Assembly (NCBI RefSeq): GCF_988243305.1 | Contig: NZ_OZ547136.1 | Length of the DNA stretch: 64,000 nucleotides | Strand: one strand, 5' to 3' | Part shown: in pieces, positions 1 to 64,000 of the stretch | Layout of the letters: each line of letters begins with the position of its first letter | Numbering within the stretch: the first letter of the stretch is position 1 | The notes under the pieces: generated by a model | Databases searched by the model: none | What the model was told of the DNA's origin: nothing | The model's input: only the letters and a program-made list of their open reading frames with translations | Made by a program: the position numbers and the translations under genes

Positions 1-129
1 CATCCGGGAGGATTACTCGCCTTGCGGCTCGCCCTTCGGGCCGTTGCTAAAGCAACGTTATCCTCCCTGGTGCCTGCGGTTATTACCGCCACCTCTTCTA
101 TACCTTCATCGCTGAAAGTACGTAGAATA

Positions 130-206
130 TGGTGCATCCGGGAGGATTCGAACCTCCGACCGCTCGGTTCGTAGCCGAGTACTCTATCCAGCTGAGCTAC
201 GGATGC
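130..206 (-). tRNA. argV: tRNA-Arg (anticodon ACG)
   Basis: Reverse complement reads GCATCCGTAGCTCAGCTGGATAGAGTACTCGGCTACGAACCGAGCGGTCGGAGGTTCGAATCCTCCCGGATGCACCA, with ACG in the anticodon loop and a CCA end. Which paralog of the arg tRNA cluster this is, is uncertain. Confidence 0.9.
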
Positions 207-209
207 AAA

Positions 210-302
210 TGGCGGTGAGGCGGGGATTCGAACCCCGGATGCAGCTTTTGACCGCATACTCCCTTAGCAGGGGAGCGCCTTCAGCCTCTCGGCCACCTCA
301 CC
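210..302 (-). tRNA. serV: tRNA-Ser (anticodon GCT), long variable arm
   Basis: Reverse complement reads GGTGAGGTGGCCGAGAGGCTGAAGGCGCTCCCCTGCTAAGGGAGTATGCGGTCAAAAGCTGCATCCGGGGTTCGAATCCCCGCCTCACCGCCA; class II tRNA with GCT anticodon. Confidence 0.9.
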
Positions 303-576
303 ACACGCCTCTTACGAGTGCTTCGAAGAACTTGTTTATCGCTCATCGTCGCTGCGTGGCGCACATATTACTTTCTGAGACTTATAAGTCAAACAATTTT
401 TCCCACACTTTTATCGTTTGCACACTTCACGCTCAATTAGTCTGTAAAAACGTCAAAAAGAGTGTTTTATCAACAGAAAAACGGAGGTCTGTCAGATAGC
501 AGTAATGCAAAAAAATGGAGACTTAAGTTGAATGAACGGGAGTAAAGCGAAAAGACTATAGAGTGAAGGAGAAATT

Positions 577-602
577 TTGAGGGTGCGTCTCACCGATAAA
601 GA
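577..602 (-). terminator. Hairpin just downstream of csrA (GCGTCTCA / TGAGACGC stem), putative terminator
   Basis: Inverted repeat read directly; the following U-tract is weak. Confidence 0.4.
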
Positions 603-617
603 TGAGACGCGGAAAGA

Positions 618-803
618 TTAGTAACTGGACTGCTGGGATTTTTCAGCCTGGATACGCTGGTAGATCTCTTCACGGTGAACAGAAACTTCCTTCGGGGCAT
701 TTACGCCAATACGTACCTGGTTGCCCTTTACCCCTAAAACTGTCACGGTGACCTCATCCCCAATCATGAGGGTCTCACCAACTCGACGAGTCAGAATCAG
801 CAT
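618..803 (-). CDS. csrA: Carbon storage regulator CsrA
   Basis: 61 aa [64 protein letters not shown], recognised as CsrA. Confidence 0.97.
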
Positions 804-1037
804 TCTTTGCTCCTTGAAAGATTAAAAGAGTCGGGTCTCTCTGTATCCCGGCATTATCCATCATATAACGCCAAAAAGTAAGCAATGACAAACACATTAC
901 ATGTAAGCAGTCATGGCATTACATTCTGTTAAACCTAAGTTTAGCCGATATACACAACTTCAACCTGACTTTATCGTTGTCGATAGCGTTAATGCGAATG
1001 CCGTGAAGCGAGTCCACGGCATTGCCTGACGCTTATA

Positions 1038-3668
1038 TTATTGCAATTTCGCGCTGACCCAGCCTTTCACACTGGCTAACGCTGCAGGTAAGGCCGCAGC
1101 ATCCGTACCACCGGCTTGCGCCATGTCAGGACGTCCACCACCCTTGCCGCCCACCTGCTGAGCGACCATACCAATCAGTTCCCCTGCTTTCACACGATCT
1201 GTGACGTCCTTAGATACGCCTGCAATCAGAGAAACCTTACCTTCGGCTACCGTTGCCAGCACGATAATTGTCGACCCCAGCTGATTTTTTAAATCGTCAA
1301 CCATGGTACGCAACATTTTCGGCTCAACACCGCTAAGCTCGCTAACCAACAGCTTAACACCATTAACATCAATTGCCTTACTGGAAAGATTTGCGCTCTC
1401 CTGTGCGGCAGCTTGTTCTTTAAGCTGTTGTAACTCTTTTTCCAGCTGACGCGTACGTTCCAGTACTGAGCGCACTTTATCAGCCAGATTATTGCTATCG
1501 CCTTTCAGCAGATGCGCGACTTCGTTTAAGCGATCGCTGTCTGCATGAACGGTGGCGATAGCGCCTTCTCCGGTTACCGCTTCGATACGACGAACGCCTG
1601 CAGCAGTACCCGATTCAGAGATGATGCGGAACAGACCAATATCACCAGTGCGGCTGGCGTGAGTACCGCCACACAGCTCGGTGGAGAAATCGCCCATGCT
1701 CAGCACGCGTACGCGCTCATCATACTTCTCGCCGAACAGCGCCATAGCGCCTTTCGCTTTCGCCGCTTCGAGATCCATGATGTTGGTTTCGATAGGCAAA
1801 TTGCGACGAATCTGTGCGTTCACCAGGTCTTCGACCGCACGAATCTCTTCTGGTTTCATCGCTTCGTTGTGTGAGAAGTCGAAGCGCAGCACTTTGTCGT
1901 TAACCAGTGAACCTTTCTGCGATACATGAGTACCCAGAACCTGGCGCAGCGCAGCGTGCATCAGGTGCGTTGCGGAGTGATTCAGACGAATACGGGCGCG
2001 ACGAGCTTCATCAACATCAGCCTGCACCGCGTCGCCCACTTTCAGAGAACCCGCAGCAAGTTTACCGATGTGACCAATCGCCTGGCCGTATTTCTGCGTA
2101 TCTTCCACCGCAAAGGAGAAGTTAGCGCCTTTCAGTTCGCCTTTATCACCAACCTGACCGCCGGATTCCGCATAGAATGGCGTTTGATCCAGCACGACCA
2201 CAGCTTCCTGGCCTGCATTGATGGCATCAACCGCTTTACCATCAACAAACAGCGCGGTCACTTTGCCGTTCAGTTCCAGATGGTCATAGCCTTTAAATTC
2301 AGATGCGCTGTCAACACGGATCATTGCGTTGTAATCGGCACCAAAGCCGCTGGCTTCGCGCGCGCGACGACGCTGCTCTTCCATTGCTGCTTCGAAACCA
2401 GCTTCGTCAACTTTGATGTTGCGCTCACGACAAACATCAGCCGTCAGGTCAACCGGGAAGCCATAGGTGTCGTACAGACGGAAAGCCGTTTCACCATCCA
2501 GCGTATCACCAGAAAGTTTTGCCAGCTCTTCATCCAGCAGCGCCAGACCGCGCTCCAGAGTACGGGCAAACTGCTCTTCTTCAGTCTTCAGCACCTGCTC
2601 AACCTGCGCCTGCTGGCGTTTCAGGTCTTCACCCGCAGAGCCCATTACGTCGATCAGCGGACCAACCAGTTTGTAGAAGAAGGTTTCTTTCGCGCCCAGC
2701 ATATTGCCGTGACGCACTGCGCGACGAATGATACGACGCAGTACATAACCACGGTTTTCATTGGACGGCATTACGCCATCCGCGATCAGGAACGCACAAG
2801 AACGAATGTGGTCAGCGATTACGCGCAGCGATTTATTGCTCAGATCGGTCGCGCCAGTGACTTTCGCTACCGCCTGGATCAGCGTGCGGAACAGGTCGAT
2901 GTCATAGTTAGAGTTAACGTGTTGCAGCACCGCAGCAATACGCTCCAGACCCATACCGGTATCTACAGACGGCTTCGGCAGCGGTTCCATCGTGCCATCT
3001 GCCTGGCGGTTGAACTGCATGAAGACGATGTTCCAGATCTCAATGTAGCGATCGCCGTCTTCTTCCGGACTTCCCGGAGGGCCACCCCAAATGTGGTCGC
3101 CGTGATCGTAGAAGATTTCGGTGCACGGGCCGCACGGACCAGTGTCACCCATCTGCCAGAAGTTGTCAGATGCGTATGGCGCACCTTTGTTATCGCCGAT
3201 GCGAATAATACGTTCGCGCGGGATCCCTACTTCTTTTTCCCAGATTTCGTAGGCTTCGTCGTCGCTTTCATAGACGGTAACCCACAGACGCTCTTTCGGC
3301 AGGGCAAACCATTTTTCGCTGGTCAGCAGTTCCCATGCAAACTGAATGGCATCGTGTTTGAAATAGTCGCCGAAGCTGAAGTTGCCCAGCATTTCGAAGA
3401 AGGTATGGTGACGCGCGGTGTAACCGACGTTTTCCAGGTCGTTGTGTTTACCACCCGCACGCACGCAGCGTTGGGAAGTGGTAGCGCGGGAATAATTACG
3501 CTTGTCGAGCCCAAGGAACACATCCTTGAACTGGTTCATCCCGGCGTTGGTAAACAACAAAGTTGGGTCGTTATGGGGTACCAGGGAGCTGCTGGCAACT
3601 ACCTGATGTCCCTTACTATGGAAAAAGTCGAGAAACGCCTGACGGATCTCAGCGGTGCTCTTGCTCAT
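1038..3668 (-). CDS. alaS: Alanine--tRNA ligase
   Basis: 876 aa ORF with class II aaRS core and C-terminal editing/DHHA1 region, recognised as AlaS; conserved position next to csrA and recX. Confidence 0.97.
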
Positions 3669-3795
3669 AATTATCCTGAAATCAAGCTAACGAAATATCG
3701 CCACCAGCTACAGCGTGTCTTAACCGCCGGGCTGGTAACTGAAAAGTGGGAATAAGATAAGTTTTCTTGACTGGGAAGTAAAATACCGTATGCGT

Positions 3796-4296
3796 TCAGT
3801 CGGCAAAATTTCGCCAAATATCCTGGATATCTTCCATCAGATAGCCACGATAGAGCAGAAAACGCTGGATCTTAACTTTTTCTGAAAAGACAGTTGGCAA
3901 AGGTTCGCCATATTTTCGCGTCGCCTGATCGCGCGCCAGTGCGCACCAGTCGATGTCACATTCACGCATCGCTTTTTCTGTCGCTTCGCGGGAAATACCT
4001 TTCTGATTCAGTTCCTGACGAATACGCGCAGGTCCATAACCTTTGCGGCTACGGCTGGCGATAAAGCGCGCAACAAATCGGCTATCATCGAGATAGCCAT
4101 GTTCATGGCACCAGGCGATAACGCGCTCGTAATCTTCTGCCGTGGCATCAATCTCTTCCGGGCCATTTTTGCCCATAATCGGTGCCGCGAGTTTACGTCG
4201 CAGTTCTTGCTCACTGTGATCGCGCACCGCCAGAATGCGTACCGCACGATCCAACAGGCGAGCATATGCCGGGCGACGGGACGTTGATTCTGTCAT
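3796..4296 (-). CDS. recX: RecA regulator RecX
   Basis: 166 aa ORF recognised as RecX, immediately downstream of recA. Confidence 0.95.
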
Positions 4297-4309
4297 GGCA
4301 TATCCTTAC

Positions 4310-4352
4310 AACTTAAAAAAGCAAAAGGGCCGCAGATGCGACCCTTGTGTAT
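4310..4352 (-). terminator. Hairpin plus T-tract between recA and recX (partial terminator)
   Basis: AAGGGCCGCAGATGCGACCCTT inverted repeat followed on the minus strand by a T-rich run. Confidence 0.45.
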
Positions 4353-4364
4353 CAAACAAGACGA

Positions 4365-5505
<1,141 letters not shown>

Positions 5506-6003
5506 TCAAGTGTTTTGTAGAAATTGTTGCCACAAGGTCTGCAATGCATACGCAGTAGCCTGACGACGCACCGCATCACGGTCACCGCTGAAGCATTCCC
5601 GCCGGGTAATGCCTTCACCACGGGCAGTGGCAAAAGCAAACCAGACGGTGCCGACAGGCTTCTCTTCACTGCCGCCATCCGGCCCGGCGATACCACTAAT
5701 AGACACGGCATAATCAGCACGAGCCGCTTTCAGTGCGCCTATCGCCATTTCCACCACGACAGGTTCGCTCACCGCGCCATGCTGCGCCAGCGTCTCTTCG
5801 CGTACACCGATCATTTGCGCTTTCGCTTCGTTACTGTAGGTGACAAATCCGCGTTCAAACCAGGCGGAACTGCCGGCAATATCGGTAATCACTTTCGCTA
5901 CCCAACCACCGGTACAAGACTCAGCAGTTGTTACGGTTGCGCCACGGGCTTTCAGCGCCTGCCCAACCTGTTCGCTTAACTGCATCAGTTCACTGTCAGT
6001 CAT
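5506..6003 (-). CDS. pncC: NMN amidohydrolase PncC (CinA-like competence/damage-inducible domain)
   Basis: 165 aa recognised as YgaD/PncC; conserved position upstream of recA. Confidence 0.9.
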   Translation of the reverse strand: MTDSELMQLSEQVGQALKARGATVTTAESCTGGWVAKVITDIAGSSAWFERGFVTYSNEAKAQMIGVREETLAQHGAVSEPVVVEMAIGALKAARADYAVSISGIAGPDGGSEEKPVGTVWFAFATARGEGITRRECFSGDRDAVRRQATAYALQTLWQQFLQNT

Positions 6004-6147
6004 CACAACCTCTGTCAGTCAAAAATTTATGCCGGACAAGATAGCACTTTCGTCAGGAAGATGGTGTTGGCGTTGCAATTTTACGAGGAGGATTCAGAAA
6101 AAAGCTGATTAGCCAGAGGGAAGCTCACGCTCCCCTCTTGCAAATAG

Positions 6148-7233
6148 TTACTGCACGCGCGCCAGCGCCACGGCTTGTCCTAACTGCCAGACCGCCATTG
6201 CGTAATGGGTACTGTGGTTGTAACGGGTGATGGTGTAGAAGTTCGGCAGACCGTACCAGTACTGGTAACCGGTACCGACATCCAGACGCAGCAGGCTGGC
6301 TTGTTGATGGTTGCCCAGCGGCTGCTGTGGCGTTAAACCTGCCGCGGCAAGCTGCGAAATGCTGTACTTGGTTTTGAAGCCATTTGGCAAGCCTGGAGCC
6401 TGACCGTTTGCCATCACCGCAACCTGATCACCTTTCACCCAGCCGTGCGCTTTGAAATAGTTCGCCACACTACCGATCGCATCAACCGGATCCCACAGGT
6501 TGATATGCCCGTCGCCGCTGAAATCTACCGCATATTGTTTGTAAGACGACGGCATAAACTGTCCGTAGCCCATCGCCCCGGCAAAGGAACCTTTCAGATT
6601 GAGCGGATCGTCCTGCTCATCGCGCGCCATCAGCAGGAAAGTTTCCAGCTCGCCAGAGAAATACTCCGCGCGGCGTGGGTAGTTAAATGACAGCGTTGCC
6701 AGCGCATCGAGGATACGGGTTTTCCCCATCACGCGCCCCCAGCGGGTTTCAACGCCGATAATCCCGACGATAATTTCCGGCGGTACGCCATACACCTGCC
6801 ACGCGCGATTCAACGCATCTTCATACTGATTCCAGAAAACCACACCATTCTGCACGTTGTCCGGCGTAATAAATTTTTTGCGATAACGCAGCCATGCGCC
6901 GTTCGGACCTGATGGCGGTTTCACCGAAGTAGTTGGTGCCTGGTTATCCATCAGCCGCAATACCGAATCCAGACGTTTCGCCTGGGAGAGAATTTCCTGC
7001 AACTGCTGACGATCGAAACCGTGTTTGTTCACCATTTTGTCGATGAACTGCTGGGCATTCGGGTTATTAGCGAAATCGCCGCCCATCTGCATCACATTGT
7101 GCTGCGGCTCAAGCAGGAAGCCGCCAGACGGCGTTCCGGTGGTCGTTTCAGTCTCAGTAGGTTTTGGCTTGCTGGTACAGGCGGCAAGCAACACAAAAAG
7201 GGGAAGCAATGTTACATAACGACGCTTGAACAT
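6148..7233 (-). CDS. mltB: Membrane-bound lytic murein transglycosylase B (lipoprotein)
   Basis: Start trimmed to MFKRRYVTLLPLFVLLAAC (lipobox), recognised as MltB. Confidence 0.93.
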   Translation of the reverse strand: MFKRRYVTLLPLFVLLAACTSKPKPTETETTTGTPSGGFLLEPQHNVMQMGGDFANNPNAQQFIDKMVNKHGFDRQQLQEILSQAKRLDSVLRLMDNQAPTTSVKPPSGPNGAWLRYRKKFITPDNVQNGVVFWNQYEDALNRAWQVYGVPPEIIVGIIGVETRWGRVMGKTRILDALATLSFNYPRRAEYFSGELETFLLMARDEQDDPLNLKGSFAGAMGYGQFMPSSYKQYAVDFSGDGHINLWDPVDAIGSVANYFKAHGWVKGDQVAVMANGQAPGLPNGFKTKYSISQLAAAGLTPQQPLGNHQQASLLRLDVGTGYQYWYGLPNFYTITRYNHSTHYAMAVWQLGQAVALARVQ

Positions 7234-7470
7234 GAGGGGTCCATTTAACAGATTCAACCAGGGGCAAGTATGGTAAAGCATCACGCCCCGCACAAGGAAG
7301 CGGTAGTCACTGCCCGATACGGACTTTACATAACTCAACTCATTCTCCTCGCTATCCTTTTATTCAAACTTTCAAATTAAAATATTTATCTTTCATTTTG
7401 CGATCAAAATAACACTTTTAAATCTTTCAATCTGATTAGATTAGGTTGCCGTTTGGTAATAAAACAATAA

Positions 7471-9008
<1,538 letters not shown>

Positions 9009-9018
9009 AGGCTGAAAC

Positions 9019-10173
<1,155 letters not shown>

Positions 10174-10189
10174 TCAACAGCGGAGATCC

Positions 10190-10250
10190 GTTAAGGATCT
10201 CCGCGAGACTAATAAAATGCCTGATGCGCTACGCTTATCAGGCCTACAGG
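10190..10250 (+). repeat. Stem-loop (GCGGAGATCC/GGATCTCCGC) followed by a REP-like palindromic unit after srlD
   Basis: Perfect 10-bp inverted repeat, then GCCTGATGCGCTACGCTTATCAGGCCTAC, which has typical REP structure. Confidence 0.6.
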
Positions 10251-10278
10251 ACTTCCGCCACTACATTAAGGAAAAGTT

Positions 10279-10638
10279 ATGGTATCCGCACTCATCACCG
10301 TCGCCGTTATCGCCTGGTGTGCGCAACTGGCCTTAGGCGGTTGGCAAATTTCTCGTTTTAACCGTGCCTTCGACACACTATGCCAGCAAGGGCGGGTTGG
10401 CGTGGGCCGTTCCAGCGGGCGCTTTAAACCGCGGGTCGTGGTCGCCATCGCCCTGGACGATCAGCAACGCATCGTCGACACCTTGTTTATGAAAGGACTG
10501 ACCGTCTTCGCCCGACCACAAAAAATTCCCGCAATTACCGGTATGTATGCGGGTGATTTACAGCCCGATGTGATCTTTCCCCATGATCCACTATCACAGA
10601 ATGCTCTATCATTGGCGCTTAAACTGAAACGTGGATAA
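10279..10638 (+). CDS. gutM: Glucitol operon activator GutM
   Basis: 119 aa recognised as GutM; position between srlD and srlR. Confidence 0.9.
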   Translation: MVSALITVAVIAWCAQLALGGWQISRFNRAFDTLCQQGRVGVGRSSGRFKPRVVVAIALDDQQRIVDTLFMKGLTVFARPQKIPAITGMYAGDLQPDVIFPHDPLSQNALSLALKLKRG

Positions 10639-10704
10639 TTTCGTTGTGAATGTTACTTGCTTGCGAAGTTATCATTTTGAAACCTAAATCAGGTAATCAC
10701 GCCC

Positions 10705-11478
10705 ATGAAACCTCGTCAGCGTCAGGCCGCCATTCTGGAGTATCTGCAAAAGCAGGGTAAATGCTCGGTTGAAGAATTGGCGCAATACTTTGACACCACA
10801 GGCACAACCATTCGCAAAGATCTGGTCATTCTGGAACATGCCGGAACCGTCATTCGTACTTATGGCGGAGTGGTGTTGAATAAAGAGGAATCCGATCCGC
10901 CTATCGATCATAAAACACTCATCAACACCCACAAGAAAGAGCTGATTGCAGAAGCTGCCGTTAGTTTTATCCATGATGGCGATTCGATCATTCTTGATGC
11001 TGGCAGTACCGTTTTGCAGATGGTTCCCCTGCTCTCGCGCTTTAATAACATCACAGTGATGACCAACAGTCTGCATATCGTCAATGCGCTATCCGAACTG
11101 GATAACGAACAAACTATCCTGATGCCAGGCGGAACATTTCGTAAAAAATCGGCCTCATTTCACGGGCAACTGGCAGAGAATGCCTTCGAGCATTTCACCT
11201 TCGATAAATTGTTTATGGGCACCGACGGCATCGATCTCAATGCGGGCGTAACCACGTTCAACGAGGTTTATACCGTCAGTAAGGCAATGTGCAATGCCGC
11301 GCGCGAAGTGATTTTGATGGCAGACTCATCAAAGTTTGGCCGTAAAAGCCCCAACGTAGTTTGCAGTCTTGAAAGCGTCGATAAGCTAATTACCGACGCA
11401 GGTATCGATCCAGCGTTTCGTCAGGCGCTGGAAAAGAAAGGGATCGATGTGATCATAACCGGAGAGAGCAATGAGTGA
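10705..11478 (+). CDS. srlR: DeoR-family glucitol repressor
   Basis: 257 aa with N-terminal HTH and DeoR C-terminal sugar-binding domain. Confidence 0.92.
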
Positions 11479-12436
11479 AGCACTACTGAACGCGGGACGT
11501 CAGACGTTAATGCTGGAGTTGCAGGAAGCAAGCCGTTTACCGGAACGTCTGGGCGATGATTTTGTTCGCGCCGCCAATATCATCCTGCACTGCGAAGGCA
11601 AAGTGGTGGTTTCGGGAATTGGCAAATCGGGCCACATTGGTAAGAAAATCGCCGCAACGCTTGCCAGCACTGGCACACCGGCTTTTTTTGTCCATCCGGC
11701 AGAAGCACTGCACGGCGATCTGGGGATGATTGAAAGCCGCGATGTGATGCTGTTTATCTCTTACTCCGGTGGCGCGAAGGAACTGGATCTGATTATTCCG
11801 CGTCTGGAAGATAAATCTATCGCGCTGCTGGCGATGACCGGCAAACCGACGTCACCGCTGGGCCTGGCGGCAAAAGCGGTGCTGGATATCTCCGTAGAAC
11901 GCGAAGCCTGTCCGATGCACCTTGCGCCGACCTCCAGCACCGTGAATACCCTGATGATGGGTGACGCGCTGGCGATGGCGGTCATGCAGGCGCGCGGATT
12001 TAATGAAGAAGATTTTGCCCGCTCCCACCCTGCAGGAGCACTGGGCGCTCGCTTGCTGAATAAAGTGCATCATCTGATGCGTCGTGATGACGCTATCCCA
12101 CAAGTAGCGTTAACCGCCAGCGTGATGGATGCGATGCTGGAACTCAGCCGCACTGGTCTGGGGCTGGTGGCGGTATGTGACGCTCAACAACAGGTACAAG
12201 GCGTCTTTACCGACGGCGATTTACGTCGCTGGCTGGTTGGCGGCGGCGCACTCACCACGCCAGTTAATGAAGCGATGACGACAGGCGGCACCACATTACA
12301 GGCACAAAGTCGCGCCATCGACGCCAAAGAGATCCTGATGAAGCGCAAAATCACTGCCGCACCGGTAGTGGATGAAAACGGCAAACTCACCGGCGCAATT
12401 AACCTGCAGGATTTCTATCAGGCCGGGATTATTTAA
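11471..12436 (+). CDS. gutQ: D-arabinose 5-phosphate isomerase (SIS + CBS domains)
   Basis: 321 aa recognised as GutQ. Confidence 0.92.
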
Positions 12437-13947
12437 TCCTTCAGCCCCAGACGTTTCGCCAGCCGATGCAGGTTGGCGACGTCGGTTTCCAGCATCCGCG
12501 CACAGGCGGCCCAGTTGTGATGATTTTGCGCCAGCGCCTGACGAATGGTTTCACGCTGGAACGCTTCTGTCGCTTCACGAAGATTTTGCTTAACAACGGG
12601 CACCGCCGCTGCTTCTGGCGGCGGCAACGTCACATCAGGAAAAGCAAAATGTTGCGCCTCAAGAATCACTTCATCGCCGCTGCGGGTGGCTCTCGACAGT
12701 ACTACCGCCCGATGAATAGCATGTTCCAGTTCGCGCACGTTTCCCGGAAAACTGTAGTGTTGCAGTAAATTTTGCGCCCCGGCACTTAATACCACGCGGG
12801 AGAGCCCCAGCCGCAAACGACACTGCTCGCAGAAATACCCCGCCAGCAGAATGACATCATCGCCCCGCTCACGCAGCGGCGGCACCGAAAGTGGGAACAC
12901 GCTCAGGCGATGAAACAAATCGGCGCGGAATCGCCCTGCCAGTACCTCTTCGCGTAAGTCGCGGTTAGTCGCCGCCAGCACGCGCACATCGACCCGCAAA
13001 CTGCGGTCATCGCCAACACGCTGAATATCGCCATACTGCAACACTCGCAGCAACTTGGCCTGCAATGCCAACGACAACTCGCCGATCTCATCGAGAAACA
13101 GTGTGCCGTTATCCGCCATTTCAAACTTCCCGCTGCGGTTACTGATAGCGCCAGTAAACGCCCCTTTCACATGCCCGAACAGTTCACTTTCCGCCACACT
13201 TTCCGGCAGTGCGGCACAGTTGAGATAGACCAGCGGATTCACCGCCCGTGGCGAGGCTTCATGAATCGCTTTCGCCACCAGCTCCTTACCGGTTCCCGTC
13301 TCACCGCTGATCAGGACGTTGAGATCGGACGCCGCCACAATCTCAATCTCTTTTTTCAATTGCGTCATGCCTGGCGACAAGCCAATCATCTGCGTCTGTT
13401 TCACCGCTTCAAACGGCGCGGCATCGCCCGGCAGCATATTCTGGCTTTCCAGTTGCTCAATCAGCAACGCATTGCTTAACGCTCCCGCCGCCAGCGCGGC
13501 AATCAGGCGTAACTCTTCGTCGCTGAAAACATCGAACTGATCGGGCTGCATCCCGTCGAGCGTCAATGCGCCGATCAGGTTTTGCCCGGCAAACAATGGC
13601 AGACCAACGCAGGCGTGAACCTTCAGACTCTCCTGCCCGGGAATCAAACCGTCATAGGGATCGGGCAATTCGCTGTCTGCGGGAAAGCGCACCACGTCCC
13701 CGGCGCGGGCAATCGCTTCCAGCCGTGGATGCCCTTCCAGCGCAAAGCGTCTACCGAGTACATCCTTCGCCAGCCCGTCGATGGCAAGCGGAATAAACTG
13801 CCGCGAGTCATAACGTAGCAACGCAGAGGCATCACACTCCAGCACCTGACGCAGCGTGGTGATCAGGCGCTGAAAACGATCCTGATGACCAATCCCACGC
13901 TGCAATTCGATGGCGATATTCGCCAGCACATCAACGGAAAAACTCAT
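12433..13947 (-). CDS. norR: Sigma-54-dependent NO-responsive activator NorR
   Basis: Start trimmed to [16 protein letters not shown]; GAF domain, AAA+ domain with [14 protein letters not shown] motif and C-terminal HTH. Confidence 0.95.
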
Positions 13948-13959
13948 CTTTGCCTCACT

Positions 13960-14015
13960 GTCAATTTGACTATAGATATTGTCATATCGACCATTTGATT
14001 GATAGTCATTTTGAC
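13960..14015 (+). promoter_or_regulatory. Three NorR-type enhancer sites (GT-N7-AC): GTCAATTTGAC, GTCATATCGAC, GTCATTTTGAC
   Basis: Three spaced GT-N7-AC inverted repeats in the norR-norV divergent region, matching the known NorR binding motif. Confidence 0.8.
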
Positions 14016-14070
14016 TACTCATTAATGAGCATAATTTTATTTATAGAGTAAAAACAATCAGATAAAAAAC

Positions 14071-14086
14071 TGGCACGCAATCTGCA
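14071..14086 (+). promoter_or_regulatory. Sigma-54 promoter (-24/-12) for norVW
   Basis: TGGCACGCAATCTGCA matches the TGGCAC-N5-TTGCA consensus, about 48 bp upstream of the norV ATG. Confidence 0.85.
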
Positions 14087-14133
14087 ATTAGCAAGACATC
14101 TTTTTAGAACACGCTGAATAAATTGAGGTTGCT

Positions 14134-15573
14134 ATGTCTATTGTGGTGAAAAATAACATTCATTGGGTTGGTCAACGTGACTGGGAAGTGCGTGATTTTC
14201 ACGGCACGGAATATAAAACGCTGCGCGGCAGCAGCTACAACAGCTACCTCATCCGCGAAGAAAAAAACGTGCTGATCGACACCGTTGACCATAAATTCAG
14301 CCGCGAATTTGTGCAGAACCTGCGTAATGAAATCGATCTGGCGGATATCGATTACATCGTGATTAACCATGCAGAAGAGGACCACGCCGGGGCGCTGACC
14401 GAACTGATGGCGCAAATTCCCGATACGCCGATTTACTGTACTGCCAACGCTATCGACTCGATAAATGGTCATCACCATCATCCGGAGTGGAATTTTAATG
14501 TGGTGAAAACTGGCGACACGCTGGATATCGGCAACGGCAAACAGCTCATTTTTGTCGAAACGCCAATGCTGCACTGGCCGGACAGCATGATGACTTACCT
14601 GACAGGCGACGCGGTGCTATTCAGTAACGATGCTTTCGGTCAGCACTACTGCGACGAGCATCTGTTCAACGATGAAGTGGATCAGACGGAGCTTTTCGAG
14701 CAGTGCCAGCGTTACTACGCCAATATCCTGACGCCGTTCAGCCGCCTGGTAACGCCGAAAATTACCGAGATCCTGGGCTTTAACTTACCAGTCGATATGA
14801 TAGCGACCTCTCACGGCGTGGTATGGCGCGATAACCCGACGCAAATTGTCGAGCTGTACCTGAAATGGGCGGCGGATTATCAGGAAGACAGAATCACCAT
14901 TTTCTACGACACCATGTCGAATAATACCCGCATGATGGCCGATGCTATCGCCCAGGGTATTGCGGAAACCGACCCACGCGTGGCGGTGAAAATTTTCAAC
15001 GTCGCCCGAAGCGATAAAAACGAAATCCTGACCAATGTCTTCCGCTCAAAAGGCGTGCTGGTCGGCACTTCTACGATGAATAATGTGATGATGCCGAAAA
15101 TCGCCGGGCTGGTGGAGGAGATGACTGGTTTACGCTTCCGTAACAAACGCGCCAGTGCTTTCGGCTCTCACGGCTGGAGCGGCGGTGCGGTGGATCGTCT
15201 TTCCACACGCCTGCAGGATGCAGGTTTCGAAATGTCGCTTAGCCTGAAAGCCAAATGGCGACCGGACCAGGACGCTCTGGAGTTATGCCGTGAACACGGT
15301 CGCGAAATCGCCCGTCAGTGGGCGCTCGCGCCGCTGCCGCAGAGCACGGTGAATACGGTAGTTAAAGAAGAAACCTCTGCCACCACGACGGCTGACCTCG
15401 GCCCACGGATGCAGTGCAGCGTCTGCCAGTGGATTTACGATCCGGCAAAAGGCGAGCCAATGCAGGACGTTGCGCCAGGAACGCCGTGGAGTGAAGTCCC
15501 GGATAACTTCCTGTGCCCGGAATGCTCTCTCGGCAAAGACGTCTTTGACGAACTGGCATCGGAGGCAAAATGA
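14134..15573 (+). CDS. norV: Anaerobic NO reductase flavorubredoxin
   Basis: 479 aa with metallo-beta-lactamase, flavodoxin and C-terminal rubredoxin (CxxC ... CPxC) modules. Confidence 0.96.
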
Positions 15574-16703
15574 GCAACGGCATTGTGATCATTGGTTCGG
15601 GCTTCGCCGCCCGCCAACTGGTGAAAAATATTCGCAAACAGGACGCCAGTATTCCATTAACTCTGATTGCCGCCGACAGCATGGATGAGTACAACAAACC
15701 GGATCTCAGCCATGTTATCAGCCAGGGGCAACGTGCCGATGACCTTACCCGCCAGACGGCGGGTGAATTTGCCGAGAAGTTTAATCTGCACCTGTTTCCG
15801 CACACCTGGGTGACGGATATCGATGCCGAAGCCCATGTGGTGAAAAGTCAGAATAATCAGTGGCAATACGACAAGTTAGTGCTGGCAACCGGAGCCAGCG
15901 CCTTTGTCCCGCCAGTGCCTGGGCGTGAGTTAATGCTGACGTTAAATAGTCAGCAAGAGTATCGCGCCTGTGAAACGCAACTGCGGGATGCCCGACGCGT
16001 GTTGATTGTTGGCGGTGGCTTGATTGGTAGCGAACTGGCGATGGATTTTTGTCGTGCAGGCAAAGCGGTCACGCTAATCGACAACGCTGCCAGTATTCTG
16101 GCGTCGTTAATGCCACCGGAAGTAAGCAGCCGCTTGCAGCATCGGTTGACGGAGATGGGCGTTCATCTGCTGTTGAAATCTCAGTTGCAGGGGCTGGAAA
16201 AAACGGATTCTGGCATTCTGGCAACGCTGGACCGCCAGCGCAGCATCGAAGTGGATGCGGTAATTGCCGCCACCGGGCTGCGCCCGGAAACCGCCCTGGC
16301 ACGACGCGCCGGGCTGACGATTAATCGCGGCGTTTGCGTCGATAGTTATCTGCAAACCAGTAATGCCGATATTTATGCGCTGGGCGATTGCGCGGAAATT
16401 AACGGTCAGGTATTGCCGTTCCTCCAGCCGATTCAACTTAGCGCGATGGTGCTGGCAAAAAATCTTCTCGGCAATAACACGCCGCTGAAACTCCCTGCGA
16501 TGCTGGTGAAAATCAAAACGCCGGAATTACCGCTGCATCTGGCAGGCGAAACCCAGCGTCAGGATTTACGCTGGCAAATTAATACCGAACACCAGGGAAT
16601 GGTGGCGCGCGGTGTTGATGATGCTGACCAGCTTCGCGCCTTTGTGGTCAGTGAGGATCGGATGAAAGAGGCGTTTGGATTGTTGAAAACGTTGCCGGTA
16701 TAG
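15570..16703 (+). CDS. norW: NADH:flavorubredoxin reductase
   Basis: 377 aa FAD/NAD(P)-binding oxidoreductase (GSGFAA, GGGLIG), translationally coupled to norV. Confidence 0.95.
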
Positions 16704-16715
16704 GCATGTTTTTCT

Positions 16716-16756
16716 CCCTCGCCCAAAGGGCGAGGGGACTGTCCGCGCTCTTTTTA
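16716..16756 (+). terminator. Hairpin (CCCTCGCCC aaa GGGCGAGGG) with T-run after norW
   Basis: Perfect 9-bp stem; T-tract about 12 nt downstream. Confidence 0.5.
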
Positions 16757-16780
16757 CGCTTAGTTACGCCACATCCGCCA

Positions 16781-19021
16781 CTATGCAGCATGCAGGATGC
16801 GCGCCGCAGCAATAACCCCCTGCCCCAGAGACAAGCCGCCATCACCCGCCGGTAAACTCTGCGGAAAGAGTAATGTGAAATCAGCGAGATAATGCGCCAG
16901 GCGTGTACGCAGCAATCGGTTATGAATAACCCCACCGCTAAATACCAGCGTAGTGATACCGCGCATCGTGGCCTGCTCACGCATCAACGCGGCAAAACCC
17001 TGCGCCAGCGCATCATGAAACGCCCACGCGCGTTGATTAACCGGTGCCAGCCAGTTCAGCCACTGCTGCCAGAAAGTGGCGAGATCCAGTTGATTGTCCA
17101 CCAGCGGTATCGTCACCGGATGCGTCACTCCGTCGCATGAAGCTGCTAGCGCCTCCAGAGCACAAGCCGCTTCACCTTCATAGCTTAACGTGGCTGGCGC
17201 ACAGCCCAGTGCCGCCGCCACAGCATCGAACAAACGTCCACACGATGATGCCAGCGGCGCGTTAATTCCACGCTCAATGGCCCGCGCCAGCACGCTCCAG
17301 TTTTGCTGTTGCACACTTGCCGTTTCAGGGTAATTCTGCCACTCCGGCACAAAGCGCAGGCACTGCGCCAGCAGGTTACGCCACGGCTGCTTCGCCGCCA
17401 AATCGCCCCCCGGAAGCGCCACTGCAGGCAAGCCGCCCAGGTGCTGGCATTCGCGATAGTTCACCCGCAGGCACTCGCCGCCCCATAAAGCGCCGTTCTC
17501 CCCCATACCGATACCGTCGAGCGTCAACGCAATGACATCACCGCCATCCAGTGGCCAGTGATGTTCTGCCAGACACGCCGCCGCATGAGCATGATGATGC
17601 AGCACCGTTTGCGTCGGCAGATTCATTTCGCGCGCCCACTGGCTGGAGACATAGCCCGGATGTGCGTCATGCACAACGTATTGCGGGGTAAAATCGTAGA
17701 TGTTTTGCATCAGGCGTAACGCTTCGCGCCACTGCATCTGGATGCCATCGTCACTTAAATCGCCCAGATGCTGACTCAACACTGCTTGTTCACCGCGCAC
17801 CAGGCAGAAGGTATTTTTCAGATCCGCGCCGAGACACAGCACAGGCGGAACATTTTTAAAGCCCGGAGGCAAAGCCAGCGCATCCGGCACATACCCCCGC
17901 GAACGGCGCAGCATTTCGCCGCTTTCACGCACCACCGAATCATCCATCCGCTGCACGATGTCGCGGTTATGTATCAAGAATCCGTCGGCAATGCCCTGCA
18001 AATCCGCCAGCGCCTGTTCGTTGCTGATAGCCGGTGGTTTACCGCTCAGGTTACCGGAGGTCATCACCAGCGGGCATTGCAGTTCCTGTAACAGCAAATG
18101 CTGGAGCGGGTTCGCAGGCAACATTACCCCGACTTCGTTAAGGCCAGGGGCGATATCATCACAAAGCTCAGGTACATATTTTTTATCCACCAGCACAATC
18201 GGCGCGGCGGGCGTGGTAAGCAACTGGCGCGTAGCGTCTGGTAAACCGTCAGCCACTGGCAACATGACCGCCAGCGGTTTCGCCGGGCGATGTTTGCGCG
18301 CCCGAAGTGTCGCCACCGCGTTACTGTTACGTGCATCGCAGGCAAGATGAAATCCGCCAATCCCTTTGATGGCGACAATGTTGCCCATTTTTAACTGTGC
18401 GATAGCTGCCTGTAATGCCGCCTCTTGTTCCGCATGTTCATCATGACTTACCCATTCAAGATGGGGGCCACACTCCGGGCAGGCCACCGGCTGGGCGTGG
18501 AAGCGACGATCGAGCGGGTCGCGATATTCTTTGTCACAGGCCGGACACAGCGGAAACGCCGCCATCACGGTAAACGGGCGGTCGTAAGGCATCGCGCGAA
18601 TAATGGTGAAACGTGGGCCGCAGTGGGTACAGTTGATAAACGGATAACGATAACGCCGCTCGCCCGGGGTATTCATTTCAGCAAGACAGGCAGGACAAGT
18701 CGCGGCATCGGGAACAATTTGCGTATTCATGACTCCGCCTGTGCTCTGACGGATAGTGAACTCGGTGGGCAGTTGTGACCAGATAAACGGCTCACGCTCG
18801 ACGCTATCAATACGCGCCAGCGGCGGGCAGTGCTGATGCAACTGCACAAGAAACGTTTCCGGGTCTTCCAGCAGCCGGACTTCCACTCCATCGCCGTCAT
18901 TACAGACATCGCCGTGAAGATTTAATTGCTGTGCCAGCTGCCAGACAAACGGACGAAAACCGACGCCCTGCACTTTGCCACGAATACGCAGTTGGACACC
19001 GCAAGATGTGTTTTTTGCCAT
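16781..19021 (-). CDS. hypF: Carbamoyltransferase HypF ([NiFe]-hydrogenase maturation)
   Basis: Start trimmed to [25 protein letters not shown] (acylphosphatase domain), followed by Zn-finger CxxC pairs, YrdC and Kae1-like domains. Confidence 0.95.
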
Positions 19022-19173
19022 TGAGTTATTCCCGCCATCATGAATTGCGTAACCCGCCCAGCCGGACACGACAGCGTCGTATCCGGCAATCACAGGTCGG
19101 CGATACCGCCCGCTCCGTATTCTACGAATATTTCCGGGAATTCCTTTGATGCCAGAACAGTTCAGTAAGATTT

Positions 19174-19701
19174 TTAGAACATCAGCGCCGTACGGCGACG
19201 TTTTTCTGCGCTCAGTTGTTCAAGTTTATTACGATCGACACAAATCAGCGCATGAGTCGGGCAAGCCGCCATACACGCCGGGCCGTCTTCACGATGGTTG
19301 CACAGGTCACATTTATTGGCTTCGGCTTTGTCAGCCCGTACATTCAGCCCCGCGCCGCTGTTGCGAATCACCGGACGTACCACCACTTCCATCGCGCCAT
19401 ACGGGCAAGCCACAACGCAGGTTTTGCAACCAATGCAACGTTCCTGCATCACATGAACAAACCCTTTATCACGGCTGATAGCACCATTCGGGCAGACGTT
19501 AGCGCACGGTGCATCTTCACACTGACGGCAGACGGTCGCCGTAGAAATGTTCACACCTTTAATGACATGGATACGCGGTAAAAATGTTTCCGGGGTCAGC
19601 GATGCACAGTCCTGATTTTCCTGATGAGAAACCACGCACGCCACTTCACAGGTACGGCAACCAATACATTTACTCGCGTCAGCAATGATGAAACGGTTCA
19701 T
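19174..19701 (-). CDS. hydN: Ferredoxin-like electron transport protein HydN (4x[4Fe-4S])
   Basis: Start trimmed to [22 protein letters not shown]; several CxxCxxCxxxCP motifs. Confidence 0.93.
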
Positions 19702-19849
19702 CAAATTCTCCAGCAATGACAGTTAATGCGCCGATACATTCACAAATCATGCCAGTTTTTAATTTACTGTTATTTAAGGAAATTAAATTCTGTAATGCAG
19801 GAAAAACGATGTCATCGACACTAGTGACGATGACATGTGATGACAATGT

Positions 19850-20860
19850 TTATTGCGAAAGAGCAATGAGGGAGCCGCGGCGGATCAGTTTTCCGCTGAA
19901 GGTTTTCGGCGGTGAGAAATCCCCACCATCGAGCATAAAAATCAGCCGTCCAATAATTTCCTGAATCATCTCAGTCACCGGAATTTTTACGCTGGAGAGC
20001 GCCGGAACGATATAGGGGGCAATGGCGATATCATCGAATCCGATAACTGACACCTGCTCTGGCACCGCTACGCCGCGCTCGTGTAACGCTTTCATCGCAC
20101 CTATCGCCATATCGTCGTTACTGGCAACTAACGCGCTAAATTTAGCCCCACGTTCGAGCAACGTTTCTACCCCTTCGGCCCCGCTGGCGGGCGTCCATTT
20201 ACCGTTAGCGATAAGTTTTTCATTGAGCGCAATACCATGCTGCGACAGCGCGTCTTTATACCCGGCAAGACGTTCAATGCTGGTGGGGGAATCCATCGAG
20301 CCGGTAAGGAAAGCAATCTCCTGATGCCCGGCGTTTATCAACTCTGCCACGGCGTTAAAGCTGGTCTGTTTATGATCGCACCAGACGCTATGGCTGCTAT
20401 TTTTGCGCAGGCGGCGATTAAGCACCATTATCGGCTGACTGTGTGCGTCAATGATGTCATCAATCTCATCCACACTTAAAAAACGCGGGTAAATCATAAT
20501 GGCGTCGCAGCGCAAATCCAGCAGATACTGAATCGCCTGGCGCTCTTCTTCGGCGCTGTGTTTACCATCTGCCAATAGCAACTGCCGCCCTTTCTCTTCC
20601 GCCATTCGCGCGGCATGAAACAGTAATTCACTAAAATAAATGCCGTGGTAAAGTGTGTTGGTCACGACCAGCCCCAGCGTCTGAGTACTCTTCGCCGACA
20701 GATTGCGCGCCAGCAAGTTTGGACGGTAACCGCTCTCTTCTACCGCCTGAAACACGCGATCTTTAGTCTCCTGGCTGACGTAGCCATTACCTGAAAGCAC
20801 GCGGGAAACGGTCGCTTTTGAAACCCCGGCGCGCTTCGCCACTTCCAGCATCGTCGTCAT
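19850..20860 (-). CDS. ascG: LacI/GalR-family repressor of the asc operon
   Basis: Start trimmed to MTTMLEVAKRAGVSKATVSRVL (HTH), with periplasmic-binding-protein-like core. Confidence 0.93.
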   Translation of the reverse strand: MTTMLEVAKRAGVSKATVSRVLSGNGYVSQETKDRVFQAVEESGYRPNLLARNLSAKSTQTLGLVVTNTLYHGIYFSELLFHAARMAEEKGRQLLLADGKHSAEEERQAIQYLLDLRCDAIMIYPRFLSVDEIDDIIDAHSQPIMVLNRRLRKNSSHSVWCDHKQTSFNAVAELINAGHQEIAFLTGSMDSPTSIERLAGYKDALSQHGIALNEKLIANGKWTPASGAEGVETLLERGAKFSALVASNDDMAIGAMKALHERGVAVPEQVSVIGFDDIAIAPYIVPALSSVKIPVTEMIQEIIGRLIFMLDGGDFSPPKTFSGKLIRRGSLIALSQ

Positions 20861-20946
20861 CATTTTCATCCCTTTACACGTAATCAACGCAGTGTACTGC
20901 ACCGTTTGCCGATTGTCCTTGCGCAATCGGCGGGAAAAATATTCAG

Positions 20947-20960
20947 GTGACCGGTTTCAC
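20947..20960 (+). promoter_or_regulatory. Putative AscG operator 1 (GTGACCGGTTTCAC)
   Basis: Imperfect palindrome centred on CCGG in the ascG-ascF divergent region. Confidence 0.6.
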
Positions 20961-21020
20961 AAATATAAAAAATGAACAATTAACTCTCTTGCTTATTTAG
21001 TGACAACTATTCATGATTTT

Positions 21021-21035
21021 GTGAAACCGGTTTCC
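21021..21035 (+). promoter_or_regulatory. Putative AscG operator 2 (GTGAAACCGGTTTCC)
   Basis: Contains the perfect 12-bp palindrome GAAACCGGTTTC; second copy of the same motif about 74 bp from operator 1. Confidence 0.65.
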
Positions 21036-21119
21036 TAATTCCGTTTCAGCATCGGCATTTTTCCGTCACGTCGACTGATAACAACTACATCTACCCTACT
21101 GATAACAGGATAAAATCCG

Positions 21120-24010
<2,891 letters not shown>

Positions 24011-24018
24011 GTAACCGT

Positions 24019-24085
24019 GCCGGATGCGGCGTGAACGCCTTATCCGGCCTACAAGGCCCGATAAGCGTTGCGCATCGGGCAATCT
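24019..24085 (+). repeat. BIME / REP pair (GCCGGATGCGGCGTGAACGCCTTATCCGGCCTAC plus inverted partner)
   Basis: Canonical REP sequence and a second palindromic unit immediately after the ascB stop. Confidence 0.85.
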
Positions 24086-24107
24086 GGGGTTTGGCATCAG
24101 TCAAAAA

Positions 24108-24527
24108 TCAAAGAAACCATTCCGGCTTAACGCCAAATCGGGCTGAAAGTGCCTTAATGTGGGATATCGTCAGGGATCGTTGTCCAGATAAAATCTGACT
24201 GACCAGGGATTTAGAGCCGATTTCGTTCTTCAAATCCGCATAGGTCAGATTATGTTGATCAATCAGCGTACGAAGTAACGCCACGCCAACCGGCATTGCT
24301 GCAACGGCTTTGTCGAACTCTGCAAACTTTTCGTTATTGTTTTCATATTCTGCAATGCGGCTCGCCAGAAAGTCGATAAGTGGATTGGTGTCATCTTCTT
24401 CAATCAAATATTCGACCAGTTCCAGTGCTTCACGATAATCATCTTCTGAGTCACTGCCTCCCAGAAAGGGGACTGCATTGACCAGTTCTCTTGTTGCTTT
24501 AACAGCGCGTGCAGCATTAGCAGTCAT
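24108..24527 (-). CDS. HigA-family antitoxin-like protein (C-terminal XRE-type HTH)
   Basis: 162-aa ORF; likely start at MTANAARAVKATRELVNAVPFLGG (about 139 aa). Its layout parallels K-12 HigA/YgjM as I recall it (AVAPFLAG ... ALELV ... IGSKS.VS..LSG.R.LT..H...L..RFG). No HigB-sized partner fits upstream. Confidence 0.6.
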   Translation of the reverse strand: MTANAARAVKATRELVNAVPFLGGSDSEDDYREALELVEYLIEEDDTNPLIDFLASRIAEYENNNEKFAEFDKAVAAMPVGVALLRTLIDQHNLTYADLKNEIGSKSLVSQILSGQRSLTISHIKALSARFGVKPEWFL

Positions 24528-24762
24528 TCTTTGTTCTCTCTGTAGTAACGTGTCAGACGCCCACTTTTCTAAAATGCCAGGTTTGCTCGGCATCATAAGG
24601 CATGGTCAGGAGAGGTTTCAGCGCCCGCTTTTGCGCGTATTCGCTGTCACTCATTGGCAGATATTCGGTAAAGCTGGTGGCCTGTGCAGGCAGCACAAAG
24701 CAAAATAAAAAAGCGCACATCCCTGTTCTGATTTTCAATTCCCTGAATTCCTTACTGAAAAA

Positions 24763-25233
24763 CTACTCTTCTTCCACCGCTAGCTGCGCAAATCCACCGT
24801 TCCCTTCCCAGCCTTCCAGCCGTTGATAAACGGTTTCTACCGCGTCTTTAATCGGCTGGGTCATCGGGTAGTAAAAGCCGACGATATCCGGCTGGATGCC
24901 GAGGAAAATCACTTCGCCAATGTCTTCTTTTAACTGGTCGATAAGGTAGTTCAGCGGCATGTTATGGGTAGTCATCATAAACATCTCGGCGATGTCATCC
25001 GGGTCGATGATGCGGATCTCGCCGGGGTTTAGCCCCATATCCGTGGCGTCGACAATCAGCAGTCGCGTAGGGCGCAGTTCACGGATGGCGACGATGTCGT
25101 TTTCCGGTGCGCTACCGCCGTCAATCACCACCCAGTGACCTTTCGGCGCGGCGGCGCACTTTTCCGCCAGCAGCGGACCTGCGCCATCATCGCCCATCAT
25201 GCTATTGCCAACACAGAGTAAAACGTCAGTCAC
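24763..25233 (-). CDS. hycI: Hydrogenase 3 maturation endopeptidase HycI
   Basis: 156 aa recognised as HycI ([20 protein letters not shown]). Confidence 0.95.
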   Translation of the reverse strand: MTDVLLCVGNSMMGDDGAGPLLAEKCAAAPKGHWVVIDGGSAPENDIVAIRELRPTRLLIVDATDMGLNPGEIRIIDPDDIAEMFMMTTHNMPLNYLIDQLKEDIGEVIFLGIQPDIVGFYYPMTQPIKDAVETVYQRLEGWEGNGGFAQLAVEEE

Positions 25234-25636
25234 GCAATCTCCTCACCATCAAATAGATGGCGTTTTCCTGATGAATATCATGCAACATACTTAACAGCAT
25301 TGTACTCCATTCTTTCTGCTGCGAAGTTTGCGCTGCCCGGGCTTTATCGAATGCGTTGGCCAACATCGGCACATGGTTAATGTCGATGACGATCTCACCA
25401 TATTTCGGCACGCCTTCCATTTTGCGGCGGGCTTCGCTGCCCGCCTCCAGAGTGGCAATCCATGCCAGATATTCATCCCACGGACAGGTGAGCGCCGCTT
25501 CCAGGCAATCGATAACCCCAAGGTGGTGACCAATCGCCAGGCTGTAATAGACCACCTGCTGCGCCTCGGCGGGCGTGGCATCGTTCTCATCAATAAATTT
25601 ACGGCTCAGTTGACTGAACACCACCTTTTCGCTCAT
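25226..25636 (-). CDS. hycH: Formate hydrogenlyase assembly protein HycH
   Basis: 136 aa recognised as HycH. Confidence 0.93.
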
Positions 25637-26400
25637 CGGATACGCGCCTCTTCAACAACATGATTCAGATGGCTGACAATCTCGTTCAGACGCGGATCGT
25701 TTTCCGCTTCCAGCCAGCGAGCAACCTGCTCTTCGCCCTGCCCTAACTGTGTCAGGAAGTCATCGGCAATCTGACGACCGTAACGATAACCTGCCAGGCG
25801 GCGTGCTTCGCGATCTACTTTCACACGCAGCGGCTGCACCATATCGCCATGCAGGATCTCCGCCGGTTGTTCATCCTGCTCACCCGGCCCACGGGCGTGA
25901 ATTTTCTGCTCCAGCAGGCCGAGCGCCATTGCAAAGCCGTACAGCGTGGCGGCAGGCGTTGGCGGGCAGCCAGGGATATAAACATCCACCGGGACGATTT
26001 TATCCGTACCGCCCCACACGCAGTAGAGATCGTGGAAGATCCCGCCGCTGTTACCGCAGGCACCGTAGGAGATACAAATTTTCGGGTCCGGCGCGGACTG
26101 CCACGCACGCAGCGCAGGGGATCGCATTGCACGGGTGACCGCGCCGGTAAACAGTAAAATATCCGCATGACGCGGTGAAGGAACGACTTTAATGCCGAAG
26201 CGTTCTGCATCAAACAGCGGCGAAAGCGTGGCAAAAATTTCGATTTCGCAGCCGTTGCAGCCGCCGCAGTCCACGCGGTAAACGTAGGCAGAACGTTTGA
26301 TTTTTTTCAGTAACGACGCCTTCATGCTGGCGATGGATTCATCCACCGTCATCGGGACCGGAATGCCGTTGGCGTCACGGGGGCCTAATAAATTGCTCAT
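25633..26400 (-). CDS. hycG: FHL complex [NiFe] hydrogenase small subunit (NuoB-like)
   Basis: 255 aa recognised as HycG, with Fe-S cysteine motifs. Confidence 0.95.
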
Positions 26401-26942
26401 CAGATGGCCTCTTTCATATGGCGAGTCAGTTCAATACGGTCGGACGGCACCAGGCATTTCTGGCGCTTACATTCCGGGCAAGTCTCAAAGCTTTCGCGGT
26501 GGGTTTCCGCGCGGCTGTCACCATTGTGCTTAAGCAGCGCAATGGCGTAGTCGATCTCTTTCTGAACGGCAAAAGGACGATTGCAGACGCGGCAGTTGCA
26601 CAGCGCGAAACGGGACTGTTGCAGGAAGTCTTCTTTCTTCCACACCGCCAGTTCGTACTCTTGCGACAGTTTGATCGCCGCCGTCGGGCAAACTTCTTCG
26701 CAGCGTCCACAGAAGATGCAGCGCCCGAGATTAAACTCCCAGGCAAGCTCTCCTGTGGCGAGGTCAGTTTCAACCGTTAAGGCGTTTGACGGGCAGGCAT
26801 TGACGCAGGCCGCGCAGCCGATGCACTGCTGCGGGTTCTGCTCTGGCTTACCACGGAAGTTTTTATCAACCGCAATCGGCTCCAGCGGATAAGACGAGGT
26901 CGCCGTGCCGGTTTTGATGACTTTTTTGATAAAGGTAAACAT
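26400..26942 (-). CDS. hycF: FHL complex iron-sulfur subunit (2x[4Fe-4S])
   Basis: 180 aa with [12 protein letters not shown] and [12 protein letters not shown] ferredoxin motifs. Confidence 0.95.
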
Positions 26943-26951
26943 GGCGATTCC

Positions 26952-28661
26952 TTATTTCAGCGGCGAGTTTTTACGCTCAATGCTGTAGCGCTCGAGTTCT
27001 TTGTACGGCACCACTTTGCTCTTTTTCTTACGCACATCGACCACGGTCATGCGGTCGGTACAGGAGTAGCAAGGGTCCAGGCTACCGATAATCAGCGGCG
27101 CATCGGAAACGGTGTTGCCGCGCAGCATGTAGCGCAGGGTCGGCCAGTTCGCGTAGGTCGCCGCACGGCAGCGCCAGCGGTACAGCTTCTGGTTGTCGCC
27201 GGTCATGCTCCAGTGGATATCGTCGCCGCGCGGCGCTTCGGCAAAGCCCAGCGCGAAACGGTGCGGAATGTAGGTAAAGCCTTCCACCATCAGCGGGCCG
27301 CCCGGCAAGTTATCCAGACCGTAATCGATCATATTCAGCGCGGTATAGACTTCGTTGATACGCACTTTCAGACGGGAAATAACGTCGCAGCCCTGCTCGC
27401 TGTGGACTTCCATTGGCAGCAGGCCATAACCAACAAACGGGTGATCGGCACGGGTATCACGGGCGTGACCGCTGGCACGGACCATCGGGCCAACGTTACT
27501 GAAGTCGCGGGCAATTTCCGGGTCCAGACGACCAATGCCGACGGTGCGCTGTTCCATGTTCGGTGTGCTCAGCAGCACATCCACCAGCTCCTGCACTTCA
27601 CGACGCATCTGTTGTGCCAGCTGGCGGGTCTGGATCATGTCGTCTTTCAGCAGATCGCGACGAATCCCGCCGATCAGGTTCAGGCCGTAGGTTTTACGTG
27701 CACCGGTAAGGATCTCTGCCATTTTCATGGAGGTTTCACGCACGCGGAAGAACTGCATAAAGCCGGAGTCGAAGCCGGTAAAGTGACAGGCGAGGCCGAG
27801 GTTGAGCAGATGCGAGTGCAGGCGTTCTACCTCCAGCAGAATGGCGCGGATCATCTGCGCACGTTCTGGCACCTGAATACCCATCGCGTTTTCCACCGAC
27901 GTGGTGTAGGCGGTGCTGTGAGCAAAGCCGCAGATCCCGCACACACGGTCAGAGAGGAAGGTCACTTCGTTGTAACCCATGCGGGTTTCCGCCAGTTTTT
28001 CCATGCCGCGATGGACATAGAACAGGCGGTAGTCGGCGTCGATAATGTTTTCGCCATCGACGAACAGACGGAAGTGACCCGGTTCGTCGGAAGTGACGTG
28101 CAGCGGACCAATCGGCACGACATTGTTTTTCTTGTCGCCCAGTTCGTTGATGAACTCGTAGGTTTCAGCATCGGTAGTCGGTGCCGGACGCTGACGATAA
28201 TCCATGCTGTCTTTACGCAGCGGATAAAGTTCATCCGGCCAGTCATCCGGCAGCACCAGACGGCGTTCATCTGGCAGACCAACCGGAATCAAACCGTACA
28301 TATCGCGCACTTCGCGCTCGCCCCACACCGCCGCCGGAACGCGCGGTGTCACGGACGGATATTCCGGTTTGTTGGCGTCAACTTCGACGCGAACCGTGAT
28401 CCAGCACTTAGTGCCCTTCTCCATCGACAGCACGTAATAAACGGCGTAATGACCATTCAGTTTGCGTTCGTCGTTACCAAACAGCACCGACAGCCAGCCA
28501 CCCTGCTTGTAATAGAGAAACTCCACTACTTCCGGCAGATAGTTCACCTTTACGGTGACAGTCAGCTGATCTTTGGTCTGCCAGGCGTGGTCCAGCACGA
28601 CGCCCGGAAATGCCTCATTCAGCGCGGCGAGATAATGTTGACCTAATTTTTCTTCAGACAT
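26952..28661 (-). CDS. hycE: Hydrogenase 3 large subunit
   Basis: Start trimmed to MSEEKLGQHY; NuoC/NuoD-like fusion with C-terminal DPCxSC Ni-binding motif. Confidence 0.96.
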   Translation of the reverse strand: MSEEKLGQHYLAALNEAFPGVVLDHAWQTKDQLTVTVKVNYLPEVVEFLYYKQGGWLSVLFGNDERKLNGHYAVYYVLSMEKGTKCWITVRVEVDANKPEYPSVTPRVPAAVWGEREVRDMYGLIPVGLPDERRLVLPDDWPDELYPLRKDSMDYRQRPAPTTDAETYEFINELGDKKNNVVPIGPLHVTSDEPGHFRLFVDGENIIDADYRLFYVHRGMEKLAETRMGYNEVTFLSDRVCGICGFAHSTAYTTSVENAMGIQVPERAQMIRAILLEVERLHSHLLNLGLACHFTGFDSGFMQFFRVRETSMKMAEILTGARKTYGLNLIGGIRRDLLKDDMIQTRQLAQQMRREVQELVDVLLSTPNMEQRTVGIGRLDPEIARDFSNVGPMVRASGHARDTRADHPFVGYGLLPMEVHSEQGCDVISRLKVRINEVYTALNMIDYGLDNLPGGPLMVEGFTYIPHRFALGFAEAPRGDDIHWSMTGDNQKLYRWRCRAATYANWPTLRYMLRGNTVSDAPLIIGSLDPCYSCTDRMTVVDVRKKKSKVVPYKELERYSIERKNSPLK

Positions 28662-28678
28662 GCTCAAACTCTCTTTAA

Positions 28679-29602
28679 TCACGCCGCCAGCAAGGAGACG
28701 AACGCTAAAAATGCAAAGCCAAACCCAGCCCAGGTAATGCGCGGAGTAATATCAAGACGCAGACGGGCCATGCTGTTTTCGAACAGCGCGATAACCAGTA
28801 CGCCGACGACCAGTTTGACGATGGCAATCACCAGCGCCAGCAGCAGCCCACCGGCGGTGAAGGTTTCCATTTGTCCCCACGGAATAAACACCCCGACGAA
28901 CATCTGCAACACCACCAGCTGTTTCAGGCTGATAGCCCATTTCATGACGCCAAAGCCACTGCCGCTATACTCAGAGAGCGGACCTTCCTGCAACTCCTGC
29001 TCGGCTTCCGCCAGGTCGAACGGCAGTTTGCCCATTTCGATAAAGGTGGCGAATGCACAGGCACAAAGCGCCAGCACCAGCGGGATGCTCTGGCTCAGCG
29101 GCCAGTGATAAACGGTGTCGGTGATGTTGCTGATGTTGGTGGAACCGGCAACCTGCGCCGCAACCCACAGACCAAGCAGCAGCATCGGTTCGACCAGCAC
29201 GCCAAGCATCGCTTCACGGCTCGCGCCGATAGCGGTAAACGGGCTACCGGTATCCAGACCAGAAATGGCAAAGAAGAAACGCGCGATGGCAAAGAGATAC
29301 AGTAAAGTGATCAAATCGCCCAGCTGCGGCAGCGGAGAACCAACGGTCACCACCGGCAGCGCAGTAGCGATAGTCAGCATGACGCCCACCATCACATACG
29401 GCGTCAGGCGGAACACCCAGCCGGAGGCATCCGGGCCAACACTCTGGCGGCCCAGCAGTTTGATAATGTCGCGATACTCCTGCAACACGCCCGGCCCGCG
29501 ACGGTTATGCAAGCGGGCGCGCGCCACGCGGGTTATACCGGAGAGCAGCGGCGCAACGGCAAATAACACCAGCGCCTGAATTAACGGATATAAAACACTC
29601 AT
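28679..29602 (-). CDS. hycD: FHL membrane subunit (NuoH-like)
   Basis: 307 aa polytopic membrane protein recognised as HycD. Confidence 0.94.
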   Translation of the reverse strand: MSVLYPLIQALVLFAVAPLLSGITRVARARLHNRRGPGVLQEYRDIIKLLGRQSVGPDASGWVFRLTPYVMVGVMLTIATALPVVTVGSPLPQLGDLITLLYLFAIARFFFAISGLDTGSPFTAIGASREAMLGVLVEPMLLLGLWVAAQVAGSTNISNITDTVYHWPLSQSIPLVLALCACAFATFIEMGKLPFDLAEAEQELQEGPLSEYSGSGFGVMKWAISLKQLVVLQMFVGVFIPWGQMETFTAGGLLLALVIAIVKLVVGVLVIALFENSMARLRLDITPRITWAGFGFAFLAFVSLLAA

Positions 29603-29604
29603 TC

Positions 29605-31431
29605 TCAGGCTCCTCGTGAAACAATAATCACCACCAGTACCGCCAGTTCAACCAGCGCCATCCGGCGGAACAGCAACGCACTCCCCTCGCACTGCCAGCC
29701 CGGTACCAGCGACACCGGATTCAGCCATTTGCGCAGTTTCAGCACCGGCGCAAACGCCTGTTTCACCGGCATGGCAAAACCGTGAGCAGTAATCACCATT
29801 GATTTTTCATGGTCGTAGCCGCACACCCAGGCCGCGCCGCGGGAACGCGACGGCAAACGATCGCCTTTGCAAATCGCCATAATGATGAATGGCAGCAGCG
29901 GGCAGGCAATCAGCAGCAACGTGATCATGGGTTGAGAAACGGTGGTGTTAGCAGGCTCCAGCGGCAGAGGTACAGCAGCAGAGAGCATCGGCAGCAGCCA
30001 CGGCGCAGCAACACCGCCAATTACGCAGCAAATCGCCAGTGCCACTACGCTTACGCTCATCAGGAGCGGCGCACAGGTGGCGTTTTCGGCTTCTTTGGTA
30101 CGCGGCGCGCCGAGGAACGTGACGCCATAGACTTTCGCCATACACATCACCGCCAGCGCACCGGTAATTGCCAGACCCACTGCGAGCAGCGGCCCCAGCA
30201 GACGGGCAACAAACGCGCCACTATTGCTCAGTTTGAAGAAGGATTGATAGATAACCCATTCCCCGGCAAACCCGTTCAGCGGCGGCAACGCAGCCATTGC
30301 CATCAGCCCAACTAACATGGCGATGGAGATAACCGGCATTTTCTTGCCAATACCACCGAGTTTTTCGATATCGCGATGACCGGTACGGAACCAGACGCTC
30401 CCCGCCCCGAGGAACAGTACGCTTTTGAACAGGCTATGGTTAAGCAGATGGTACAGACCACCAACCAGGCCAAGAGCAATCAGCGCCGGTTGTTCGAGCG
30501 CAATACCCGTTACGCCAGCGCCCAGCCCCAGCAGGATGATGCCGATATTTTCCAGGGTGTGGTAAGCCAGCAGGCGCTGGATGTTGTGCTCCATCAGCGC
30601 ATACAGACCGCCGACGAACGCGGTGATCATACCGAGCACCAGCAGCGCGATCCCCCACCACAGCGGTGCGTTACCGCCCAGCAGCGACAGGGTTAAAATG
30701 CCCAGCAGGCCGATTTTCATCACCACCGTAGAAAACAACGCGGCAGCTGGCGCAGAGGCGTTAGCATGTGCCTGCGGCACCCAGCCGTGCAGCGGAATAA
30801 TCCCGGCCAGCAGGCCAAAGCCAATCACACCGAGCAGCCAGATATCGGAACCGAGCGGCAGCTGTTGCATACGCATATCCAGCAGGCGCAGATCCAGCGT
30901 GCCGTAACGCTGCCACAGCAGCCAGCAGGCAATCGCCAGCAGCAGAGTGCCAAGACGCCCCAGCGCAAACCACAGTTTGCCCTCTTTGCTGTTGCTGGTA
31001 AGGAACACCGCGCACAGGGCCATGATTTCGGCCATTACCACGAACATGCTGAGGTTGCTGGCAATGACGGCGCAGACGGCGGCAGCCATCAACATATTGA
31101 TCTGCAAGCCGTTGCACTTCACCTGCGCGTGGCGATGCCAGTCAATGTTGTAGAGGCTGACAAACAGACCGCACAGACCGAGCGTAATCAGCCAAATCGC
31201 GTTAAGCGGAGAGATTTGCACATCGTAGCTTACCAGCGACAGCGCACCGCTCACGCCAACCGCGCCAGTCAGCACAGTAAAGCCCGCGGCTGCCGTATAC
31301 AGGCTACCAACCGCGCCGCCAATTCCGGCTATCCAGCCGCTTAGCGCCTTTTGAAAAGAAAAGAGAAATGCCAGAACAGCGGCGGCGACAAACCACGCCA
31401 CGCCGCTATTGATCAGGGAAATTGCGCTCAT
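29605..31431 (-). CDS. hycC: FHL membrane subunit (NuoL/M antiporter-like)
   Basis: 608 aa polytopic membrane protein recognised as HycC. Confidence 0.94.
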   Translation of the reverse strand: MSAISLINSGVAWFVAAAVLAFLFSFQKALSGWIAGIGGAVGSLYTAAAGFTVLTGAVGVSGALSLVSYDVQISPLNAIWLITLGLCGLFVSLYNIDWHRHAQVKCNGLQINMLMAAAVCAVIASNLSMFVVMAEIMALCAVFLTSNSKEGKLWFALGRLGTLLLAIACWLLWQRYGTLDLRLLDMRMQQLPLGSDIWLLGVIGFGLLAGIIPLHGWVPQAHANASAPAAALFSTVVMKIGLLGILTLSLLGGNAPLWWGIALLVLGMITAFVGGLYALMEHNIQRLLAYHTLENIGIILLGLGAGVTGIALEQPALIALGLVGGLYHLLNHSLFKSVLFLGAGSVWFRTGHRDIEKLGGIGKKMPVISIAMLVGLMAMAALPPLNGFAGEWVIYQSFFKLSNSGAFVARLLGPLLAVGLAITGALAVMCMAKVYGVTFLGAPRTKEAENATCAPLLMSVSVVALAICCVIGGVAAPWLLPMLSAAVPLPLEPANTTVSQPMITLLLIACPLLPFIIMAICKGDRLPSRSRGAAWVCGYDHEKSMVITAHGFAMPVKQAFAPVLKLRKWLNPVSLVPGWQCEGSALLFRRMALVELAVLVVIIVSRGA

Positions 31432-32039
31432 TTAGCCTCTCCACTTTGAGCCTGCTGAAACAAGGTGAGATCGCCAAAGTCCGTGTTAAAAGTCAGCTCA
31501 CGCTTACGTTTGCTGACGCGGGCGATATCGGTGTTATCCACCAGATGCAGGGCTTTAGTCGGGCACATCCGCACGCAGGCCGGACCTTGTTCATCAAAAC
31601 TACAAAGGTCACATTTGACGGCGATCGCGCGAATACCTGGCACCCAGTCAAGCAATGTGCTGACACGCGCCGGAGCAGGCGGTGCCGGTGGCGCTTTCGG
31701 GGTATTGGCGTTTGCCGGAATATCCAGCGGACGGCTGCCGGAAAATTCAATTGCGCCAAACGGGCAGGCGATGCCGCACAGTTTGCAGCTTACGCACAGA
31801 CTTTCATTCAACTGCACGGCCCCATCAACGCGGGTGATGGCGTTAACCGGGCAAACCACCGCACAGGGCGCATCTTCACAGTGGTGACAGAGCTGCGGCG
31901 CAGATTCTTTTTCATTGAGCATCACTCGCAGGCGCGGCATTGATTGCAGGCCGTGCTGGCGATGCGTCTCTGAACAGGCGGCCTCACAGGTGTGGCAGCC
32001 GATACAGAGCGTGGAGTCAGCAATTACAAAACGATTCAC
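31428..32039 (-). CDS. hycB: FHL iron-sulfur subunit (4x[4Fe-4S])
   Basis: 203 aa with several CxxCxxCxxxCP motifs. Confidence 0.94.
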   Translation of the reverse strand: MNRFVIADSTLCIGCHTCEAACSETHRQHGLQSMPRLRVMLNEKESAPQLCHHCEDAPCAVVCPVNAITRVDGAVQLNESLCVSCKLCGIACPFGAIEFSGSRPLDIPANANTPKAPPAPPAPARVSTLLDWVPGIRAIAVKCDLCSFDEQGPACVRMCPTKALHLVDNTDIARVSKRKRELTFNTDFGDLTLFQQAQSGEAK

Positions 32040-32163
32040 CAGGCATTCCTCAGGTGATTGTCATTTTTGACGAAAACATGCCGATGAAATGTCATTTTCG
32101 ACACTCATCGACACGCCCATCCCCAAACAGGCGTAACGCCTGCAAAACGGGCAAAGCCTCAGC

Positions 32164-32625
32164 TCATGCTGCCGGGCTTTGTCCCTTTACCAGTTGGCTT
32201 AAATTCACCGGCACATTGTTTTCAATGGCGGTGTATAAGCTGTCGTAAACGCCAGCGATTTTTTCGAGATAGTGTTCCAGAACCTGTTCGCGATCGCGGA
32301 TGTTGACCTTGCCATCAATCATGCCGTCAATGCTCAGTTGCGCCTGCGCAATCCGCTGTTTGTCTTCACCATCTTTTGTTTCGACGTAATACTCGATGGT
32401 GTGGCTGTTAAAGCCATCCGCCAGGGTGACGTAAATGCGAAAATGTTCAAAAAGGACGAAACAGAGTTCTTTGTCCGGCGCGCAGCTCATGGCGTGATGC
32501 AGGCGCGCTTTCGATAACGTGATCCCCTGAACCAGCGAATTGCAGTAGATGTGCCACTGGTCCTGTAGGCGACGATGCCGCTGTGCGATGTAATCGGCTT
32601 TCTCGCTTATTTCCCAAATAGTCAT
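32164..32625 (-). CDS. hycA: Formate hydrogenlyase regulatory protein HycA
   Basis: 153 aa recognised as HycA; first gene of the hyc operon. Confidence 0.93.
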   Translation of the reverse strand: MTIWEISEKADYIAQRHRRLQDQWHIYCNSLVQGITLSKARLHHAMSCAPDKELCFVLFEHFRIYVTLADGFNSHTIEYYVETKDGEDKQRIAQAQLSIDGMIDGKVNIRDREQVLEHYLEKIAGVYDSLYTAIENNVPVNLSQLVKGQSPAA

Positions 32626-32661
32626 TGTCAGGTTACCCGTTTAACAGAGATGCCAGCTTTA

Positions 32662-32677
32662 AGCATTTTTTGTGCCA
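32662..32677 (-). promoter_or_regulatory. Sigma-54 promoter for the hyc operon
   Basis: Minus strand reads TGGCACAAAAAATGCT (GG-N10-GC) about 40 bp upstream of hycA. Confidence 0.7.
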
Positions 32678-32790
32678 ACTTTTAATTTATTGTTATTAAA
32701 GCGATTTTTAAGCTAAAGATGAATTTCGTCGCCGTGTCGACGTGTCATTTCGACATCATCGACATTATTCACCGCAGGGATAATCAACAC

Positions 32791-32806
32791 TGGCACAATT
32801 ATTGCT
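32791..32806 (+). promoter_or_regulatory. Sigma-54 promoter for the hyp operon
   Basis: TGGCACAATTATTGCT is a perfect -24/-12 element about 30 bp upstream of hypA; TCGAC-rich repeats upstream (about 32725-32760) are consistent with an FhlA UAS. Confidence 0.75.
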
Positions 32807-32836
32807 TGTAGCTGGCAATAGTTAATGGGAGGCGAT

Positions 32837-33187
32837 ATGCACGAAATAACCCTCTGCCAACGGGCACTGGAATTGATCGAACAGCAGGCCGCAAAACACG
32901 GCGCAAAACGCGTAACTGGGGTCTGGCTCAAAATTGGCGCATTTTCTTGTGTCGAAACCAGCTCTCTTGCCTTTTGTTTTGATCTGGTTTGCCGCGGCAG
33001 CGTGGCGGAAGGTTGTAAACTGCACCTCGAAGAACAAGAGGCCGAATGCTGGTGTGAAACATGCCAACAGTATGTGACGCTACTGACCCAGCGCGTCCGC
33101 CGCTGTCCACAGTGTCATGGTGACATGCTACAGATTGTGGCAGACGACGGTTTACAGATTCGGCGGATAGAAATAGACCAGGAGTGA
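32837..33187 (+). CDS. hypA: Hydrogenase nickel insertion protein HypA
   Basis: Start trimmed to MHEITLCQRALELIEQ; zinc-finger CxxC ... CxxC. Confidence 0.95.
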   Translation: MHEITLCQRALELIEQQAAKHGAKRVTGVWLKIGAFSCVETSSLAFCFDLVCRGSVAEGCKLHLEEQEAECWCETCQQYVTLLTQRVRRCPQCHGDMLQIVADDGLQIRRIEIDQE

Positions 33188-33190
33188 GCG

Positions 33191-34063
33191 ATGTGTACAA
33201 CATGCGGTTGCGGTGAAGGCAACCTGTATATCGAGGGTGATGAACATAACCCTCATTCCGCGTTTCGTAGCGCGCCATTTGCCCCGGCGGCACGCCCGAA
33301 GATGAAAATCACCGGCATTAAAACGCCTGAATTTACCCCCAGCCAGACTGAAGAAGGCGACCTGCATTACGGTCATGGCGAAGCGGGCACTCACGCGCCG
33401 GGCATGAGCCAGCGTCGGATGCTGGAAGTCGAAATTGACGTGCTGGACAAAAATAACCGTCTGGCTGAACGCAACCGCGCGCGCTTTGCTGCCCGCAAGC
33501 AACTAGTGCTCAACCTGGTTTCCAGCCCTGGTTCCGGTAAAACCACCCTGCTGACGGAAACCTTAATGCGCCTGAAAGACAGCGTTCCGTGCGCGGTTAT
33601 TGAAGGCGACCAGCAAACCGTGAACGATGCCGCGCGCATTCGCGCTACCGGCACACCAGCGATTCAGGTGAATACCGGTAAAGGCTGCCATCTTGACGCA
33701 CAGATGATTGCCGACGCCGCGCCGCGCCTGCCACTGGACGATAACGGTATTCTGTTTATCGAAAACGTCGGCAACCTCGTGTGCCCGGCCAGCTTCGATC
33801 TCGGTGAAAAACACAAAGTGGCGGTGCTTTCCGTTACCGAAGGTGAAGACAAACCGCTGAAATATCCGCATATGTTTGCCGCAGCTTCGCTGATGCTGCT
33901 CAACAAAGTTGACTTGCTGCCGTATCTCAACTTTGACGTTGAGAAGTGCATCGCCTGCGCCCGCGAAGTCAATCCAGAAATTGAAATCATCCTTATTTCC
34001 GCCACCAGCGGCGAAGGGATGGACCAGTGGCTGAACTGGCTGGAGACACAGCGATGTGCATAG
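33191..34063 (+). CDS. hypB: Hydrogenase nickel incorporation GTPase HypB
   Basis: 290 aa with N-terminal [10 protein letters not shown] metal-binding motif and [10 protein letters not shown]-loop. Confidence 0.96.
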
Positions 34064-34326
34064 GCGTTCCCGGCCAGATCCGCACCATTGACGGCAACCA
34101 GGCGAAAGTCGACGTCTGCGGCATTCAGCGCGATGTCGATTTAACGTTAGTCGGCAGCTGCGATGAAAACGGTCAGCCACGCGTAGGCCAGTGGGTACTG
34201 GTTCACGTTGGCTTTGCCATGAGCGTAATTAATGAAGCCGAAGCGCGCGACACTCTCGACGCCTTACAAAACATGTTTGACGTTGAGCCGGATGTCGGTG
34301 CGCTGTTGTATGGCGAGGAAAAATAA
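34054..34326 (+). CDS. hypC: Hydrogenase maturation chaperone HypC
   Basis: Start trimmed to [15 protein letters not shown] (90 aa). Confidence 0.95.
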
Positions 34327-35447
34327 TGCGTTTTGTTGATGAATATCGCGCGCCGGAACAGGTGATGCAGTTAATTGAGCATCTGCGCGAACGTGCTTCA
34401 CATCTCTCTTACACCGCCGAACGCCCTCTGCGGATTATGGAAGTGTGTGGCGGTCATACCCACGCCATTTTTAAATTCGGCCTCGACCAGTTGCTGCCGG
34501 AAAACGTTGAGTTTATCCACGGTCCCGGTTGCCCGGTGTGCGTACTGCCGATGGGCAGAATCGACACCTGCGTGGAGATTGCCAGCCATCCGGAAGTCAT
34601 CTTCTGTACCTTTGGCGACGCCATGCGCGTACCAGGGAAACAGGGTTCGCTGTTACAGGCAAAGGCACGCGGTGCCGATGTGCGCATCGTTTACTCGCCG
34701 ATGGATGCGTTGAAACTGGCGCAGGAGAATCCAACCCGCAAAGTGGTGTTCTTCGGCTTAGGTTTTGAAACTACCATGCCGACCACCGCCATCACGTTGC
34801 AACAGGCAAAAGCCCGCGATGTGCAGAATTTTTACTTCTTCTGCCAGCACATTACGCTTATCCCGACGCTGCGCAGTTTGCTGGAACAGCCAGATAACGG
34901 TATCGACGCGTTCCTCGCGCCGGGCCACGTCAGTATGGTGATCGGCACTGATGCCTATAATTTTATCGCCAGCGATTTTCATCGTCCGCTGGTGGTCGCT
35001 GGTTTCGAACCGCTTGATCTACTGCAAGGCGTGGTCATGCTGGTGGAGCAGAAAATAGCGGCCCACAGCAAGGTAGAGAATCAGTATCGCCGGGTAGTGC
35101 CGGATGCCGGTAACCTGCTGGCGCAACAGGCAATTGCCGATGTGTTCTGTGTCAACGGCGACAGCGAATGGCGCGGCTTAGGCGTGATTGAATCTTCCGG
35201 GGTGCACCTGACGCCGGATTATCAGCGATTCGATGCCGAAGCACATTTCCGCCCGGCACCGCAGCAGGTCTGCGATGACCCGCGTGCGCGTTGTGGCGAA
35301 GTATTAACGGGCAAATGTAAGCCGCATCAATGCCCGCTATTTGGTAACACCTGTAATCCTCAAACCGCGTTTGGTGCGCTGATGGTTTCCTCCGAAGGAG
35401 CGTGCGCCGCGTGGTATCAGTATCGTCAGCAGGAGAGTGAAGCGTGA
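34326..35447 (+). CDS. hypD: Hydrogenase maturation protein HypD
   Basis: 373 aa with conserved CGGHTHAI and CPVC motifs. Confidence 0.96.
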   Translation: MRFVDEYRAPEQVMQLIEHLRERASHLSYTAERPLRIMEVCGGHTHAIFKFGLDQLLPENVEFIHGPGCPVCVLPMGRIDTCVEIASHPEVIFCTFGDAMRVPGKQGSLLQAKARGADVRIVYSPMDALKLAQENPTRKVVFFGLGFETTMPTTAITLQQAKARDVQNFYFFCQHITLIPTLRSLLEQPDNGIDAFLAPGHVSMVIGTDAYNFIASDFHRPLVVAGFEPLDLLQGVVMLVEQKIAAHSKVENQYRRVVPDAGNLLAQQAIADVFCVNGDSEWRGLGVIESSGVHLTPDYQRFDAEAHFRPAPQQVCDDPRARCGEVLTGKCKPHQCPLFGNTCNPQTAFGALMVSSEGACAAWYQYRQQESEA

Positions 35448-36454
35448 ATAATATCCAACTCGCCCACGGCAGCGGCGGCCAGGCGATGCAGCAATTAATC
35501 AACAGCCTGTTTATGGAAGCCTTTGCCAACCCGTGGCTGGCAGAGCAGGAAGATCAGGCCCGTCTTGATCTGGCGCAGCTGGTAGCGGAAGGCGACCGTC
35601 TGGCGTTCTCCACCGACAGTTACGTCATTGACCCGCTGTTCTTTCCTGGCGGTAATATCGGCAAGCTGGCGATTTGCGGCACCGCGAACGACGTTGCGGT
35701 CAGTGGCGCAATTCCGCGCTATCTCTCCTGTGGCTTTATCCTCGAAGAAGGATTGCCGATGGAGACACTGAAAGCCGTAGTGACCAGCATGGCAGAAACC
35801 GCCCGCGCGGCAGGCATTGCCATCGTTACTGGCGACACCAAAGTGGTGCAGCGCGGCGCGGCAGATAAACTGTTTATCAACACCGCTGGCATGGGCGCAA
35901 TTCCGGCGAATATTCACTGGGGCGCACAGACGCTAACCGCAGGCGATGTATTGCTGGTTAGCGGTACACTCGGCGACCACGGGGCGACTATCCTTAACCT
36001 GCGTGAGCAACTGGGGCTGGACGGCGAACTGGTCAGCGACTGCGCGGTACTAACGCCGCTTATTCAGACGCTGCGTGACATTCCCGGCGTGAAAGCGCTG
36101 CGTGATGCCACCCGTGGTGGTGTGAACGCGGTAGTTCATGAGTTCGCGGCAGCCTGCGGTTGCGGTATTGAAATTTCAGAAGCGGCACTGCCGGTTAAAC
36201 CTGCTGTGCGCGGCGTTTGCGAACTGCTGGGACTGGACGCCCTTAACTTTGCCAACGAAGGCAAACTGGTGATCGCCGTTGAACGCAACGCGGCAGAGCA
36301 AGTGCTGGCGGCGTTACATTCCCATCCACTGGGAAAAGACGCGGCGCTGATTGGTGAAGTGGTGGAACGTAAAGGTGTTCGTCTTGCCGGTCTGTATGGC
36401 GTGAAACGAACCCTCGATTTACCACACGCCGAACCGTTACCGCGTATATGCTAA
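35444..36454 (+). CDS. hypE: Hydrogenase maturation carbamoyl dehydratase HypE
   Basis: 336 aa PurM-like protein recognised as HypE. Confidence 0.95.
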   Translation: MNNIQLAHGSGGQAMQQLINSLFMEAFANPWLAEQEDQARLDLAQLVAEGDRLAFSTDSYVIDPLFFPGGNIGKLAICGTANDVAVSGAIPRYLSCGFILEEGLPMETLKAVVTSMAETARAAGIAIVTGDTKVVQRGAADKLFINTAGMGAIPANIHWGAQTLTAGDVLLVSGTLGDHGATILNLREQLGLDGELVSDCAVLTPLIQTLRDIPGVKALRDATRGGVNAVVHEFAAACGCGIEISEAALPVKPAVRGVCELLGLDALNFANEGKLVIAVERNAAEQVLAALHSHPLGKDAALIGEVVERKGVRLAGLYGVKRTLDLPHAEPLPRIC

Positions 36455-36527
36455 TAAAATTCTAAATCTCCTATAGTTAGTCAATGACCTTTTGCACCGC
36501 TTTGCGGTGCTTTCCTGGAAGAACAAA

Positions 36528-38606
36528 ATGTCATATACACCGATGAGTGATCTCGGACAACAAGGGTTGTTCGACATCACTCGGACACTATTGCAGCAGC
36601 CCGATCTGGCCTCGCTGTGTGAGGCTCTTTCGCAACTGGTAAAGCGTTCTGCGCTCGCCGACAACGCGGCTATTGTGTTGTGGCAAGCGCAGACTCAACG
36701 TGCGTCTTATTACGCATCGCGTGAAAAAGACACCCCCATTAAATATGAAGACGAAACTGTTCTGGCACACGGTCCGGTACGCAGCATTTTGTCGCGCCCT
36801 GATACGCTGCATTGCAGTTACGAAGAATTTTGTGAAACCTGGCCGCAGCTGGCCGCAGGTGGGCTATACCCAAAATTTGGTCACTATTGCCTGATGCCAC
36901 TGGCGGCAGAAGGGCATATTTTTGGTGGCTGTGAATTTATTCGTTATGACGATCGCCCCTGGAGCGAAAAAGAGTTCAATCGTCTGCAAACATTTACGCA
37001 GATCGTTTCTGTCGTCACCGAACAAATCCAGAGTCGAGTCGTTAACAATGTTGACTATGAGTTGTTATGCCGGGAACGCGATAACTTCCGCATCCTGGTC
37101 GCCATCACCAACGCGGTGCTTTCCCGCCTGGATATGGACGAACTGGTCAGCGAAGTCGCCAAAGAAATCCATTACTATTTCGACATTGACGATATCAGCA
37201 TTGTCTTACGCAGCCACCGTAAAAACAAACTCAACATCTACTCCACTCACTATCTTGATAAACAACATCCCGCCCACGAACAGAGCGAAGTCGATGAAGC
37301 CGGAACCCTCACCGAACGCGTGTTCAAAAGCAAAGAGATGCTGCTGATTAATCTCCACGAGCGGGACGATTTAGCCCCCTATGAACGCATGTTGTTCGAC
37401 ACCTGGGGCAACCAGATTCAAACCTTGTGCCTGTTACCGCTGATGTCTGGCGATACCATGCTGGGCGTGCTGAAACTGGCGCAATGCGAAGAGAAAGTGT
37501 TTACCACTACCAATTTGAATTTACTGCGCCAGATTGCCGAACGTGTGGCAATCGCTGTCGATAACGCCCTCGCCTATCAGGAAATCCATCGTCTGAAAGA
37601 ACGGCTGGTTGATGAAAACCTCGCCCTGACCGAGCAGCTCAACAATGTTGATAGTGAATTTGGCGAGATTATTGGCCGCAGCGAAGCCATGTACAGCGTA
37701 CTTAAACAAGTTGAAATGGTGGCGCAAAGTGACAGTACTGTTCTGATCCTCGGTGAAACTGGTACAGGTAAAGAGCTGATTGCCCGCGCGATCCATAATC
37801 TCAGTGGGCGTAATAATCGCCGCATGGTCAAAATGAACTGCGCGGCGATGCCTGCCGGATTGCTGGAGAGCGATCTGTTTGGTCATGAGCGTGGGGCTTT
37901 TACCGGTGCCAGCGCCCAGCGTATCGGTCGTTTTGAACTGGCGGATAAAAGCTCCCTGTTCCTCGACGAAGTGGGCGATATGCCACTGGAGTTACAGCCG
38001 AAGTTGCTGCGTGTATTACAGGAACAGGAGTTTGAACGTCTCGGCAGCAACAAAATCATTCAGACGGACGTGCGTCTAATCGCCGCAACTAACCGCGATC
38101 TGAAAAAAATGGTCGCCGACCGAGAGTTCCGTAGCGATCTCTATTACCGCCTGAACGTATTCCCGATCCACCTGCCGCCACTACGCGAGCGTCCGGAAGA
38201 TATTCCGCTGCTGGCGAAAGCCTTTACCTTCAAAATTGCCCGTCGTCTGGGGCGTAATATCGACAGCATTCCTGCCGAGACGCTGCGCACCTTGAGCAAC
38301 ATGGAGTGGCCGGGTAACGTACGCGAACTGGAAAACGTCATTGAGCGCGCAGTATTGCTGACACGCGGCAACGTGCTGCAGCTGTCATTGCCAGATATTG
38401 TTTTACCGGAACCAGAAACGCCGCCTGCCGCAACAGTTGTCGCTCAGGAGGGCGAAGATGAATATCAGTTGATTGTTCGCGTGCTGAAAGAAACTAACGG
38501 CGTGGTTGCCGGGCCTAAAGGCGCTGCGCAACGTCTGGGGCTGAAACGCACGACCCTGCTGTCACGGATGAAGCGGCTTGGAATTGATAAATCGGCATTG
38601 ATTTAA
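36528..38606 (+). CDS. fhlA: Formate hydrogenlyase transcriptional activator FhlA (sigma-54 dependent)
   Basis: Start trimmed to MSYTPMSDLGQQGLFDITR; two GAF regions, AAA+ domain ([14 protein letters not shown]) and C-terminal HTH. Confidence 0.96.
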   Translation: MSYTPMSDLGQQGLFDITRTLLQQPDLASLCEALSQLVKRSALADNAAIVLWQAQTQRASYYASREKDTPIKYEDETVLAHGPVRSILSRPDTLHCSYEEFCETWPQLAAGGLYPKFGHYCLMPLAAEGHIFGGCEFIRYDDRPWSEKEFNRLQTFTQIVSVVTEQIQSRVVNNVDYELLCRERDNFRILVAITNAVLSRLDMDELVSEVAKEIHYYFDIDDISIVLRSHRKNKLNIYSTHYLDKQHPAHEQSEVDEAGTLTERVFKSKEMLLINLHERDDLAPYERMLFDTWGNQIQTLCLLPLMSGDTMLGVLKLAQCEEKVFTTTNLNLLRQIAERVAIAVDNALAYQEIHRLKERLVDENLALTEQLNNVDSEFGEIIGRSEAMYSVLKQVEMVAQSDSTVLILGETGTGKELIARAIHNLSGRNNRRMVKMNCAAMPAGLLESDLFGHERGAFTGASAQRIGRFELADKSSLFLDEVGDMPLELQPKLLRVLQEQEFERLGSNKIIQTDVRLIAATNRDLKKMVADREFRSDLYYRLNVFPIHLPPLRERPEDIPLLAKAFTFKIARRLGRNIDSIPAETLRTLSNMEWPGNVRELENVIERAVLLTRGNVLQLSLPDIVLPEPETPPAATVVAQEGEDEYQLIVRVLKETNGVVAGPKGAAQRLGLKRTTLLSRMKRLGIDKSALI

Positions 38607-38650
38607 CAGATGTGGTTATACTCGATCAACATTCAATGAAAGGAGGCAGT

Positions 38651-39079
38651 ATGGCAGTTTCAGCAAGAAATCAATTAACCGGAACGGTTAGCGCAGTAGC
38701 AATGGGCGCTGTGAATGATGAAGTAGAACTGACGCTGGCAGGTGGTGCAAAACTGGTGGCAATTGTGACTCACAGCAGCCAGCAGGCTCTTGGTCTGGCA
38801 AAAGGGAAAGAAGCGATTGCCCTGATTAAAGCCCCGTGGGTCACGCTGGCAACGGAAGACTGTGGACTGAAATTCTCTGCTCGCAACCAATTTGCTGGCA
38901 GCGTGTCGACAATCACCGAAGGCGCAGTGAACGCCACTGTCCATATCAAAACGGATGCGGGTTTTGAAATTGTGGCAGTGGTAACAAATGAAAGTCAGGA
39001 TGAAATGAAACTCACCACTGGCTCGCGCGTTATTGCATTGATCAAAGCATCAGCCATCCTGATTGCCACCAAAGCGTAA
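38651..39079 (+). CDS. Tandem TOBE-domain (di-Mop) molybdate/tungstate-binding-like protein
   Basis: About 142 aa from MAVSARNQL, preceded by AGGAGG. Two internal repeats of about 70 aa (SARNQLTGTVS...AIALIKAPWVTLA and SARNQFAGSVS...VIALIKASAILIA) match the Mop/TOBE fold signature. Confidence 0.75.
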   Translation: MAVSARNQLTGTVSAVAMGAVNDEVELTLAGGAKLVAIVTHSSQQALGLAKGKEAIALIKAPWVTLATEDCGLKFSARNQFAGSVSTITEGAVNATVHIKTDAGFEIVAVVTNESQDEMKLTTGSRVIALIKASAILIATKA

Positions 39080-39090
39080 GCGCCTTATTT

Positions 39091-39127
39091 GCCGGAGAGT
39101 ATGGCTCTCCGGCAGATTTATTTCTTT
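39091..39127 (+). terminator. Hairpin (GCCGGAGAG ... CTCTCCGGC) plus T-rich tail after the TOBE gene
   Basis: Perfect 9-bp stem followed by TTTATTTCTTT; convergent with the ygbA 3' end. Confidence 0.6.
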
Positions 39128-39462
39128 GGACGATATTTTTCTGGCAACTCCGGCACCGGACGCTTGTCATCGATGAGATGACGCACGGTTAAGATCGGAT
39201 GACGCCACAGCATTCGCGGCCCAGCCCAACGCATAATCTGTTTCATCTCTTCACGCTTTGCAGGCTGGTAACAGTGCACCGGACACTGCTTACAGGCTGG
39301 TTTCTCTTCGCCGAACACACATTTATCCAGCCGCTTTTGCGCGTAAGTAAACAACGCCTCATAATGCTCCGGCTCCGCTGACGCCTGCGGGCATTTCGCT
39401 TGATAAAGATCGATCATTTTTTTAATCGTCAGTTTTTCACGAGAGATACGCTTGCCGGACAT
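39118..39462 (-). CDS. ygbA: YgbA (nitrosative-stress-induced, Cys-rich small protein)
   Basis: 114 aa MSGKRISREKLTIKKMIDLYQAKCPQ... recognised as YgbA. Confidence 0.88.
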   Translation of the reverse strand: MSGKRISREKLTIKKMIDLYQAKCPQASAEPEHYEALFTYAQKRLDKCVFGEEKPACKQCPVHCYQPAKREEMKQIMRWAGPRMLWRHPILTVRHLIDDKRPVPELPEKYRPKK

Positions 39463-39748
39463 GCTGCCTCCATACTCTTAAGGTGTATTTATATTACAAC
39501 TTAATTTGAAAGGGGACTATGGCTCTGAAGGAGGAGGTTTATTCAACCGACGCAATTTTGCGTACCTGCTTCATAAGCATCACGCAAAAGCTGCAAAACA
39601 GCATCTTTCCCGGAATCACCATCAAGAACTCGCCGTTCGCTTCTTCCCCTGAAATGATTAACTCCGGTATCATGTGCGCCTTATGTGATTACAACGAAAA
39701 TAAAAACCATCACACCCCATTTAATATCAGGGAACCGGACATAACCCC

Positions 39749-42310
39749 ATGAGTGCAATAGAAAATTTCGATGCCCATACGCCCATGATGCAGCAGTATC
39801 TCAAGCTGAAAGCCCAGCATCCCGAGATCCTGCTGTTTTACCGGATGGGTGATTTTTATGAACTGTTTTATGACGACGCAAAACGCGCGTCGCAACTGCT
39901 GGATATTTCACTGACCAAACGCGGTGCTTCGGCGGGAGAGCCGATCCCGATGGCGGGGATCCCCTACCATGCGGTGGAAAACTACCTCGCCAAACTGGTG
40001 AATCAGGGCGAGTCCGTTGCCATCTGCGAACAAATTGGCGATCCGGCGACCAGCAAAGGTCCGGTTGAGCGCAAAGTTGTGCGTATCGTTACGCCGGGCA
40101 CCATCAGCGATGAAGCCCTGTTACAAGAGCGCCAGGACAATCTGCTGGCGGCTATCTGGCAGGACAGCAAAGGTTTCGGCTACGCGACGCTGGATATCAG
40201 TTCCGGTCGTTTTCGCCTGAGCGAACCGGCTGACCGGGAAACGATGGCGGCAGAACTGCAACGCACTAATCCGGCGGAACTGCTATATGCAGAAGATTTT
40301 GCTGAAATGTCGTTAATTGAAGGTCGTCGCGGTCTGCGCCGTCGTCCGCTGTGGGAGTTTGAAATCGACACCGCGCGCCAGCAGTTGAATCTGCAATTTG
40401 GCACCCGCGATCTGGTCGGTTTTGGCGTCGAGAACGCGCCGCGCGGACTTTGTGCTGCCGGTTGTCTGTTGCAGTATGCGAAAGATACTCAACGCACGAC
40501 CCTGCCGCATATTCGTTCTATCACCATGGAACGTGAGCAGGACAGCATCATTATGGATGCCGCGACACGTCGTAACCTGGAAATTACTCAGAACCTGGCG
40601 GGCGGTGCGGAAAACACGCTGGCTTCAGTGCTCGACTGCACTGTAACGCCAATGGGTAGTCGTATGCTGAAACGCTGGCTGCATATGCCAGTGCGCGATA
40701 CCCGCGTGTTGCTTGAGCGCCAGCAAACTATTGGCGCATTGCAGGATTTCACCGCCGAGCTACAGCCGGTGCTGCGTCAGGTCGGCGACCTGGAACGTAT
40801 TCTGGCACGTCTGGCTTTACGAACTGCTCGCCCACGCGATCTGGCCCGTATGCGTCACGCTTTCCAGCAACTGCCGGAGCTGCGTGCGCAGTTAGAAAAT
40901 GTCGATAGCGCTCCGGTACAGGCGCTGCGTGAGAAGATGGGTGAGTTTGCCGAACTGCGCGATCTGCTGGAGCGGGCCATTATCGACACACCGCCGGTAC
41001 TGGTGCGCGACGGTGGTGTTATCGCATCGGGCTATAACGAAGAGCTGGATGAGTGGCGCGCGCTGGCTGACGGCGCGACCGATTATCTGGAGCGTCTGGA
41101 AGTCCGCGAGCGTGAACGTACCGGCCTGGACACGCTGAAAGTTGGCTTTAATGCGGTGCACGGCTACTACATTCAGATCAGCCGTGGACAAAGCCATCTG
41201 GCCCCCATCAATTACATGCGTCGCCAGACGCTGAAAAACGCCGAGCGCTACATTATTCCAGAGCTAAAAGAGTACGAAGACAAAGTTCTCACCTCAAAAG
41301 GCAAAGCACTGGCACTGGAAAAACAACTTTATGAAGAGCTGTTCGACCTGCTGTTGCCGCATCTGGAAGCGTTGCAACAGAGCGCGAGCGCGCTGGCGGA
41401 ACTTGATGTGCTGGTTAACCTGGCGGAACGGGCCTATACCCTGAACTACACCTGCCCGACCTTCATTGATAAACCGGGTATTCGCATCACCGAAGGTCGC
41501 CATCCGGTGGTTGAACAGGTACTGAACGAGCCATTTATCGCCAACCCGCTGAACCTGTCGCCGCAGCGTCGCATGTTGATCATTACCGGTCCGAATATGG
41601 GCGGTAAAAGTACCTATATGCGCCAGACCGCACTGATTGCGCTGATGGCCTACATCGGCAGCTATGTACCGGCACAAAAAGTCGAGATTGGACCTATCGA
41701 CCGTATCTTCACCCGCGTAGGGGCAGCGGATGATCTGGCATCCGGGCGTTCAACCTTTATGGTGGAGATGACCGAAACCGCCAATATTCTGCATAACGCC
41801 ACCGAGTACAGTCTGGTACTGATGGATGAGATTGGGCGCGGGACGTCCACTTACGATGGTCTGTCGCTGGCGTGGGCGTGCGCGGAAAATCTGGCGAATA
41901 AGATTAAAGCGTTGACGTTGTTTGCCACCCACTATTTCGAGCTGACCCAGTTACCGGAGAAAATGGAAGGCGTCGCCAACGTGCATCTCGATGCACTGGA
42001 GCACGGCGACACCATTGCCTTTATGCACAGCGTGCAGGATGGCGCGGCGAGCAAAAGCTACGGCCTGGCGGTTGCAGCTCTGGCGGGCGTGCCAAAAGAG
42101 GTTATTAAGCGCGCACGGCAAAAACTGCGTGAGCTGGAAAGCATTTCGCCGAACGCCGCCGCGACACAGGTCGATGGCACGCAGATGTCGCTGCTTTCAG
42201 TGCCGGAAGAAACCTCGCCCGCGGTGGAAGCGCTGGAAAATCTCGACCCGGATTCACTCACTCCGCGCCAGGCGCTGGAGTGGATTTATCGGTTGAAGAG
42301 TCTGGTATAA
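39749..42310 (+). CDS. mutS: DNA mismatch repair protein MutS
   Basis: 853 aa full-length MutS with Walker [10 protein letters not shown]. Confidence 0.98.
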
Positions 42311-42315
42311 TATTA

Positions 42316-42344
42316 ATGAGCCCCGATTAAACTTCGGGGCTCAT
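42316..42344 (+). terminator. mutS terminator hairpin (ATGAGCCCCG ... CGGGGCTCAT)
   Basis: Perfect 10-bp stem right after the mutS stop, followed by a T-rich sequence. Confidence 0.65.
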
Positions 42345-42414
42345 ATATCTCTTATCCGATAGATAAAAAAGGAGTAAAATAAACACTATTAAGAACAAAA
42401 CATTCAAGAAAAAA

Positions 42415-43278
42415 ATGAGAATAACGATTGCATCAATAATTTTAATAATTAGCGCCACTGCAATAGGCGCCGAAGATACCCCTTCACATTTTGATATTCC
42501 CGAGCAAGTATTAAATAATATTACGAAGGAATCACGAAATAAACTGCAGGATATCATTGCCAAGGCTCAACATGGCGATAAAGCCTCACAAACGGTGATG
42601 GGACTCATATACCTGAATGGTCTATCTGAAAGTCCTTCAGTGAAGGATATAAACAAAGCATTTTATTGGCTCAACCTTGCAGCAAAGCAAAATTATGATG
42701 AAGCTGAATTTTACTTAGGACAGATTTATCATTACGGATATGATAATACGGGGCCTAACTATCGTATTGCGATATACTGGTATGAGAAAGCGGCAGAAAA
42801 AGGGAATGAACAAGCTCAAATAAACTGTGCGAATATTTATCAATTTGGCCCACAGGAATTCCAAAACATTAACAAAGCCAAGTATTGGCTTCAGAAAGCA
42901 GTACAGAAGGACAATCCTATTGCACATGCAAACTTAGGGATTATCGGAATTCAAGAGAATAAGTATGCTGAAGCTATCCCTCACTTAAAAATAGCGGCAG
43001 AAAAGGGTCAGCGACTCGGCCAATATAATTACGGGACACTTTTTTTTAATGGTCAGGGCGTTCCCAAAGATATACGACAGGCTAAATACTGGTTTGAGAA
43101 AGCTGCTACTCAAAACTTACCTATTGCACAAATTACTTTAGGACAAATTTATGCCTGGGGGCTTGATGAAAATGGCATAAATAAAGAAGAAGCGTTGCTC
43201 TGGTTAAATAAAGCCAAAGCCCAAGGTCAATTTACTGATAAACAGATCAACGCCATTATTTCAAAAAAAATAGACTAA
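42415..43278 (+). CDS. Secreted Sel1-like repeat (SLR/TPR-like) protein
   Basis: 287 aa with signal-peptide-like N-terminus MRITIASIILIISATAIGA and at least five Sel1 motifs (e.g. KAFYWLNLAAKQNYDEAEFYLGQIYHYG, IAIYWYEKAAEKGNEQAQINCANIYQFG, QAKYWFEKAATQNLPIAQITLGQIYAWG). Markedly AT-rich compared with the flanks. Confidence 0.8.
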   Translation: MRITIASIILIISATAIGAEDTPSHFDIPEQVLNNITKESRNKLQDIIAKAQHGDKASQTVMGLIYLNGLSESPSVKDINKAFYWLNLAAKQNYDEAEFYLGQIYHYGYDNTGPNYRIAIYWYEKAAEKGNEQAQINCANIYQFGPQEFQNINKAKYWLQKAVQKDNPIAHANLGIIGIQENKYAEAIPHLKIAAEKGQRLGQYNYGTLFFNGQGVPKDIRQAKYWFEKAATQNLPIAQITLGQIYAWGLDENGINKEEALLWLNKAKAQGQFTDKQINAIISKKID

Positions 43279-43290
43279 CTCCAAACCAAA

Positions 43291-43959
43291 ATGCTCAAAT
43301 CAATGCCATCTATTCGCTATCACAAAATAGAATCATTTAATTATCGCCATATATGGGCCGTTGGTGATATTCATGGCGATTATCAATTATTACAATCCCG
43401 CTTACACCAACTCTCTTTTTGCCCCTAAACTGACTTACTTATTTCCGTAGGCGATAATATTGATCGTGGGCCGGATAGTCTTAACGTGCTACGCCTGTTA
43501 AACCAGCCCTGGTTTACATCGGTTAAAGGCAACCACGAGGCAATGGCGCTTGATGCCTTCGCGACTGGCGATGGCAATATGTGGCTTGCCAGTGGCGGTG
43601 ACTGGTTCTTTGAGTTAAATGATTCAGAACAAAAAGAAGCAATAGACCTGTTGCTTCGCTTTCATCATCTTCCGCATATTATAGAAATCACTAACGATAT
43701 TATAAAATATGTTATCGCACATGCAGATTATCCGGGTGATGAATATCAGTTTGGCAAGGAAGTAGCGGAAAGAGAGGTACTCTGGCCTGTTGATCGCGTG
43801 CAGAAATCACTCAAAGGCGAGTTAAAAGAAATAAACGGTGCCGACTGTTTTATCTTCGGGCATATGATGTTTACAAATATCCAGACATTTGCCAATCAGG
43901 TTTATATTGATACCGGCTCGCCGGAAAGCGGGCGGTTATCGTTTTATAAAATAAAATGA
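43291..43959 (+). pseudogene. pphB: Ser/Thr protein phosphatase 2 (PP-lambda family), interrupted by in-frame TAA at about 43426-43428
   Basis: Frame reads MLKSMPSIRYHKIESFNYRHIWAVGDIHGDYQLLQSRLHQLSFCP-stop-TDLLISVGDNIDRGPDSLNVLRLLNQPWFTSVKGNHEAMA...; the stop lies between the GDxHG and GDxxDRG metallophosphatase motifs. Confidence 0.8.
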
Positions 43960-43963
43960 CAAG

Positions 43964-44002
43964 ACCGGGTAAGGCAAAGCCTCTACCCGGCACTTTTTTA
44001 TT
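43964..44002 (+). terminator. Hairpin (CCGGGTA ... TACCCGG) with T-tract, between convergent pphB and the decarboxylase operon
   Basis: Inverted repeat followed by CTTTTTTATT. Confidence 0.55.
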
Positions 44003-44237
44003 AACGCTTATCTGCCACCAGCAGTGGCGGAATGCTCGGCACCATTGGCGCGTCATCAATATCTTTCTGCGTCATGCGGAACGCTTCGGGATAATGTTCG
44101 CGGCTGGTGCGGCGCAGCGGTTCGGTATCGCGCCAGGTATAGAGGCAATGCTGGCACTGGTAGACCGTCCAGACATCTTTTACCGGCGATTTCGCCATCA
44201 CTTCAATCTGTTCATCAGCACAACGTGGACAAATCAT
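44001..44237 (-). CDS. Small subunit of UbiD-type non-oxidative hydroxyarylic acid decarboxylase (BsdD/VdcD-like)
   Basis: 78 aa MICPRCADEQIEVMAKSPVKDVWTVYQCQHCLYTWRDTEP with CxxC ... CxxC zinc-ribbon signature; resembles B. subtilis BsdD as I recall it. Confidence 0.8.
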   Translation of the reverse strand: MICPRCADEQIEVMAKSPVKDVWTVYQCQHCLYTWRDTEPLRRTSREHYPEAFRMTQKDIDDAPMVPSIPPLLVADKR

Positions 44238-44247
44238 CTTGTTCTCC

Positions 44248-45675
44248 TTATTGACGTGCGGCCAGCATAGCGGTCAGTTTTTCAGCCCAGGCTTTGGTTT
44301 CCGGTAAATCCACCACCGGCTGGCTGTAGTGACCACGGTTGTCCGGGGCGACAGGCGTGGTGGCGTCGATAATCAGCTTGTCGGTGATACCGGCCGGGCT
44401 TGAGCCGGGGTCGAGTTCCAGCACGGACATATTCGGCAACTGCACCAAATCCCCTGCCGGGTTCACTTTCGAAGAGAGCGCCCACATCACCTGCGGCAGG
44501 TTGAACGGATCAACGTCTTCATCGACCATAATCACCATCTTCACGTAGCCCAGACCGTGTGGCGTGGTCATCGCACGCAGGCCCACCGCGCGGGCAAAGC
44601 CACCGTAGCGTTTTTTGGTGGAGATAATCGCCAGCAGGCCGTGGGTGTACATGGCGTTCACCGCCTGCACTTCCGGGAACTCGGCTTTCAGTTGCTGATA
44701 CAGCGGCACGCAGGTGGCTGGCCCCATCAGGTAGTCGATTTCTGTCCACGGCATGCCGAGGTACAGCGATTCGAAAATCGGCCTGGTGCGGTAAGAGACT
44801 TTATCGATACGCACCACGGTCATGTTACGCCCGCCGGAGTAGTGCCCGGTAAACTCACCGAACGGCCCTTCGATTTCGCGTTTACGACTTTCGATGACCC
44901 CTTCGAGGATCACTTCTGAACCCCACGGCACATCAAAACCAGTCAGCGGGGCGGTGGCGATCGGGTACGGGCTTTCACGCAGCGCGCCTGCCATTTCGTA
45001 CTCGGACTGATCATATTTCAGCGGCGTGGCCCCCATCAGCGTGATGATCGGATCGTTACCCAAGGTGATGGCAATCGGCAGATCTTCACCGCGTTCTTCC
45101 GCTTTATGCAGATGCAGGGCGATATCGTGCATCGGCACCGGTTGCAGGCCGAGCTTACGTTTGCCCTTCACTTCCATACGATAGATACCGACGTTCTGCT
45201 TGCCGAAGTTATCCGGGTCGAGCGGATCGCGGGAAACCACGCACGCTTTGTCGAGATAGAAACCGCCATCGCCATCGTTTAAACGAAACAGCGGCAGGAT
45301 ATCGAACAGGTTGATCTCGTCGCCATCGACGGTGTTCTGCGCCCAGGCTGGATTGGCGCGGCGCTCCGGGGCAATCGGGAAGTTATCCCAGCGGCGGATA
45401 AACTCATCAATCTGCTTTTTGACCGGGGTGTTTGGCGGCAGGCCGAGGGAAATCGCGTGGTTCTGCCAGGAACCGATGGTATTCATCGCCACACGGGCAT
45501 CGGTAAAGCCGCGAATATTGTCAAACCACAGCGCGGGCGCGCCGTCGCCGATACGCCCGGTGGCGTTAGCTGCTGCTGCCAGATCCGGTTCCGCGTTCAC
45601 CTCTTCGCTGATTTTCAGTAACTGTCCGTGGTCATCAAGCGCCTGTAAAAAGCTGCGTAAATCATCAAATGCCAT
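44248..45675 (-). CDS. UbiD-family (prFMN-dependent) aromatic acid decarboxylase, BsdC/VdcC-like
   Basis: 475 aa with the full-length UbiD fold; sits in operon between the UbiX-like and small-subunit genes. Confidence 0.85.
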   Translation of the reverse strand: MAFDDLRSFLQALDDHGQLLKISEEVNAEPDLAAAANATGRIGDGAPALWFDNIRGFTDARVAMNTIGSWQNHAISLGLPPNTPVKKQIDEFIRRWDNFPIAPERRANPAWAQNTVDGDEINLFDILPLFRLNDGDGGFYLDKACVVSRDPLDPDNFGKQNVGIYRMEVKGKRKLGLQPVPMHDIALHLHKAEERGEDLPIAITLGNDPIITLMGATPLKYDQSEYEMAGALRESPYPIATAPLTGFDVPWGSEVILEGVIESRKREIEGPFGEFTGHYSGGRNMTVVRIDKVSYRTRPIFESLYLGMPWTEIDYLMGPATCVPLYQQLKAEFPEVQAVNAMYTHGLLAIISTKKRYGGFARAVGLRAMTTPHGLGYVKMVIMVDEDVDPFNLPQVMWALSSKVNPAGDLVQLPNMSVLELDPGSSPAGITDKLIIDATTPVAPDNRGHYSQPVVDLPETKAWAEKLTAMLAARQ

Positions 45676-46267
45676 TATTCATTCTCCTGAGAAAAATTCC
45701 GGACCTGCGGCAATCCTTGCCAGCGCCTGGCGTGGGATGTTCGAGGCCAAATTGATCCAGCACGCGGGCTACCACGTGGTGGACAATGTCATCTACCGTT
45801 TCGGGATGGTTATAAAAGGCAGGCATCGGCGGCACCATCGCCACGCCCATGCGTGAAAGTGCGAGCATATTTTCGAGATGGATGGTGCTAAGCGGCATTT
45901 CACGCGGCACCAGCACTAGTTTGCGGCCTTCTTTGAGCACGACGTCCGCCGCGCGCCCTACCAGGCCATCGGCGTAACCGACACGGATACCGGCGAGCGT
46001 TTTCATACTGCACGGAATAACGATCATGCCGTCGGTACGAAAGGAACCTGAGGAGATGGTCGCCGCCTGATCCGCCGGGTTATGACTGAAGTCTGCGAGG
46101 GCAGCAACATCGCGAGCGCTGTAAGGCGTTTCCAGTTCAATGGTGGTTTTCGCCCACTTCGACATCACCAGATGAGTCTCGACATTCGGCATCTCCCGCA
46201 GCGCTTGCAGTAATGCCACCCCAAGAGGCGCACCGGTAGCCCCTGTCATCCCGACGATCAGTCTCAT
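45665..46267 (-). CDS. UbiX/Pad1-family flavin prenyltransferase (BsdB/VdcB-like)
   Basis: 200 aa MRLIVGMTGATGAPLGVALLQAL ... typical UbiX N-terminus; overlaps the start of the UbiD-like gene. Confidence 0.85.
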   Translation of the reverse strand: MRLIVGMTGATGAPLGVALLQALREMPNVETHLVMSKWAKTTIELETPYSARDVAALADFSHNPADQAATISSGSFRTDGMIVIPCSMKTLAGIRVGYADGLVGRAADVVLKEGRKLVLVPREMPLSTIHLENMLALSRMGVAMVPPMPAFYNHPETVDDIVHHVVARVLDQFGLEHPTPGAGKDCRRSGIFLRRMNNGI

Positions 46268-46283
46268 TGTTTATTCTCTTAAT

Positions 46284-46390
46284 TGTTCGTATACGAACGT
46301 TATTATTAAAATACGCCTCTGTTTTCATCGCGGCAAGCACTGAAAAGTAACAACATCTTCTTCGTCACTGAAAAACCGCTATGATAGCGG
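46284..46390 (+). promoter_or_regulatory. Divergent promoter region with two palindromes (GTTCGTATACGAAC and CCGCTATGATAGCGG), candidate MarR operators
   Basis: Perfect 14-bp palindrome and a 15-bp palindrome between the decarboxylase operon and the MarR gene. Confidence 0.5.
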
Positions 46391-46821
46391 CAGATAGTTT
46401 GCCCGGAGTTTACATGGCGTTACGAAATAAAGCGTTCCATCAGTTACGACAGCTTTTTCAGCAGCACACGGCTCGCTGGCAGCACGAGTTACCTGACCTC
46501 ACCAAACCACAGTACGCGGTGATGCGCGCCATTGCTGATAAGCCTGGTATCGAACAGGTGGCACTGATAGAAGCAGCAGTCAGCACCAAAGCAACGCTGG
46601 CAGAAATGTTGGCAAGAATGGAAAATCGTGGCTTAGTCAGACGTGAACATGACGCCGCTGACAAGCGGCGTCGCTTTGTCTGGCTGACTGCCGAAGGAGA
46701 AAAGGTACTTGCTGCGGCGATCCCCATTGGTGACAGTGTGGATGAGGAATTTTTGGGGCGTTTGAGTGCAGAAGAGAAGGAGCTGTTTATGCAGTTGGTG
46801 CGCAAGATGATGAGCAAATAG
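46381..46821 (+). CDS. MarR/SlyA-family transcriptional regulator
   Basis: 146 aa with winged-HTH core (QYAVMRAIADKPGIEQVALIEAAVSTKATLAEMLARMENRGLVRREHDAADKRRRFVWLT); divergent from the decarboxylase operon. True start may be Met12. Confidence 0.8.
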   Translation: MIAADSLPGVYMALRNKAFHQLRQLFQQHTARWQHELPDLTKPQYAVMRAIADKPGIEQVALIEAAVSTKATLAEMLARMENRGLVRREHDAADKRRRFVWLTAEGEKVLAAAIPIGDSVDEEFLGRLSAEEKELFMQLVRKMMSK

Positions 46822-46941
46822 GATGCTGATTGCCGGGTAGGACGCTGACGAGTCTTATCCAGGCGACAAAACACACCGACTTCCCAAACAAAAGAAAAAG
46901 GCCAGCCTCGCTTGAGACTGGCCTTTCTGACAGATGCTTAC

Positions 46942-47920
46942 TTACTCGCGGAACAGCGCTTCGATATTCAGCCCCTGCGTTTGCAGGATTTCGCGCAAAC
47001 GGCGCAGGCCTTCAACCTGAATCTGGCGAACACGTTCACGGGTGAGGCCAATTTCACGACCTACATCTTCCAGTGTTGCCGCTTCGTACCCCAGCAAACC
47101 GAATCGACGTGCCAGTACTTCACGCTGTTTGGCGTTCAGCTCGAACAGCCATTTGACGATGCTCTGCTTCATATCGTCATCTTGCGTGGTATCTTCCGGA
47201 CCGTTCTCTTTTTCATCGGCCAGGATGTCCAGCAACGCTTTTTCGGAATCACCACCCAGCGGGGTGTCTACCGAGGTAATGCGCTCGTTAAGACGAAGCA
47301 TACGGCTGACGTCATCAACTGGCTTATCCAGTTGCTCTGCGATCTCTTCCGCACTTGGTTCGTGGTCCAGTTTATGGGACAACTCGCGTGCGGTTCGCAG
47401 GTAAACGTTCAGCTCCTTTACGATGTGAATCGGCAAACGAATAGTACGGGTTTGGTTCATAATCGCCCGTTCGATCGTCTGGCGAATCCACCAGGAAGCG
47501 GAAACCACGTTCCGGGTCAAACTTCTCTACCGCGCGGATCAGCCCCAGGTTGCCCTCTTCGATCAGGTCCAGCAACGCCAGACCACGATTGCCATAACGG
47601 CGGGCAATTTTTACCACCAGACGCAAGTTACTCTCGATCATCCGGCGGCGGGAGGCAACATCTCCACGCAGTGCGCGACGCGCAAAATAAACTTCTTCTT
47701 CGGCCGTTAACAGTGGTGAATAACCAATCTCACCAAGGTAAAGCTGAGTCGCGTCCAACACACGCTGTGTGGCTCCCTGCGATAACAGTTCCTCTTCGGC
47801 CAAATCGTTATCACTGGGTTCCTCTTCTACTAAGGCCTTTTCGTCAAAAACCTCAACTCCGTTCTCATCAAATTCCGCATCTTCATTTAAATCATGAACT
47901 TTCAGCGTATTCTGACTCAT
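46942..47920 (-). pseudogene. rpoS: RNA polymerase sigma factor RpoS (sigma-38) disrupted by an internal deletion/frameshift of about 14 bp
   Basis: Two overlapping minus-strand ORFs in different frames: 47372..47956 encodes RpoS from [11 protein letters not shown] to [11 protein letters not shown] then runs out of frame; 46942..47520 encodes [14 protein letters not shown] ... LFRE. The junction reads CGCTTC|CTGGTGGATT and residues STYAT are missing. Span is 979 bp against the 993 bp expected. Confidence 0.85.
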
Positions 47921-47982
47921 AAGGTGGCTCCTACCCGTGATCCCTTGACGGAACATTCAAGCAAAAGCCTGGTTCCGCCGAT

Positions 47983-49122
47983 TTATCGCTGCGGCAAATA
48001 ACGCAGCGGGTTTACGGATTTCCCCTTGTAACGAATTTCAAAATGCAAGCGTGTTGAACTGGTTCCGGTGCTACCCATGGTTGCTATTTTTTGCCCCGCC
48101 TTCACTTCTTGTTGTTCCCGGACCAGCATTGTGTCGTTATGGGCGTAGGCACTCAGGTAATCATCATTATGTTTGATGATAATCAGATTACCGTAGCCGC
48201 GCAGCGCGTTACCGGCATAAACAACGCGGCCATCTGCGGTCGCGATAATTGCCTGTCCTTTGCTGCCTGCGATATCAATCCCCTTGTTGCCCCCCTCAGA
48301 AGCGCCAAAGGTTTCGATCACTTTGCCCTCAGTCGGCCAGCGCCAGGTGGAGATAGGCGTACTGGTTGATGTACTGCTGACAGTCGGCTCGGTTGTGCTT
48401 GCTGTTGGTACCGTTACAGGCGCTGTGACCGTGGTCGCAGTTGGCTTGTTGTTCGGCAACATTTTGTTAGCACTCTGTTCACCCGAAGACTCAGAATACG
48501 TAATTGTCGGTTGCGACGCAACAGCAACGGTGGAATTTTGTGCAGGCTTGATCACAACTCCTTGCTCTGCTGCGTCGGCCTGGGTAATGGCATTTCCGCC
48601 AGTGATTGGCGTACCGGAAGCATTACCCACCTGCAAGGTCTGACCAACGTTCAGCGCGTATGGTGCCTGAATATTGTTGCGCTGAGCAAGGTCACGGAAA
48701 TCGTTGCCAGTAATCCAGGCGATATAGAAAAGTGTGTCGCCTTTTTTCACGGTATAGGTACTGCCGCTATAGCTGCCTTTCGGAATGTTCCCATACTGAC
48801 GGTTATAGACGATGCGTCCGTTTTCCATCTGTACCGGCTGCTGAGCTACTGGCTGCACCGGCTGGATTTGCGGTTGTTGAGTGGCCTGAATTTGTGGCTG
48901 CTGTACCGGCTGAATTTGCGGTTGCTGCGCTGTAGACGTCGTTCCCATTTTCGGCGGTGGCGTAATCAACATACCAGAATTGGTATTTGCAGGCGCATTG
49001 CCATTAACGGAGCTGACCGGTGCCGGTGGATTTGAAGTGTCAGAACAGCCTGCCAGCCATAGCGAAACCAGTGACAAAGCCGCAATGCGGCGAACGGTGA
49101 ATTTTGGGCTTCCCGCGCTCAT
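47983..49122 (-). CDS. nlpD: Murein hydrolase activator lipoprotein NlpD (LysM + M23 domains)
   Basis: 379 aa with lipobox LAGCS, QPQIQ repeats and C-terminal M23 peptidase-like domain; rpoS promoters are known to lie within it. Confidence 0.95.
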
Positions 49123-49261
49123 TTATCCCCCAGGAAAAATTGGTTAATAACCAGTGACATAATTACCGTGCAAGGCACCATACTGAACACTGGAAAAGAT
49201 GTTCACGATACGCTGACCTGCGGCAAAATAACCAGGAAAAATCCAGGTATTTCCTCACGTT

Positions 49262-50623
<1,362 letters not shown>

Positions 50624-50643
<20 letters not shown>

Positions 50644-51673
50644 AATCACCTGTTGTGTTGATAAGTTCCCTGACAACGCTGGTTGCAAAACTTCCCGCCG
50701 GAAGCCAGAAACGGATTTCTACGGTGACGTCATCCCACCAGTTCCAGCTTAATTGTTGCGGATACAGCAGCATCGCTCTGCGCGCGGCTTCAACTTTTTC
50801 GCGCACCAGTAAGGCTTGTAATTCAGTTTCTGCGGCGACAGCTGCTTGTTCGAATGCCAACGCTTCACGCTGAGTTCCCCATTCGCCACTGCCCGGCAAT
50901 GCGGCGGTTATCATCAGCTCTTTATCGTTGACGCGACGCTGTAATTCCGCCAGTTCTTCGGTGGTTGCTACAAACCAGCTACCACGTCCGGCTAATTGTA
51001 GCGCATCGCCGTCAACAACTTGATTAACGTCTGCTTTTTTGAGGCGCTCAGCAACAATCTGATTAAACAACGCACTGCGGGCTGCCGACAACCAAAAACT
51101 CCGTTTATTGCGATCGCGCACCGGAGTATTGGTTTGCGCCCAGCGCAGCGCGCCCTGCAAGTTGCTACCGCCAATCCCGAAACGTTGGGCACCGAAGTAG
51201 TTCGGTACACCTTTTACGCAAATATCGATCAGACGTTGTTCAACGTCATCGCGATTGCTCACTTCGCGCAGAACCAGGGTAAAGGCGTTACCTTTCAGCG
51301 CCCCTAAACGCAGCTTGCGCTTGTGCCGCGCATACTCCAGCACCTGGCAGCCTTCCAGTTGAAAGGCGCTCAGATCGGGCATTTCCTTGCCCGGCACGCG
51401 AGCACATAACCACTGTTCCGTTACAGCATGTTTGTCTTTTTGCCCAGCGAAGCTGACTTCACGGGCATGAATTTTAAGGAATTTCGCCAGTGCATCCGCC
51501 ACAAAACGGGTATTGCAGCCGTTTTTGAGGATTCTAACCAGAATATGCTCACCTTCACCATCAGGCTCAAAGCCCAAATCTTCCACCACCACAAAGTCTT
51601 CCGGATTGGCTTTCAGCAGCCCGGTGCCTTGCGGTTTACCGTGGAGGTAAGTGAGATTATCAAACTCAATCAT
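50624..51673 (-). CDS. truD: tRNA pseudouridine(13) synthase TruD
   Basis: 349 aa recognised as TruD. Confidence 0.94.
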
Positions 51674-52149
51674 TTTGTTGCCTTAATGAGTAGCGCCACC
51701 GCTTCACAGGCAATCCCTTCCCCACGTCCGGTAAATCCAAGTTTTTCCGTAGTAGTGGCTTTCACGTTAACATCATCCATATGGCAGCCGAGATCTTCGG
51801 CAATAAACACGCGCATTTGTGGAATGTGCGGCAACATCTTCGGTGCCTGAGCGATGATAGTGACATCGACGTTGCCCAGGGTATAACCCTTCGCCTGAAT
51901 ACGACGCCAGGCTTCGCGTAGCAGCTCGCGGCTGTCGGCACCTTTAAATGCCGGATCGGTATCCGGGAACAGCTTGCCGATATCCCCCAGCGCCGCCGCG
52001 CCAAGCAATGCATCGGTCAACGCATGGAGCGCCACGTCGCCATCAGAATGCGCCAGCAATCCTTTTTCGTAAGGAATGCGTACGCCACCAATGATAATTG
52101 GGCCTTCACCGCCAAAGGCGTGTACGTCAAAACCGTGTCCAATTCGCAT
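51670..52149 (-). CDS. ispF: 2-C-methyl-D-erythritol 2,4-cyclodiphosphate synthase
   Basis: 159 aa [27 protein letters not shown], recognised as IspF. Confidence 0.96.
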
Positions 52150-52859
52150 TATGTATTCTCCTGATGGATGGTTCGGGTGAGGTAAAACTCGGCCAGTGCC
52201 AAATCTTCCGGGCGCGTGACTTTAATGTTATCCGCGCGGCCTTCGACCAACTGCGGATGAAATCCGCAATATTCCAGCGCCGAGGCTTCGTCGGTAATGG
52301 TAGCGCCTTCATTTAGAGCGCGCGTCAGGCAGTCATGTAACAGCTCACGAGGGAAAAATTGCGGCGTCAGCGCGTGCCATAAGCCGTTGCGATCAACGGT
52401 ATGAGCAATGGCATTTTTGCCCGGTTCAGCACGTTTCATCGTATCGCGCACTGGTGCGGCGAGGATCCCCCCCGTGCGGCTGGTTTCGCTCAACGCCAAC
52501 AATCGCGCGAGGTCATCCTGATGCAGACAAGGACGAGCGGCGTCATGCACCAATACCCACTGCGCGTCGCCAGCGGCTTTCAGACCTGCCAGCACCGAAT
52601 CGGCACGCTCATCACCGCCATCTACAACGGTGATTTGCGGATGATTCGCCAGAGGAAGTTGTGCAAAACGGCTATCGCCAGGACTTATGGCAATGACGAC
52701 ATGTTTCACCCGGGGATGCGCCAGCAGCGCATGCACCGAGTGTTCAAGAATGGTTTGATTACCGATTGAGAGATATTGCTTAGGACATTCCGTTTGCATT
52801 CGACGGCCAAATCCGGCCGCCGGAACCACGGCGCAAACATCCAAATGAGTGGTTGCCAT
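52149..52859 (-). CDS. ispD: 2-C-methyl-D-erythritol 4-phosphate cytidylyltransferase
   Basis: 236 aa [21 protein letters not shown], recognised as IspD. Confidence 0.96.
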
Positions 52860-52877
52860 GTTAATTCCTGGGCTGAT

Positions 52878-53189
52878 TTATCGATTGTTTTGCCCCGCAG
52901 ACTGTGCGCGCTTCGACGCGTCAGGCACCAGACGATAAAAAGTTTCGCCCGGCCTGGTCATGCTGAGTTCATTACGCGCACGCTCTTCGAGCGCCTCCTG
53001 GCCGCCATTGAGATCGTCAATTTCGGCAAAAAGTTGATCGTTTCGCGCTTTAAGTTTCGCGTTTGTAGCTTGCTGTGCCGCCACATCATCATTGACGCGG
53101 GTATAGTCATGTATACCGTTCTTACCGAACCACAGCGAATACTGTAGCCAGACCAGAATAGCCAGCAACAGCAGCGTTAGTTTACCCAT
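52878..53189 (-). CDS. ftsB: Cell division protein FtsB
   Basis: 103 aa with N-terminal transmembrane helix and coiled coil. Confidence 0.94.
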
Positions 53190-53382
53190 CCTGCCCCCTG
53201 AAAAACGGCATCATCATCCCATGCATCCGAAGACGACTCTACATCCTCTGTTGGGGATACCGCGACAACGCGGGCAAATGTACCACATTTGTCCATTGTT
53301 ACGTATACCCAGGGCGTGCAGAACATAATCTCATTATTAGTTACGGTTTGAATTATGAACAGAGGAGACAAGAAAGTACAAA

Positions 53383-53706
53383 TTAGCCCAGTAGCCACAT
53401 AAACAGTGCGCCAAACATAATGCCTACTGTCATCAGGGTGAAAACAATACTGTAGCGTAGCTTTCCGTCCATCAATGAATGCAGCGCAATCCCCACCACT
53501 ACCGCGACAGGCATCAGTGCCAGAAAGAAAGGCCAGGTGTAGATAAAGAAAAACAGCGTGTTAGAGCCATAAATCAACATCGGCATCGCCAGCGCAAATA
53601 ACCATGAGATAAAACCGACCACGGCACCAGGCAGTGACCATGTGGTTTCTTCATCCTCAGTAAGGCTGTCGTTATTTGTTAGTGTAATGTTATGGCTATT
53701 ACGCAT
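53383..53706 (-). CDS. ygbE: Inner membrane protein YgbE (DUF3561)
   Basis: 107 aa small membrane protein recognised as YgbE. Confidence 0.85.
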   Translation of the reverse strand: MRNSHNITLTNNDSLTEDEETTWSLPGAVVGFISWLFALAMPMLIYGSNTLFFFIYTWPFFLALMPVAVVVGIALHSLMDGKLRYSIVFTLMTVGIMFGALFMWLLG

Positions 53707-53755
53707 ATTTGATCCTGTTACTTTGACGAACCGGGCATGGAAACCCGGTGGTGTC

Positions 53756-54361
53756 TCAGGATCTGATAATATCGTTCTGTCTCAACAGATCTAATAATTG
53801 CTGTACCAAATTTGTTACTAATTGTTCACCATTGAGATGAATTTCTGCCGATTCAGGCGCTTCGTAAACGGAATCTATTCCCGTAAAGTTGCGCAGTTCA
53901 CCGGCACGCGCTTTCTTATATAAGCCTTTTGGATCGCGGGCTTCGCAAATCGCCAGCGGCGTATCGACAAATACTTCGATAAAGCGCCCTTCTCCTACGC
54001 GTTCACGAACCATCTGGCGTTCGGCGCGGTGTGGCGAGATGAATGCGGTCAGCACCACCAGTCCGGCTTCAACCATCAAATTCGCCACTTCACCGACGCG
54101 ACGGATATTCTCTTTACGATCGGCATCGCTAAAACCGAGATCGCTGCATAATCCGTGGCGAACATTGTCGCCATCCAGCAGATACGTACTGACGCCGAGT
54201 TTATGTAACGCCTCCTCCAGCGCCCCGGCGACCGTTGATTTACCGGACCCGGAGAGGCCGGTAAACCACAGCACTACACCACGATGACCGTGGTGTAGCT
54301 CGCGTTGTTGTACAGTGACTGGATGGCTATGCCAGACGACGTTTTCGTCATGCAGCGCCAT
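53756..54361 (-). CDS. cysC: Adenylyl-sulfate kinase
   Basis: 201 aa with P-loop GLSGSGKST. Confidence 0.96.
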
Positions 54362-55788
54362 TATTTATCCCCCAGCAAATCGCGTGCGCCCCAGTGCGGA
54401 AAGTGGCGACGAACCAGGGCATTCAATTCCAGTTCAAATGCACTGAATTCAGATGGCGCAGCAGTTGCCTGGCTAACTGGCTCGTGCACCATACCGGCAC
54501 CCACGGTCACATTGCTCAGGCGATCGATAAAAATCAGCCCACCGGTAACCGGATTTTGCTGATAACGATCTAACACCAGTGGCTCGTCAAAAGTGAGATC
54601 CACCAGGCCGATGCCGTTCAGCGGCAGGTTTTCAACTTCGCGTTGGGTAAGGTTATTAATATCAACCTGATAACGAATACCATCAACACGAGCACGCGTC
54701 TTCTTACCGGCAATTTTGATGTCATAACTCTGGCCCGCGGAAAGCGGCTGTTCCGCCATCCATACCACATCCACCGACGCGCTCTGCACAGCCGGTAACG
54801 CTTCGTCTGCCGCCAGCAGCAGATCGCCACGGCTGATGTCGATCTCATCCGTCAGCACCAGGGTGATCGCTTCTCCGGCAAAGGCTTCTTCGCGATCGCC
54901 ATCAAAAGTCACGATCCGCGCGACGTTTGATTCCACACCAGAGGGCAGCACTTTGACACGTTGCCCGACTTCCACTCGACCGGATGCCAGCGTTCCGGCG
55001 TAGCCACGAAAATCGAGATTCGGGCGATTAACGTACTGCACCGGGAAGCGCATTGGCTGGGCATCCACCACTCGCTGGATCTCCACGGTTTCCAGCACTT
55101 CGAGCAGTGTCGGACCGCTGTACCACGGCATACTTTCACTTTGCGAAGCCACGTTGTCACCTTCCAGTGCGGAGAGCGGCACAAAGCGGATATCCAGATT
55201 ACCCGGCAGCTGCCCGGCAAAGGTCAGATAATCTTCACGAATACGGGTGAACGTCTCTTCACTGTAATCCACCAGATCCATTTTGTTGATCGCCACGACC
55301 AGATGTTTGATCCCCAACAGTGTGGAGATAAAACTGTGACGACGGGTTTGATCGAGCACGCCTTTACGGGCATCGATCAGTAAGATCGCCAGTTCACATG
55401 TCGATGCGCCAGTCGCCATATTGCGAGTGTACTGCTCGTGCCCTGGGGTATCGGCGATAATAAATTTACGCTTCTCGGTAGAGAAATAACGGTAAGCCAC
55501 GTCAATGGTGATGCCCTGTTCGCGCTCAGCTTGCAGGCCGTCCACCAGCAGTGCCAGATCCAGTTTTTCGCCCTGGGTGCCGTGACGTTTACTGTCGTTA
55601 TGCAGCGATGAGAGCTGATCTTCGTAGATTTGGCGGGTATCGTGCAGCAGGCGACCAATCAGGGTACTTTTGCCGTCATCGACGCTACCACAGGTCAGAA
55701 AACGCAGCAGGCTTTTATGTTGTTGCGCAATCATCCAGGCTTCGACGCCGCCTTCATTGGCGATTTGTTGTGCAAGTGCGGTGTTCAT
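54361..55788 (-). CDS. cysN: Sulfate adenylyltransferase subunit 1 (GTPase)
   Basis: 475 aa with GTPase motifs GSVDDGKST and DTPGH. Confidence 0.96.
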
Positions 55789-55789
55789 C

Positions 55790-56698
55790 TTAAAAATACC
55801 CCTGACGTTTTTTCAACTCCATGGATCCCGCCTGGTCGCGGTCAATCACGCGACCCTGACGTTCACTGGTGGTGGAAACCAGCATCTCTTCGATGATTTC
55901 CGGCAGTGTTTGTGCATTTGACTCCACCGCACCGGTCAGCGGCCAGCAGCCCAGCGTACGGAAACGCACCATCCGTTTTTTAATCACTTCTCCCGGTTGC
56001 AGGTCGATACGGTTGTCATCAATCATCATCAACATACCGTCGCGTTCCAGAACCGGTCGTTCCGCAGCGAGATACAGTGGAACAATGTCAATATTTTCCA
56101 GCCAGATGTATTGCCAGATATCCTGCTCGGTCCAGTTAGAGAGCGGGAAGACGCGGATGCTTTCGCCTTTGTTAATTTGCCCGTTGTAGTTGTGCCACAG
56201 CTCCGGGCGCTGATTTTTCGGATCCCAGCGATGGAAGCGGTCACGGAAAGAGTAGATTCGCTCTTTAGCGCGGGATTTCTCTTCGTCGCGGCGCGCACCA
56301 CCGAAGGCGGCATCAAAACCGTATTTATTCAGCGCCTGTTTCAGGCCTTCAGTTTTCATAATATCGGTATGTTTCGCGCTGCCATGAACGAATGGATTAA
56401 TCCCCATCGCCACGCCTTCCGGGTTTTTATGCACCAGCAGCTCGCAGCCGTAGGCTTTAGCCGTACGATCGCGGAACTCATACATCTCGCGGAATTTCCA
56501 GCCGGTATCGACATGCAGCAACGGGAAAGGCAGCGTACCTGGATAAAACGCCTTGCGCGCCAGATGCAGCATGACGCTGGAATCTTTACCGATAGAGTAG
56601 AGCATCACCGGATTTGAGAATTCTGCCGCCACCTCGCGAATAATGTGGATGCTTTCCGCCTCCAGTTGCCGCAGGTGAGTAAGTCGTTTTTGATCCAT
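55790..56698 (-). CDS. cysD: Sulfate adenylyltransferase subunit 2
   Basis: 302 aa PAPS-reductase-like fold, recognised as CysD. Confidence 0.96.
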
Positions 56699-56949
56699 AA
56701 CCGTTCCTTTGCAATACCGCTATTTTCTTGCCATCAGATGTTTCGACTATAGGGAGCGTAAGAGAACGAATGAAATTACCAATTAGAATGAGTAGTTCCT
56801 TAACGGAATAACGATTTGGCAAAGCTAATATCAAAAAGTGCTTAAGGCACCGGATTTCGGGCGTTTAGGAAGATTTGAAATTGTTTTAGCGCAGCGGCAG
56901 TTTCATACTATGGCGGTAAAAAAATTTGCATGGTATTTAAGGACTCACT

Positions 56950-57987
56950 ATGTTTTCCGCATTGCGCCACCGTACCGCTGCCCTGGCGCTCGGCGTATGC
57001 TTTATTCTCCCCGTACACGCCTCGTCACCTAAACCTGGCGATTTTGCTAATACCCAGGCACGACATATTGCTACTTTCTTTCCGGGACGCATGACCGGAA
57101 CTCCTGCAGAAATGTTATCTGCCGATTATATTCGCCAGCAGTTTCAGCAAATGGGTTATCGCAGTGATATTCGGACATTTAATAGTCGGTATATTTATAC
57201 CGCCCGCGATAATCGCAAGAGCTGGCATAACGTGACGGGAAGTACGGTGATTGCCGCTCATGAAGGCAAAGCGCCGCAGCAGATCATCATTATGGCGCAT
57301 CTGGATACTTACGCCCCGCTGAGCGATGCTGACGCCGATGCCAATCTCGGCGGGCTGACGTTACAAGGAATGGATGATAACGCCGCAGGTTTAGGTGTCA
57401 TGCTGGAACTGGCAGAACGCCTGAAAAATACGCCTACCGAGTATGGTATTCGATTTGTGGCGACCAGTGGTGAAGAGGAAGGGAAATTAGGTGCTGAGAA
57501 TTTACTCAAGCGGATGAGTGACACCGAAAAGAAAAATACGCTGCTGGTGATTAATCTCGATAACTTAATTGTTGGCGATAAATTGTATTTCAACAGCGGC
57601 GTAAAAACCCCTGAAGCAGTAAGGAAATTAACGCGCGACAGGGCGCTGGCAATTGCGCGTAGTCATGGAATTGCCGCAACGACCAATCCGGGTTTGAATA
57701 AAAATTATCCGAAGGGTACTGGCTGTTGTAATGACGCCGAAGTTTTCGACAAAGCCGGTATTGCCGTACTTTCGGTAGAAGCAACAAATTGGAATCTTGG
57801 GAATAAGGATGGTTATCAGCAACGCGCAAAAACAGCTGCATTCCCTGCGGGAAATAGCTGGCATGACGTAAGACTGGATAATCAACAACATATTGATAAG
57901 GCACTTCCAGGAAGAATAGAACGTCGCTGCCGTGATGTTATGCGGATAATGCTACCGCTGGTGAAGGAGCTGGCGAAGGCGTCTTGA
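56950..57987 (+). CDS. iap: Alkaline phosphatase isozyme conversion aminopeptidase (M28 family)
   Basis: 345 aa with signal peptide, recognised as Iap. Confidence 0.93.
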   Translation: MFSALRHRTAALALGVCFILPVHASSPKPGDFANTQARHIATFFPGRMTGTPAEMLSADYIRQQFQQMGYRSDIRTFNSRYIYTARDNRKSWHNVTGSTVIAAHEGKAPQQIIIMAHLDTYAPLSDADADANLGGLTLQGMDDNAAGLGVMLELAERLKNTPTEYGIRFVATSGEEEGKLGAENLLKRMSDTEKKNTLLVINLDNLIVGDKLYFNSGVKTPEAVRKLTRDRALAIARSHGIAATTNPGLNKNYPKGTGCCNDAEVFDKAGIAVLSVEATNWNLGNKDGYQQRAKTAAFPAGNSWHDVRLDNQQHIDKALPGRIERRCRDVMRIMLPLVKELAKAS

Positions 57988-58007
57988 TGGGTTTGAAAAT
58001 AGGAGCT

Positions 58008-60414
58008 GGGAGTTCTACCGCAGGGGCGGGGAACTCCAAGTGATATCCATCATCGCATCCAGTGCGTCCGGTTTATCCCCGCTGACGCGGGGAACTCCGT
58101 GTGGGAACTACGAGTAGGCCGTTTTCTCTCGGTTTATCCCCGCTGGCGCGGGGAACTCCAATATCCGCGCCGTACCCAGCAAATGCTGACGGTTTATCCC
58201 CGCTGGCGCGGGGAACTCTACCGCATATTCACCAAAGTCCTCTATTTTGTCGGTTTATCCCCGCTGACGCGGGGAACTCGAGCGGACGCTCGACGATAAC
58301 ACCGATTTGCAAGGTTTATCCCCGCTGGCGCGGGGAACTCCAATATCCGCGCCGTACCCAGCAAATGCTGACGGTTTATCCCCGCTGGCGCGGGGAACTC
58401 TACCGCATATTCACCAAAGTCCTCTATTTTGTCGGTTTATCCCCGCTGACGCGGGGAACTCGAGCGGACGCTCGACGATAACACCGATTTGCAAGGTTTA
58501 TCCCCGCTGACGCGGGGAACTCCCGTCAGGCCGCGTCAATCGTTTAGCCCACGGCGGTTTATCCCCGCTGACGCGGGGAACTCACATGGAGTACATCATG
58601 AACAGACCACTGACCCGGTTTATCCCCGCTGACGCGGGGAACTCAGATTTTAGATGAGATGAAGTTGAATAGTTTACGGTTTATCCCCGCTGACGCGGGG
58701 AACTCATAAATCATTCTTTTCTTTCATCACCTACGACCGGTTTATCCCCGCTGACGCGGGAAACTCCTGTAGACGTTCTTTGGTAATGGTTTTCATCACG
58801 GTTTATCCCCGCTGACGCGGGGAACTCAATACTACAAACATCAAATGCGTTATTTACTGCGGTTTATCCCCGCTGACGCGGGGAACTCTAAGCCGTGACG
58901 AGGGTCGCCGCTGGCGTCAACGGTTTATCCCCGCTGACGCGGGGAACTCTTACAGATGTAATAAATCACACATGTAATAGCCGGTTTATCCCCGCTGACG
59001 CGGGGAACTCGATCGGGAGGATTTTAAACGCTGGTCAATGGCCGGTTTATCCCCGCTGACGCGGGGAACTCAATTACCGGGTGTCTAGTGCTCATACGCA
59101 GCCCGGTTTATCCCCGCTGACGCGGGGAACTCAATTACTGGGTGTCTCGTGCTCATATGCAGCCCGGTTTATCCCCGCTGACGCGGGGAACTCTTTCCCC
59201 CATGCGGGAAGCGCGTGCGATTTCGCGGTTTATCCCCGCTGACGCGGGGAACTCTTTTAGGTGTGCTGAGATTATTTGTCGCGGCGCGGTTTATCCCCGC
59301 TGACGCGGGGAACTCTTATCAGCAGCCAGACCAGCATTCGGGGAATACGGTTTATCCCCGCTGACGCGGGGAACTCATGATCAAATCAGTGCCGAGCTGG
59401 TGCAGATGCGGTTTATCCCCGCTGACGCGGGGAACTCAAAACAGGTTTGCCTGTCGCCCTCCGGTCCACCGGTTTATCCCCGCTGACGCGGGGAACTCCA
59501 ATCCGTTTATTACTTTATTTCTGCCGCCTTCGGTTTATCCCCGCTGACGCGGGGAACTCCAACGTTTTGGTAATCAACGGAAGGAGCTTCGCGGTTTATC
59601 CCCGCTGACGCGGGGAACTCAATAAATTCAGGAGCGGTAACGATATATTTAACGGTTTATCCCCGCTGACGCGGGGAACTCGTAAAGGCGTTGCCCTGTT
59701 CCGTCGCTGTTGTCGGTTTATCCCCGCTGACGCGGGGAACTCATCCGTTAATTATTGAGAGAGCTATCAGCTATCGGTTTATCCCCGCTGACGCGGGGAA
59801 CTCACCATCAGTCCTTGAGCCGAGAAAATCGCCGCCGGTTTATCCCCGCTGACGCGGGGAACTCAGCTATATACGGGAGCAAGATTATAATATCTGCGGT
59901 TTATCCCCGCTGACGCGGGGAACTCTTTCGCCCAATCTTGCGCGCTCTGACCTATCTGGGTTTATCCCCGCTGACGCGGGGAACTCGTGGGTGGCTGCCG
60001 TCGCGGCTGGTGCTGCGGCGGTTTATCCCCGCTGACGCGGGGAACTCACTGAGTATTTGCCTCAAGTGATGTACTGGTCCGGTTTATCCCCGCTGACGCG
60101 GGGAACTCAATATCGCCGTCAATGCCAATATTTTTCCGCGCGGTTTATCCCCGCTGACGCGGGGAACTCGTGAAAATAGAGGAAGGGCGCATTATTGGCG
60201 GCGGTTTATCCCCGCTGACGCGGGGAACTCGCGTCAGAAGCGATTGAATCAATAGCGGATCACGGTTTATCCCCGCTGACGCGGGGAACTCGTCCATTTT
60301 CCCCCTGGAGGCTGTAATTCACCGCGGTTTATCCCCGCTGACGCGGGGAACTCTTATTCAGCCAACGCGGCGCGGGGCTTGTTTGCGGTTTATCCCCGCT
60401 GACGCGGGGAACTC
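58008..60414 (-). CRISPR. Type I-E CRISPR array: 39 full 29-nt repeats plus one degenerate terminal repeat, 39 spacers (31-33 nt)
   Basis: Repeat CGGTTTATCCCCGCTG(A/G)CGCGGGGAACTC at about 61-bp period, i.e. GAGTTCCCCGCG(T/C)CAGCGGGGATAAACCG on the transcribed strand. The degenerate repeat is at the iap end and the AT-rich leader at the cas2 end. Confidence 0.97.
58130..58493 (-). repeat. Tandem duplication (2 x 182 bp) of a three-spacer/three-repeat block inside the CRISPR array
   Basis: Spacers CAATATCCGCGCCGTACCCAGCAAATGCTGA, TACCGCATATTCACCAAAGTCCTCTATTTTGT and GAGCGGACGCTCGACGATAACACCGATTTGCA occur twice in the same order, each copy with the same GGC/GGC/GAC repeat variants; ORF-track peptides are duplicated accordingly. 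Confidence 0.95.
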
Positions 60415-60519
60415 TCTAAAAGTATACATTTGTTCTTAAAGCATTTTTTCCCATAAAAACAACCCACCAACCTTAATGTAACATTTCCTTATTATTAAAG
60501 ATCAGCTAATTCTTTGTTT
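60415..60519 (-). promoter_or_regulatory. CRISPR leader (AT-rich) with array promoter
   Basis: AT-rich segment between the last repeat and the cas2 stop; sets array polarity. Confidence 0.8.
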
Positions 60520-61723
<1,204 letters not shown>

Positions 61724-61738
61724 TTTATTACACCTAAA

Positions 61739-62338
61739 TCACAGTGGAGCCAAAGATAGCAAGCCACATCCCATCGATTTAGCTGGCCCAATACCTTGCT
61801 GTACAAGATCTATTAACGCTGGCGCGTCGTTGATGGTGATCACCCCTTCAAAGCAAACCGTTTGAATCTTTCCACTTTTACCATCACCAGAAAAATACTG
61901 TGGCCGTTCCGATATGGGATGCACATCTTCAACGCGCGCCGCATTGCCCAATTTACGTTGCAACCACGCGATTTGTTCTGCTTCTTTTATTAACGGAACC
62001 CGACAGCGTTTAATATTCCCTTTACTATCCAGGCGCTTTTGATTGTCGAGAATAGTTTTGATCGGATTTGCCCGAAGCCGAAAATAGAGTGGAACACCAA
62101 CCTGAAGTTGAAATTCAACCTGTTTAGTTTTAATGACTGTCGCAACAGCAGTTGAAACAGGCATTTGCGCTGACTGCAATAAAACATGACAGCCTTCTGG
62201 TGTGTTTCGCTTCTCAACATGAAAAAGAAAATCACGAGCAGCATCCGGTCTGTTTGGAAATAAATGCCATAATCCCTGGTGAAGTTGGTAAAGATCCCTG
62301 CTCCAGGCCCTGGCAATGATGACTTTACTGAGATACAT
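61739..62338 (-). CDS. cas6e: Cas6e (CasE) pre-crRNA endoribonuclease
   Basis: 199 aa recognised as CasE. Confidence 0.95.
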   Translation of the reverse strand: MYLSKVIIARAWSRDLYQLHQGLWHLFPNRPDAARDFLFHVEKRNTPEGCHVLLQSAQMPVSTAVATVIKTKQVEFQLQVGVPLYFRLRANPIKTILDNQKRLDSKGNIKRCRVPLIKEAEQIAWLQRKLGNAARVEDVHPISERPQYFSGDGKSGKIQTVCFEGVITINDAPALIDLVQQGIGPAKSMGCGLLSLAPL

Positions 62339-62999
62339 CCATACCTCCTTTAATCACATACCATTCTCGGGAAGCAAATTGTCGAGGTAAGGTGATCATC
62401 GGTTCGTCGCGCGCCGTAAATTTTAAATGATGCCCTGTAACTGATTCCTCACTATAAATATCGCCGCCAACGGGCTCATAATTTAATAGCGCCTTCTGAG
62501 GATCCGATGCCTGACATGTCCCCAAAAAAAGCGGGTGTGTTAGTGGGCAACTTCTCCGCCCCAGGTAGGGTGTATACCGAGGCTTTAATACTGCTTTTTC
62601 AAGTTCTGAGATAACCATCGTTGCATGGGGTGTTAACCAGAGAGCGACGGTAAAGGAGGCATCACATAAATATTCGCGCCATGTTTGAATCGTTTCATGA
62701 CTTTTCAAACCACGGTAATCTTCTCGCGCTCCAAGGACTGTATGGTAATCACGCAACCCCGTTACAGACACACGACGATCGTCAAGAATGAGTTCATCGC
62801 AGCGCACTGCAAATTGCACACTCTCTGATAACACCTGTAATGAAGAAGTATCATCACGTTGGATCCCAAGACAAGCCCCGAGTAGCCCTAATAACCCGCT
62901 TCGGGTCGGAAAACTTCCGGTAGGTCGCGTTCCTTCAAAGGTCGGCAGCCCCCAGGCTTGCATTGGCCCAGCAAGCCGCAAGATCAAATAAGATCTCAT
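62325..62999 (-). CDS. cas5: Cas5e (CasD) Cascade subunit
   Basis: Start trimmed to MRSYLILRLAGPMQAWG. Confidence 0.94.
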   Translation of the reverse strand: MRSYLILRLAGPMQAWGLPTFEGTRPTGSFPTRSGLLGLLGACLGIQRDDTSSLQVLSESVQFAVRCDELILDDRRVSVTGLRDYHTVLGAREDYRGLKSHETIQTWREYLCDASFTVALWLTPHATMVISELEKAVLKPRYTPYLGRRSCPLTHPLFLGTCQASDPQKALLNYEPVGGDIYSEESVTGHHLKFTARDEPMITLPRQFASREWYVIKGGMDVSQ

Positions 63000-63001
63000 G
63001 T

Positions 63002-64000
63002 TCATGCCTCGCCATTATTACGAACCCAGGATTTTAACTGTTCTAAAGTAGGCATTTGTTTAACTTGAGCAGTAATTGGGTCTACATCAGATAAGCTGAA
63101 TTGCGCAGCAGCTCCGTTCAGACCATATCCATTGGCAACGCGATCCCAATATTGATTAAACGCCTGTATAGACGGTTGCAAAAAGCCATCTTTCGCTTTA
63201 ACAGCTTTTTCAAAAGCATTTGCCATAGAAAGTGGCATATCGGAGAAATTAACCATTACCATATCCGCAGGGTTAAAAGCGGCATAAGTACGCTGTTTTG
63301 CTCCAGGGACCTCTGTTGCCAGCATATGAACAACATTGGTTGCAATTTCCAGAGCCTGCTCCCTGGAGGCACCACCTAAATTTTCCTGAAGTTGAGCGAG
63401 GTTAATGTTGGCGTAACGATAAAAAACACCCGATGAAAATTCCTGAGTTCCCAGATGTGCAGAACCTTGTTCCTGTAAATCATCTACAGCGGTGAACCAG
63501 TCAATATCTGAATCAACCTGATGAGTAGTGATCGCATGCGCAATGGACATTGCACCATCAACTTTTCCCAACTCACTCATCATGCCGCTGGTTGCCATTC
63601 TTCCGCTAAGCGCAATATCAACACCCTGCTGTAAATTCACACGTATGGCGGCAATATCTTCCTTAAGAACTTTGAGCAGCTTTTTATCATCCAGATTATC
63701 AGCCTCTGCTTTTGCAACCTGCTCACAGAACCAGGCTATTTCTCCCACAACCCAGGGAGTAACCGCATCGGCAGAAATCTTTTCGGCTTCATCAACTAAT
63801 TTACCGGAGAGCAGCGCTAATGTCTTATCGATGATTTTTTGGTCAAAACGTTCACCAAGTTTTTGCCGAAGAACATCACGTAATTGTGCAAGATGAATTG
63901 TTCTGAGACTGGATTCACCAATATTTTGTGCGTAATAATCACTTTTACGCATCGCACGTTTAAGGCTTTGACTTGAAATTCTTACTCGTCTTTTCCCGCC
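63002..64000 (-). CDS. cas7: Cas7e (CasC) Cascade backbone subunit, 5' end beyond the window
   Basis: C-terminal 316+ aa of a CasC-like protein; the frame is open to the window edge. Confidence 0.85.

Follow-up and report, generated by a model that had tools for sequence, protein, structure and literature searches.

Escherichia coli encodes two protein phosphatases of the PPP family that resemble the phosphatase of phage lambda, and PphB (PrpB) is one of them; its paralogue is encoded by pphA, which lies outside the stretch of DNA studied here. In the lambda phosphatase (lambda PP) and other PPP enzymes, residues of motifs I and II act in phosphate binding and as ligands of a binuclear metal centre, and the core sandwich of the fold includes the N-terminal strand-helix-strand. 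As for the chromosomal setting of the gene, Herbelin in 2000, Kotewicz in 2002 and Ewers in 2014 are said to have described a polymorphic mutS-rpoS region, with both gain and loss at the level of whole segments. Recombination and the gain and loss of genes are frequent in this part of the E. coli chromosome, which is known for its mosaic structure and gene turnover (PMC4209514, PMC7232297). The papers on the region that were read do not mention a nonsense mutation at codon 42 of pphB (E42*). Regarding function, PMC6213207 and PMC6610125 cite Missiakas & Raina (1997) for a reported influence of PrpA and PrpB on the CpxRA-dependent response to misfolded proteins in the periplasm, including htrA.

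The window, a stretch of 64,000 nucleotides from contig NZ_OZ547136.1 (RefSeq assembly GCF_988243305.1), carries an allele of pphB that has very probably lost its function, recently and within a single lineage. The sequence-only reading had placed a TAA inside a pphB-like gene, and this is borne out by both the raw sequence and the frame translation (Table 1). Read as a single frame, 43291-43959 yields MLKSMPSIRYHKIESFNYRHIWAVGDIHGDYQLLQSRLHQLSFCP, the internal TAA, and then TDLLISVGDNIDRGPDSLNVLRLLNQPWFTSVKGNHEAM, running on to a terminal FYKIK and stop; immediately around the TAA, the translation reads RHIWAVGDIHGDYQLLQSRLHQLSFCP, stop, TDLLISVGDNIDRGPDSLNVLRLL. In the list of ORFs, the interval is consequently split in two, with one ORF at 43291-43428 (45 aa) and another, with a GTG start, at 43486-43959 (157 aa). 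The ATG at 43291 had also been taken as the start of the gene. However, the co-linear gene of the relatives 118UI and GN25, annotated as pphB, protein-serine/threonine phosphatase, begins at the ATG that corresponds to window position 43303 (MPSIRY..., 218 aa, 657 nt). Thus, the true start is 12 nt downstream of the ATG at 43291, and the stop is codon 42.

Table 1. Positions of the features at the pphB locus, counted from the first nucleotide of the window.
Feature	Position	Strand	Remarks
mutS	39749-42310		Intact 853-aa ORF
Sel1-repeat protein gene	42415..43278	+	287 aa; hydrophobic, signal-peptide-like N-terminus; Pfam Sel1 E=3.2e-40
pphB (prpB) frame, pseudogene	43303..43959	+	218 codons, broken at codon 42; aligns co-linearly to the 657-nt pphB annotated in 118UI and GN25
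Motif I, GDIHG (Asp22, His24)	43363..43377	+	Align to lambda PP Asp20, His22 (1G5B)
TAA (E42*)	43426..43428	+	G to T at 43426 relative to GAA of intact alleles
Motif II, GDNIDRG (Asp51, Asp54, Arg55)	43450..43470	+	Align to lambda PP Asp49, Asp52, Arg53
Residual 157-aa ORF from GTG (codon 62)	43486..43959	+	Called as a gene by some pipelines (RDP19234.1)
Motif III, GNHE (Asn77, His78)	43528..43539	+	Align to lambda PP Asn75, His76
GC-rich hairpin (CCGGGTA...TACCCGG) and T-run	43965..43999		Between convergent pphB and ecdD; found by eye

The identity of the interrupted gene can be judged from the complete frame. When Glu takes the place of the stop, it matches Pfam Metallophos (PF00149) with E=4.9e-15 and 56.9 bits, against a cutoff of 21.5; with the stop treated as a sense codon, it aligns to lambda PP (1G5B) with E=7e-60 over residues 6-216. 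At the DNA level, it is 99.7% identical to annotated pphB. Because the homology to Metallophos and to 1G5B extends over the whole frame, the stop sits inside a real gene and not between two ORFs that adjoin by chance. Homology over the entire Metallophos domain, the presence of all three motifs and a position beside mutS allow the frame to be assigned, by ancestry, as a PphB/PrpB orthologue, a metallophosphoesterase of the lambda-phosphatase-like PPP family. The name pphB/prpB given to it from the letters alone is right.

The catalytic motifs, for which the PPP motif I-III definitions of PMC535813 were used, are divided by the stop. It had been noticed that GDxHG and GDxxDRG lie on opposite sides of it, and this is indeed the arrangement: motif I is upstream, and motifs II and III are downstream. 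Motif I is the sole catalytic motif in the 41-aa N-terminal peptide that precedes the stop. Motif II comes after the stop and before the only in-frame restart codon, and is thus translated from neither ORF. No uninterrupted ORF joins motifs I, II and III; the longest one that remains starts at codon 62 and contains motif III only.

A stop codon of this kind may be an artefact, that is, an error of sequencing or assembly in a genome that truly has GAA and an intact pphB. Of the 5426 complete RefSeq E. coli genomes, 181 match a 61-mer that has the stop at its centre, each with exactly one mismatch (the codon itself was inspected directly in two of the 181, 118UI and GN25), and the TAA-containing 61-mer is found at 100% in 0 of the 5426. 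The one-base difference from 181 complete genomes speaks for an error. Nevertheless, TAA occurs at the same site, with identical flanks, in 5/5 loci taken from different assemblies, four from NCBI (GCA_966574595.1, GCA_017598645.1, GCA_974490345.1 and GCA_045572375.1) and one from ENA (ERZ1741622). Instead of the sense codon that would have spoken against the sequence-only reading, these independent assemblies, which come from different projects, also carry the T. In addition, the exact 157-aa ORF with its GTG start is called on 162 contigs in a large protein collection (256 blocks in the contig index), with inspection at the nucleotide level covering five of these 162 or more contigs, and the site is outside any homopolymer run. 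An error of this sort is scarcely conceivable, and E42* is, on the agreement of these assemblies, a real, inherited clade marker. Elsewhere, an exact 44-mer scan found no copy of the TAA allele in the GTDB species representatives. The protein collection has no exact entry for the 41-aa or 45-aa N-terminal peptides, which says nothing about the allele, as gene callers skip such short ORFs.

Codon 42 is variable among intact genes. It specifies Glu or Lys, is Lys in lambda PP, and is located between motif I and the strand leading into motif II. In the alignment with the window, 118UI and GN25 have Glu (GAA) here and K-12 has Lys (AAA); the Lys that the sequence-only reading gave for the K-12 protein is correct. 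From this Lys, a single change from AAA to TAA had been proposed. A single-base substitution is indeed what is seen, but the source codon is a different one: an origin of TAA from AAA in a K-12-like ancestor was rejected, as the allele family to which the window belongs has GAA. The pphB of the window shows 99.7-99.8% identity with the allele of 118UI but only about 85% with that of K-12. Given that both of the intact alleles of the same family that were inspected have GAA and that 181/181 of the matching complete genomes are one base away from the 61-mer of the window, the most parsimonious event is GAA to TAA by a single G to T transversion at 43426. The GN25 gene (4104-4760 of locus L002, aligning to window positions 43303-43959) is itself a composite, in which about 300 nt at the beginning are identical to the window-type allele and the remainder is of the K-12 type, which implies a recombination breakpoint within the gene.

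The inactivation is young. Once codon 42 is set back to Glu, the translation coincides exactly with a 218-aa protein present on at least 1000 contigs, and the six TAA copies (that of the window and the five others) are identical to one another within pphB. This lack of secondary decay, together with the match to a common intact protein, indicates that the gene was inactivated recently. Over 12.4 kb, the five TAA loci are 99.5-99.9% identical to the window, with no further difference inside pphB. Two of them, L004 and L008, have zero substitutions relative to the window; L005 and L007 have clustered substitutions in ecdC/ecdB or in the spacer between the MarR regulator gene and rpoS, a pattern typical of recombination tracts. 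The presence of these tracts in the flanks implies that the TAA clade has some depth. The persistence of E42* across a clade old enough to have acquired them is a point against a simple loss of function, as the fragment might have kept or gained some role.

The lineage that carries the allele is sparsely represented among finished genomes. The best of the 5,426 complete RefSeq E. coli genomes is 99.0-99.1% identical to the window over 24 kb (measured at 1-24000 and at 32000-56000), and the window thus comes from an E. coli lineage without a close complete-genome representative. Draft or GenBank-only assemblies, for instance GCA_966574595.1, are essentially identical to it. Regarding the species at large, pphB was found by sensitive blastn in 5411 of the 5426 complete genomes, at least 80% of the gene being present in 5376 of them. 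A megablast count of 3519/5426, by which pphB would be missing from about 35% of E. coli, was dropped in favour of the sensitive blastn figure, the shortfall being due to the insensitivity of megablast at about 85% identity. By these counts, pphB comes near to being a core gene, and a null allele throughout a clade is mildly remarkable.

Translation could also restart beyond the stop. Between the stop and codon 62, there is no in-frame ATG, GTG or TTG. The GTG at 43486, which is codon 62 and encodes the Val of NVLRLL, is 57 nt past the stop and downstream of GDNIDRG; no Shine-Dalgarno match is present in the 18 nt before it (gggccggatagtcttaac). The next in-frame ATG, at 43543, is already beyond GNHE. 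As the GTG comes after motif II, a product restarted there would lack motifs I and II, two of the three metal-binding motifs. The sequence-only reading had pointed to this GTG and to the absence of motif I from its product, which holds, although it understated the loss, as motif II is gone as well. The refuting case named there, in which orthologues naturally start at this GTG, does not fit the matches listed, every one of which is full length from the upstream ATG.

Re-initiation at this GTG, or at the ATG at 43543, would give a C-terminal fragment that might act as a catalytically dead pseudo-phosphatase or as a binding protein. The 157 codons form an uninterrupted ORF with no secondary lesions in the six copies compared, and some pipelines annotate it as a protein; for instance, RDP19234.1 and RDP62169.1 are the 157-aa remnant under the name 'Serine/threonine-protein phosphatase 2 [Escherichia coli]'. 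The absence of decay, however, is also what would be expected of a young mutation in a protein that is otherwise identical to a common intact allele. Moreover, residues 1-61 are gone and, with them, motifs I and II of the conserved N-terminal subdomain (PMC535813), while the fragment scores 20.5 bits against Pfam Metallophos, under the cutoff of 21.5 bits. Considering also the lack of a Shine-Dalgarno sequence and the distance of the GTG from the stop, a functional fragment is very unlikely, and efficient re-initiation at 43486 is probably lacking. The naming of the 157-aa remnant as 'phosphatase 2' is a mis-annotation of a pseudogene fragment.

Alternatively, full-length PphB might be restored by readthrough of the stop codon or by a suppressor tRNA. 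Nothing was found in favour of this. Among the stop codons of E. coli, TAA is the one at which termination is most efficient, and it is not known as a recoding codon in this species; selenocysteine insertion uses TGA together with a SECIS element. A programmed recoding site would be expected to show a stop conserved across orthologues along with a signal, whereas here the stop is confined to one clade, and the intact alleles examined have ordinary sense codons (GAA, AAA) at what is a variable position, with no sign of a conserved recoding site. Thus, restoration of the full-length protein by this route is extremely improbable.

With loss of function as the very probable reading, the consequences of the allele can be outlined from the sequence as follows. 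The G to T change turns Glu42 (GAA) into an ochre stop, and translation from the normal start ends after 41 residues, leaving a peptide with motif I alone. The remainder of the gene would go untranslated, save perhaps for weak re-initiation at codon 62 (GTG). The product of such a restart would be without Asp22, His24, Asp51, Asp54 and Arg55, that is, most of the ligands of the two-metal centre, and also without the N-terminal strands of the fold core. By either route, the cell would be left without PphB phosphatase activity. This prediction is based on what the motifs are known to do in lambda PP, by which no active phosphatase would be possible from the E42* allele. For a gene such as pphB, which is very probably non-essential, one nonsense mutation is nothing out of the ordinary.

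The neighbourhood of the gene bears on whether other genes would be affected. The order mutS-Sel1-pphB is annotated in 118UI and GN25, while in K-12 mutS is followed directly by pphB. The Sel1 gene, present in 118UI and GN25 and absent from K-12, lies between mutS and pphB and ends 24 nt before the latter, and this short gap suggests that the two genes are probably co-transcribed as one unit. A terminator-like hairpin found after mutS by a consensus scan (42316-42344) parts the Sel1-pphB pair from mutS. Beyond pphB, on the opposite strand, are the decarboxylase genes ecdD, ecdC and ecdB, followed by a MarR regulator gene and rpoS. The hairpin between pphB and ecdD is likely a terminator shared by both, judging from its sequence; the consensus scan does not list it, its T-run beginning 3 nt past the stem. 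With this terminator, pphB comes last in its transcription unit, and E42* is expected to have no polar effect on other genes.

Two further lesions are found in the same part of the window. In ecdB (minus strand, 45665-46267), which encodes a UbiX-like decarboxylase subunit B, a 1-bp deletion at about 45734 changes GTGAGGATG into GTGGGATG. Near the 3' end of the gene, it swaps approximately the last 20 residues, from ...EHPHARRWQGLPQVRNFSQENE to ...EHPTPGAGKDCRRSGIFLRRMNNGI, for a product of 200 aa as opposed to 197. This deletion is present in L004, L005 and L008 but not in L006, L007 or 118UI; by this distribution, only a sub-clade of the TAA strains carries this second lesion. In rpoS (minus strand, about 46942-47920), 14 bp have been deleted at 47494/47495, the lost letters being GTTGCGTATGTTGA on the plus strand of the relatives. 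The reading frame is shifted at about codon 143 of 330, so that what remains of region 2 is lost together with regions 3-4, and an RpoS null is predicted. The deletion is private to the window, as the 330-aa rpoS is intact in five of the five relatives of the TAA clade. Loss of rpoS is common in isolates that have been stored or passaged in the laboratory.

Hits on stress-related genes have thus occurred stepwise within 4 kb, with pphB E42* in the clade, the 3' frameshift of ecdB in a sub-clade and the 14-bp deletion of rpoS in the strain of the window. In this setting, the loss of pphB may have been selected and not neutral, as part of an adaptive change by which a rare E. coli lineage, with a nearly universal gene switched off, rewired its signalling in envelope stress and stationary phase, although we regard this as unlikely.

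The E42* allele is already in public databases, where it is mis-annotated. The proper annotation of the locus is a pphB pseudogene (E42*) and not the 157-aa 'phosphatase 2' that appears in at least two GenBank records. The G to T change at 43426 offers a clean marker of a rare E. coli clade that is unrepresented among the 5,426 complete RefSeq genomes. Since over 99% of E. coli genomes have pphB, strains with the TAA would be natural pphB nulls and could help to study the physiological role of PrpB, which is poorly understood. Beyond annotation, E42* matters very little, being an ordinary young, lineage-specific pseudogene.

Compared with the systems already described, the window lies inside the polymorphic mutS-rpoS region, and the mosaic pphB of GN25 fits the character of that region. 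Lambda PP (1G5B) shares its fold family with the frame of the window, and all metal-ligand motifs are conserved between the two; it is, however, an intact phage enzyme, and it served only to map the catalytic residues that are lost. K-12 PphB/PrpB (P55799, serine/threonine protein phosphatase 2) is similarly encoded just downstream of mutS, by 218 codons, with the three PPP motifs. Unlike the gene of the window, that of K-12 is intact, has Lys42 (AAA) and shows a DNA identity of only about 85%. Its neighbours also differ, with ygbI coming next in place of the ecdDCB decarboxylase genes and no Sel1 gene ahead of it. Another close counterpart is the intact pphB allele of the mutS-Sel1-pphB-ecdDCB-MarR-rpoS arrangement (for instance in 118UI, 042 and ST69; WP_001139307.1), which has the same neighbourhood and 99.7-99.8% DNA identity. 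It differs from the gene of the window by one synonymous ACC/ACT difference at 43692 and by GAA where the window has TAA; once codon 42 is read as Glu, the two proteins are identical.

Follow-up and report, generated by a model that had tools for sequence, protein, structure and literature searches.

An ecdBCD-hosA segment between pphB and rpoS of Escherichia coli, a probable HosA-controlled hydroxyarylic acid decarboxylase module with a frameshift allele of ecdB

The interval between pphB and rpoS in the DNA analysed here (the window, 64,000 nucleotides of contig NZ_OZ547136.1 from assembly GCF_988243305.1) is very probably the HosA-controlled module of E. coli for the non-oxidative decarboxylation of hydroxyarylic acids, which has already been characterised. 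This module is variously referred to as ecdBCD, hadBCD, kpdBCD or pad1-yclC, together with hosA (also 'slyA'), and is known from solved structures of HosA, of the B subunit and of a homologous CD complex, from a defined operator and inducer, and from routine annotation. In the window, the gene content, the family membership, the conserved catalytic and zinc residues, the near-identity to known proteins and the presence of the operator are all observed. One of the genes, ecdB, is a lineage-specific -1 frameshift allele.

The segment is bordered by mutS and pphB (43303-43959) upstream and by rpoS downstream, and its features are collected in Table 1. The list of open reading frames places the genes in the order B-C-D on the minus strand and contains every frame that the first-pass annotation had claimed, namely those of 78 (D), 475 (C) and 200 (B) residues and a MarR-family frame at 46381-46821 on the plus strand, which is divergent from B-C-D as described and is recognised by the Pfam MarR model. 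The start of hosA is most likely the ATG at 46414, which is used in RefSeq relatives and in the crystallised protein and gives 135 residues, as against 146 from 46381. The overlapping starts and stops reported earlier are found only between B and C, where the overlap is 11 nt in the window and 1 nt (TAATG) in relatives, whereas C and D lie 10 nt apart with an AGGAG ribosome-binding site inside the gap. Next to ecdD, CCGGGTA...TACCCGG followed by a T run can be read on the plus strand; this hairpin is a possible terminator between pphB and ecdD, and is absent from the output of a consensus terminator scan. At the other end, the terminator scan returns a 15-pair stem that runs into a series of T residues. 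K-12, which lacks the ecd-hosA segment, has the same sequence after ygbN. This hairpin bounds the segment on its right-hand side, and transcription of hosA probably stops there as well. A simple scan found no sigma-70 consensus promoter within 43900-47000, and a search of the region against Rfam returned no RNA families.

Table 1. Features of the segment between pphB and rpoS, in window coordinates
Feature	Position	Strand	Description
Putative hairpin terminator	43965..43990		between convergent pphB and ecdD; sequence reading only
ecdD/vdcD	44001..44237	-	78-aa zinc-ribbon activator subunit of the decarboxylase
ecdC/vdcC	44248..45675	-	475-aa UbiD-family prFMN-dependent decarboxylase subunit
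ecdB/vdcB (pad1)	45665..46267	-	UbiX-type flavin prenyltransferase, 200 aa, -1 frameshift allele
HosA operator (by sequence match)	46285..46298		14-bp perfect palindrome GTTCGTATACGAAC, located 18-31 nt before the start codon of ecdB
hosA	46414..46821	+	MarR-family repressor; PDB 8AGA match, Pfam MarR
rpoS terminator hairpin	46895..46928	-	terminator scan

The three enzyme genes pass the curated NCBIfam models VdcB, VdcC and VdcD and match the solved ShVdcC, ShVdcD and O157:H7 Pad1 proteins, which bears out the earlier view that the segment has the architecture of bsdBCD/vdcBCD-type phenolic acid decarboxylases. The C subunit scores 790.5 bits on NF041204 (VdcC, cut-off 650), contains the Pfam domains UbiD_N, UbiD and UbiD_C, and is 54.2% identical to ShVdcC (PDB 7AE4_A, E=2e-160; Marshall 2021). 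Its residues R166, E269 and E274 align with R168, E273 and E278 of ShVdcC, such that the Glu-Arg-Glu triad is conserved. N161, H183 and E225 align with N163, H185 and E227, which by analogy with Fdc1 and UbiD are taken to be the prFMN and metal-ligand positions. The assignment of the D subunit is settled by the VdcD model NF041205, on which it scores 121.2 bits (cut-off 30); against Pfam it gave only a sub-threshold match to DUF1062, and the same protein carries PF26358 (EcdD_BsdD_detox) in the contig index. D also matches ShdD in PDB 7AE4 (chain a, E=4e-11), R36 and E39 are conserved, and the residues Cys3, Cys6, Cys28 and Cys31, which make up two CxxC knuckles, stand where ShVdcD has its four zinc ligands and may act likewise. 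In published work VdcD, the partner of VdcC-type enzymes, binds zinc and is required for activity. The B subunit scores 302.2 bits on NF041206 (VdcB, cut-off 290) over residues 2-178 and 238 on TIGR00421 (cut-off 109), is recognised as a Pfam Flavoprotein, and aligns with Pad1 of O157:H7 (PDB 1SBZ, E=4e-115) to about residue 178/179. In comparison with O157:H7, identity extends to 474 of 475 residues for C, 75 of 78 for D (of which RefSeq relatives have an identical copy), 129 of 135 for HosA, and 176 of 178 for B over residues 1-178.

For HosA, the alignment with PDB 8AGA ('Transcriptional regulator HosA', E=2.5e-83) shows identity at 132 of 134 residues; the variant in the window has K122, S134 and K135. 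Upstream of ecdB, the palindrome GTTCGTATACGAAC has its sole match in the window, even when up to two mismatches are allowed, and the site is identical in O157:H7 and conserved in AH01 and other relatives. A 14-bp HosA binding site has been described (Cao 2018); in table S1 of that paper the T_H oligo reproduces the palindrome and the bases next to it exactly, and the same flanking sequence recurs in DNAHosA-F0/R0. As judged from this match of sequence, the palindrome is the published HosA operator, lying between hosA and the decarboxylase operon. By the account of later papers, 4-hydroxybenzoate, which is also a substrate of the operon, releases HosA from its operator (Roy & Ranjan 2016, PMID 26818787). 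The literature further describes repression of the operon by HosA and its relief by 4-hydroxybenzoate, and reports such release for HosA from UMN026 and from E2348/69.

Repression, induction, the requirement for D, and activity towards 4-hydroxybenzoate and vanillate are carried over here from the literature, the last of these from homologues, and on this basis the module would be expected to operate as follows. Without inducer, a HosA dimer would occupy the 14-bp palindrome, which lies in the ecdB-ecdC-ecdD leader, and repress both the operon and hosA, and on binding 4-hydroxybenzoate it would come off the DNA. EcdB, as a UbiX-type enzyme, would prenylate reduced FMN to generate prFMN. The UbiD-type EcdC, expected to be a hexamer, would then use prFMN, Mn2+ and the Glu-Arg-Glu triad in the reversible decarboxylation of para-hydroxy aromatic acids, producing phenol from 4-hydroxybenzoate and guaiacol from vanillate. 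Finally, the Zn(Cys)4 ribbon of EcdD would bind each EcdC subunit and position the catalytic loops. The decarboxylase is expected to be oxygen-sensitive. Conversion of 4-hydroxybenzoate to phenol has been described for an E. coli lysate expressing kpdBCD (Lupa 2005, as relayed in PMC6424909). The earlier statement that the substrate is not determinable is fair for the sequence by itself, but the literature names 4-hydroxybenzoate.

The B protein is 200 rather than 197 residues long because a single G is missing from a run of four (GGGG to GGG, a 1-bp deletion) at 45733/45734; residues 179-200 are out of frame, and 22 new residues replace the native tail of 19. The deletion was found in none of 2376 complete genomes, and a sequencing error was rejected as its cause, since the exact 200-residue protein is encoded on 177 public contigs, without further damage. 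Over the 58 kb compared with the nearest complete genome, no coding indels occur other than this deletion and the one in rpoS, and a further locus, L009, matches the window over 7.6 kb save for the rpoS deletion. Matches of UbiX-family profiles to B end at 176-177 of 181-184 positions, such that only the last few are lost, and all of the residues conserved in the family appear to precede codon 179. For this reason, and because the housekeeping UbiX could also supply prFMN, we infer that the module is active in the window even with the altered tail of EcdB.

The main rival to an active module, itself improbable, holds that this lineage is losing the module, the frameshift having killed the prenyltransferase and left the operon either dead or wholly dependent on UbiX. 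Such decay would account for the lesion at codon 179 as well as for its surroundings, as the adjacent pphB has a nonsense codon common to the lineage and a stretch of 4.1 kb holds three of the gene lesions in the window, with around 55 other compared genes intact. However, C, D and HosA are also undamaged and differ little from their O157:H7 counterparts, and the frameshift affects only a poorly conserved tail, with the profiles and 1SBZ aligning through residue 178. The equivalents in B of Tyr169 and Arg185 of Pseudomonas aeruginosa UbiX, which would be Y152 and R168, also precede the frameshift. The allele has persisted on its 177 contigs, and the end of B still falls within the beginning of C, for which reason translational coupling should survive.

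A broader proposal also merits mention. The pocket positions V180 and L419 of C and V66 of D are in the state found in Bacillus subtilis and not in that of S. hydroxybenzoicus, which suggests that the pocket of the window's EcdCD resembles the B. subtilis enzyme. It is conceivable, though on the unlikely side, that the module of this lineage is in the first stages of change, that the fixed frameshift, with its 22-residue tail and the fixed pphB nonsense codon alongside, alters or abolishes EcdB and leaves EcdCD reliant on UbiX, and that the B. subtilis-type pocket confers a wider range of substrates, including syringate, than the 4-hydroxybenzoate generally cited. Were this the case, the wider range of EcdCD would matter for the output of phenol, guaiacol and dimethoxyphenol by gut E. 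coli.

The damage to the neighbouring genes consists of the nonsense codon E42* in pphB and a 14-bp deletion in rpoS, and both are pseudogenes in the window; with both neighbours broken, relaxed selection on this stretch is possible. An origin from Shigella, which clustered pseudogenes might bring to mind, was considered unlikely, as the region 30000-54000 is without a multi-copy element (at most three places per genome) and the rest of the window is collinear with an E. coli genome, with the other compared genes intact.

Other identities for the enzyme fare less well than the 4-hydroxybenzoate/vanillate decarboxylase favoured here. A protocatechuate (AroY-type) or gallate decarboxylase is very unlikely: Klebsiella and Enterobacter homologues of B and D do raise AroY activity and ShVdcCD had minor gallate activity, but the C subunit is distant from AroY (5O3M, E=9e-28, against 2e-160 for ShVdcC) and the inducer of HosA is 4-hydroxybenzoate. 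It is more improbable still that the genes are a second UbiD/UbiX pair for ubiquinone biosynthesis, acting on 3-polyprenyl-4-hydroxybenzoate. The folds are the same, with C matching E. coli UbiD (PDB 2IDB/5M1C, E about 1e-46) and B matching UbiX structures; yet C fails the UbiD equivalog NF008175 (173.7 bits against a cut-off of 788) while passing VdcC, a VdcD subunit, the partner of VdcC-type enzymes, is present, the regulator responds to free 4-hydroxybenzoate, and the segment is wholly absent from K-12. A bagremycin/ferroverdin-type BagLMN set making a vinylphenol unit for a secondary metabolite is extremely unlikely, for although BagM_FevK and BagL_FevM give the best NCBIfam E-values for B and the MarR protein, the models score far under their cut-offs (BagM 322.5 against 420, BagN 115.5 against 1000, BagL 88.6 against 230) and biosynthetic genes are absent nearby.

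The connection drawn earlier with the known mutS-rpoS polymorphism is correct, and the gene order is that of O157:H7. The arrangement kpdD-kpdC-kpdB-slyA adjoins rpoS in EDL933-type and E2348/69-type strains (Ewers 2014, PMC4209514), and the window follows pattern I of that study (O157:H7-type), which lacks ygbN (o454) and has kpdD-C-B-slyA in the interval from pphB to rpoS. The Ewers F3/R4 amplicon is 2206 bp in the window, as against 1318 bp, because of an additional Sel1/TPR gene of low GC content lying between mutS and pphB. The locus is a rarer sub-variant with this gene. The segment is carried by 2379 of 5426 complete E. coli genomes (around 44%), in which RefSeq annotates the same genes, while ygbI-N is found in 4577 of the 5426 and a direct pphB-D junction, as in the window, in about 790. 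The first-pass annotation held that the segment replaces the ygbI-ygbN of K-12. These genes are indeed missing, K-12 ygbI-ygbN giving no BLAST match in the window, from which primers F5 and R3 are also absent; about two thirds of segment carriers, however, have both, as does strain AH01. The idea of alternative alleles was rejected on this account, and the decarboxylase segment and ygbI-ygbN are independent neighbours.

The module represents a strain-variable trait, K-12 being among the strains without it. By analogy with homologues, it would let gut and environmental E. coli produce phenol from 4-hydroxybenzoate, for which parabens, plant phenolics and the breakdown of tyrosine are sources. 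It also marks the mutS-rpoS recombination hot spot, which is well studied and used in strain typing. The useful output from the window is a corrected annotation, encompassing the EcdB frameshift allele, the pphB and rpoS pseudogenes and the Sel1/TPR sub-variant.

Among known systems, the segment corresponds most directly to ecdBCD (the 'HAD operon') with hosA of E. coli O157:H7, EPEC and UPEC, with the same genes in the same order and orientation at the same site by rpoS; PDB 1SBZ and 8AGA are themselves proteins of this system. It differs from the O157:H7 locus in the frameshifted tail of EcdB, 22 residues rather than 19, and in the extra Sel1/TPR gene. KpdBCD is likened to it by description as an enterobacterial B-C-D operon, and Ewers 2014 uses the kpd names in E. 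coli. Like VdcCD/ShdCD of Sedimentibacter hydroxybenzoicus and BsdCD of Bacillus subtilis, the window encodes a UbiD-type C subunit together with a Zn(Cys)4 ribbon D subunit, and conservation relative to VdcCD/ShdCD extends to the ERE triad and metal-ligand positions of C, the four cysteines of D, and two inter-subunit salt bridges out of three. Identity to ShVdcCD is nevertheless limited to 54% for C and 27 of 66 residues for D, the salt bridge between ShVdcD R12 and ShVdcC D173 is not conserved (E12 and G171 in the window), and the pocket is of the B. subtilis type. The folds and the prFMN chemistry are those of UbiD and UbiX in ubiquinone biosynthesis, whereas the D subunit, the 4-hydroxybenzoate-sensing repressor and the failure of C on the UbiD equivalog set the module apart from that pair.

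The block between pphB and rpoS encodes the subunits of a non-oxidative hydroxyarylic acid decarboxylase (ecdBCD, also called vdcBCD, kpdBCD or pad1-yclC), and each protein exceeds the curated cut-off of the corresponding NCBIfam model: 302.2 bits against 290 for B (VdcB, UbiX-type), 790.5 against 650 for C (VdcC, UbiD-type), and 121.2 against 30 for D (VdcD). The Pfam domains, namely Flavoprotein, UbiD_N/UbiD/UbiD_C and, for the divergent gene, MarR, are consistent with these assignments. B matches O157:H7 Pad1 (PDB 1SBZ; E=4e-115), with near-identity across residues 1-178, C matches Sedimentibacter VdcC/ShdC (PDB 7AE4; E=2e-160, 54.2% identity), and D matches Sedimentibacter ShdD (E=4e-11). 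The cut-offs passed, the MarR domain and the 1SBZ and 7AE4 matches bear out the first-pass annotation, which had described a UbiX/UbiD/small-subunit operon of the bsdBCD/vdcBCD type with a divergent MarR gene. Its gene set stands, but its boundaries need correcting: hosA has an in-frame ATG at 46414, its probable start, and B is frameshifted from residue 179, beyond the part that aligns with the family profiles and 1SBZ. GC content reaches 57-60% in the three decarboxylase genes, against 51-55% in flanking DNA and 37-39% in the Sel1 gene.

Genes of the mutS-nlpD region, from the ORF listing
Feature	Position	Strand	Remarks
mutS	39749-42310	+	
Sel1-repeat gene	42415-43278	+	287 aa
pphB	43303-43959	+	interrupted
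D subunit	44001-44237	-	78 aa
C subunit	44248-45675	-	475 aa
B subunit	45665-46267	-	200 aa
MarR-type ORF	46381-46821	+	in-frame ATG at 46414
rpoS	46942 to about 47920	-	falls in two frames
nlpD	47983-49122	-	

The regulator can be named: it matches "Transcriptional regulator HosA" (PDB 8AGA, plus six more entries) at E=2.5e-83 and shares 132 of the 134 aligned residues. The 146-bp divergent spacer harbors a perfect 14-bp palindrome, GTTCGTATACGAAC, at 46285-46298, 18-31 nt ahead of the ecdB start codon. It is the single match in the whole window with up to two mismatches allowed, and it is conserved in relatives including O157:H7 and AH01. Cao et al. 2018 (PMC6261655) worked with a HosA binding site of 14 bp, and their T_H oligo (table S1) contains exactly this palindrome with its immediate flanks; in their DNAHosA-F0/R0 oligos the surrounding sequence is the same as in the window. 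According to later accounts of Roy & Ranjan 2016 (Biochemistry 55:1120), HosA is a repressor of its own gene and of the decarboxylase operon and binds downstream of the transcription start, 4-hydroxybenzoate leads to HosA release and operon induction, and this same compound is among the pathway substrates. Lysate of E. coli expressing kpdBCD converts 4-hydroxybenzoate to phenol, a result of Lupa 2005 as cited in PMC6424909. A second small palindrome, ACCGCTATGATAGCGGT (46375-46391; 7-bp stem, 3-nt loop), lies shortly before the hosA start codon and overlaps the alternative start (ATG at 46381). It is conserved in O157:H7, and AH01 carries one change in it.

Of 5426 complete E. coli genomes, 2379 carry the 3.1-kb segment at a coverage of at least 80%, chromosomally in every case, and PGAP labels its products as subunits B, C and D and a MarR regulator. 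In K-12, which lacks the segment, pphB and rpoS are separated by ygbI-ygbN; in O157:H7 the order is pphB-D-C-B-hosA-rpoS; and in strain AH01 D-C-B-hosA comes after ygbI-ygbN. Together with the counts for ygbI-N (4577 genomes) and for a direct pphB-D junction (about 790), these arrangements mean that ygbI-N and D-C-B-hosA are independent indels, in agreement with Ewers 2014 (patterns I, II and IV); most segment carriers have both. The proposed link to the mutS-rpoS polymorphism holds, but the claim that the segment replaces ygbI-ygbN is loose, since AH01 has both.

In the Ewers scheme the window is a pattern-I variant. Its in-silico F3/R4 amplicon measures 2206 bp and that of O157:H7 1318 bp; the difference is due to the Sel1/TPR gene, which occurs in only 181 of the 5426 genomes. 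This gene sits between mutS and pphB, where K-12 and O157:H7 have a short spacer, and its protein passed no NCBIfam model cut-off. A few complete genomes match the 3.1-kb segment (43900-47000) at 99.8-99.9% identity, whereas the best match across 24 kb (30000-54000) reaches only 98.9%, with differences clustered in blocks such as the spacer between ygbA and mutS and the 3' portion of mutS. This mosaic pattern fits recombination in the region.

Relative to its relatives, the window carries a G to T change at 43426 that turns pphB codon 42 from GAA to TAA, making pphB a pseudogene, and a 1-bp deletion in B at 45733/45734. B now terminates 10 nt into C, whose start codon is still preceded by an intact AGGAG. 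The B deletion is found in 0 of 2376 complete genomes carrying the locus; the exact 200-aa protein is present on 177 public contigs. In rpoS, a 14-bp deletion (GTTGCGTATGTTGA) at 47494/47495 puts the sequence out of frame beyond about residue 142. Five loci with the 200-aa B, from related draft assemblies, all carry both the deletion in B and the stop codon in pphB, and so these two changes are fixed in a lineage. All five are otherwise near-identical but have intact rpoS, and one of them, L009, is identical to the window across 7.6 kb except for the rpoS deletion, which thus looks private to this isolate within the set of compared loci. In a different strain, CH4796 (L001), an independent rpoS deletion of 68 bp spans the same site. 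About 55 other window genes compared are intact; all three gene-disrupting changes fall within 4.1 kb (43426-47495), a clustering that could reflect chance, or the known mutS-rpoS instability and recombination.

At the window end lies a type I-E-like CRISPR array (about 58037-60400) in which at least 36 repeats recur every 61 bp and a 182-bp stretch is exactly duplicated in tandem (58131-58312 = 58313-58494). The adjoining cas genes (60500-64000) are very unlike those of the nearest complete genome, with Cas1 85% identical and Cas6e, Cas5e and Cas7e 26-35% identical; because of this divergence, they are the other E. coli cas variant.

The first-pass observation and interpretation were essentially right, and the module is textbook-level and previously characterised; added here are the identity of the regulator with its operator and inducer, corrected gene boundaries, and the documented frameshift allele of B with its flanking pseudogenes. 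A mechanistic comparison is provided by Marshall et al. 2021 (PMC8379154), in whose system VdcC is inactive without VdcD, a zinc ribbon formed via C3, C6, C28 and C31 that binds next to the loops bearing the catalytic Glu-Arg-Glu triad, with E278 as the catalytic glutamate. All four cysteines are present in the window D subunit, which also retains R36 and E39, and in C the triad positions are R166/E269/E274 and the predicted metal-ligand positions N161/H183/E225. Pocket size and syringate acceptance were tied in the same study to ShVdcC L182, ShVdcC M423 and ShVdcD I60; at all three positions the window has the B. subtilis state (V180, L419 and V66), which, judged from these residues, may bear on the substrate range of its enzyme.

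Follow-up and report, generated by a model that had tools for sequence, protein, structure and literature searches.

The divergent hosA-decarboxylase control region of Escherichia coli: a known HosA operator and a second palindrome that probably holds a hosA-proximal −10 element

In the stretch of DNA that was analysed here (the window, 64,000 nucleotides), a gene for a regulator of the MarR family is transcribed divergently from a decarboxylase operon, and two short palindromes, called P1 and P2 in the following, lie between the two start codons. A sequence-only reading of the window had put both forward as operators of the MarR protein. The question raised by the locus is what each of the two palindromes does. 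As will be discussed below, the region as a whole is probably an already known divergent control region governed by the regulator HosA, in which P1 is the operator and the core of P2 is a second −10 element, proximal to the hosA gene.

The locus and its two palindromes

Positions 45900-46900 of the window were found to be 100% identical to E. coli NZ_CP033884, in the annotation of which a MarR family regulator and the subunits B, C and D of the decarboxylase (HAD) have the genes rpoS-nlpD-pcm-surE as neighbours. Since the match sits beside these genes, the window can be placed in the mutS-rpoS polymorphic island of E. coli. The hosA/HAD locus is carried by 2404 of the 5426 complete genomes of this species. 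The MarR protein is identified as HosA by its match to PDB entry 8aga ('Transcriptional regulator HosA', E = 2.5e-83), and its Klebsiella orthologues carry this name in their source records. The gene context that had been read from the sequence, namely a MarR gene divergent from a decarboxylase operon with a phenolic acid as the effector, is borne out, the operon being of the UbiX/UbiD type. The coordinates of the features are collected in Table 1.

Table 1. Genes, palindromes and predicted promoter elements of the region, in window coordinates.
Feature	Position	Strand	Basis
Decarboxylase subunit D (78 aa)	44001-44237	−	RefSeq annotation, identical locus
Decarboxylase subunit C (UbiD family)	44248-45675	−	Pfam UbiD, UbiD_N, UbiD_C; RefSeq annotation
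Decarboxylase subunit B (UbiX-like flavin prenyltransferase), operon gene 1	45665-46267	−	Pfam Flavoprotein, E = 2e-44; RefSeq 'non-oxidative hydroxyarylic acid decarboxylases subunit B'
Predicted distal hosA promoter, TTGTTC (46283-46288)-18-TAAAAT (46307-46312)	46283-46312	+	Top plus-strand candidate in the window, score 11.4 vs background 90th percentile 9.1 (approximate PWM)
P1, HosA operator (O1), GTTCGTATACGAAC, perfect 14-bp palindrome	46285-46298		Matches published HosA oligos; conserved
Predicted −10 of the decarboxylase operon promoter, TATTTT	46308-46313	−	Best minus-strand candidate, TTGCCG-17-TATTTT; conserved architecture
Predicted −35 of the decarboxylase operon promoter, TTGCCG	46331-46336	−	Same candidate; conserved architecture
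P2, CCGCTATGATAGCGG, perfect palindrome, 7-bp arms around a central G (7+1+7)	46376-46390		Sequence
TATGAT, −10-like hexamer in the P2 core (predicted hosA-proximal promoter)	46380-46385	+	TA[T/A]NAT in 80/81 sequences
hosA (MarR family, 135 aa)	46414-46821	+	Pfam MarR; PDB 8aga; RefSeq CDS start

The intergenic region measures 146 bp (46268-46413) and extends from the ATG of subunit B (46267, minus strand) to the ATG of hosA (46414, plus strand). The latter start codon is used in all nine RefSeq records that were inspected, and the Shine-Dalgarno sequence GGAG at 46405-46408 is conserved. There is also an in-frame ATG at 46381-46383, in the centre of P2, so that an ORF called mechanically would encode 146 aa. 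This codon was ruled out as the true start of hosA, because RefSeq and all orthologues begin at the M-(A/E)-L-R-N codon at 46414 with its conserved GGAG, and because orthologues having TATCAT at the corresponding place have no ATG there.

A few features of the surroundings can be mentioned here. The homology to NZ_CP033884 stops at 43996, and the ygbN and ygbM genes of that genome are replaced in the window by a Sel1-repeat ORF (42415-43278) and a short metallophosphatase-like ORF (43486-43959); with this segment (42415-43995), the mosaic mutS-rpoS region appears in yet another form. Compared to NZ_CP033884, which has GTTGCGTATGTTGA at this place, rpoS (minus strand, 46942-47934) has a 14-bp deletion at ca 47495 that shifts the frame and leaves two overlapping ORFs (46942-47520 and 47372-47956), and the rpoS of the window is by its sequence an apparent null allele. 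In the gene of subunit B, one base is missing from a G-run at ca 45734 relative to the same genome. The protein then has 200 aa, of which the last ca 22 differ, and its gene overlaps that of subunit C by 11 nt. Both frames of this tail occur in nature, since the whole of the alternative tail can be aligned with the B proteins of Enterobacter, Lelliottia and Leclercia. Finally, a strong 15-pair hairpin followed by a T-run is located between the convergent hosA and rpoS genes, at 46895-46928; it is likely the terminator of rpoS, and possibly serves both genes.

Turning to the palindromes themselves, both are indeed present and perfect, P1 being located at 46285-46298, one base away from the 46284-46297 assigned to it earlier. 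Perfect palindromes whose 7-bp arms are separated by 0-1 nt number nine in the 64-kb window, compared to 7.8 expected by chance (4^-7 per position), and a single palindrome of this kind is therefore unremarkable. To have two of them inside 146 bp is unusual, the P value from 20,000 shuffles of the region being 0.0002 for two or more palindromes and 0.023 for one or more. P1 is clearly non-random, because it is kept in all 80 orthologous loci described below. The palindromic look of P2, of which only the core is conserved, is in part lineage-specific and could be a coincidence. A repeat search (seed 6, minimum length 8) listed neither palindrome, the arms being 7 nt long, and returned weak repeats only; one of these, CACTGAAAA, which is present twice in the region, is not conserved among the Escherichia alleles. 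Full-text literature searches with either palindrome sequence matched no paper, and P1 was met solely in a supplementary table.

The HosA operator and the promoters around it

P1 is the operator of HosA, and as such it is already known and not a new candidate. In a study from 2018 (Sci Adv, PMC6261655), DNA with the "14-bp TFBS of HosA" was used, and it was shown by EMSA that 4-hydroxybenzoate (4-HBA) dissociates HosA from it. The binding of HosA to DNA was measured there by BLI, and the affinity for 4-HBA was determined by ITC to be 4.7 uM. The T_H oligo of that study contains TTAATTGTTCGTATACGAACGTTATTA, which is identical to positions 46279-46305 of the window. In the F0 oligo, the left flank agrees exactly with the window when the latter is read as its reverse complement, and the right flank is the same as the window save for one A beside the start codon of subunit B, a difference between the published UMN026 oligo and the strain of the window. 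In the same study, Roy & Ranjan 2016 (Biochemistry 55:1120) is cited as the source of the site. As the content of that work is summarised in two preprints, HosA represses both the HAD operon and itself, 4-HBA relieves this repression, and the palindromic site is located downstream of the transcription start of the operon, with repression by steric block. In addition, a 2026 paper reports that a circuit built with the HosA of O157:H7 gives a specific 38-fold response to 4-HB in vivo. The identity of P1, the binding of HosA and the response to 4-HBA are all published, the switch and its operator having been characterised in 2016. For P1, the proposal of a MarR operator has thus turned out to be correct, as this palindrome is the published 14-bp HosA site.

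The conservation of the site was examined in 80 loci, which were fetched from one-genome-per-species contigs by means of an alignment of HosA orthologues. They represent more than 20 genera, including Escherichia, Citrobacter, Salmonella, Klebsiella, Enterobacter, Kluyvera, Kosakonia, Leclercia, Lelliottia, Atlantibacter and Rahnella. hosA and the HAD genes diverge in every one of them, the neighbour of hosA being subunit B or, in loci without B, subunit C, and the sequence GTTCG-N4-CGAAC is always present, mostly 16-20 nt from the ATG of subunit B. The arms of this HosA box have no mismatch in 75 of the loci and one mismatch in the remaining five, which belong to the Rahnella clade (CGAAT), and the central 4 nt are variable (TATA, TACA, TGTA, CATA, TATG). 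P1 is the sole zero-mismatch HosA box in the 64-kb window.

On the operon strand, the great majority of the 81 sequences have a promoter-like TTGnnn-17-TAnnnT located 9-10 nt upstream of the HosA box. The corresponding candidate in the window (Table 1) is predicted to have its start at ca 46301, which would put P1 at about +3 to +17, in agreement with the published statement that the site is downstream of the start. The position of the operon promoter and its start site are what we infer from this conserved arrangement.

For the scoring of promoters, we have used a sigma-70 PWM with approximate frequencies, and the scores given here and below are only indicative. As a background, the best score was taken for each 200 nt of the window, which gave 6.3 as the median and 9.1 as the 90th percentile. 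The plus-strand candidate with the highest score, the predicted distal hosA promoter of Table 1, lies partly over P1 and has its −10 region in common with the operon promoter, and 18 bp separate the two predicted starts (ca 46319 and ca 46301). With P1 lying over the −35 element and the spacer of this candidate, the reported autorepression from a single site would be explained. The distal promoter, the start sites and the role discussed below for TATGAT in E. coli are all inferred from sequence.

In the mechanism suggested by these observations, a HosA dimer bound to GTTCG-N4-CGAAC, which covers roughly +3 to +17 relative to the predicted start of the operon, would block RNA polymerase, and 4-hydroxybenzoate would release HosA so that the decarboxylase can be expressed. 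The one operator P1 would act as a repressor site in both directions by virtue of its overlap with the distal hosA promoter.

In 36 of the 81 loci, a second HosA-like box, GTTCGYRYACGATC (with 1-2 arm mismatches), was observed at a distance of 56-57 bp from the first one. It abuts the −35 element of the operon and is located about 74-90 nt into the intergenic region. The genera in question include Klebsiella, Enterobacter, Kluyvera, Lelliottia, Leclercia and Pseudocitrobacter. Among the 81 loci compared, this second box is absent in Escherichia, Citrobacter, Salmonella and Kosakonia, and the window has no counterpart of it at 46341-46354.

The second palindrome

We now consider P2, for which the proposal of a MarR operator did not stand: it has no half-sites, its symmetry is not conserved, and its core resembles a sigma-70 −10 element. 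On this reading, autoregulation would come from a second HosA dimer that binds P2 and covers the −10 of hosA, and the site would be vacated upon binding of a phenolic acid to the regulator. P2 is indeed perfect, has a size typical of operators, overlaps a −10-like hexamer and is situated 24 nt upstream of hosA. Furthermore, autorepression of hosA is reported, in the summaries cited above, and the shuffle value of P = 0.0002 makes two perfect palindromes within 146 bp unlikely by chance. However, neither GTTCG nor CGAAC occurs in CCGCTATGATAGCGG, whereas the HosA box has exactly these arms in 75 of 80 loci and deviates from them by one base in the others. A scan of the 64-kb window for the HosA box with up to one mismatch gave P1 and three chance-level matches, none of them at P2. 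Moreover, those genera that have a second HosA-like site have it as a clear copy of the box (GTTCGYRYACGATC) and at another place than P2, and the literature describes a single palindromic site.

The symmetry of P2 is, in addition, absent outside Escherichia and broken in most E. coli. Outside Escherichia, the outer pairs are complementary in 33 of 74 loci for positions 1-15, in 13 of 74 for positions 2-14 and in 5 of 74 for positions 3-13. When the inner flanks of the palindrome change (CTAT to TTAT; ATAG to ATGG or ATAA), the partner base mostly does not follow. A role of P2 as a MarR/HosA operator is not supported by these comparisons, and we consider a second HosA site at this position to be highly unlikely. 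As a caution, P2 should not be annotated as a MarR operator.

A different pattern emerges when the core of P2 is considered. For this comparison, 81 sequences were anchored on the hexamer in the P2 centre and inspected as 15-mers. The hexamer, which is TA[T/A]NAT in all sequences except one, lies in most of them 33-36 nt before the ATG of hosA, the distance from its first base being mostly 34-35 nt. Positions 1, 2, 5 and 6 (T, A, A and T) are invariant, position 3 is T in 73 cases and A in 7, and G and C are equally frequent at the centre of P2, with 38 loci each. The G located two bases upstream of the hexamer, which would be G−14 of a promoter, is found in 78 of 80 loci, and the base that is its partner in the palindrome is the symmetric C in only 11 of 80. 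In the window, this G is at 46378 and the predicted start at ca 46392. Because only the hexamer and G−14 are conserved, and the partners in the flanks are not, P2 looks like a sigma-70 −10 element and not like a dyad operator. It is most likely, judging from the conservation pattern, that P2 marks the hosA-proximal −10 element and that its symmetry is coincidental and lineage-restricted.

Most loci outside Escherichia also have a conserved GTTAAAA block, which sets TTAAAA (or TTATAA, TTGTTC) exactly 17 nt upstream of TATSAT. This block is likely the −35 element of hosA. In 60 of 80 loci, no plus-strand candidate scores higher than the proximal pair TTAAAA-17-TATSAT, for which the approximate PWM gives a median score of 11.4 outside Escherichia and 6.5 within. 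In the window and in all Escherichia, the −35 match of TATGAT is 2/6, and the Escherichia scores range from 5.3 to 7.2, the value for the window (7.2) being slightly above the background median of 6.3. Since there is no usable −35 and the score is near the background, TATGAT may in E. coli be a weak promoter or a relic. A stock promoter scan of 46150-46550 returned nothing, its threshold of 9/12 being too strict for these promoters. In the searchable literature, no transcription-start data for hosA were found, the only matches being unrelated papers.

The corresponding scenario is that G-N-TATGAT would be the −10 of a second, hosA-proximal promoter, with TTAAAA as its −35 partner at 17 nt in most other genera, and that a deletion of ca 25 bp would have taken away the proximal −35 in Escherichia. 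The palindrome would have come about because TATGATA is partly self-complementary, with the lineage-specific flanks CCGC...GCGG completing it in about 40% of the E. coli carriers.

The variation within Escherichia was followed in an alignment of 14 alleles, comprising nine from E. coli (including the window), four from other Escherichia species and one from a metagenome assembly labelled Citrobacter, the HosA of which is 99% identical to that of the window. The left arm of P2 and TATGAT are invariant across these alleles. All changes are confined to the right outer arm (GCGG, GCGA, GCCA, or ATCGG for AGCGG), and none of them is compensated. In an exact-word search of complete E. coli genomes, the perfect form of P2 was found in 982 and the form ending in ...GCGA in 1278, which makes the perfect 15-bp palindrome a minority allele. 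Nearly all Escherichia alleles retain a 13-bp palindrome, CGCTATGATAGCG, which may have a function specific to this genus. As the alleles are 93-100% identical, its conservation cannot separate selection from ancestry.

One such function would be that of a binding site for another dimeric regulator, which would control hosA in Escherichia. This is consistent with the near invariance of CGCTATGATAGCG within a conserved block at 46341-46389, and with its overlap with the −10-like hexamer, a typical position for a repressor. Recent common ancestry explains the conservation in Escherichia equally well, however, and no candidate regulator is known. The motif has two matches in the window at up to two mismatches compared to 2.7 expected, and the P2 sequence was not found in the searched literature. 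To our knowledge, P2 has no convincing similarity to sites of the Fur, CRP or LacI type. Control by another regulator at P2 appears on this evidence quite improbable.

Another option is that P2 acts at the level of RNA, as an Escherichia-specific hairpin. It could be a weak minus-strand terminator (CCGCUAUCAUAGCGG followed by UUUUU) that halts antisense or read-through transcription before the operon, or a stem-loop in a long hosA leader starting from the distal promoter. A terminator scan gave, on the minus strand at 46391-46375, a stem of 7 pairs (4 G-C) with a 3-nt loop, followed by TTTTT. The predicted folding energy is −9.1 kcal/mol for the minus-strand RNA (z = −2.1), which is marginal for a terminator, and −7.7 kcal/mol for the plus-strand RNA (z = −3.7). 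The A-run beside P2, made by the deletion, is found only in Escherichia. On the minus strand, the GCGA allele has a U-G closing pair and a U-run extended to 6. On the other hand, the stem is short and weak, and the GCGA allele is predicted to fold differently. No compensatory change was seen, and the E1V33 and GPEC403 alleles break the stem. Furthermore, rpoS already has its strong 15-pair terminator (46928-46895), Rfam gave no meaningful match at E values up to 1, and both the stem and the A/T-run are absent from other genera. We regard a functional hairpin at P2 as unlikely.

The difference between Escherichia and the other genera can also be viewed from the side of the intergenic length. 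This is 145-147 bp in Escherichia, ca 25 bp shorter than in most other genera (ca 157-174 bp), and the gap, which falls at 46363-46375 of the window in the alignment, removes the conserved GTTAAAA block located 17 nt upstream of TATSAT. One can speculate that this deletion has rewired the control of hosA. The ancestral TTAAAA-17-TATSAT promoter would have been disabled, leaving hosA to be transcribed solely from the HosA-controlled bidirectional promoter at P1, and the A-run made by the deletion would, together with two substitutions in the flanks, have created the P2 hairpin, with a possible role in the long leader of hosA or, as a terminator on the minus strand, in shielding the operon. Taken as a whole, this scenario is tentative and in our view rather doubtful. 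If true, it would mean that HosA has changed from an independently expressed regulator to a strictly autoregulated one. The reading that we prefer for P2 is still that of a −10 element of a hosA-proximal promoter with a fortuitous symmetry.

Significance and relation to known systems

It should be pointed out that little in the switch itself is new, as HosA, 4-hydroxybenzoate and the HAD operon are known to form it, and the operator has already been employed in several biosensors. The gain is a family-wide picture of the control region, consisting of a conserved operon promoter, the operator and a promoter proximal to hosA. The differences between lineages, namely the second box in Klebsiella, Enterobacter and their relatives and a hosA promoter that has lost its −35 in Escherichia, could be of interest both to those who engineer HosA sensors and to those who study the evolution of regulation.

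When compared to a sigma-70 −10 element with G−14 (a partial extended −10), the core of P2, G-C-TATGAT, shares the invariant T−12, A−11, A−8 and T−7. It is also found at a fixed distance from the hosA start codon and has, in most genera, a TTAAAA at a spacing of 17 nt. It differs from the extended −10 in that the P2 core of the window lacks the T at −15 and has no recognisable −35.

Bidirectional promoters reportedly have overlapping −10 elements and starts that are 18 bp apart. The predicted elements of the window would fit this description, with TATTTT (46313-46308) and TAAAAT (46307-46312) overlapping and the predicted starts at 46301 and 46319, likewise 18 bp apart. This likeness is a prediction only, and the first T of the plus-strand hexamer is present in most, not all, genera.

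Among the MarR regulators that control a divergent pair of transcription units from one operator, PcaV and HucR can be taken for comparison. Among PDB entries, PcaV is the next-best relative (E = 7.6e-16), and HucR was used beside HosA in the biosensor paper (PMC6261655). The winged-helix dimer, the short palindrome, the steric block and the release by an aromatic ligand are common to these systems. The GTTCG-N4-CGAAC box and its placement downstream of the start of the target promoter are, in contrast, specific to the HosA system.

The closest comparison is with the HosA operator of pathogenic E. coli (Roy & Ranjan 2016), with which P1 shares the same 14-bp sequence, the position upstream of subunit B, the regulator and the effector. 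Relative to the published operator, in the form of the UMN026 oligo, nothing material differs, the window deviating by one A in the flank.

Follow-up and report, generated by a model that had tools for sequence, protein, structure and literature searches.

A 14-bp deletion within sigma region 2 predicted to inactivate rpoS in one strain of a widespread Escherichia coli clone

The rpoS locus

The window, i.e., the whole stretch of 64,000 nucleotides that was analyzed (contig NZ_OZ547136.1), carries rpoS on the minus strand (46942-47920, 979 bp) between its usual flanks, namely nlpD upstream and a MarR/slyA-like gene downstream. The main features of the locus, in window coordinates, are the following:

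46942..47920, minus strand: rpoS pseudogene, 979 bp, all retained bases being those of the wild-type 993-bp gene, minus 14 bp
47494..47495, minus strand: deletion junction, the wild type carrying GTTGCGTATGTTGA (plus strand) between both bases, which is rpoS nt 426-439
47983..49122, minus strand: nlpD, intact, with no amino-acid difference from strain A10 and with DNA the same as in L005 and L012, two of the clone-mates listed further below
46888..46923, minus strand: terminator-like hairpin 3' of rpoS, with GGCCAG...CTGGCC and then a stretch of T on the gene strand, as read by eye

In the ORF list, the locus is covered by two minus-strand ORFs, 47372..47956 and 46942..47520, which overlap and are read in different frames. 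In an alignment with the annotated 993-bp rpoS of strain 7/2 (WP_000081550.1), the gene of the window displays no substitution and a single 14-bp gap at gene nt 426-439, where the bases CTCAACATACGCAA or, equivalently given a 1-nt C ambiguity, TCAACATACGCAAC have been removed. This comparison is deterministic, and chance is no factor in it. When positions 46800-48000 were compared by megablast with 5,426 complete E. coli genomes, thousands of full-length matches were obtained, the best of which align 1,215 bp of the record with 1,201 bp of the query at 98.8% identity, indicating that the sequences are the same but for the 14-bp gap.

Regarding the identity of the gene, 979 of the 979 retained bases match the gene for WP_000081550.1, and the wild-type RpoS protein matches RpoS chains of the PDB with an E value of about 1e-210. 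The gene is located directly 3' of nlpD, in the order nlpD-rpoS-MarR-kpdBCD found in annotated genomes. Within nlpD, rpoS has its main promoter as well as its long 5' leader. The sequence upstream of rpoS is unaltered, and the region of the terminator-like hairpin is the same in relatives with an intact rpoS.

A preliminary description of this DNA had held that rpoS is inactivated by an internal deletion of 14 bp splitting its reading frame into two overlapping ORFs, and had proposed an alignment to wild-type rpoS as a check. That alignment gives one 14-bp gap and a frame that is not continuous. The two ORFs are those at 47372..47956 and 46942..47520, both lengths (979 vs 993 bp) are right, and the junction was quoted exactly, with S143-T147 (STYAT) gone and the frame shifted. 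At the level of the sequence, the frameshifting deletion of gene nt 426-439 can thus be upheld.

Predicted product and domain loss

Two parts of the gene have to be distinguished:

47372..47920, minus strand: remaining translated frame, 182 codons plus stop, comprising 142 native residues and a 40-residue out-of-frame tail
46942..47494, minus strand: stranded 3' part of rpoS, wild-type codons 148-330, comprising the end of region 2 and regions 3 and 4, out of the start-codon frame

Translation from the ATG at 47920 yields native RpoS through ...FDPERGFRF, continues with LVDSPDD..., and stops at codon 183, the frame shift falling after Phe142, within sigma region 2. In wild-type RpoS, the Pfam domains are region 1.2 (residues 56-88), region 2 (94-163), region 3 (174-248), and region 4 (262-315). 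In the 182-residue product, Sigma70_r1_2 is found at 56-88 and Sigma70_r2 at 94-142, where it ends at model position 49 of 71; the native part of the product consists of region 1.2 together with the first two-thirds or so of region 2. Since native sequence stops at this model position, the end of region 2 is lost as well, besides regions 3 and 4. The preliminary description was correct about the loss of regions 3 and 4, but not about the end point, which it had placed shortly after region 2 and which lies inside it, at residue 142. The stretch FSTYATWWIRQ is the most conserved one of sigma-70-family proteins, and the lost segment corresponds to the sigma-70 residues around Y430 and W433, by which the -10 element is opened. 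In sigma-70-family structures, the main contact with the core enzyme is made by the first two-thirds of region 2.

The stranded 3' part is open as a 192-codon ORF from a TTG at 47520, and gene callers give a 146-aa ORF from an internal TTG, which overlaps the stop of the upstream frame. A single polypeptide harboring regions 1.2, 2, 3, and 4 is no longer encoded, regions 3 and 4 being out of frame; the rpoS of the window is a pseudogene and no functional member of the sigma-38 family. The lesion, with its shift after residue 142 and stop at codon 183, is predicted to abolish the protein.

Relatives and age of the allele

Four clone-mates were examined, in addition to which more than 30 further similar places were found:

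L005 (GCA_966574595.1): 12,474 bp compared, no mismatch to the window, one 14-bp gap, 330-aa RpoS
L009 (ERZ1741622): 7,068 bp compared, no mismatch to the window, one 14-bp gap, 330-aa RpoS
L012 (GCA_040707375.1): 20,603 bp compared, no mismatch to the window, one 14-bp gap, 330-aa RpoS
L014 (metagenome scaffold, ERZ28589725): 13,376 bp compared, no mismatch to the window, one 14-bp gap, 330-aa RpoS

These four nearest relatives are all wild type at rpoS, as would be the case for a lesion at the tip of the tree. That 14 bp make up the sole difference from clone-mates in 20.6 kb points to a very recent event, specific to this strain and superimposed on a widespread clone. Among complete RefSeq E. 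coli genomes, the best matches reach no more than 98.4-98.9% identity to the window over 25-kb stretches; the clone seems to be common in draft and metagenome data and to have no close relative among the complete genomes searched.

With a 101-bp query across it, the junction was found in none of the 5,426 complete E. coli genomes, the sole full-coverage, high-identity match being a different lesion, i.e., the duplication of strain 8B considered below. The clustered protein table has no entry for the exact 182-aa product, and no report of Δnt 426-439 was found when the literature was searched for a 14-bp rpoS deletion. While this allele seems to be unrecorded, rpoS loss as a phenomenon is ordinary and already known. 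Split rpoS genes can be found by the hundreds in public assemblies, where 487 contigs have a generic 146-aa C-terminal fragment of RpoS as a gene call of its own.

Neighboring genes and the mutS-rpoS segment

Among the 28 genes from hycB to cysC that were checked against strain A10, 25 are intact; the exceptions are rpoS and the two following genes:

43303-43959, plus strand: pphB (serine/threonine phosphatase 2), GAA to TAA at codon 42 (E42*), with the stop at 43426-43428
45665-46267, minus strand: kpdB/ecdB (UbiX-like decarboxylase subunit B), contraction of CCCC to CCC, with the indel near 45734

The E42* allele of pphB leaves a 157-aa residual ORF from a GTG at 43486 and is present on more than 160 public contigs. 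The contraction in kpdB rewrites the last 18 residues, extends the protein from 197 to 200 aa, and creates an overlap with kpdC; this 200-aa form, which some records annotate as a normal protein, is present on about 177 contigs. Public assemblies thus contain each of these two products, the pphB fragment and the longer kpdB form, on some 160-180 contigs or more, and all examined relatives with both alleles have a 330-aa RpoS. The mutS gene is intact, without any amino-acid difference from strain A10, and for this reason there is no sign of a mutator background.

The gene order is mutS, a TPR/Sel1 gene, pphB, kpdD-kpdC-kpdB, a slyA-like MarR gene, and rpoS, with ygbI-ygbN absent, and the mutS-rpoS segment is collinear with strain A10 over 25 kb. 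One published layout of the mosaic o454-nlpD region, pattern I (O157:H7/EHEC-1 type; PMC4209514), likewise has no ygbI-ygbN (o454) and has kpdD-kpdC-kpdB and the slyA-like MarR gene adjoining rpoS. It represents a species-wide gene-content polymorphism, rather than a rearrangement confined to this strain, and is unrelated to the rpoS deletion. Here, pphB has a lineage-specific stop codon in addition. The segment had been called remodelled in the preliminary description, a view that has to be abandoned in favor of a natural layout, pattern I, collinear with strain A10 (PMC4209514). As for pphB, which had been presented as a second inactivated gene beside rpoS, the stop codon is there but the connection is not, E42* being found on more than 160 contigs and the examined relatives being rpoS-intact.

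Some further observations concern the variable parts of the window. A 287-aa Sel1/TPR-repeat gene (42415-43278, plus strand), located between mutS and pphB, is present in strain A10 and absent from the layout of strain 7/2, which bears ygbI-ygbN, and constitutes a variable piece of the mosaic. The ygbA-mutS intergenic region has a single extra T relative to strain A10, at 39465. Beyond iap, a CRISPR array and type I-E cas genes occupy about 58000-64000, which is the most divergent part of the window: the best public matches share only about 92-98% identity with it, and numerous indels affect the array region.

Alternative explanations

Could the strain in truth have an intact rpoS, the deletion being an assembly or sequencing artefact? 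Indel errors do happen in long-read assemblies, and the window is supported by assembled contigs rather than by inspection of its own reads, but a loss of 14 bp in non-repetitive, non-homopolymer sequence would be an atypical error. Moreover, two further public read sets, ERR15423954 (34-kb contig, 100.000% identity to the window over 20,549 bp, no gaps) and ERR15422816 (11.9-kb contig, 100.000% identity over 11,920 bp, no gaps), have given contigs that code for precisely this 182-aa product; both sets could stem from the isolate that is also the source of the window. The lesion is thus not missing from other read sets of the clone, and the same junction in two read-set assemblies answers the worry about assembly error raised in the preliminary description. 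Over the 25 kb collinear with strain A10, only three indels are observed, and as the two besides rpoS are common to many independent assemblies, the assembly can be regarded as clean. An artefact is very unlikely, and the deletion is taken to be real. Just as unlikely is regional decay, or one remodelling event, as a common cause of the rpoS deletion, the pphB stop, and the unusual gene content between mutS and rpoS. It is true that pphB E42*, the C-terminal frameshift of kpdB, and the 14-bp rpoS deletion lie within 4.5 kb while the 25 other genes in 25 kb are intact. However, the abundance of the pphB and kpdB alleles (about 160-180 contigs or more) argues against such a link, as do the intact 330-aa rpoS beside both alleles in all examined relatives, including clone-mates differing by the 14 bp alone, and the gene order mutS-TPR-pphB-kpdDCB-MarR-rpoS, which is collinear with A10 and fits pattern I (PMC4209514). 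Since there are relatives with the pphB and kpdB alleles but an intact rpoS, the lesions are separate in time and belong to different branches; those of pphB and kpdB are best read as older lineage markers, unrelated to the rpoS deletion. A Shigella-like genome decay was considered and dropped, no IS elements being found and 25 of the 28 checked genes being intact.

It can also be asked whether some function persists, through rare +1 frameshifting or downstream re-initiation, in which case the allele would be attenuated or neomorphic and not null. Such low-level events may be conceivable, given that the 3' part is open as the 192-codon ORF from TTG 47520 and as the 146-aa ORF overlapping the upstream stop, and that internal re-initiation is known for the rpoS amber allele of K-12. 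Nevertheless, the junction TTC CTG GTG offers no slippery run, stop, rare codon, or homopolymer, and no signal for programmed frameshifting or slippage is apparent at ...CGC TTC CTG GTG GAT.... Even if the frame were perfectly restored, the protein would lack STYAT where region 2 is most conserved, neither downstream ORF includes the initial two-thirds of region 2, to which core binding is ascribed, and no convincing ribosome-binding site precedes either TTG when the sequence is read directly. Residual activity is accordingly given very little credence, and a split sigma factor reassembled from both half-ORFs is very unlikely.

Comparison with known rpoS alleles

Loss of rpoS function is readily selected on succinate in pathogenic strains, with deletions and duplications among the alleles (PMC2700278), and rpoS mutations recur independently within single infections (PMC7845604). 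Loss-of-function alleles also accumulate in laboratory storage, according to the passages in which PMC7527412 and PMC10401003 both cite Bleibtreu 2014. In agreement with the preliminary description, rpoS loss is a known polymorphism, common in the literature (PMC2700278, PMC7527412, PMC7845604, PMC10401003). As with the known alleles from Suc++ VTEC, stored cultures, and infections, a small inactivating lesion is observed here in an rpoS that is normal in all other respects; it is located at a branch tip, with wild-type close relatives and a predicted truncation of RpoS. Unlike them, Δnt 426-439 occurs in no complete E. coli genome (n = 5,426) and is known here from sequence alone.

Two individual alleles can also be compared with it. 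In the O111:H8 strain 8B (NZ_CP077473.1), rpoS is annotated as a frameshifted pseudogene, and the frameshift affects the same five codons. It results from an 8-bp tandem duplication of TCAACATA (nt 427-434), which has the same left breakpoint as the deletion described here; it is, however, a duplication and not a deletion, leads into a different reading frame, and is found in an unrelated background with several synonymous differences. This shared left breakpoint may reflect either coincidence or a locally fragile site. The rpoS of ECOR6, a strain from a collection of natural isolates, also has an internal deletion, by which the same part of region 2 is removed, but it spans 354 bp (nt 298-651), is in frame (118 codons), and is associated with a different mutS-rpoS layout (PMC4209514).

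Origin of the deletion

The ends of the deletion share a single C, i.e., 1 nt of microhomology, instead of the flanking direct repeats of several bases on which repeat-mediated slippage would depend, and the wild-type DNA around the site, folded as a single strand, does no better than shuffled sequence (z = 0.55). The models of repeat slippage and of a hairpin were dropped on account of this 1-nt repeat and this fold, respectively. A CGC...CGC repeat 14 bp apart was likewise rejected as the cause, because it would yield a different junction. The mutation is treated as a presumably spontaneous short deletion. It may have originated in a host, in the environment, or in laboratory storage.

Among about 5,409 genomes, the 115 bp around the site are disturbed in 4, and gross disruption across 1.2 kb is seen in 22, a count confined, outside these 115 bp, to gross lesions; these numbers give no support to an indel hotspot at the site. 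It would be a rather long shot that either the STYAT codons (nt 426-440) are a recurrent indel hotspot, as the 8-bp duplication starting at the same base in an unrelated O111:H8 strain might suggest, or the clone with the 14-bp deletion circulates in nature as an RpoS-null lineage. Should ERR15423954 and ERR15422816 represent separate isolates, such a natural RpoS-null lineage might exist, and this would argue against a storage-only origin of alleles of this kind.

Functional interpretation

The reading favored here, and held with high confidence, is that of a genuine, recent, and strain-specific null allele of rpoS. The loss of 14 bp would have been spontaneous and essentially without a flanking repeat, taking codons 143-147 and shifting the frame inside region 2. 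The sole product from the normal start would be a 182-residue polypeptide devoid of the end of region 2, with its conserved STYATWW segment for promoter melting and -10 recognition, and of regions 3 and 4. Because the STYATWW segment and regions 3 and 4 are lost, promoter recognition should be impossible for this product. The cell would be expected to act as RpoS-negative, without the sigma-S-dependent response (catalase HPII, glycogen, acid and oxidative resistance, rdar/curli). This null phenotype, including the lost general stress response, is a prediction drawn from the gene itself. At the same time, sigma-70 would face less competition for core polymerase, and better growth on poor carbon sources could result.

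According to the accepted explanation of rpoS loss, stress protection is traded against nutritional competence by way of competition between sigma factors. This trade-off repeatedly selects for rpoS loss in stored cultures, during nutrient-limited growth, and in infections. By precedent, selection may have favored the present deletion as well (PMC2700278, PMC7845604), although a neutral and very recent mutation would look alike.

Implications

The finding is relevant mainly to work with this strain, which is best treated as RpoS-negative, i.e., predicted to be stress-sensitive, HPII-low, and glycogen-negative, with altered biofilm/rdar characteristics, and to scavenge poor carbon sources better. 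What is observed with it should not be read as typical of the clone, whose other sequenced members are rpoS-intact. For the field, Δnt 426-439 adds one more allele to a long catalogue and raises no new question. Nevertheless, pairing the strain with clone-mates that differ by this deletion alone over 20 kb would provide a convenient natural isogenic comparison.

What the first reader, a model, noticed from the sequence alone, without database searches (positions are those of the whole stretch)
58130..58493. Tandem duplication of a three-spacer block inside the CRISPR array
A 182-bp unit (three repeats and three spacers) occurs twice in direct succession near the leader-distal end, with the same repeat variants (GGC, GGC, GAC) in each copy. 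Normal adaptation adds single spacers at the leader end, so this indicates recombination or replication slippage between repeats. It could also be an assembly artefact in a repetitive region.
Basis: seen in the sequence. Interest (0 to 1): 0.5.

Follow-up and report, generated by a model that had tools for sequence, protein, structure and literature searches.

The report
Tandem three-spacer duplication in CRISPR array
A block of three repeat-spacer units near the old end of an E. coli type I-E CRISPR array has been copied head-to-tail by misalignment between two repeats, which is a real but ordinary and already documented way for CRISPR arrays to change.

Summary
Window 58130-58311 and 58312-58493 are 182-bp head-to-tail copies, identical at 181/182 positions. 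The perfectly periodic tract is 58131-58509. The array (58008-60414) is the E. coli iap-side type I-E array.

E. coli NY1601 carries the single-copy allele: Sa-S1-S2-S3-Sb with repeat variants GAC, GGC, GGC, GAC, A..GAC. Deleting 58312-58493 from the window gives a sequence identical to NY1601 (0 mismatches in 473 bp).

The repeat at the copy boundary (58312-58340) joins the "A" that follows S3 to the "GGC" of the repeat that precedes S1. This places the crossover in the 15 bases 58313-58327.

The most likely cause is replication slippage or unequal exchange between two repeats 182 bp apart. An assembly artefact cannot be excluded without reads. It is unlikely, because the junction 17-mer is unique and absent from the single-copy allele.

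Spacer duplications are documented: about 3% of spacers in CRISPRCasdb, about 4.7% in E. coli I-E arrays, and Cas1-independent in experiments. Interest is low.

The parts
56950..57987 (+). iap (alkaline phosphatase isozyme conversion aminopeptidase). It marks the leader-distal side of the array.
   Evidence: NCBIfam NF007568, 705 bits. Annotated as iap in homologous E. coli loci.
58008..60414 (-). Whole type I-E CRISPR array: a degenerate terminal repeat (58008-58036) plus 39 good repeats, and 39 spacers. It is transcribed from the leader at the high-coordinate end.
   Evidence: The homologous regions in NY1601 and Z1323HEC0462 are annotated CRISPR.
58069..58129 (-). Repeat R1 (GAC variant) and spacer Sa. 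This is the unit just outside the duplication on the old side.
   Evidence: Identical in NY1601.
58130..58311 (-). Copy 1 of the duplicated block: R2(GGC)-S1(31 nt)-R3(GGC)-S2(32 nt)-R4(GAC)-S3(32 nt).
58312..58493 (-). Copy 2 of the duplicated block: R5(A..GGC)-S1-R6(GGC)-S2-R7(GAC)-S3.
   Evidence: Removing this stretch gives the NY1601 sequence exactly.
58312..58340 (-). Junction (hybrid) repeat. Its first base A matches the repeat that follows S3 in the single-copy allele. Its position 17 G matches the repeat that precedes S1.
   Evidence: The 17-mer AGGTTTATCCCCGCTGG is unique in the window.
58313..58327 (.). Crossover interval (GGTTTATCCCCGCTG), 15 bases, bounded by the two polymorphic repeat positions.
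   Evidence: Inferred from the limits of the perfect periodic run 58131-58327 / 58313-58509 and the NY1601 repeat variants.
58494..58554 (-). Repeat R8 (A..GAC) and spacer Sb. This is the unit just outside the duplication on the leader side.
   Evidence: The same A..GAC repeat and Sb follow S3 in NY1601.
60415..60519 (-). AT-rich leader between the newest repeat and cas2e.
   Evidence: Sequence printed. Position is relative to cas2e. Function was not tested.
60520..63952 (-). cas2e (60520-60804), cas1e (60806-61723), cas6e (61739-62338), cas5e (62325-63005), and cas7e (63002-63952; that ORF matches positions 46-325 of the 325-position family model, so its real start may lie further upstream).
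   Evidence: NCBIfam TIGR01873, TIGR03638, TIGR01907, TIGR01868 and TIGR01869, all far above their cut-offs.

Best explanation
This is a genuine tandem duplication of three repeat-spacer units. It arose by misalignment between two CRISPR repeats 182 bp apart: the repeat before S1 and the repeat after S3. Most likely this was RecA-independent replication slippage (template switching within one fork). Less likely it was unequal homologous exchange between sister chromosomes. The nascent strand, or the exchange, switched register inside the 15-base tract GGTTTATCCCCGCTG. The repeat after the first S3 therefore carries the GGC signature of the repeat that normally precedes S1, and the block S1-S2-S3 was copied a second time. 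The result is an array encoding two copies each of three old crRNAs. All repeat variants involved keep the Cas6e hairpin, so both copies should be processed. The effect is probably neutral. The two 197-bp perfect direct repeats make the structure prone to collapse back to one copy, so it is probably recent. Shown: the duplication, the single-copy allele in a relative, the hybrid junction, and the position far from the leader. Inferred: slippage rather than RecA-mediated exchange, neutrality, and recency.
For: The copies match at 181/182 positions and the periodic run is a perfect 197 bp. NY1601 has Sa-S1-S2-S3-Sb once, with repeat variants GAC, GGC, GGC, GAC, A..GAC. The window minus 58312-58493 equals NY1601 over 473 bp with 0 mismatches. 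The junction repeat combines A at position 1 with G at position 17, and this 17-mer occurs nowhere else in the window or in the NY1601 locus. The block has 31 younger spacers between it and the leader, so leader-end adaptation did not make it. The first base of each repeat travels with the preceding spacer: spacer 59926-59957 has protospacer flank G in a prophage, and the following repeat starts with G. The same lineage shows other repeat-mediated changes. NY1601 lacks window spacers 9-16 and 19-20 and has one spacer that the window lacks. Z1323HEC0462 has the spacers in a different order. All four repeat variants fold into the same 7-bp stem with a tetraloop at -15.1 kcal/mol, and the G/A polymorphism lies in the loop. 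In the literature, duplications are about 3% of spacers and 86% of complex events in CRISPRCasdb, and are attributed to replication misalignment (PMC11472070). Replicated spacers are 4.6-4.7% of unique spacers in the two large E. coli array sets, CRISPR1.1 and CRISPR1.2 (PMC4524480). Repeat-spacer duplications occur in cas1 and cas2 deletion strains of S. thermophilus (PMC8860593).
Against: No reads are available, so the duplication rests on one assembled sequence. No second public sequence with the duplication was found. Among 5,426 complete E. coli genomes, only NY1601 shares these spacers, and it has one copy. An exact scan for spacer S3 found nothing in the metagenome contigs or in the species-representative genome collection. 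Slippage and RecA-dependent exchange leave the same footprint and cannot be told apart from sequence. The preference for slippage rests on general knowledge: the longest uninterrupted identity between the two parental repeats is 15 bp, below the roughly 23-27 bp usually needed for efficient RecA-mediated exchange in E. coli, and the repeats are close together.
Confidence: 0.85

Rival explanations
1. Assembly artefact: the real genome has one copy of the block, and the assembler traversed a loop in the repeat graph twice.
For: CRISPR arrays are repetitive and hard to assemble. No independent sequence with the duplication was found.
Against: The S3-to-S1 junction needs the 17-mer AGGTTTATCCCCGCTGG. 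This 17-mer is absent from the single-copy allele of NY1601 and occurs only at the junction in the window. A single-copy genome therefore has no k-mer of 18 or more, and no read, that links S3 to a GGC repeat. Assemblers also tend to collapse tandem repeats rather than expand them (general knowledge).
Confidence: 0.07
2. Unequal recombination with incoming homologous DNA (an array fragment transferred from a related strain) produced the duplication, rather than an event within one chromosome.
For: Related arrays differ by several deletions, and Z1323HEC0462 has an order inversion. Spacer 59194-59225 also occurs in the other I-E array of 136 genomes, which hints at exchange between arrays. Kupczok et al. 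do not exclude recombination as a cause of order inversions.
Against: Both copies are identical to each other and to the NY1601 block, so nothing marks one copy as foreign. Published analyses find recombination between arrays rarer than simple duplication.
Confidence: 0.06
3. Cas1-Cas2-dependent events: the same three spacers were acquired again, or a repeat-spacer block was excised and re-integrated at an internal repeat.
For: The locus encodes intact-looking Cas1e and Cas2e.
Against: Adaptation adds one spacer at the leader-proximal repeat and copies that repeat, which is GAC here. The second copy sits 31 spacers from the leader. It keeps the same order, the same 31-nt spacer length, and the GGC, GGC, GAC repeat variants. 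Duplications arise without cas1 or cas2 in experiments.
Confidence: 0.02

Closest known systems
Spacer or repeat-spacer duplications in CRISPR arrays, as catalogued by SpacerPlacer (PMC11472070) and by Kupczok et al. 2015 (PMC4524480)
   Same: It is an internal, non-polarised repetition of existing spacers in the same orientation, bounded by repeats, and attributed to repeat misalignment. It occurs in the same species and the same type of array as part of their data.
   Different: Nothing differs in kind. Here two repeat polymorphisms happen to map the crossover to 15 bases, and a public genome supplies the exact single-copy allele.
Blockwise spacer deletions by replication slippage between repeats
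   Same: Same substrate (two nearby repeats) and same proposed misalignment. The block length of 3 units is close to the reported mean deletion block of about 2.7 units.
   Different: The outcome is the reverse: a gain of the block rather than its loss.
Adaptation-independent repeat-spacer duplications seen experimentally in S. thermophilus type II-A and III-A arrays (PMC8860593)
   Same: Duplicated units keep their orientation and need no new protospacer.
   Different: [quoted passage not shown] This one is leader-distal, in a natural type I-E array.

Membership tests
E. coli type I-E CRISPR array (iap side) | 29-nt partly palindromic repeat CGGTTTATCCCCGCTG(G/A)CGCGGGGAACTC spaced by spacers of about 32 nt | tested here: met
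   There are 39 repeats with at most 2 mismatches, and spacers of 31-33 nt. The hairpin fold is kept in all variants. Rfam gave no hit at gathering score, which does not decide the question for repeats this short.
E. coli type I-E CRISPR array (iap side) | Adjacent type I-E cas operon, with cas2e-cas1e next to the leader | tested here: met
   NCBIfam matches to Cas2e, Cas1e, Cas6e, Cas5e and Cas7e are far above their cut-offs. Gene order is the same as in the annotated E. coli loci.
E. coli type I-E CRISPR array (iap side) | Spacers oriented with the PAM-proximal end toward the leader, and PAM CTT (in this orientation) | tested here: met
   Spacer 59133-59164 matches a prophage gene in strain 40EC exactly, followed by CTT. 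The rule is taken from PMC3737337. Only this one spacer was shown with a canonical PAM.
Repeat-mediated tandem duplication (misalignment or unequal exchange) | Head-to-tail copies with nothing between them, and end points inside pre-existing direct repeats | tested here: met
   Period 182, with a perfect run 58131-58327 = 58313-58509. The boundaries fall at repeat positions 1 and 17.
Repeat-mediated tandem duplication (misalignment or unequal exchange) | A hybrid junction repeat that combines markers of the two parental repeats | tested here: met
   R5 is A..GGC. The parental repeats are C..GGC and A..GAC in NY1601.
Repeat-mediated tandem duplication (misalignment or unequal exchange) | A single-copy allele exists in relatives | tested here: met
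   NY1601 has one copy. The window minus one copy is identical to it.
Repeat-mediated tandem duplication (misalignment or unequal exchange) | The duplication is physically present in the DNA (read-level or PCR support) | not testable with these tools
   No reads are available. There is only the indirect k-mer argument.
Repeat-mediated tandem duplication (misalignment or unequal exchange) | RecA independence, which would separate slippage from homologous exchange | not testable with these tools
   This needs genetics. The preference for slippage rests on the 15-bp maximum uninterrupted identity and the 182-bp spacing.
Cas1-Cas2 adaptation event | A single new spacer inserted at the leader-proximal repeat, with that repeat duplicated | tested here: not met
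   Three spacers are involved, in the original order, 31 spacers from the leader. They carry GGC repeat variants, not the leader-proximal GAC variant.

The most novel reading that the evidence does not exclude
The duplication is not neutral. Either it was kept because doubling three old crRNAs raises their share of Cascade loading against a recurring invader, or it is one sign that this lineage's arrays are unusually prone to recombination. The second reading would also cover copying of single spacers between the two I-E arrays of one genome (spacer 59194-59225) and the order inversion in Z1323HEC0462.
Probability: 0.05. Interest if true: 0.4.

Novelty: already known. Interest (0 to 1): 0.12.

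Why it matters
It matters little beyond bookkeeping. It is a clean natural example in which the ancestral allele and the crossover interval of a CRISPR block duplication can both be read directly. It illustrates that gain and loss of spacer blocks are two outcomes of the same repeat misalignment. In practice, duplications like this break the assumption that spacer order equals acquisition order. That assumption underlies CRISPR-based strain typing and array phylogenies, so such blocks should be masked. They are also a warning spot for assembly checks.

Tried and rejected
1. I looked for a second sequence carrying the duplication. A megablast of the region, and of the concatenated spacers, against 5,426 complete E. 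coli genomes found only NY1601 sharing S1-S3, and it has one copy.

2. Exact scans for spacer S3 in metagenome contigs and in the species-representative genome collection found nothing.

3. I used spurious ORFs that run across the duplication as handles. Four exact look-ups found no record. A homology search returned only repeat-derived peptides from other arrays, at 61% identity or less. This was uninformative.

4. Protospacers for S1, S2 and S3 were not found in the phage or plasmid collections at E of 0.1 or less. What these three spacers target is unknown.

5. Rfam gave no family hit on the array at gathering score.

6. From I first read spacer 59194-59225 as present in about 5,100 genomes. 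A dedicated search showed 136. I take most of the other matching genomes to reflect the bcsE match of another spacer, but I did not check that in this collection.

7. I rejected re-acquisition by adaptation because of position, order and repeat variants.

8. I rejected the idea that the adjacent near-identical spacers at 59072-59164 are an older duplication. One of them matches a prophage gene exactly with a CTT PAM, and three substitutions between the pair do not fit the perfectly conserved surroundings.

Full report
**What is there**

The region is the Escherichia coli type I-E CRISPR array that lies beside iap. The flank 54300-58000 (cysC-cysN-cysD-iap) matches E. coli chromosomes at up to 99.5% identity. 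iap is at 56950-57987 on the plus strand.

The array starts with a degenerate terminal repeat (58008-58036) and an oldest spacer (58037-58068). After that come 39 well-formed 29-nt repeats from 58069 to 60414.

Cas2e, Cas1e, Cas6e, Cas5e and Cas7e are encoded on the minus strand from 60520 upward. All score far above their NCBIfam cut-offs. The AT-rich leader is therefore 60415-60519, the array is read on the minus strand, and the iap end is the old end.

An independent check of orientation agrees. Spacer 59133-59164 matches a prophage gene of strain 40EC exactly, and the match is followed by CTT on the leader-facing side. That is the acquisition motif and orientation reported for K-12-type I-E systems (PMC3737337).

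**Check of the observation**

- Units 2-4 (58130-58311) have repeats GGC, GGC, GAC and spacers of 31, 32 and 32 nt. They recur immediately as units 5-7 (58312-58493).
- The two 182-bp copies differ only at their first base, C versus A.
- Sliding the sequence by 182 bases gives one perfect run of 197 bases, 58131-58327 = 58313-58509.
- Tandem Repeats Finder reports the same period.
- No other spacer in the array is repeated: 35 of 38 are unique.

**The ancestral allele**

I searched the concatenated spacers against 5,426 complete E. coli genomes. Exactly one genome, strain NY1601, shares the old spacers.

Its array reads: terminal repeat, oldest spacer, R(GAC) Sa, R(GGC) S1, R(GGC) S2, R(GAC) S3, R(A..GAC) Sb. 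The same spacers and the same repeat polymorphisms are present, but the block occurs once. Deleting 58312-58493 from the window gives a sequence with 0 mismatches to NY1601 over 473 bp.

Polarised acquisition produces single copies. The single-copy state is therefore ancestral and the window carries the derived state.

**The junction**

Two natural markers distinguish the repeats involved.

- Position 17 of the repeat is G in the repeat before S1 and A in the repeat after S3.
- Position 1 is C before S1 and A after S3.

Position 1 is by origin the last base of the preceding spacer. This is established for type I-E and was seen again here: spacer 59926-59957 has a protospacer followed by G in a prophage of strain JNE151685, and the repeat after that spacer starts with G.

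In the window, the repeat between the two copies (58312-58340) is A..GGC. The repeat after the second copy (58494-58522) is A..GAC. The switch of register therefore happened between positions 2 and 16 of the repeat, at 58313-58327. This is the longest uninterrupted identity (15 bases) between the two parental repeats. An exchange or template switch inside the repeats would leave exactly this footprint.

**Mechanism**

The likeliest cause is replication misalignment. A nascent strand that had copied the block as far as the repeat at its end re-paired with the repeat at its start, 182 bp away, and copied the block again. Unequal exchange between sister chromosomes would give the same product.

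I prefer the RecA-independent route for two reasons: the uninterrupted identity is only 15 bases, and the repeats are very close together. This preference rests on general knowledge of misalignment mutagenesis (Lovett 2004, cited in PMC11472070). It was not tested here.

Cas1-Cas2 adaptation is excluded as the cause. The second copy lies 31 spacers from the leader. It keeps the order and the 31-nt spacer length. It carries GGC repeats rather than the leader-proximal GAC type. Duplications of repeat-spacer units also occur in cas1 and cas2 deletion mutants (PMC8860593).

**Consequences**

All four repeat variants involved fold into the same 7-bp stem and tetraloop, and the G/A polymorphism falls in the loop. 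Both copies should therefore be processed, giving two gene copies for each of three old crRNAs. No target for S1-S3 was found in the phage or plasmid collections.

The effect is probably neutral. The 197-bp perfect direct repeats are a much better substrate for deletion than 29-nt repeats. The duplication is therefore expected to be unstable and is probably recent. This is an inference, and SpacerPlacer's authors make the same argument.

**Artefact or real**

Without reads this cannot be settled. The junction does argue for reality. The 17-mer AGGTTTATCCCCGCTGG occurs only at the junction in the 64-kb window and is absent from the NY1601 locus. A genome with one copy would supply no k-mer of 18 or more, and no read, that joins S3 to a GGC repeat.

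Searches for a second, independent sequence with the duplication all failed. The event is therefore not shown to be fixed in any lineage.

**Context in the same lineage**

- NY1601 lacks window spacers 9-16 and 19-20, and has one spacer between Sb and spacer 17 that the window lacks. Both lineages have therefore lost internal blocks.
- Strain Z1323HEC0462 carries window spacers in the order 26, 27, 14, 16, one other, 30. This is an order inversion. A larger, older duplication followed by deletions would produce it, as would recombination between strains.

**Comparison with what is known**

- Duplicated spacers make up about 3% of spacers in CRISPRCasdb, and simple duplications are 86% of all non-polarised events. 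The events are attributed to replication misalignment (PMC11472070).
- In the two large E. coli array data sets, CRISPR1.1 and CRISPR1.2, replicated spacers are 4.6-4.7% of unique spacers, and duplication is named the commonest cause of order inversions (PMC4524480).
- The block size of three units is close to the mean block length of about 2.7 units inferred for deletions.

This finding is a clear instance of a known process and not a new kind of element.

**Verdict**

Novelty is "already known" and interest is low (0.12). What this analysis adds is the exact single-copy allele in a public genome and a crossover interval mapped to 15 bases.

Noticed in passing
window 59194-59225: This mid-array spacer (TTTCCCCCATGCGGGAAGCGCGTGCGATTTCG) is identical to the second-oldest spacer of the other I-E array (between ygcE and queE) in strain 118UI. 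It occurs in 136 of 5,426 complete E. coli genomes. NY1601 lacks it in its iap array. Either a unit was copied between the two arrays or both arrays acquired the same protospacer; this is unresolved.
   Followed up: partly
window 59377-59408: This spacer matches the chromosomal cellulose-synthesis gene bcsE of E. coli at 32/32 bases, so it matches the host's own genome. The flank is CGC rather than CTT or CAT, so interference is probably not licensed. Whether the source strain's own bcsE matches could not be checked.
   Followed up: partly
window 59072-59103 and 59133-59164: Two neighbouring spacers differ at only 3 of 32 positions, and the same pair is present in NY1601. The second spacer matches a prophage tail-region gene in strain 40EC exactly, with a CTT PAM. 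The pair therefore looks like two acquisitions from variant phages rather than a diverged duplication.
   Followed up: partly
window 59926-59986: Spacer 59926-59957 matches a prophage gene in E. coli JNE151685 exactly. The protospacer flank is GTT, and the following repeat begins with G instead of C (59958). This shows that the first base of the repeat is carried in with the spacer. The A at 58312 and 58494 after S3 has the same origin.
   Followed up: yes
L002 2972-3366 (E. coli Z1323HEC0462 iap array): This related array carries window spacers in the order 26, 27, 14, 16, one unshared spacer, 30. That is an order inversion relative to the window. It fits an older, larger tandem duplication followed by deletions, or recombination between strains.
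   Followed up: partly
window 58069-58340: The repeat variants do not change steadily with age. From the old end they run GAC, GGC, GGC, GAC, and after the duplicated block all are GAC. The same pattern is present in NY1601. Simple copying of the leader-proximal repeat does not explain it, and older recombination may be involved.
   Followed up: no
window 58738-58766, 58159-58189, 60292-60324: There are minor irregularities. One repeat has a G-to-A change in the stem (GGGAAACTC). One spacer is 31 nt (S1, the one that is duplicated) and one is 33 nt.
   Followed up: no
window 58584-58615: This spacer matches a set of Salmonella plasmids of about 124 kb at 28/29 bases, plus a 215-kb Salmonella plasmid and an 85-kb Hafnia alvei plasmid more weakly. 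All matches fall in hypothetical genes. This is a likely plasmid or phage-plasmid target.
   Followed up: no

Follow-up and report, generated by a model that had tools for sequence, protein, structure and literature searches.

Primed adaptation in type I-E systems, reportedly described by Datsenko and colleagues in 2012, and the CRISPR1 array of Escherichia coli K-12 are among the described systems that come closest to the array considered here. In the E. coli I-E system, interference is sensitive to mutations in the seed or the PAM, whereas priming withstands mismatches very well (Kunne et al. 2018, PMC6212716). The spacers gained by priming in I-E systems have AAG PAMs and, where they come from upstream of the priming site, have the same orientation as that site (Strotskaya et al. 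2017, PMC5389539). The priming protospacer itself was not enriched for Cas1 in experiments, and the use of hot and cold protospacers was found to be approximately 4,000-fold apart (Musharova et al. 2017, PMC5389516); the AAM that PMC4027179 cites from Yosef et al. 2013 falls within the same class of comparison as these hot protospacers. Standard pipelines treat spacers of at least 90% identity either as duplicates, which are masked, or as products of error or mutation, which are merged (Kupczok et al. 2015, PMC4524480). Nearly all of the targets of E. coli CRISPR1 spacers are prophages, of which a few species are hit heavily (Dion et al. 2024, PMC10910852); allelic spacer pairs and priming are undiscussed in that work, the words "priming" and "primed" being absent from its text. 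The same paper reports that the E. coli system is under transcriptional repression in laboratory conditions.

The array described here is located in a window (viz. the whole stretch of DNA that was analysed) of 64,000 nucleotides. It resembles the K-12 CRISPR1 in its chromosomal order (cysD-iap-array-leader-cas2e-cas1e-cas6e-cas5e-cas7e in both), in its 29-nt repeat with a 7-bp hairpin, 32-nt spacers, 61-nt period and AAG PAM, and in that K-12 too has two spacers against the same phage family. However, the spacer content of the two arrays is entirely unlike and the window contains 39 spacers versus 12 in K-12. Two adjacent spacers of the window, S17 and S18, are at least 90% identical, as are the similar spacers compared by Kupczok et al. 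2015, but they differ from the latter in being demonstrably distinct acquisitions, each with an exact target of its own. In common with the results of Dion et al. 2024 (PMC10910852), the targets of these spacers are Enterobacteriaceae prophages and not known virulent coliphages, structural genes are among those matched, and a spacer and the corresponding prophage are seldom found in one genome. The targeting of prophages by E. coli spacers has already been published, and the mechanism seen here is an ordinary one that involves no new system. The significance of the S17/S18 pair lies in its being a clean, fully resolved natural case of an array that sampled one site from two diverged phage relatives, and it adds a concrete case for E. 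coli I-E arrays as prophage memory. Merging of spacers that are at least 90% identical, as described by Kupczok et al. 2015, would erase two alleles with distinct targets which probably also differ in protective range.

The CRISPR1 array and its S17/S18 pair

The features of the locus on which the analysis is based are the following.

56950..57987, plus strand: iap aminopeptidase gene, a marker of the iap-cas CRISPR1 locus of Escherichia
58008..60414, minus strand: type I-E CRISPR array, iap-side CRISPR1, with 40 repeats, 39 spacers and a 61-nt period; the homologous locus of E. coli NY1601 is annotated as CRISPR
58008-58036: degenerate terminal repeat, counted among the 40 repeats
59043-59071, 59104-59132 and 59165-59193 (span 59043..59193), minus strand: three identical 29-nt repeats bracketing S17 and S18
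59072..59103, minus strand: spacer S17, 32 nt, plus-strand sequence AATTACCGGGTGTCTAGTGCTCATACGCAGCC, the older of the pair
59133..59164, minus strand: spacer S18, 32 nt, plus-strand sequence AATTACTGGGTGTCTCGTGCTCATATGCAGCC, the newer of the pair
60415..60519, minus strand: AT-rich leader between the first repeat and cas2e, same sequence as the NY1601 leader
60520..60804, minus strand: cas2e (TIGR01873, 140 bits), coordinates mapped from the NY1601 annotation
60806..61723, minus strand: cas1e (TIGR03638, 378 bits)
61739-62338, minus strand: cas6e (NCBIfam equivalog), in the cas6e-cas5e-cas7e block 61739..63952
62325-63005, minus strand: cas5e (NCBIfam equivalog), in the same block
63002-63952, minus strand: cas7e (NCBIfam equivalog), in the same block

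By its gene order and protein families this locus is assigned to the canonical iap-cas type I-E CRISPR1 of Escherichia, the NCBIfam equivalog scores of Cas2e, Cas1e, Cas6e, Cas5e and Cas7e all being over the cut-off. The repeat consensus (29 nt, plus strand) is CGGTTTATCCCCGCTGACGCGGGGAACTC; 39 repeats lie within five mismatches of it and the majority are identical to it. Among the 38 parsed spacers, 35 are 32 nt long, two are 31 nt and one is 33 nt, and the terminal, 39th spacer (58037-58068) is also of 32 nt. The repeat is predicted to fold into a hairpin with a 7-bp stem (-15.1 kcal/mol, z = -4.0), and most of the repeats in the window have an A for the G of K-12 in the hairpin loop (GUCA vs GCCA) with no change in the predicted fold; a scan of the repeats against Rfam gave zero matches at the gathering threshold. 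The newest, leader-proximal end of the array is at 60414. Since the leader and the cas1e-cas2e genes are at the high-coordinate end, and transcription is from the minus strand, S18 is newer than S17.

In the crRNA sense, S17 reads GGCTGCGTATGAGCACTAGACACCCGGTAATT and S18 reads GGCTGCATATGAGCACGAGACACCCAGTAATT. The two spacers share the same boundaries and are unlike at 3 of 32 bases (plus-strand positions 7, 16 and 26), and both the coordinates and the sequences given for them in the original prediction are exact. When all 703 pairs of spacers in the array were compared, the only pairs closer than S17/S18 were three identical ones, which result from a perfect 182-bp three-unit tandem duplication at 58131-58494 whose copies show no mutation between them, and all of the remaining pairs are unlike at 15 or more positions. 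The probability that a random pair of 32-mers will show three or fewer differences is 7.5e-15, and no second occurrence of the S17/S18 pattern is found anywhere else in the 64,000-nt window.

The original prediction had also proposed a comparison with the arrays of related strains, and E. coli NY1601 was found to carry identical S17 and S18, one directly beside the other. The flanks of the window are 99.3% and 99.96% identical to those of NY1601, so that the window belongs to E. coli, and the two arrays are related, with spacers 1, 2, 3, 4, 8, 17, 18 and 21 common to both. The iap flank shows 19 differences over 2,696 nt between the two strains, whereas all eight of the shared spacers (8/8) are of the same sequence, with 0 mutations across 255 nt, which indicates that drift within the array is negligible over the time in which arrays turn over. 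The S17/S18 pair had become fixed before the window strain and NY1601 parted from their common ancestor.

Protospacers in HP1-like prophages

It had been suggested that the two spacers be matched against phage and prophage DNA, and each of them finds an exact target there with the AAG PAM expected for a I-E system. S18 is matched exactly (32/32, AAG PAM) by a prophage that E. coli 40EC carries and by three contigs of viral or metagenomic origin (L002, L003 and L009); this allele was located by an IUPAC scan of IMG/VR (two viral contigs), then in a metagenome contig and then in the 40EC prophage. On the plus strand CTT follows each S18 match, which is the 5'-AAG PAM in the crRNA sense. An exact match for S17 (32/32, AAG PAM) is present in an Escherichia albertii prophage contig of 32,249 nt (L019), and the exact S17 protospacer and AAG PAM also occur in a Logan contig that probably comes from the same isolate. 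The source of S17 is essentially one independent genome, as L020, L027 and L029 are probably reads of the same isolate. This source was reached via proteins, viz. by predicting a protein C-terminus of ...GCV, finding the proteins that end in this manner and fetching their contigs; the natural orf33-like C-termini seen in a homologue search and cluster look-up are GCI, GCL and DCI, with GCV in three. The reading of the L019 match as a misassembled CRISPR fragment was rejected, as the match lies within a 32-kb syntenic prophage. A natural intermediate allele, one mismatch from S17, is present in L021/L022. Neither spacer was matched in the INPHARED phage records, which places the target outside the catalogued phages, a degenerate-pattern search of the GTDB species-representative genomes gave no match, a scan of JGI metagenomes recovered the S18 allele only with S17 absent, and direct scanning found the S17 protospacer in none of the DNA collections that could be scanned.

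Rather than belonging to two unrelated targets, an outcome which would speak against a common site, the protospacers of S17 and S18 occupy an orthologous position in related, syntenic prophages. In the crRNA sense the protospacer reads GGC TGC ATA TGA overlapping ATG AGC ACG AGA CAC CCA GTA ATT, and it straddles the ATGA stop/start overlap between an HP1 orf33-like gene (whose product ends in ...GCI or ...GCV before the stop) and an orf34-like gene (whose product starts with MSTRHPVI). The upstream protein is of 289-320 aa (phrog_1677) and is homologous to orf33 of HP1/HP2, the downstream protein is of 211 aa (phrog_1398, Pfam HP1_ORF34), and both genes come after the tail-fibre genes. The three differences between S17 and S18 consist of a Val/Ile change in the final codon of the orf33-like gene together with two synonymous changes, Thr (ACT/ACG) and Pro (CCG/CCA), in the orf34-like gene.

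The complete prophages of N1420 and 40EC are about 33 kb each, and they contain genes for an integrase, a GPA replication endonuclease, Ogr/Delta, portal, terminase, a GPO scaffold, a P2-family capsid and a contractile-tail module. The hallmarks of P2-family HP1-like phages present according to RefSeq annotations and Pfam are the GPO scaffold, P2-family capsid, gpM, gpL, Ogr/Delta, GPA, integrase and homologues of HP1 Orf24, orf33 and orf34. In tblastn searches the orf34-like protein shows 41-46% identity to HP1, HP2, phiO18P and ESSI2, and the nearest cultured or catalogued phage has only about 65-67% DNA identity to the target phage. The target is a P2-family (Peduoviridae-type) temperate phage of the HP1/phiO18P/ESSI2-like subgroup.

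Origin of the S17/S18 pair

The prophage lineages bearing the S17 allele (lineage A, from E. albertii) and the S18 allele (lineage B, from 40EC) show 78.8% identity in the 1.5 kb around the site and 79.9% identity over 27 kb, and they differ by a mean of 7.2 mismatches per 32-nt window versus 3 at the protospacer. The likeness of S17 and S18 reflects local conservation of this site between diverged phages and not mutation of one phage, and because this patch is locally conserved the site is present with an intact AAG PAM in both lineages. Evidence from codon positions is weak by itself, the probability that at least two of three random changes are silent being 0.10. Based on these results, it is highly probable that S17 and S18 are separate captures of one 32-bp AAG-flanked site from two HP1-like lineages. 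S17 was inserted first, from lineage-A-like DNA, followed by S18 on the leader side, from lineage-B-like DNA. However, the observed matches identify the alleles and should not be interpreted as identifying the actual donor phages of S17 and S18. Two claims of the original prediction are borne out by these observations, viz. that two acquisitions took place from the same protospacer in two variants of a target (an exact 32/32 match with the AAG PAM of type I-E systems is found for each spacer), and that the array records repeated encounters with related invaders, which are here two related prophage lineages.

As regards other ways in which such a pair could arise, it is very improbable that the two alleles were acquired in separate strains and were later joined by recombination between arrays, with no involvement of priming. 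The arrays of some species do recombine, and as the pair was fixed before the window strain and NY1601 split, the order of events is not observable. However, vertical inheritance and deletion explain the evolution of E. coli arrays without recombination (PMC4524480), and the 5,426 complete genomes hold no array with just one of S17 and S18. The adjacency of the two separately captured spacers could itself come from the loss of spacers that were once between them.

It is very improbable that S18 was re-acquired from an escape point mutant of the same phage that had given rise to S17, as the original prediction had offered by way of example. One of the differences does fall at seed position 7, and seed mutations that allow escape and are followed by priming are well known (PMC6212716). 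However, the two alleles come from lineages about 20% apart genome-wide, and in view of the identity of only 78.8% near the site and 79.9% over 27 kb, the source lineages are diverged relatives and not one phage and its escape mutant. Further, two of the three differences are synonymous and outside of the seed, where they offer no escape benefit, and in the collections searched there is no lineage-A genome with the S18 allele (or the reverse) that is more than 98% identical elsewhere. CRISPR-driven diversification of the protospacer seed, which was considered separately, is likewise unsupported, as the site diverges less than its surroundings.

The second example offered in the original prediction, viz. 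the duplication in tandem of a single repeat-spacer unit, with three point mutations then arising within the array, is hardly credible. Arrays of E. coli often contain duplicated spacers (PMC4524480), and this very array contains the perfect 182-bp three-unit duplication noted above. However, both versions of the spacer are exact natural phage alleles and not random in-array mutations, and a random three-substitution variant would equal a known natural allele at distance 3 with a probability of about 2/133,920, two such alleles being known. As each of the three differences agrees with a natural allele, for which the chance is about 1 in 10^5, duplication and drift can be excluded as the origin of the pair. 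The absence of any mutation in the spacers shared with NY1601 or in the 182-bp duplicate, and the identity of the repeats flanking S17 and S18, also speak against duplication. Lastly, sequencing or assembly error creating false differences between identical spacers is ruled out, because the same adjacent pair is present in the independently sequenced genome of NY1601 and each spacer has its own exact phage match.

Possible priming, site use and the phage family as a target

The crRNA of S17 matches the lineage-B site at 29/32 positions with an AAG PAM, and its mismatches at crRNA positions 7 (seed), 17 and 26 make it plausible that S18 was primed by S17. When Cascade loaded with S17 met lineage B, the three mismatches would be expected to weaken direct interference while still allowing priming, and the acquisition of S18 would restore a perfect match to lineage B. 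As in primed adaptation, the resident spacer S17 partly matches the incoming DNA, with a seed mismatch and an intact AAG PAM, and the few new spacers, which have AAG PAMs, may show the corresponding strand and upstream bias. However, the "mutant" target is in this case a naturally diverged relative (about 80% identity) and not a point mutant, and the new spacer S18 is the orthologue of the priming site, which is not singled out in experiments. As against an independent naive acquisition at a favoured site, the priming of S18 by S17 is somewhat less likely than not. Two other spacers bear on this question.

59621..59652, minus strand: spacer S26, 32/32 with AAG PAM to type-A and N1420 prophages, phage strand as for S17
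59682..59713, minus strand: spacer S27, adjoining S26, 32/32 with AAG PAM to the tail-fibre gene of type-A and N1420 prophages, same strand

These two spacers would have been taken later than S18, from the same phage strand, from a phage of the lineage-A/N1420 type. Their protospacers share the strand of the S17 site and are located upstream of it, at distances of 3.4 and 8.8 kb. With n=2 the chance expectation for such a sharing of strand is about 0.33 (354 of the 614 AAG sites are on that strand), and S18 corresponds to the priming site itself. Spacers against this phage family are clustered within arrays, with p ~0.02-0.03 for the window and p ~0.001 for O111:H21 15A. The pattern of strand, position and clustering, in which the strand and position evidence comes from 2-3 spacers only, would be compatible with priming or with interference-driven adaptation. 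As the priming protospacer is not enriched for Cas1, the recapture of the same site is better explained by strongly non-uniform use of protospacers, by chance, or by both. It seems somewhat unlikely on these data that the pair is a natural record of primed immunity being "updated" at an intrinsically favoured gene-junction site across successive HP1-like lineages. If this were true, the E. coli I-E system, supposedly silent, would be shown by field evidence to prime in nature, and the succession of phage lineages met by E. coli could be read from an allelic series of spacers.

A third allele of this site, X, is present as a spacer in the E. coli W/EC16/ST2350 lineage, whose repeats are of the other E. 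coli I-E type (...AACAC). X is two mismatches from S18 and is found exactly in a third viral contig, again with an AAG PAM; AAG precedes every match of S17, S18, S26, S27 and X. The preceding spacers of X in E. coli W and ST2350 are unlike, but separate acquisition of X in these two was rejected, as an array like that of EC16, resembling the ancestor, yields both by deletion. X was therefore acquired once in the W/EC16/ST2350 lineage, with the W and ST2350 arrays derived by deletion, a history that fits the published vertical descent and deletion in E. coli arrays (PMC4524480).

One site has thus been captured independently three times, as S17, S18 and X. In this respect the site resembles the hot protospacers of Musharova et al. 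2017 (PMC5389516), since one site was captured as three alleles with an AAG PAM each, but it differs from them in that its hotness is deduced from coincidence and not from acquisition frequencies. If all of the 614-744 AAG sites of each phage were used uniformly, the probability of four spacers sharing a site in this manner would be p ~0.01, a test that was prompted by the coincidence itself. Given at least 17 targeted sites (Chao1 ~33), a coincidence of site with another lineage is expected in about 5-10% of cases. The three captures do not amount to strong evidence for a hot spot, since at least 17 distinct sites of the phage are represented in E. coli arrays, and the coincidence, which is of modest significance, may point to a hot site.

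When 21 kb of the type-A phage was searched against 5,426 complete E. coli genomes, 1,312 of them matched, a count that includes many K-12 laboratory derivatives and overstates the natural prevalence. The prophage itself is present in just 8 of the 5,426 genomes, and all of the other matches that were sampled (59/59) are CRISPR spacers with 95-100% identity, from at least 17 distinct sites (Chao1 ~33). The HP1-like lineage of the P2 family is hence rare as a prophage (8/5,426) but often targeted by spacers (in about 1,300 of the 5,426 genomes, K-12 among them). Among complete genomes, 15 have a spacer, 8 have the prophage and 0 have both, a comparison with no statistical power as only about 0.02 overlaps are expected. 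The newest CRISPR1 spacer of K-12 and its spacer 7 both match type A at 32/32 with AAG PAMs. Seven consecutive spacers of O111:H21 15A, and six spacers in the CRISPR2 array of strain 442/2, are directed against this HP1-like phage family.

Spacers against the HP1-like phage family in the window and in other arrays

Two further spacers of the window array, which adjoin each other, are directed against the same phage family:

59621-59652, spacer S26, adjoining S27
59682-59713, spacer S27, adjoining S26

Both S26 and S27 match at 32 of 32 positions, with an AAG PAM, in the E. albertii type A prophage as well as in the N1420 prophage, and their targets are located upstream of the site of spacer S17 (the type A allele), at distances of 8.8 and 3.4 kb and on the same strand. 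When the type A prophage (L026) was compared with 5,426 complete E. coli genomes, CRISPR spacers matching it at 95-100% identity were present in 1,312 of them, a number that includes many K-12 laboratory derivatives. At least 17 distinct sites of this phage are represented among the E. coli spacers, and a prophage of this type is found in only 8 of the 5,426 genomes. One example is provided by CRISPR1 of K-12 MG1655 (L032), where the leader-proximal spacer 1 and spacer 7 match the type A and N1420 prophages at 32 of 32 positions with AAG PAMs, their targets being in the terminase and gpM region. Other arrays hold larger numbers of such spacers, viz. CRISPR1 of E. coli O111:H21 15A (L030), in which seven consecutive spacers (3-9) and also spacer 12 are against the HP1-like family, and CRISPR2 of strain 442/2 (L031), which has six. 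The consecutive run in 15A is unlikely to have arisen by chance (p about 0.001). For the spacers of 15A and 442/2, the PAM is mostly ATG rather than AAG, and the targets are found on both strands.

The protospacer in the phage and a third spacer allele

The protospacer of S17 and its neighbour S18 is overlapped by the C-terminus of an orf33-like phage protein, and its AAG PAM forms the Lys codon in the ...FLK-G-C-x end of this protein. Among natural variants of the phage (L010-L022) this C-terminus varies (GCI, GCL, GCV and DCI), with the AAG PAM retained in all of the alleles.

A third allele of the S17/S18 spacer, AATTACCGGGTGTCTCGTGCTCATATGCAGTC, was observed in E. coli W, ST2350, B-766, EC16 and a record labelled 'DH5alpha' (L005, L006, L023-L025). 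The arrays containing it are of the other I-E repeat type, and among them the EC16 array shows an ancestor-like spacer order. The spacer immediately preceding this allele exactly matches the terminase gene of the E. coli 40EC prophage, and because the match is flanked by an ATG PAM and, at its opposite end, by CTT, this spacer may be a flipped one.

The same W-type spacer match is seen in two records labelled 'DH5alpha', viz. NZ_CP026085.1 and NZ_CM135829.1. The NZ_CP026085.1 array, when read directly, does not differ from the E. coli W array and is not that of K-12. In NZ_CP025520.1, a genuine DH5alpha record, the pattern is that of K-12. The strains of the two former records are probably mislabelled as DH5alpha.

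Duplicated units and irregular repeats in the window array

A perfect 182-bp tandem duplication comprising three repeat-spacer units is present at 58131-58494. The duplicated spacers are:

start 58159, second copy 58341
start 58219, second copy 58401
start 58280, second copy 58462

As the related array of E. coli NY1601 contains only a single copy of these units, the duplication is recent. Three spacers of the window array are of irregular length:

58159-58189, 31-nt spacer
58341-58371, 31-nt spacer
60292-60324, 33-nt spacer

In the repeats at 58312, 58494 and 59958, the first base on the + strand is A or G instead of C, and therefore their PAM-derived last base is not G, which implies that the adjoining spacers would have been derived from non-AAG PAMs. 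At the hairpin-loop position where all newer repeats have A, four old, leader-distal repeats within 58130-58400 have G, as in the K-12 type. In the repeat at 58738-58766, a G of the stem is replaced by A (GGGAAACTC). The leader-distal end of the array (58008-58068) consists of a degenerate terminal repeat (GGGAGTTCTACCGCAGGGGCGGGGAACTC) and one further 32-nt spacer, both of which are overlooked by a strict repeat search.

What the first reader, a model, noticed from the sequence alone, without database searches (positions are those of the whole stretch)
58008..60519. Long array with repeat-variant gradient; spacer targets, including possible self-targets, are unchecked
There are 39 spacers, with the leader at the cas2 side. 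Leader-distal repeats carry the CTGGCGCGGGG form and the rest CTGACGCGGGG. Single-base repeat variants occur at about 58312 and 58494 (first base A), 58738 (GCGGGAAACTC) and 59958 (first base G), and one spacer is 33 nt (about 60292-60324). I could not test by eye whether any spacer matches this chromosome or known mobile elements.
Basis: seen in the sequence. Interest (0 to 1): 0.4.

Follow-up and report, generated by a model that had tools for sequence, protein, structure and literature searches.

The report
E. coli CRISPR array, one self-derived spacer
This is an ordinary E. coli type I-E CRISPR array aimed mostly at temperate phages, but one of its 36 different spacers is a perfect copy of the bacterium's own cellulose gene bcsE, inserted backwards so that the immune complex most likely cannot recognise the chromosome.

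Summary
The array is real: 40 repeats (39 good ones plus a degenerate terminal one) and 39 spacers at 58008-60414. It is transcribed on the minus strand from a leader at 60415-60519, next to cas2-cas1-cas6e-cas5e-cas7e. This is the E. coli iap-side type I-E CRISPR1 locus.

Only four repeats carry the G form. That leaves 36 unique spacers.

The "first-base" repeat variants are PAM-derived nucleotides. For spacer S8 the prophage protospacer has PAM AAC, which explains the C.

Spacer targets:
- S8, S14, S21, S23 and S24 match prophage or phage DNA 32/32, with AAG (four) or AAC (one) PAMs in the predicted orientation.
- S30 matches Salmonella plasmids 30/32.
- S17 (59377-59408) matches the chromosomal gene bcsE 32/32 in 5112 of 5426 complete E. 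coli genomes.

At the bcsE site the PAM position reads GCG, which shares its -2 and -1 bases with the repeat's own CCG. An AAG abuts the other end on the opposite strand. This is the signature of a spacer inserted in flipped orientation, so it is probably tolerated and inert.

The host's own bcsE and its cas3, casA and casB lie outside the window. This is a known kind of system and of modest interest.

The parts
58008..60414 (-). Type I-E CRISPR1 array: 40 repeats of 29 nt and 39 spacers (36 unique). Spacers are numbered S1 (leader-proximal, 60354-85) to S39 (58037-68).
60415..60519 (-). AT-rich leader between cas2 and the first repeat, 100% identical to the leader of E. coli NY1601.
58008..58036 (-). 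Degenerate terminal repeat (GAGTTCCCCGCCCCTGCGGTAGAACTCCC as transcribed). The same sequence is found in NY1601 and Z1323HEC0462.
59377..59408 (-). Spacer S17, CATCTGCACCAGCTCGGCACTGATTTGATCAT as transcribed. It matches chromosomal bcsE 32/32 (33/33 if the preceding G is counted). At the target the PAM position reads GCG, and an AAG abuts the other end on the opposite strand.
58131..58494 (.). Exact tandem duplication of 182 nt (58131-58312 = 58313-58494), so S37-S36-S35 equal S34-S33-S32. The junction repeat at 58312 is a hybrid: first base A with a G-form body.
   Evidence: NY1601 has a single copy.
58130..58218 (-). Two ancestral G-form repeats (canonical K-12 loop GCCA) at 58130-58 and 58190-218. 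Their duplicated copies lie at 58312-40 and 58372-400. All other repeats have the loop GUCA.
   Evidence: The variant lies in the tetraloop and the folding energy is unchanged.
59926..59958 (-). Spacer S8 plus the variant repeat base at 59958 (C as transcribed). The prophage protospacer has PAM AAC, so this base is the PAM -1 nucleotide.
58462..58494 (-). Spacer S32 plus the variant repeat base at 58494 (T as transcribed). Its duplicate is S35 with base 58312. The base travels with the spacer whatever the repeat body, and it is also present in NY1601. No protospacer was found.
58738..58766 (-). Repeat with C>U at stem position 6. This gives a G-U wobble and the hairpin is retained (-12.2 against -15.1 kcal/mol).
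60292..60324 (-). S2, a 33-nt spacer. No target was found.
58341..58371 (-). S34, a 31-nt spacer. Its duplicate S37 lies at 58159-89.
59072..59164 (-). S22 (59072-103) and S21 (59133-64) are adjacent and differ at 3 of 32 positions. S21 matches two IMG/VR phage contigs 32/32 with PAM AAG.
59560..59591 (-). S14. It matches a prophage tail-module gene 32/32, PAM AAG.
59011..59042 (-). S23. It matches the exonuclease gene of a lambdoid prophage 32/32, PAM AAG. It also matches phages BUCT708 and BUCT709 30/32.
58950..58981 (-). S24. It matches an intergenic region of a lambdoid prophage 32/32, PAM AAG. It also occurs on one IMG/VR contig.
58584..58615 (-). S30. It matches a small gene on Salmonella IncFIB plasmids 30/32, PAM TAG.
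60520..60804 (-). cas2e, 94 aa, open.
60806..61723 (-). cas1e, 305 aa, open.
61739..62338 (-). cas6e, 199 aa, open.
62325..63005 (-). cas5e, open.
63002..64000 (-). cas7e, the C-terminal 332 codons. It is open, runs off the window, and is identical to NY1601 Cas7e over this part.
56950..57987 (+). iap aminopeptidase gene, convergent with the array. It marks the E. coli CRISPR1 site.

Best explanation

How the system works (inferred from what is known of this family, not shown here): the array is transcribed on the minus strand from the leader next to cas2. Cas6e cuts the transcript at the 7-bp repeat hairpins into 61-nt crRNAs. These load into Cascade. Cascade binds DNA that matches the spacer and carries a 5' AAG-type PAM, and then recruits Cas3.

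What the sequence shows: the spacers record encounters with temperate phages and a plasmid. Five exact protospacers carry AAG or AAC in the predicted orientation.

The repeat oddities are ordinary products of array history:
- The last repeat base before S8, and probably the one before S32/S35, is the PAM -1 nucleotide brought in with the spacer.
- Two old repeats keep the canonical GCCA loop. Newer repeats copy a GUCA variant.
- Unequal recombination between repeats duplicated three units.

Spacer S17 was captured from E. coli chromosomal bcsE. Its 32 nt coincide exactly with an AAG-flanked protospacer on the bcsE coding strand, but the spacer sits in the array in the opposite orientation. The resulting crRNA therefore addresses the site from the side where the PAM position reads GCG. 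That trinucleotide has C:G at -2, as does the repeat's own CCG, and E. coli Cascade rejects this. The most likely outcome is no binding, no Cas3 recruitment and no priming. S17 would then be a tolerated, functionless passenger, further shielded by the usual H-NS silencing of this operon in E. coli.
For: Array anatomy:
- Array structure and periodicity.
- Cas2e, Cas1e, Cas6e, Cas5e and Cas7e all score above the NCBIfam cut-offs.
- The repeat hairpin is kept, and the A/G variant lies in the loop with the same energy.
- The leader and cas region are 99.97% identical to NY1601. That strain has full-length cas3, casA and casB.

Orientation and PAM convention, verified independently:
- S23 AAG.
- S24 AAG.
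- S21 AAG.
- S14 AAG.
- S8 AAC, with the matching C as the last repeat base.

S17:
- It matches bcsE 32/32 in 5112 of 5426 complete E. coli genomes. A further 210 genomes have one or two mismatches.
- Flanks are GCG|protospacer|CTT in K-12 and in NY1601.
- No complete genome carries S17 in an array, in this orientation or in the interference-competent one.
- Flipped insertion with a downstream CTT is a documented adaptation error, as is loss of orientation control for off-register spacers (PMC4027179).
- A review of PAM recognition states that E. coli Cascade rejects G on the target strand at -2 (PMC6546366).
- 36 of 64 PAMs, including the repeat's CCG, support neither interference nor priming (PMC6568314).
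- S17 is 17th from the leader. S8 and S14 are phage-derived spacers with good PAMs that lie closer to the leader. The lineage therefore seems to have kept adapting while carrying S17.

Duplication and repeat variants: NY1601 has the same variant repeats with the same spacers, in single copy.
Against: - The host's own bcsE is not in the window and the source genome could not be traced. Co-occurrence of spacer and protospacer is therefore inferred from the 94% prevalence and from the nearest relative.
- I could not read the class of GCG in the published 64-PAM screens, because the lists are only in figures. Its inertness rests on the -2 rule and on its similarity to CCG.
- As a 33-mer, the insert is one base off an exact flip. 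An exact flip predicts ...ACC + 32 nt + C, whereas the array reads ...ACCG + 32 nt.
- A CTT after a random 32-mer has a chance of 1 in 64, so the evidence for flipping is modest.
- cas3, casA and casB lie outside the window.
- Position in the array is not a strict clock, because related arrays show rearranged spacer order.
- H-NS silencing is taken from knowledge of K-12 and was not tested here.
Confidence: 0.72

Rival explanations
1. S17 is a true autoimmune spacer. Cascade can act on bcsE, and the lineage survives only because of a compensating change elsewhere. That change could be a mutated or deleted protospacer in this strain's bcsE, a defective cas3 or Cascade gene beyond the window, or complete transcriptional silencing.
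For: - The match is perfect and includes the seed.
- 314 of 5426 genomes lack a perfect protospacer: 104 have no match and 210 have one or two mismatches. Such escape states therefore exist in the species.
- cas3, casA and casB and the host bcsE are unseen.
- Escape by target mutation or cas loss is the outcome I recall being reported for self-targeting spacers generally (Stern et al. 2010).
Against: - The PAM position is GCG in both genomes read. It shares with the self PAM CCG the -2 base pair that Cascade rejects.
- All five cas genes visible in the window are open.
- The cas region is 99.97% identical to that of a strain with an intact operon.
- Phage-derived spacers with good PAMs lie leader-proximal to S17.
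Confidence: 0.15
2. S17 has been co-opted as a regulator. Its crRNA is complementary to the bcsE coding strand and mRNA. Cascade binding (as in CRISPRi) or crRNA-mRNA pairing would lower BcsE levels and so tune cellulose and biofilm production.
For: - The crRNA would be antisense to the bcsE mRNA. bcsE is on the opposite strand to the crRNA-identical sequence.
- As I recall, Cascade without Cas3 cutting has been shown to repress transcription when it pairs with the non-template strand inside a gene. That paper appeared in the search list (PMC4288209) but I did not read it here.
Against: - Cascade binding needs a PAM, and GCG is predicted to be rejected.
- The spacer is found in no other of 5426 complete genomes, so nothing suggests it is conserved or selected.
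- The literature search turned up no link between bcsE and CRISPR.
- Type I-E is not known to target RNA.
Confidence: 0.04
3. S17 was not taken from the cell's own chromosome. It came from incoming foreign E. coli DNA, such as an Hfr or conjugative transfer, a transducing particle, or a mobile element that carried a bcs fragment.
For: - Short "phage" records and "plasmid" records contain bcsE fragments.
- As I recall, spacer capture favours DNA ends and replicating foreign DNA.
Against: - The "plasmid" hits are mislabelled chromosomes of 4.8-4.9 Mb or small unverified contigs.
- No true mobile element carrying this bcsE segment was found.
- The source of the DNA does not change the consequence, because nearly every E. 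coli carries the same 32 nt.
Confidence: 0.09

Closest known systems
E. coli K-12 CRISPR I (iap-side, also called CRISPR2.1) with the type I-E cas operon
   Same: - Same chromosomal site: cysD-iap | array | cas2-cas1-cas6e-cas5e-cas7e.
- Same 29-nt repeat and hairpin, and 32-nt spacers.
- Same degenerate terminal repeat and AT-rich leader.
- AAG PAM.
- The terminal spacer S39 is shared with thousands of E. coli genomes.
   Different: - Most repeats carry a loop variant (GUCA instead of GCCA).
- There are 39 spacers. The 12 I recall for K-12 is also the number analysed for that strain in a paper seen.
- Apart from a few spacers shared with other arrays, the spacer content matches no array in 5426 complete genomes.
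Arrays of E. coli NY1601 (NZ_CM135959.1) and Z1323HEC0462 (NZ_CP148331.1)
   Same: - The cas region and leader are 99.97% identical to NY1601.
- NY1601 shares S18, S21, S22, S31-S34, S38 and S39, with the same repeat variants.
- Z1323HEC0462 shares S9, S12, S13, S23, S25 and S39.
   Different: - Neither strain has S17 or the 182-nt duplication.
- Z1323HEC0462 has the shared spacers in a different order.
- The leader-proximal spacers differ in all three strains.
Self-targeting CRISPR spacers (the class surveyed by Stern et al. 2010, from memory). Touchon and Rocha 2010 report E. coli spacers that match the strain's own prophages or plasmids (PMC2886076).
   Same: A spacer with full identity to DNA resident in the same species' chromosome.
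   Different: - The target here is a core, non-mobile gene (bcsE), not a prophage or plasmid.
- The target lacks a usable PAM.
- Residence of the target in the same cell is inferred, not shown.
Flipped and slipped spacers produced by Cas1-Cas2 in E. coli (Shmakov et al. 2014, PMC4027179)
   Same: - The protospacer is followed by CTT, which is an AAG PAM on the opposite strand.
- The orientation gives a crRNA with no functional PAM.
   Different: - Those cases were seen in laboratory adaptation experiments against plasmids. This is a natural array with a chromosomal source.
- The 33-nt insert is one base off an exact flip.

Membership tests
Type I-E CRISPR-Cas, E. coli CRISPR1 array | 29-nt partly palindromic repeats spaced about 61 nt apart, with 32-nt spacers | tested here: met
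   39 repeats have at most 2 differences from the consensus. Spacers are 32 nt, except one of 33 nt and one of 31 nt that is present twice. The 7-bp stem hairpin folds at -15.1 kcal/mol.
Type I-E CRISPR-Cas, E. coli CRISPR1 array | Adjacent subtype-specific genes cas2e, cas1e, cas6e, cas5e and cas7e | tested here: met
   All five score far above the NCBIfam cut-offs (TIGR01873, TIGR03638, TIGR01907, TIGR01868, TIGR01869). All are open.
Type I-E CRISPR-Cas, E. coli CRISPR1 array | cas3, cse1/casA and cse2/casB present and intact | not testable with these tools
   They lie beyond the window end. NY1601 has a 99.97% identical cas region, and it and Z1323HEC0462 have full-length genes.
Type I-E CRISPR-Cas, E. 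coli CRISPR1 array | AT-rich leader on the cas2 side and a degenerate repeat at the far end | tested here: met
Type I-E CRISPR-Cas, E. coli CRISPR1 array | Protospacers flanked 5' by an AAG-type PAM, with the -1 base becoming the last repeat base | tested here: met
   Four of five exact mobile-element protospacers have AAG. The fifth has AAC, and the repeat before that spacer ends in C.
Type I-E CRISPR-Cas, E. coli CRISPR1 array | Match to a curated CRISPR repeat RNA family | tested here: not met
   Rfam returned no match at gathering score. This is uninformative, because protein and repeat evidence decide membership.
Type I-E CRISPR-Cas, E. coli CRISPR1 array | Transcription and Cas6e processing into crRNAs | not testable with these tools
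   The simple sigma-70 scan found no consensus promoter in the leader. Expression data are needed.
Self-targeting spacer | Spacer identical to a non-array locus in the same genome | tested here: inconclusive
   S17 matches bcsE 32/32 in 5112 of 5426 E. coli genomes and in the nearest relative. The host's own bcsE is outside the window and the source genome was not traceable.
Self-targeting spacer | The target carries an interference-proficient PAM, that is, the spacer is potentially autoimmune | tested here: not met
   The PAM position reads GCG in K-12 and in NY1601. G on the target strand at -2 is rejected by E. coli Cascade (review PMC6546366).
Flipped spacer (Shmakov et al. 2014) | An AAG PAM on the opposite strand abutting the PAM-distal end, that is, CTT downstream | tested here: met
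   ...GATCAT|CTT in K-12 and in NY1601. The 32 nt coincide exactly with the AAG-defined protospacer on the coding strand.
Flipped spacer (Shmakov et al. 2014) | The same 33-bp fragment (PAM G plus 32 nt) inserted in reverse, putting C at the spacer's 3' end | tested here: not met
   The array reads ...AACCG + 32 nt + GAGTT. The 33-mer is shifted by one base from an exact flip. This fits a flip combined with a slip, or retention of the repeat's G.

The most novel reading that the evidence does not exclude
S17 is not a dead passenger but a domesticated guide. Weak, PAM-independent Cascade binding, or pairing of the crRNA with bcsE mRNA, dampens BcsE and hence cellulose and biofilm output in this lineage. 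This would be a natural case of type I-E CRISPR regulating a host gene.
Probability: 0.03. Interest if true: 0.7.

Novelty: new member of a known kind. Interest (0 to 1): 0.3.

Why it matters
One spacer is chromosome-derived, and the rest that can be placed point to temperate phages and a plasmid.

The S17 case is a tidy natural example of how self-derived spacers can persist. The surviving copy is in the orientation that leaves the target without a usable PAM. The interference-competent orientation is seen in none of 5426 complete genomes.

The array also shows in a wild strain several effects known from laboratory adaptation experiments:
- a PAM-derived last repeat base;
- off-register and flipped spacers;
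- duplication mediated by the repeats.

None of this changes what is known about type I-E systems.

Tried and rejected
- Whole array against 5426 complete E. coli genomes. No genome has this array. The roughly 74% "hits" are repeat-driven.
- S39's "plasmid target" is not a protospacer. It is the same ancestral spacer in an iap-CRISPR-cas locus carried on IncHI2 plasmid pIOMTU792.
- The S17 "plasmid" hits are mislabelled chromosomes or chromosomal fragments.
- The Stenotrophomonas phage hit for S23 (30/32, PAM AGC) is weaker than the exact hit in an E. coli prophage (against 37, 39).
- IMG/VR exact scans for S1, S2, S3 and S32 found nothing.
- The scan of species-representative genomes for S17 found nothing, even in bcsE. 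It therefore gave no route to the source genome.
- Tracing the source assembly failed. The iap protein allele is too common, and two spurious ORFs inside the array are not on record.
- I could not read the class of the GCG PAM in the 64-PAM screens. The lists are only in figures, and other key papers are not held.
- A literature search for a link between bcsE and CRISPR found none.
- The Rfam scan and the consensus promoter scan of the array and leader were uninformative.
- I considered that the array is oriented the other way, which would make S17 canonical. I rejected this because five independent protospacers, the leader and the degenerate terminal repeat all agree on minus-strand transcription.
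Full report
**What is there**

Window 58008-60414 is a CRISPR array with a 61-nt period. It has 39 well-conserved 29-nt repeats (58069...60386) and a degenerate terminal repeat (58008-36), which gives 39 spacers. On the plus strand the repeat reads CGGTTTATCCCCGCTGACGCGGGGAACTC. Its reverse complement, GAGTTCCCCGCG(U/C)CAGCGGGGATAAACCG, is the E. coli type I-E repeat.

The surroundings are as follows.
- The gene iap (56950-57987, plus strand) lies to the left, after cysN and cysD.
- An AT-rich leader (60415-60519) lies to the right.
- Beyond the leader, on the minus strand, come cas2e, cas1e, cas6e, cas5e and the C-terminal 332 codons of cas7e. All are open and score far above the NCBIfam cut-offs.
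- The left flank is at best 99.0% identical over 24 kb to complete E. coli genomes.

The host is therefore E. coli, from a lineage not closely represented among 5426 complete genomes. No complete genome has this array. I number the spacers from the leader: S1 is 60354-85 and S39 is 58037-68.

The "gradient" is not.
- Only four repeats (58130, 58190, 58312, 58372) have the G form. The repeats at 58069 and 58251 have the A form.
- An exact 182-nt tandem duplication (58131-58312 = 58313-58494) repeats three spacer-repeat units. S37-S35 equal S34-S32, so there are 36 different spacers.
- E. coli NY1601 has a cas region and leader that differ from the window at 1 of 3586 positions. It carries S31-S34, S38 and S39 with the same repeat variants but in single copy.
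- The pattern is therefore two ancestral canonical repeats, doubled by unequal recombination between repeats. The junction repeat at 58312 is a hybrid, with the first base of one parent and the G-form body of the other.
- The A/G difference falls in the tetraloop of the hairpin and leaves the predicted stability unchanged (-15.1 kcal/mol). The variant at 58738 makes a G-U wobble.

**The "first-base" variants are PAM nucleotides**

As transcribed, these are the last base of the repeat, immediately before a spacer.
- S8 is preceded by C. Its exact protospacer, in the tape-measure gene of an HK97-like prophage, is flanked by AAC.
- S32 and its duplicate S35 are preceded by T, whether the repeat body is A form or G form. 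The same T precedes S32 in NY1601.

This matches the known E. coli rule that the PAM -1 base is integrated together with the spacer.

**Spacer targets**

- No spacer matches elsewhere in the window at up to 7 mismatches.
- Against 50,697 phage records, the only hit below E = 0.01 is S23, at 30/32.
- Against E. coli genomes and IMG/VR, five spacers have exact protospacers in prophages or phage contigs:
  - S23, lambdoid exonuclease gene, PAM AAG.
  - S24, lambdoid intergenic region, PAM AAG.
  - S14, tail-module gene, PAM AAG.
  - S21, two IMG/VR contigs, PAM AAG.
  - S8, PAM AAC.
- S30 matches Salmonella IncFIB plasmids at 30/32 with PAM TAG.
- These hits independently confirm the transcription direction and the PAM convention.
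- The remaining spacers have no match in the collections searched.

**The self-derived spacer**

S17 (59377-59408) reads CATCTGCACCAGCTCGGCACTGATTTGATCAT as transcribed.
- It matches bcsE 32/32 in 5112 of 5426 complete E. coli genomes. bcsE is the c-di-GMP-binding cellulose biosynthesis gene. Another 210 genomes have one or two mismatches, and 104 have no match.
- No other spacer behaves like this. With S17 removed, the median is one matching place per genome, and that place is the shared ancestral spacer S39.
- In K-12 the site reads GCAAGCG|protospacer|CTTCAAAC. In NY1601 it reads GCAGGCG|protospacer|CTTC.
- The PAM position is therefore GCG. It shares its -2 and -1 bases with the repeat's own CCG. 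A review of PAM recognition states that E. coli Cascade rejects G on the target strand at -2 (PMC6546366). In a 64-PAM screen, 36 PAMs including CCG supported neither interference nor priming (PMC6568314). I could not read whether GCG is named among them.
- On the opposite, coding strand the same 32 nt are preceded by AAG (TTTGAAG|ATGATC...). This is the signature of a spacer taken from a canonical protospacer but inserted in inverted orientation, an error documented for E. coli Cas1-Cas2 (PMC4027179). As a 33-mer the insert is one base off an exact flip.
- No complete genome carries this spacer in an array, in the observed orientation or in the interference-competent one.

**Most likely mechanism**

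The array works as a standard type I-E memory. Transcription from the leader, Cas6e processing, Cascade loading, PAM-dependent R-loop formation and Cas3 recruitment are all inferred from the family, not shown here. S17 is an adaptation accident from chromosomal DNA. It persists because its crRNA meets the chromosome without a usable PAM, and probably also because the operon is normally silenced. S8 and S14, which are phage-derived spacers with good PAMs, lie closer to the leader than S17. This suggests the lineage kept adapting after acquiring it. Array order is not a strict clock, however: Z1323HEC0462 has shared spacers in a different order.

**Limits**

- The host's bcsE, cas3, casA and casB are outside the window.
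- The source genome could not be traced.
- Co-residence of S17 and its target is inferred from the 94% prevalence and from the nearest relative.
- The autoimmunity-escape rival therefore keeps about 15%. A regulatory role keeps a few per cent, and a foreign-DNA origin of the spacer about 9%.

**Verdict**

This is a new member of a well-known kind. The self-derived, flipped spacer is a neat natural illustration of known adaptation errors and of PAM-based self-tolerance. It is not a new mechanism. Interest 0.3.

Noticed in passing
window 59743-59774 (S11); L010 2501-2532: S11 sits here in the CRISPR1 array. The identical 32 nt occur as a spacer in the CRISPR2 (ygcE-queE) arrays of many other E. 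coli strains, for example FDAARGOS_497, in the same orientation. Touchon and Rocha 2010 found no spacer shared between the two loci in 51 genomes. This points to repeated capture of one hot protospacer or to exchange between arrays.
   Followed up: partly
L008 10972-11400 (E. coli Z1323HEC0462), compared with window S9-S39: The related array has the shared spacers in the order S9, X, S23, S25, S12, S13, S39. In the window, S12 and S13 lie leader-proximal to S23 and S25. Block duplication followed by deletions could explain this, and the window holds a live example of such a duplication.
   Followed up: partly
window 59499-59530 (S15); L009 about 2503-2534 (E. coli A30): S15 begins with AAG. 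It overlaps a spacer of strain A30 that starts 3 nt further on, immediately after that AAG. S15 looks like an off-register capture of a protospacer that A30 captured canonically.
   Followed up: partly
window 59072-59103 and 59133-59164 (S22, S21): Two adjacent spacers differ at 3 of 32 positions, and both are also adjacent in NY1601. Only the S21 version was found in IMG/VR. The pair looks like two captures of the same site from two variants of one phage.
   Followed up: partly
L005 (NZ_LC542972.1, plasmid pIOMTU792, 243937-249968): A conjugative IncHI2 plasmid carries an iap-CRISPR-cas2e-cas1e-cas6e-cas5e segment. This means a chromosomal type I-E locus of E. coli has been mobilised onto a plasmid.
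   Followed up: no
one search hits NZ_OL790696.1, NZ_CP141089.1, NZ_CP134663.1, CP061233.1, NZ_CP069933.1: Several records in the plasmid collection are 1-4.9 Mb E. coli chromosomes or chromosomal fragments. One is a 24.8-kb "Klebsiella oxytoca plasmid" whose bcsE matches S17 32/32, as E. coli bcsE does. These are probably mislabelled or contaminant records.
   Followed up: no
L007 (Stenotrophomonas phage vB_SmeS_BUCT708, 29118-33149): A phage deposited with a Stenotrophomonas host carries the same exonuclease plus Gp157 module as an E. coli lambdoid prophage. It matches S23 at 30/32.
   Followed up: no
(genome-contig scan): The exact 32 nt of S17 were not found in any species-representative genome, although 94% of complete E. 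coli genomes have them in bcsE. Either the E. coli representative has a variant site, or the scan missed it.
   Followed up: no
window 58101-58481 (+) and 59377-59547 (+): Spurious ORFs of 126 and 56 codons run through the array. The second starts at the ATG of S17. Gene callers could mistake them for genes, but neither is on record in the protein collection.
   Followed up: yes
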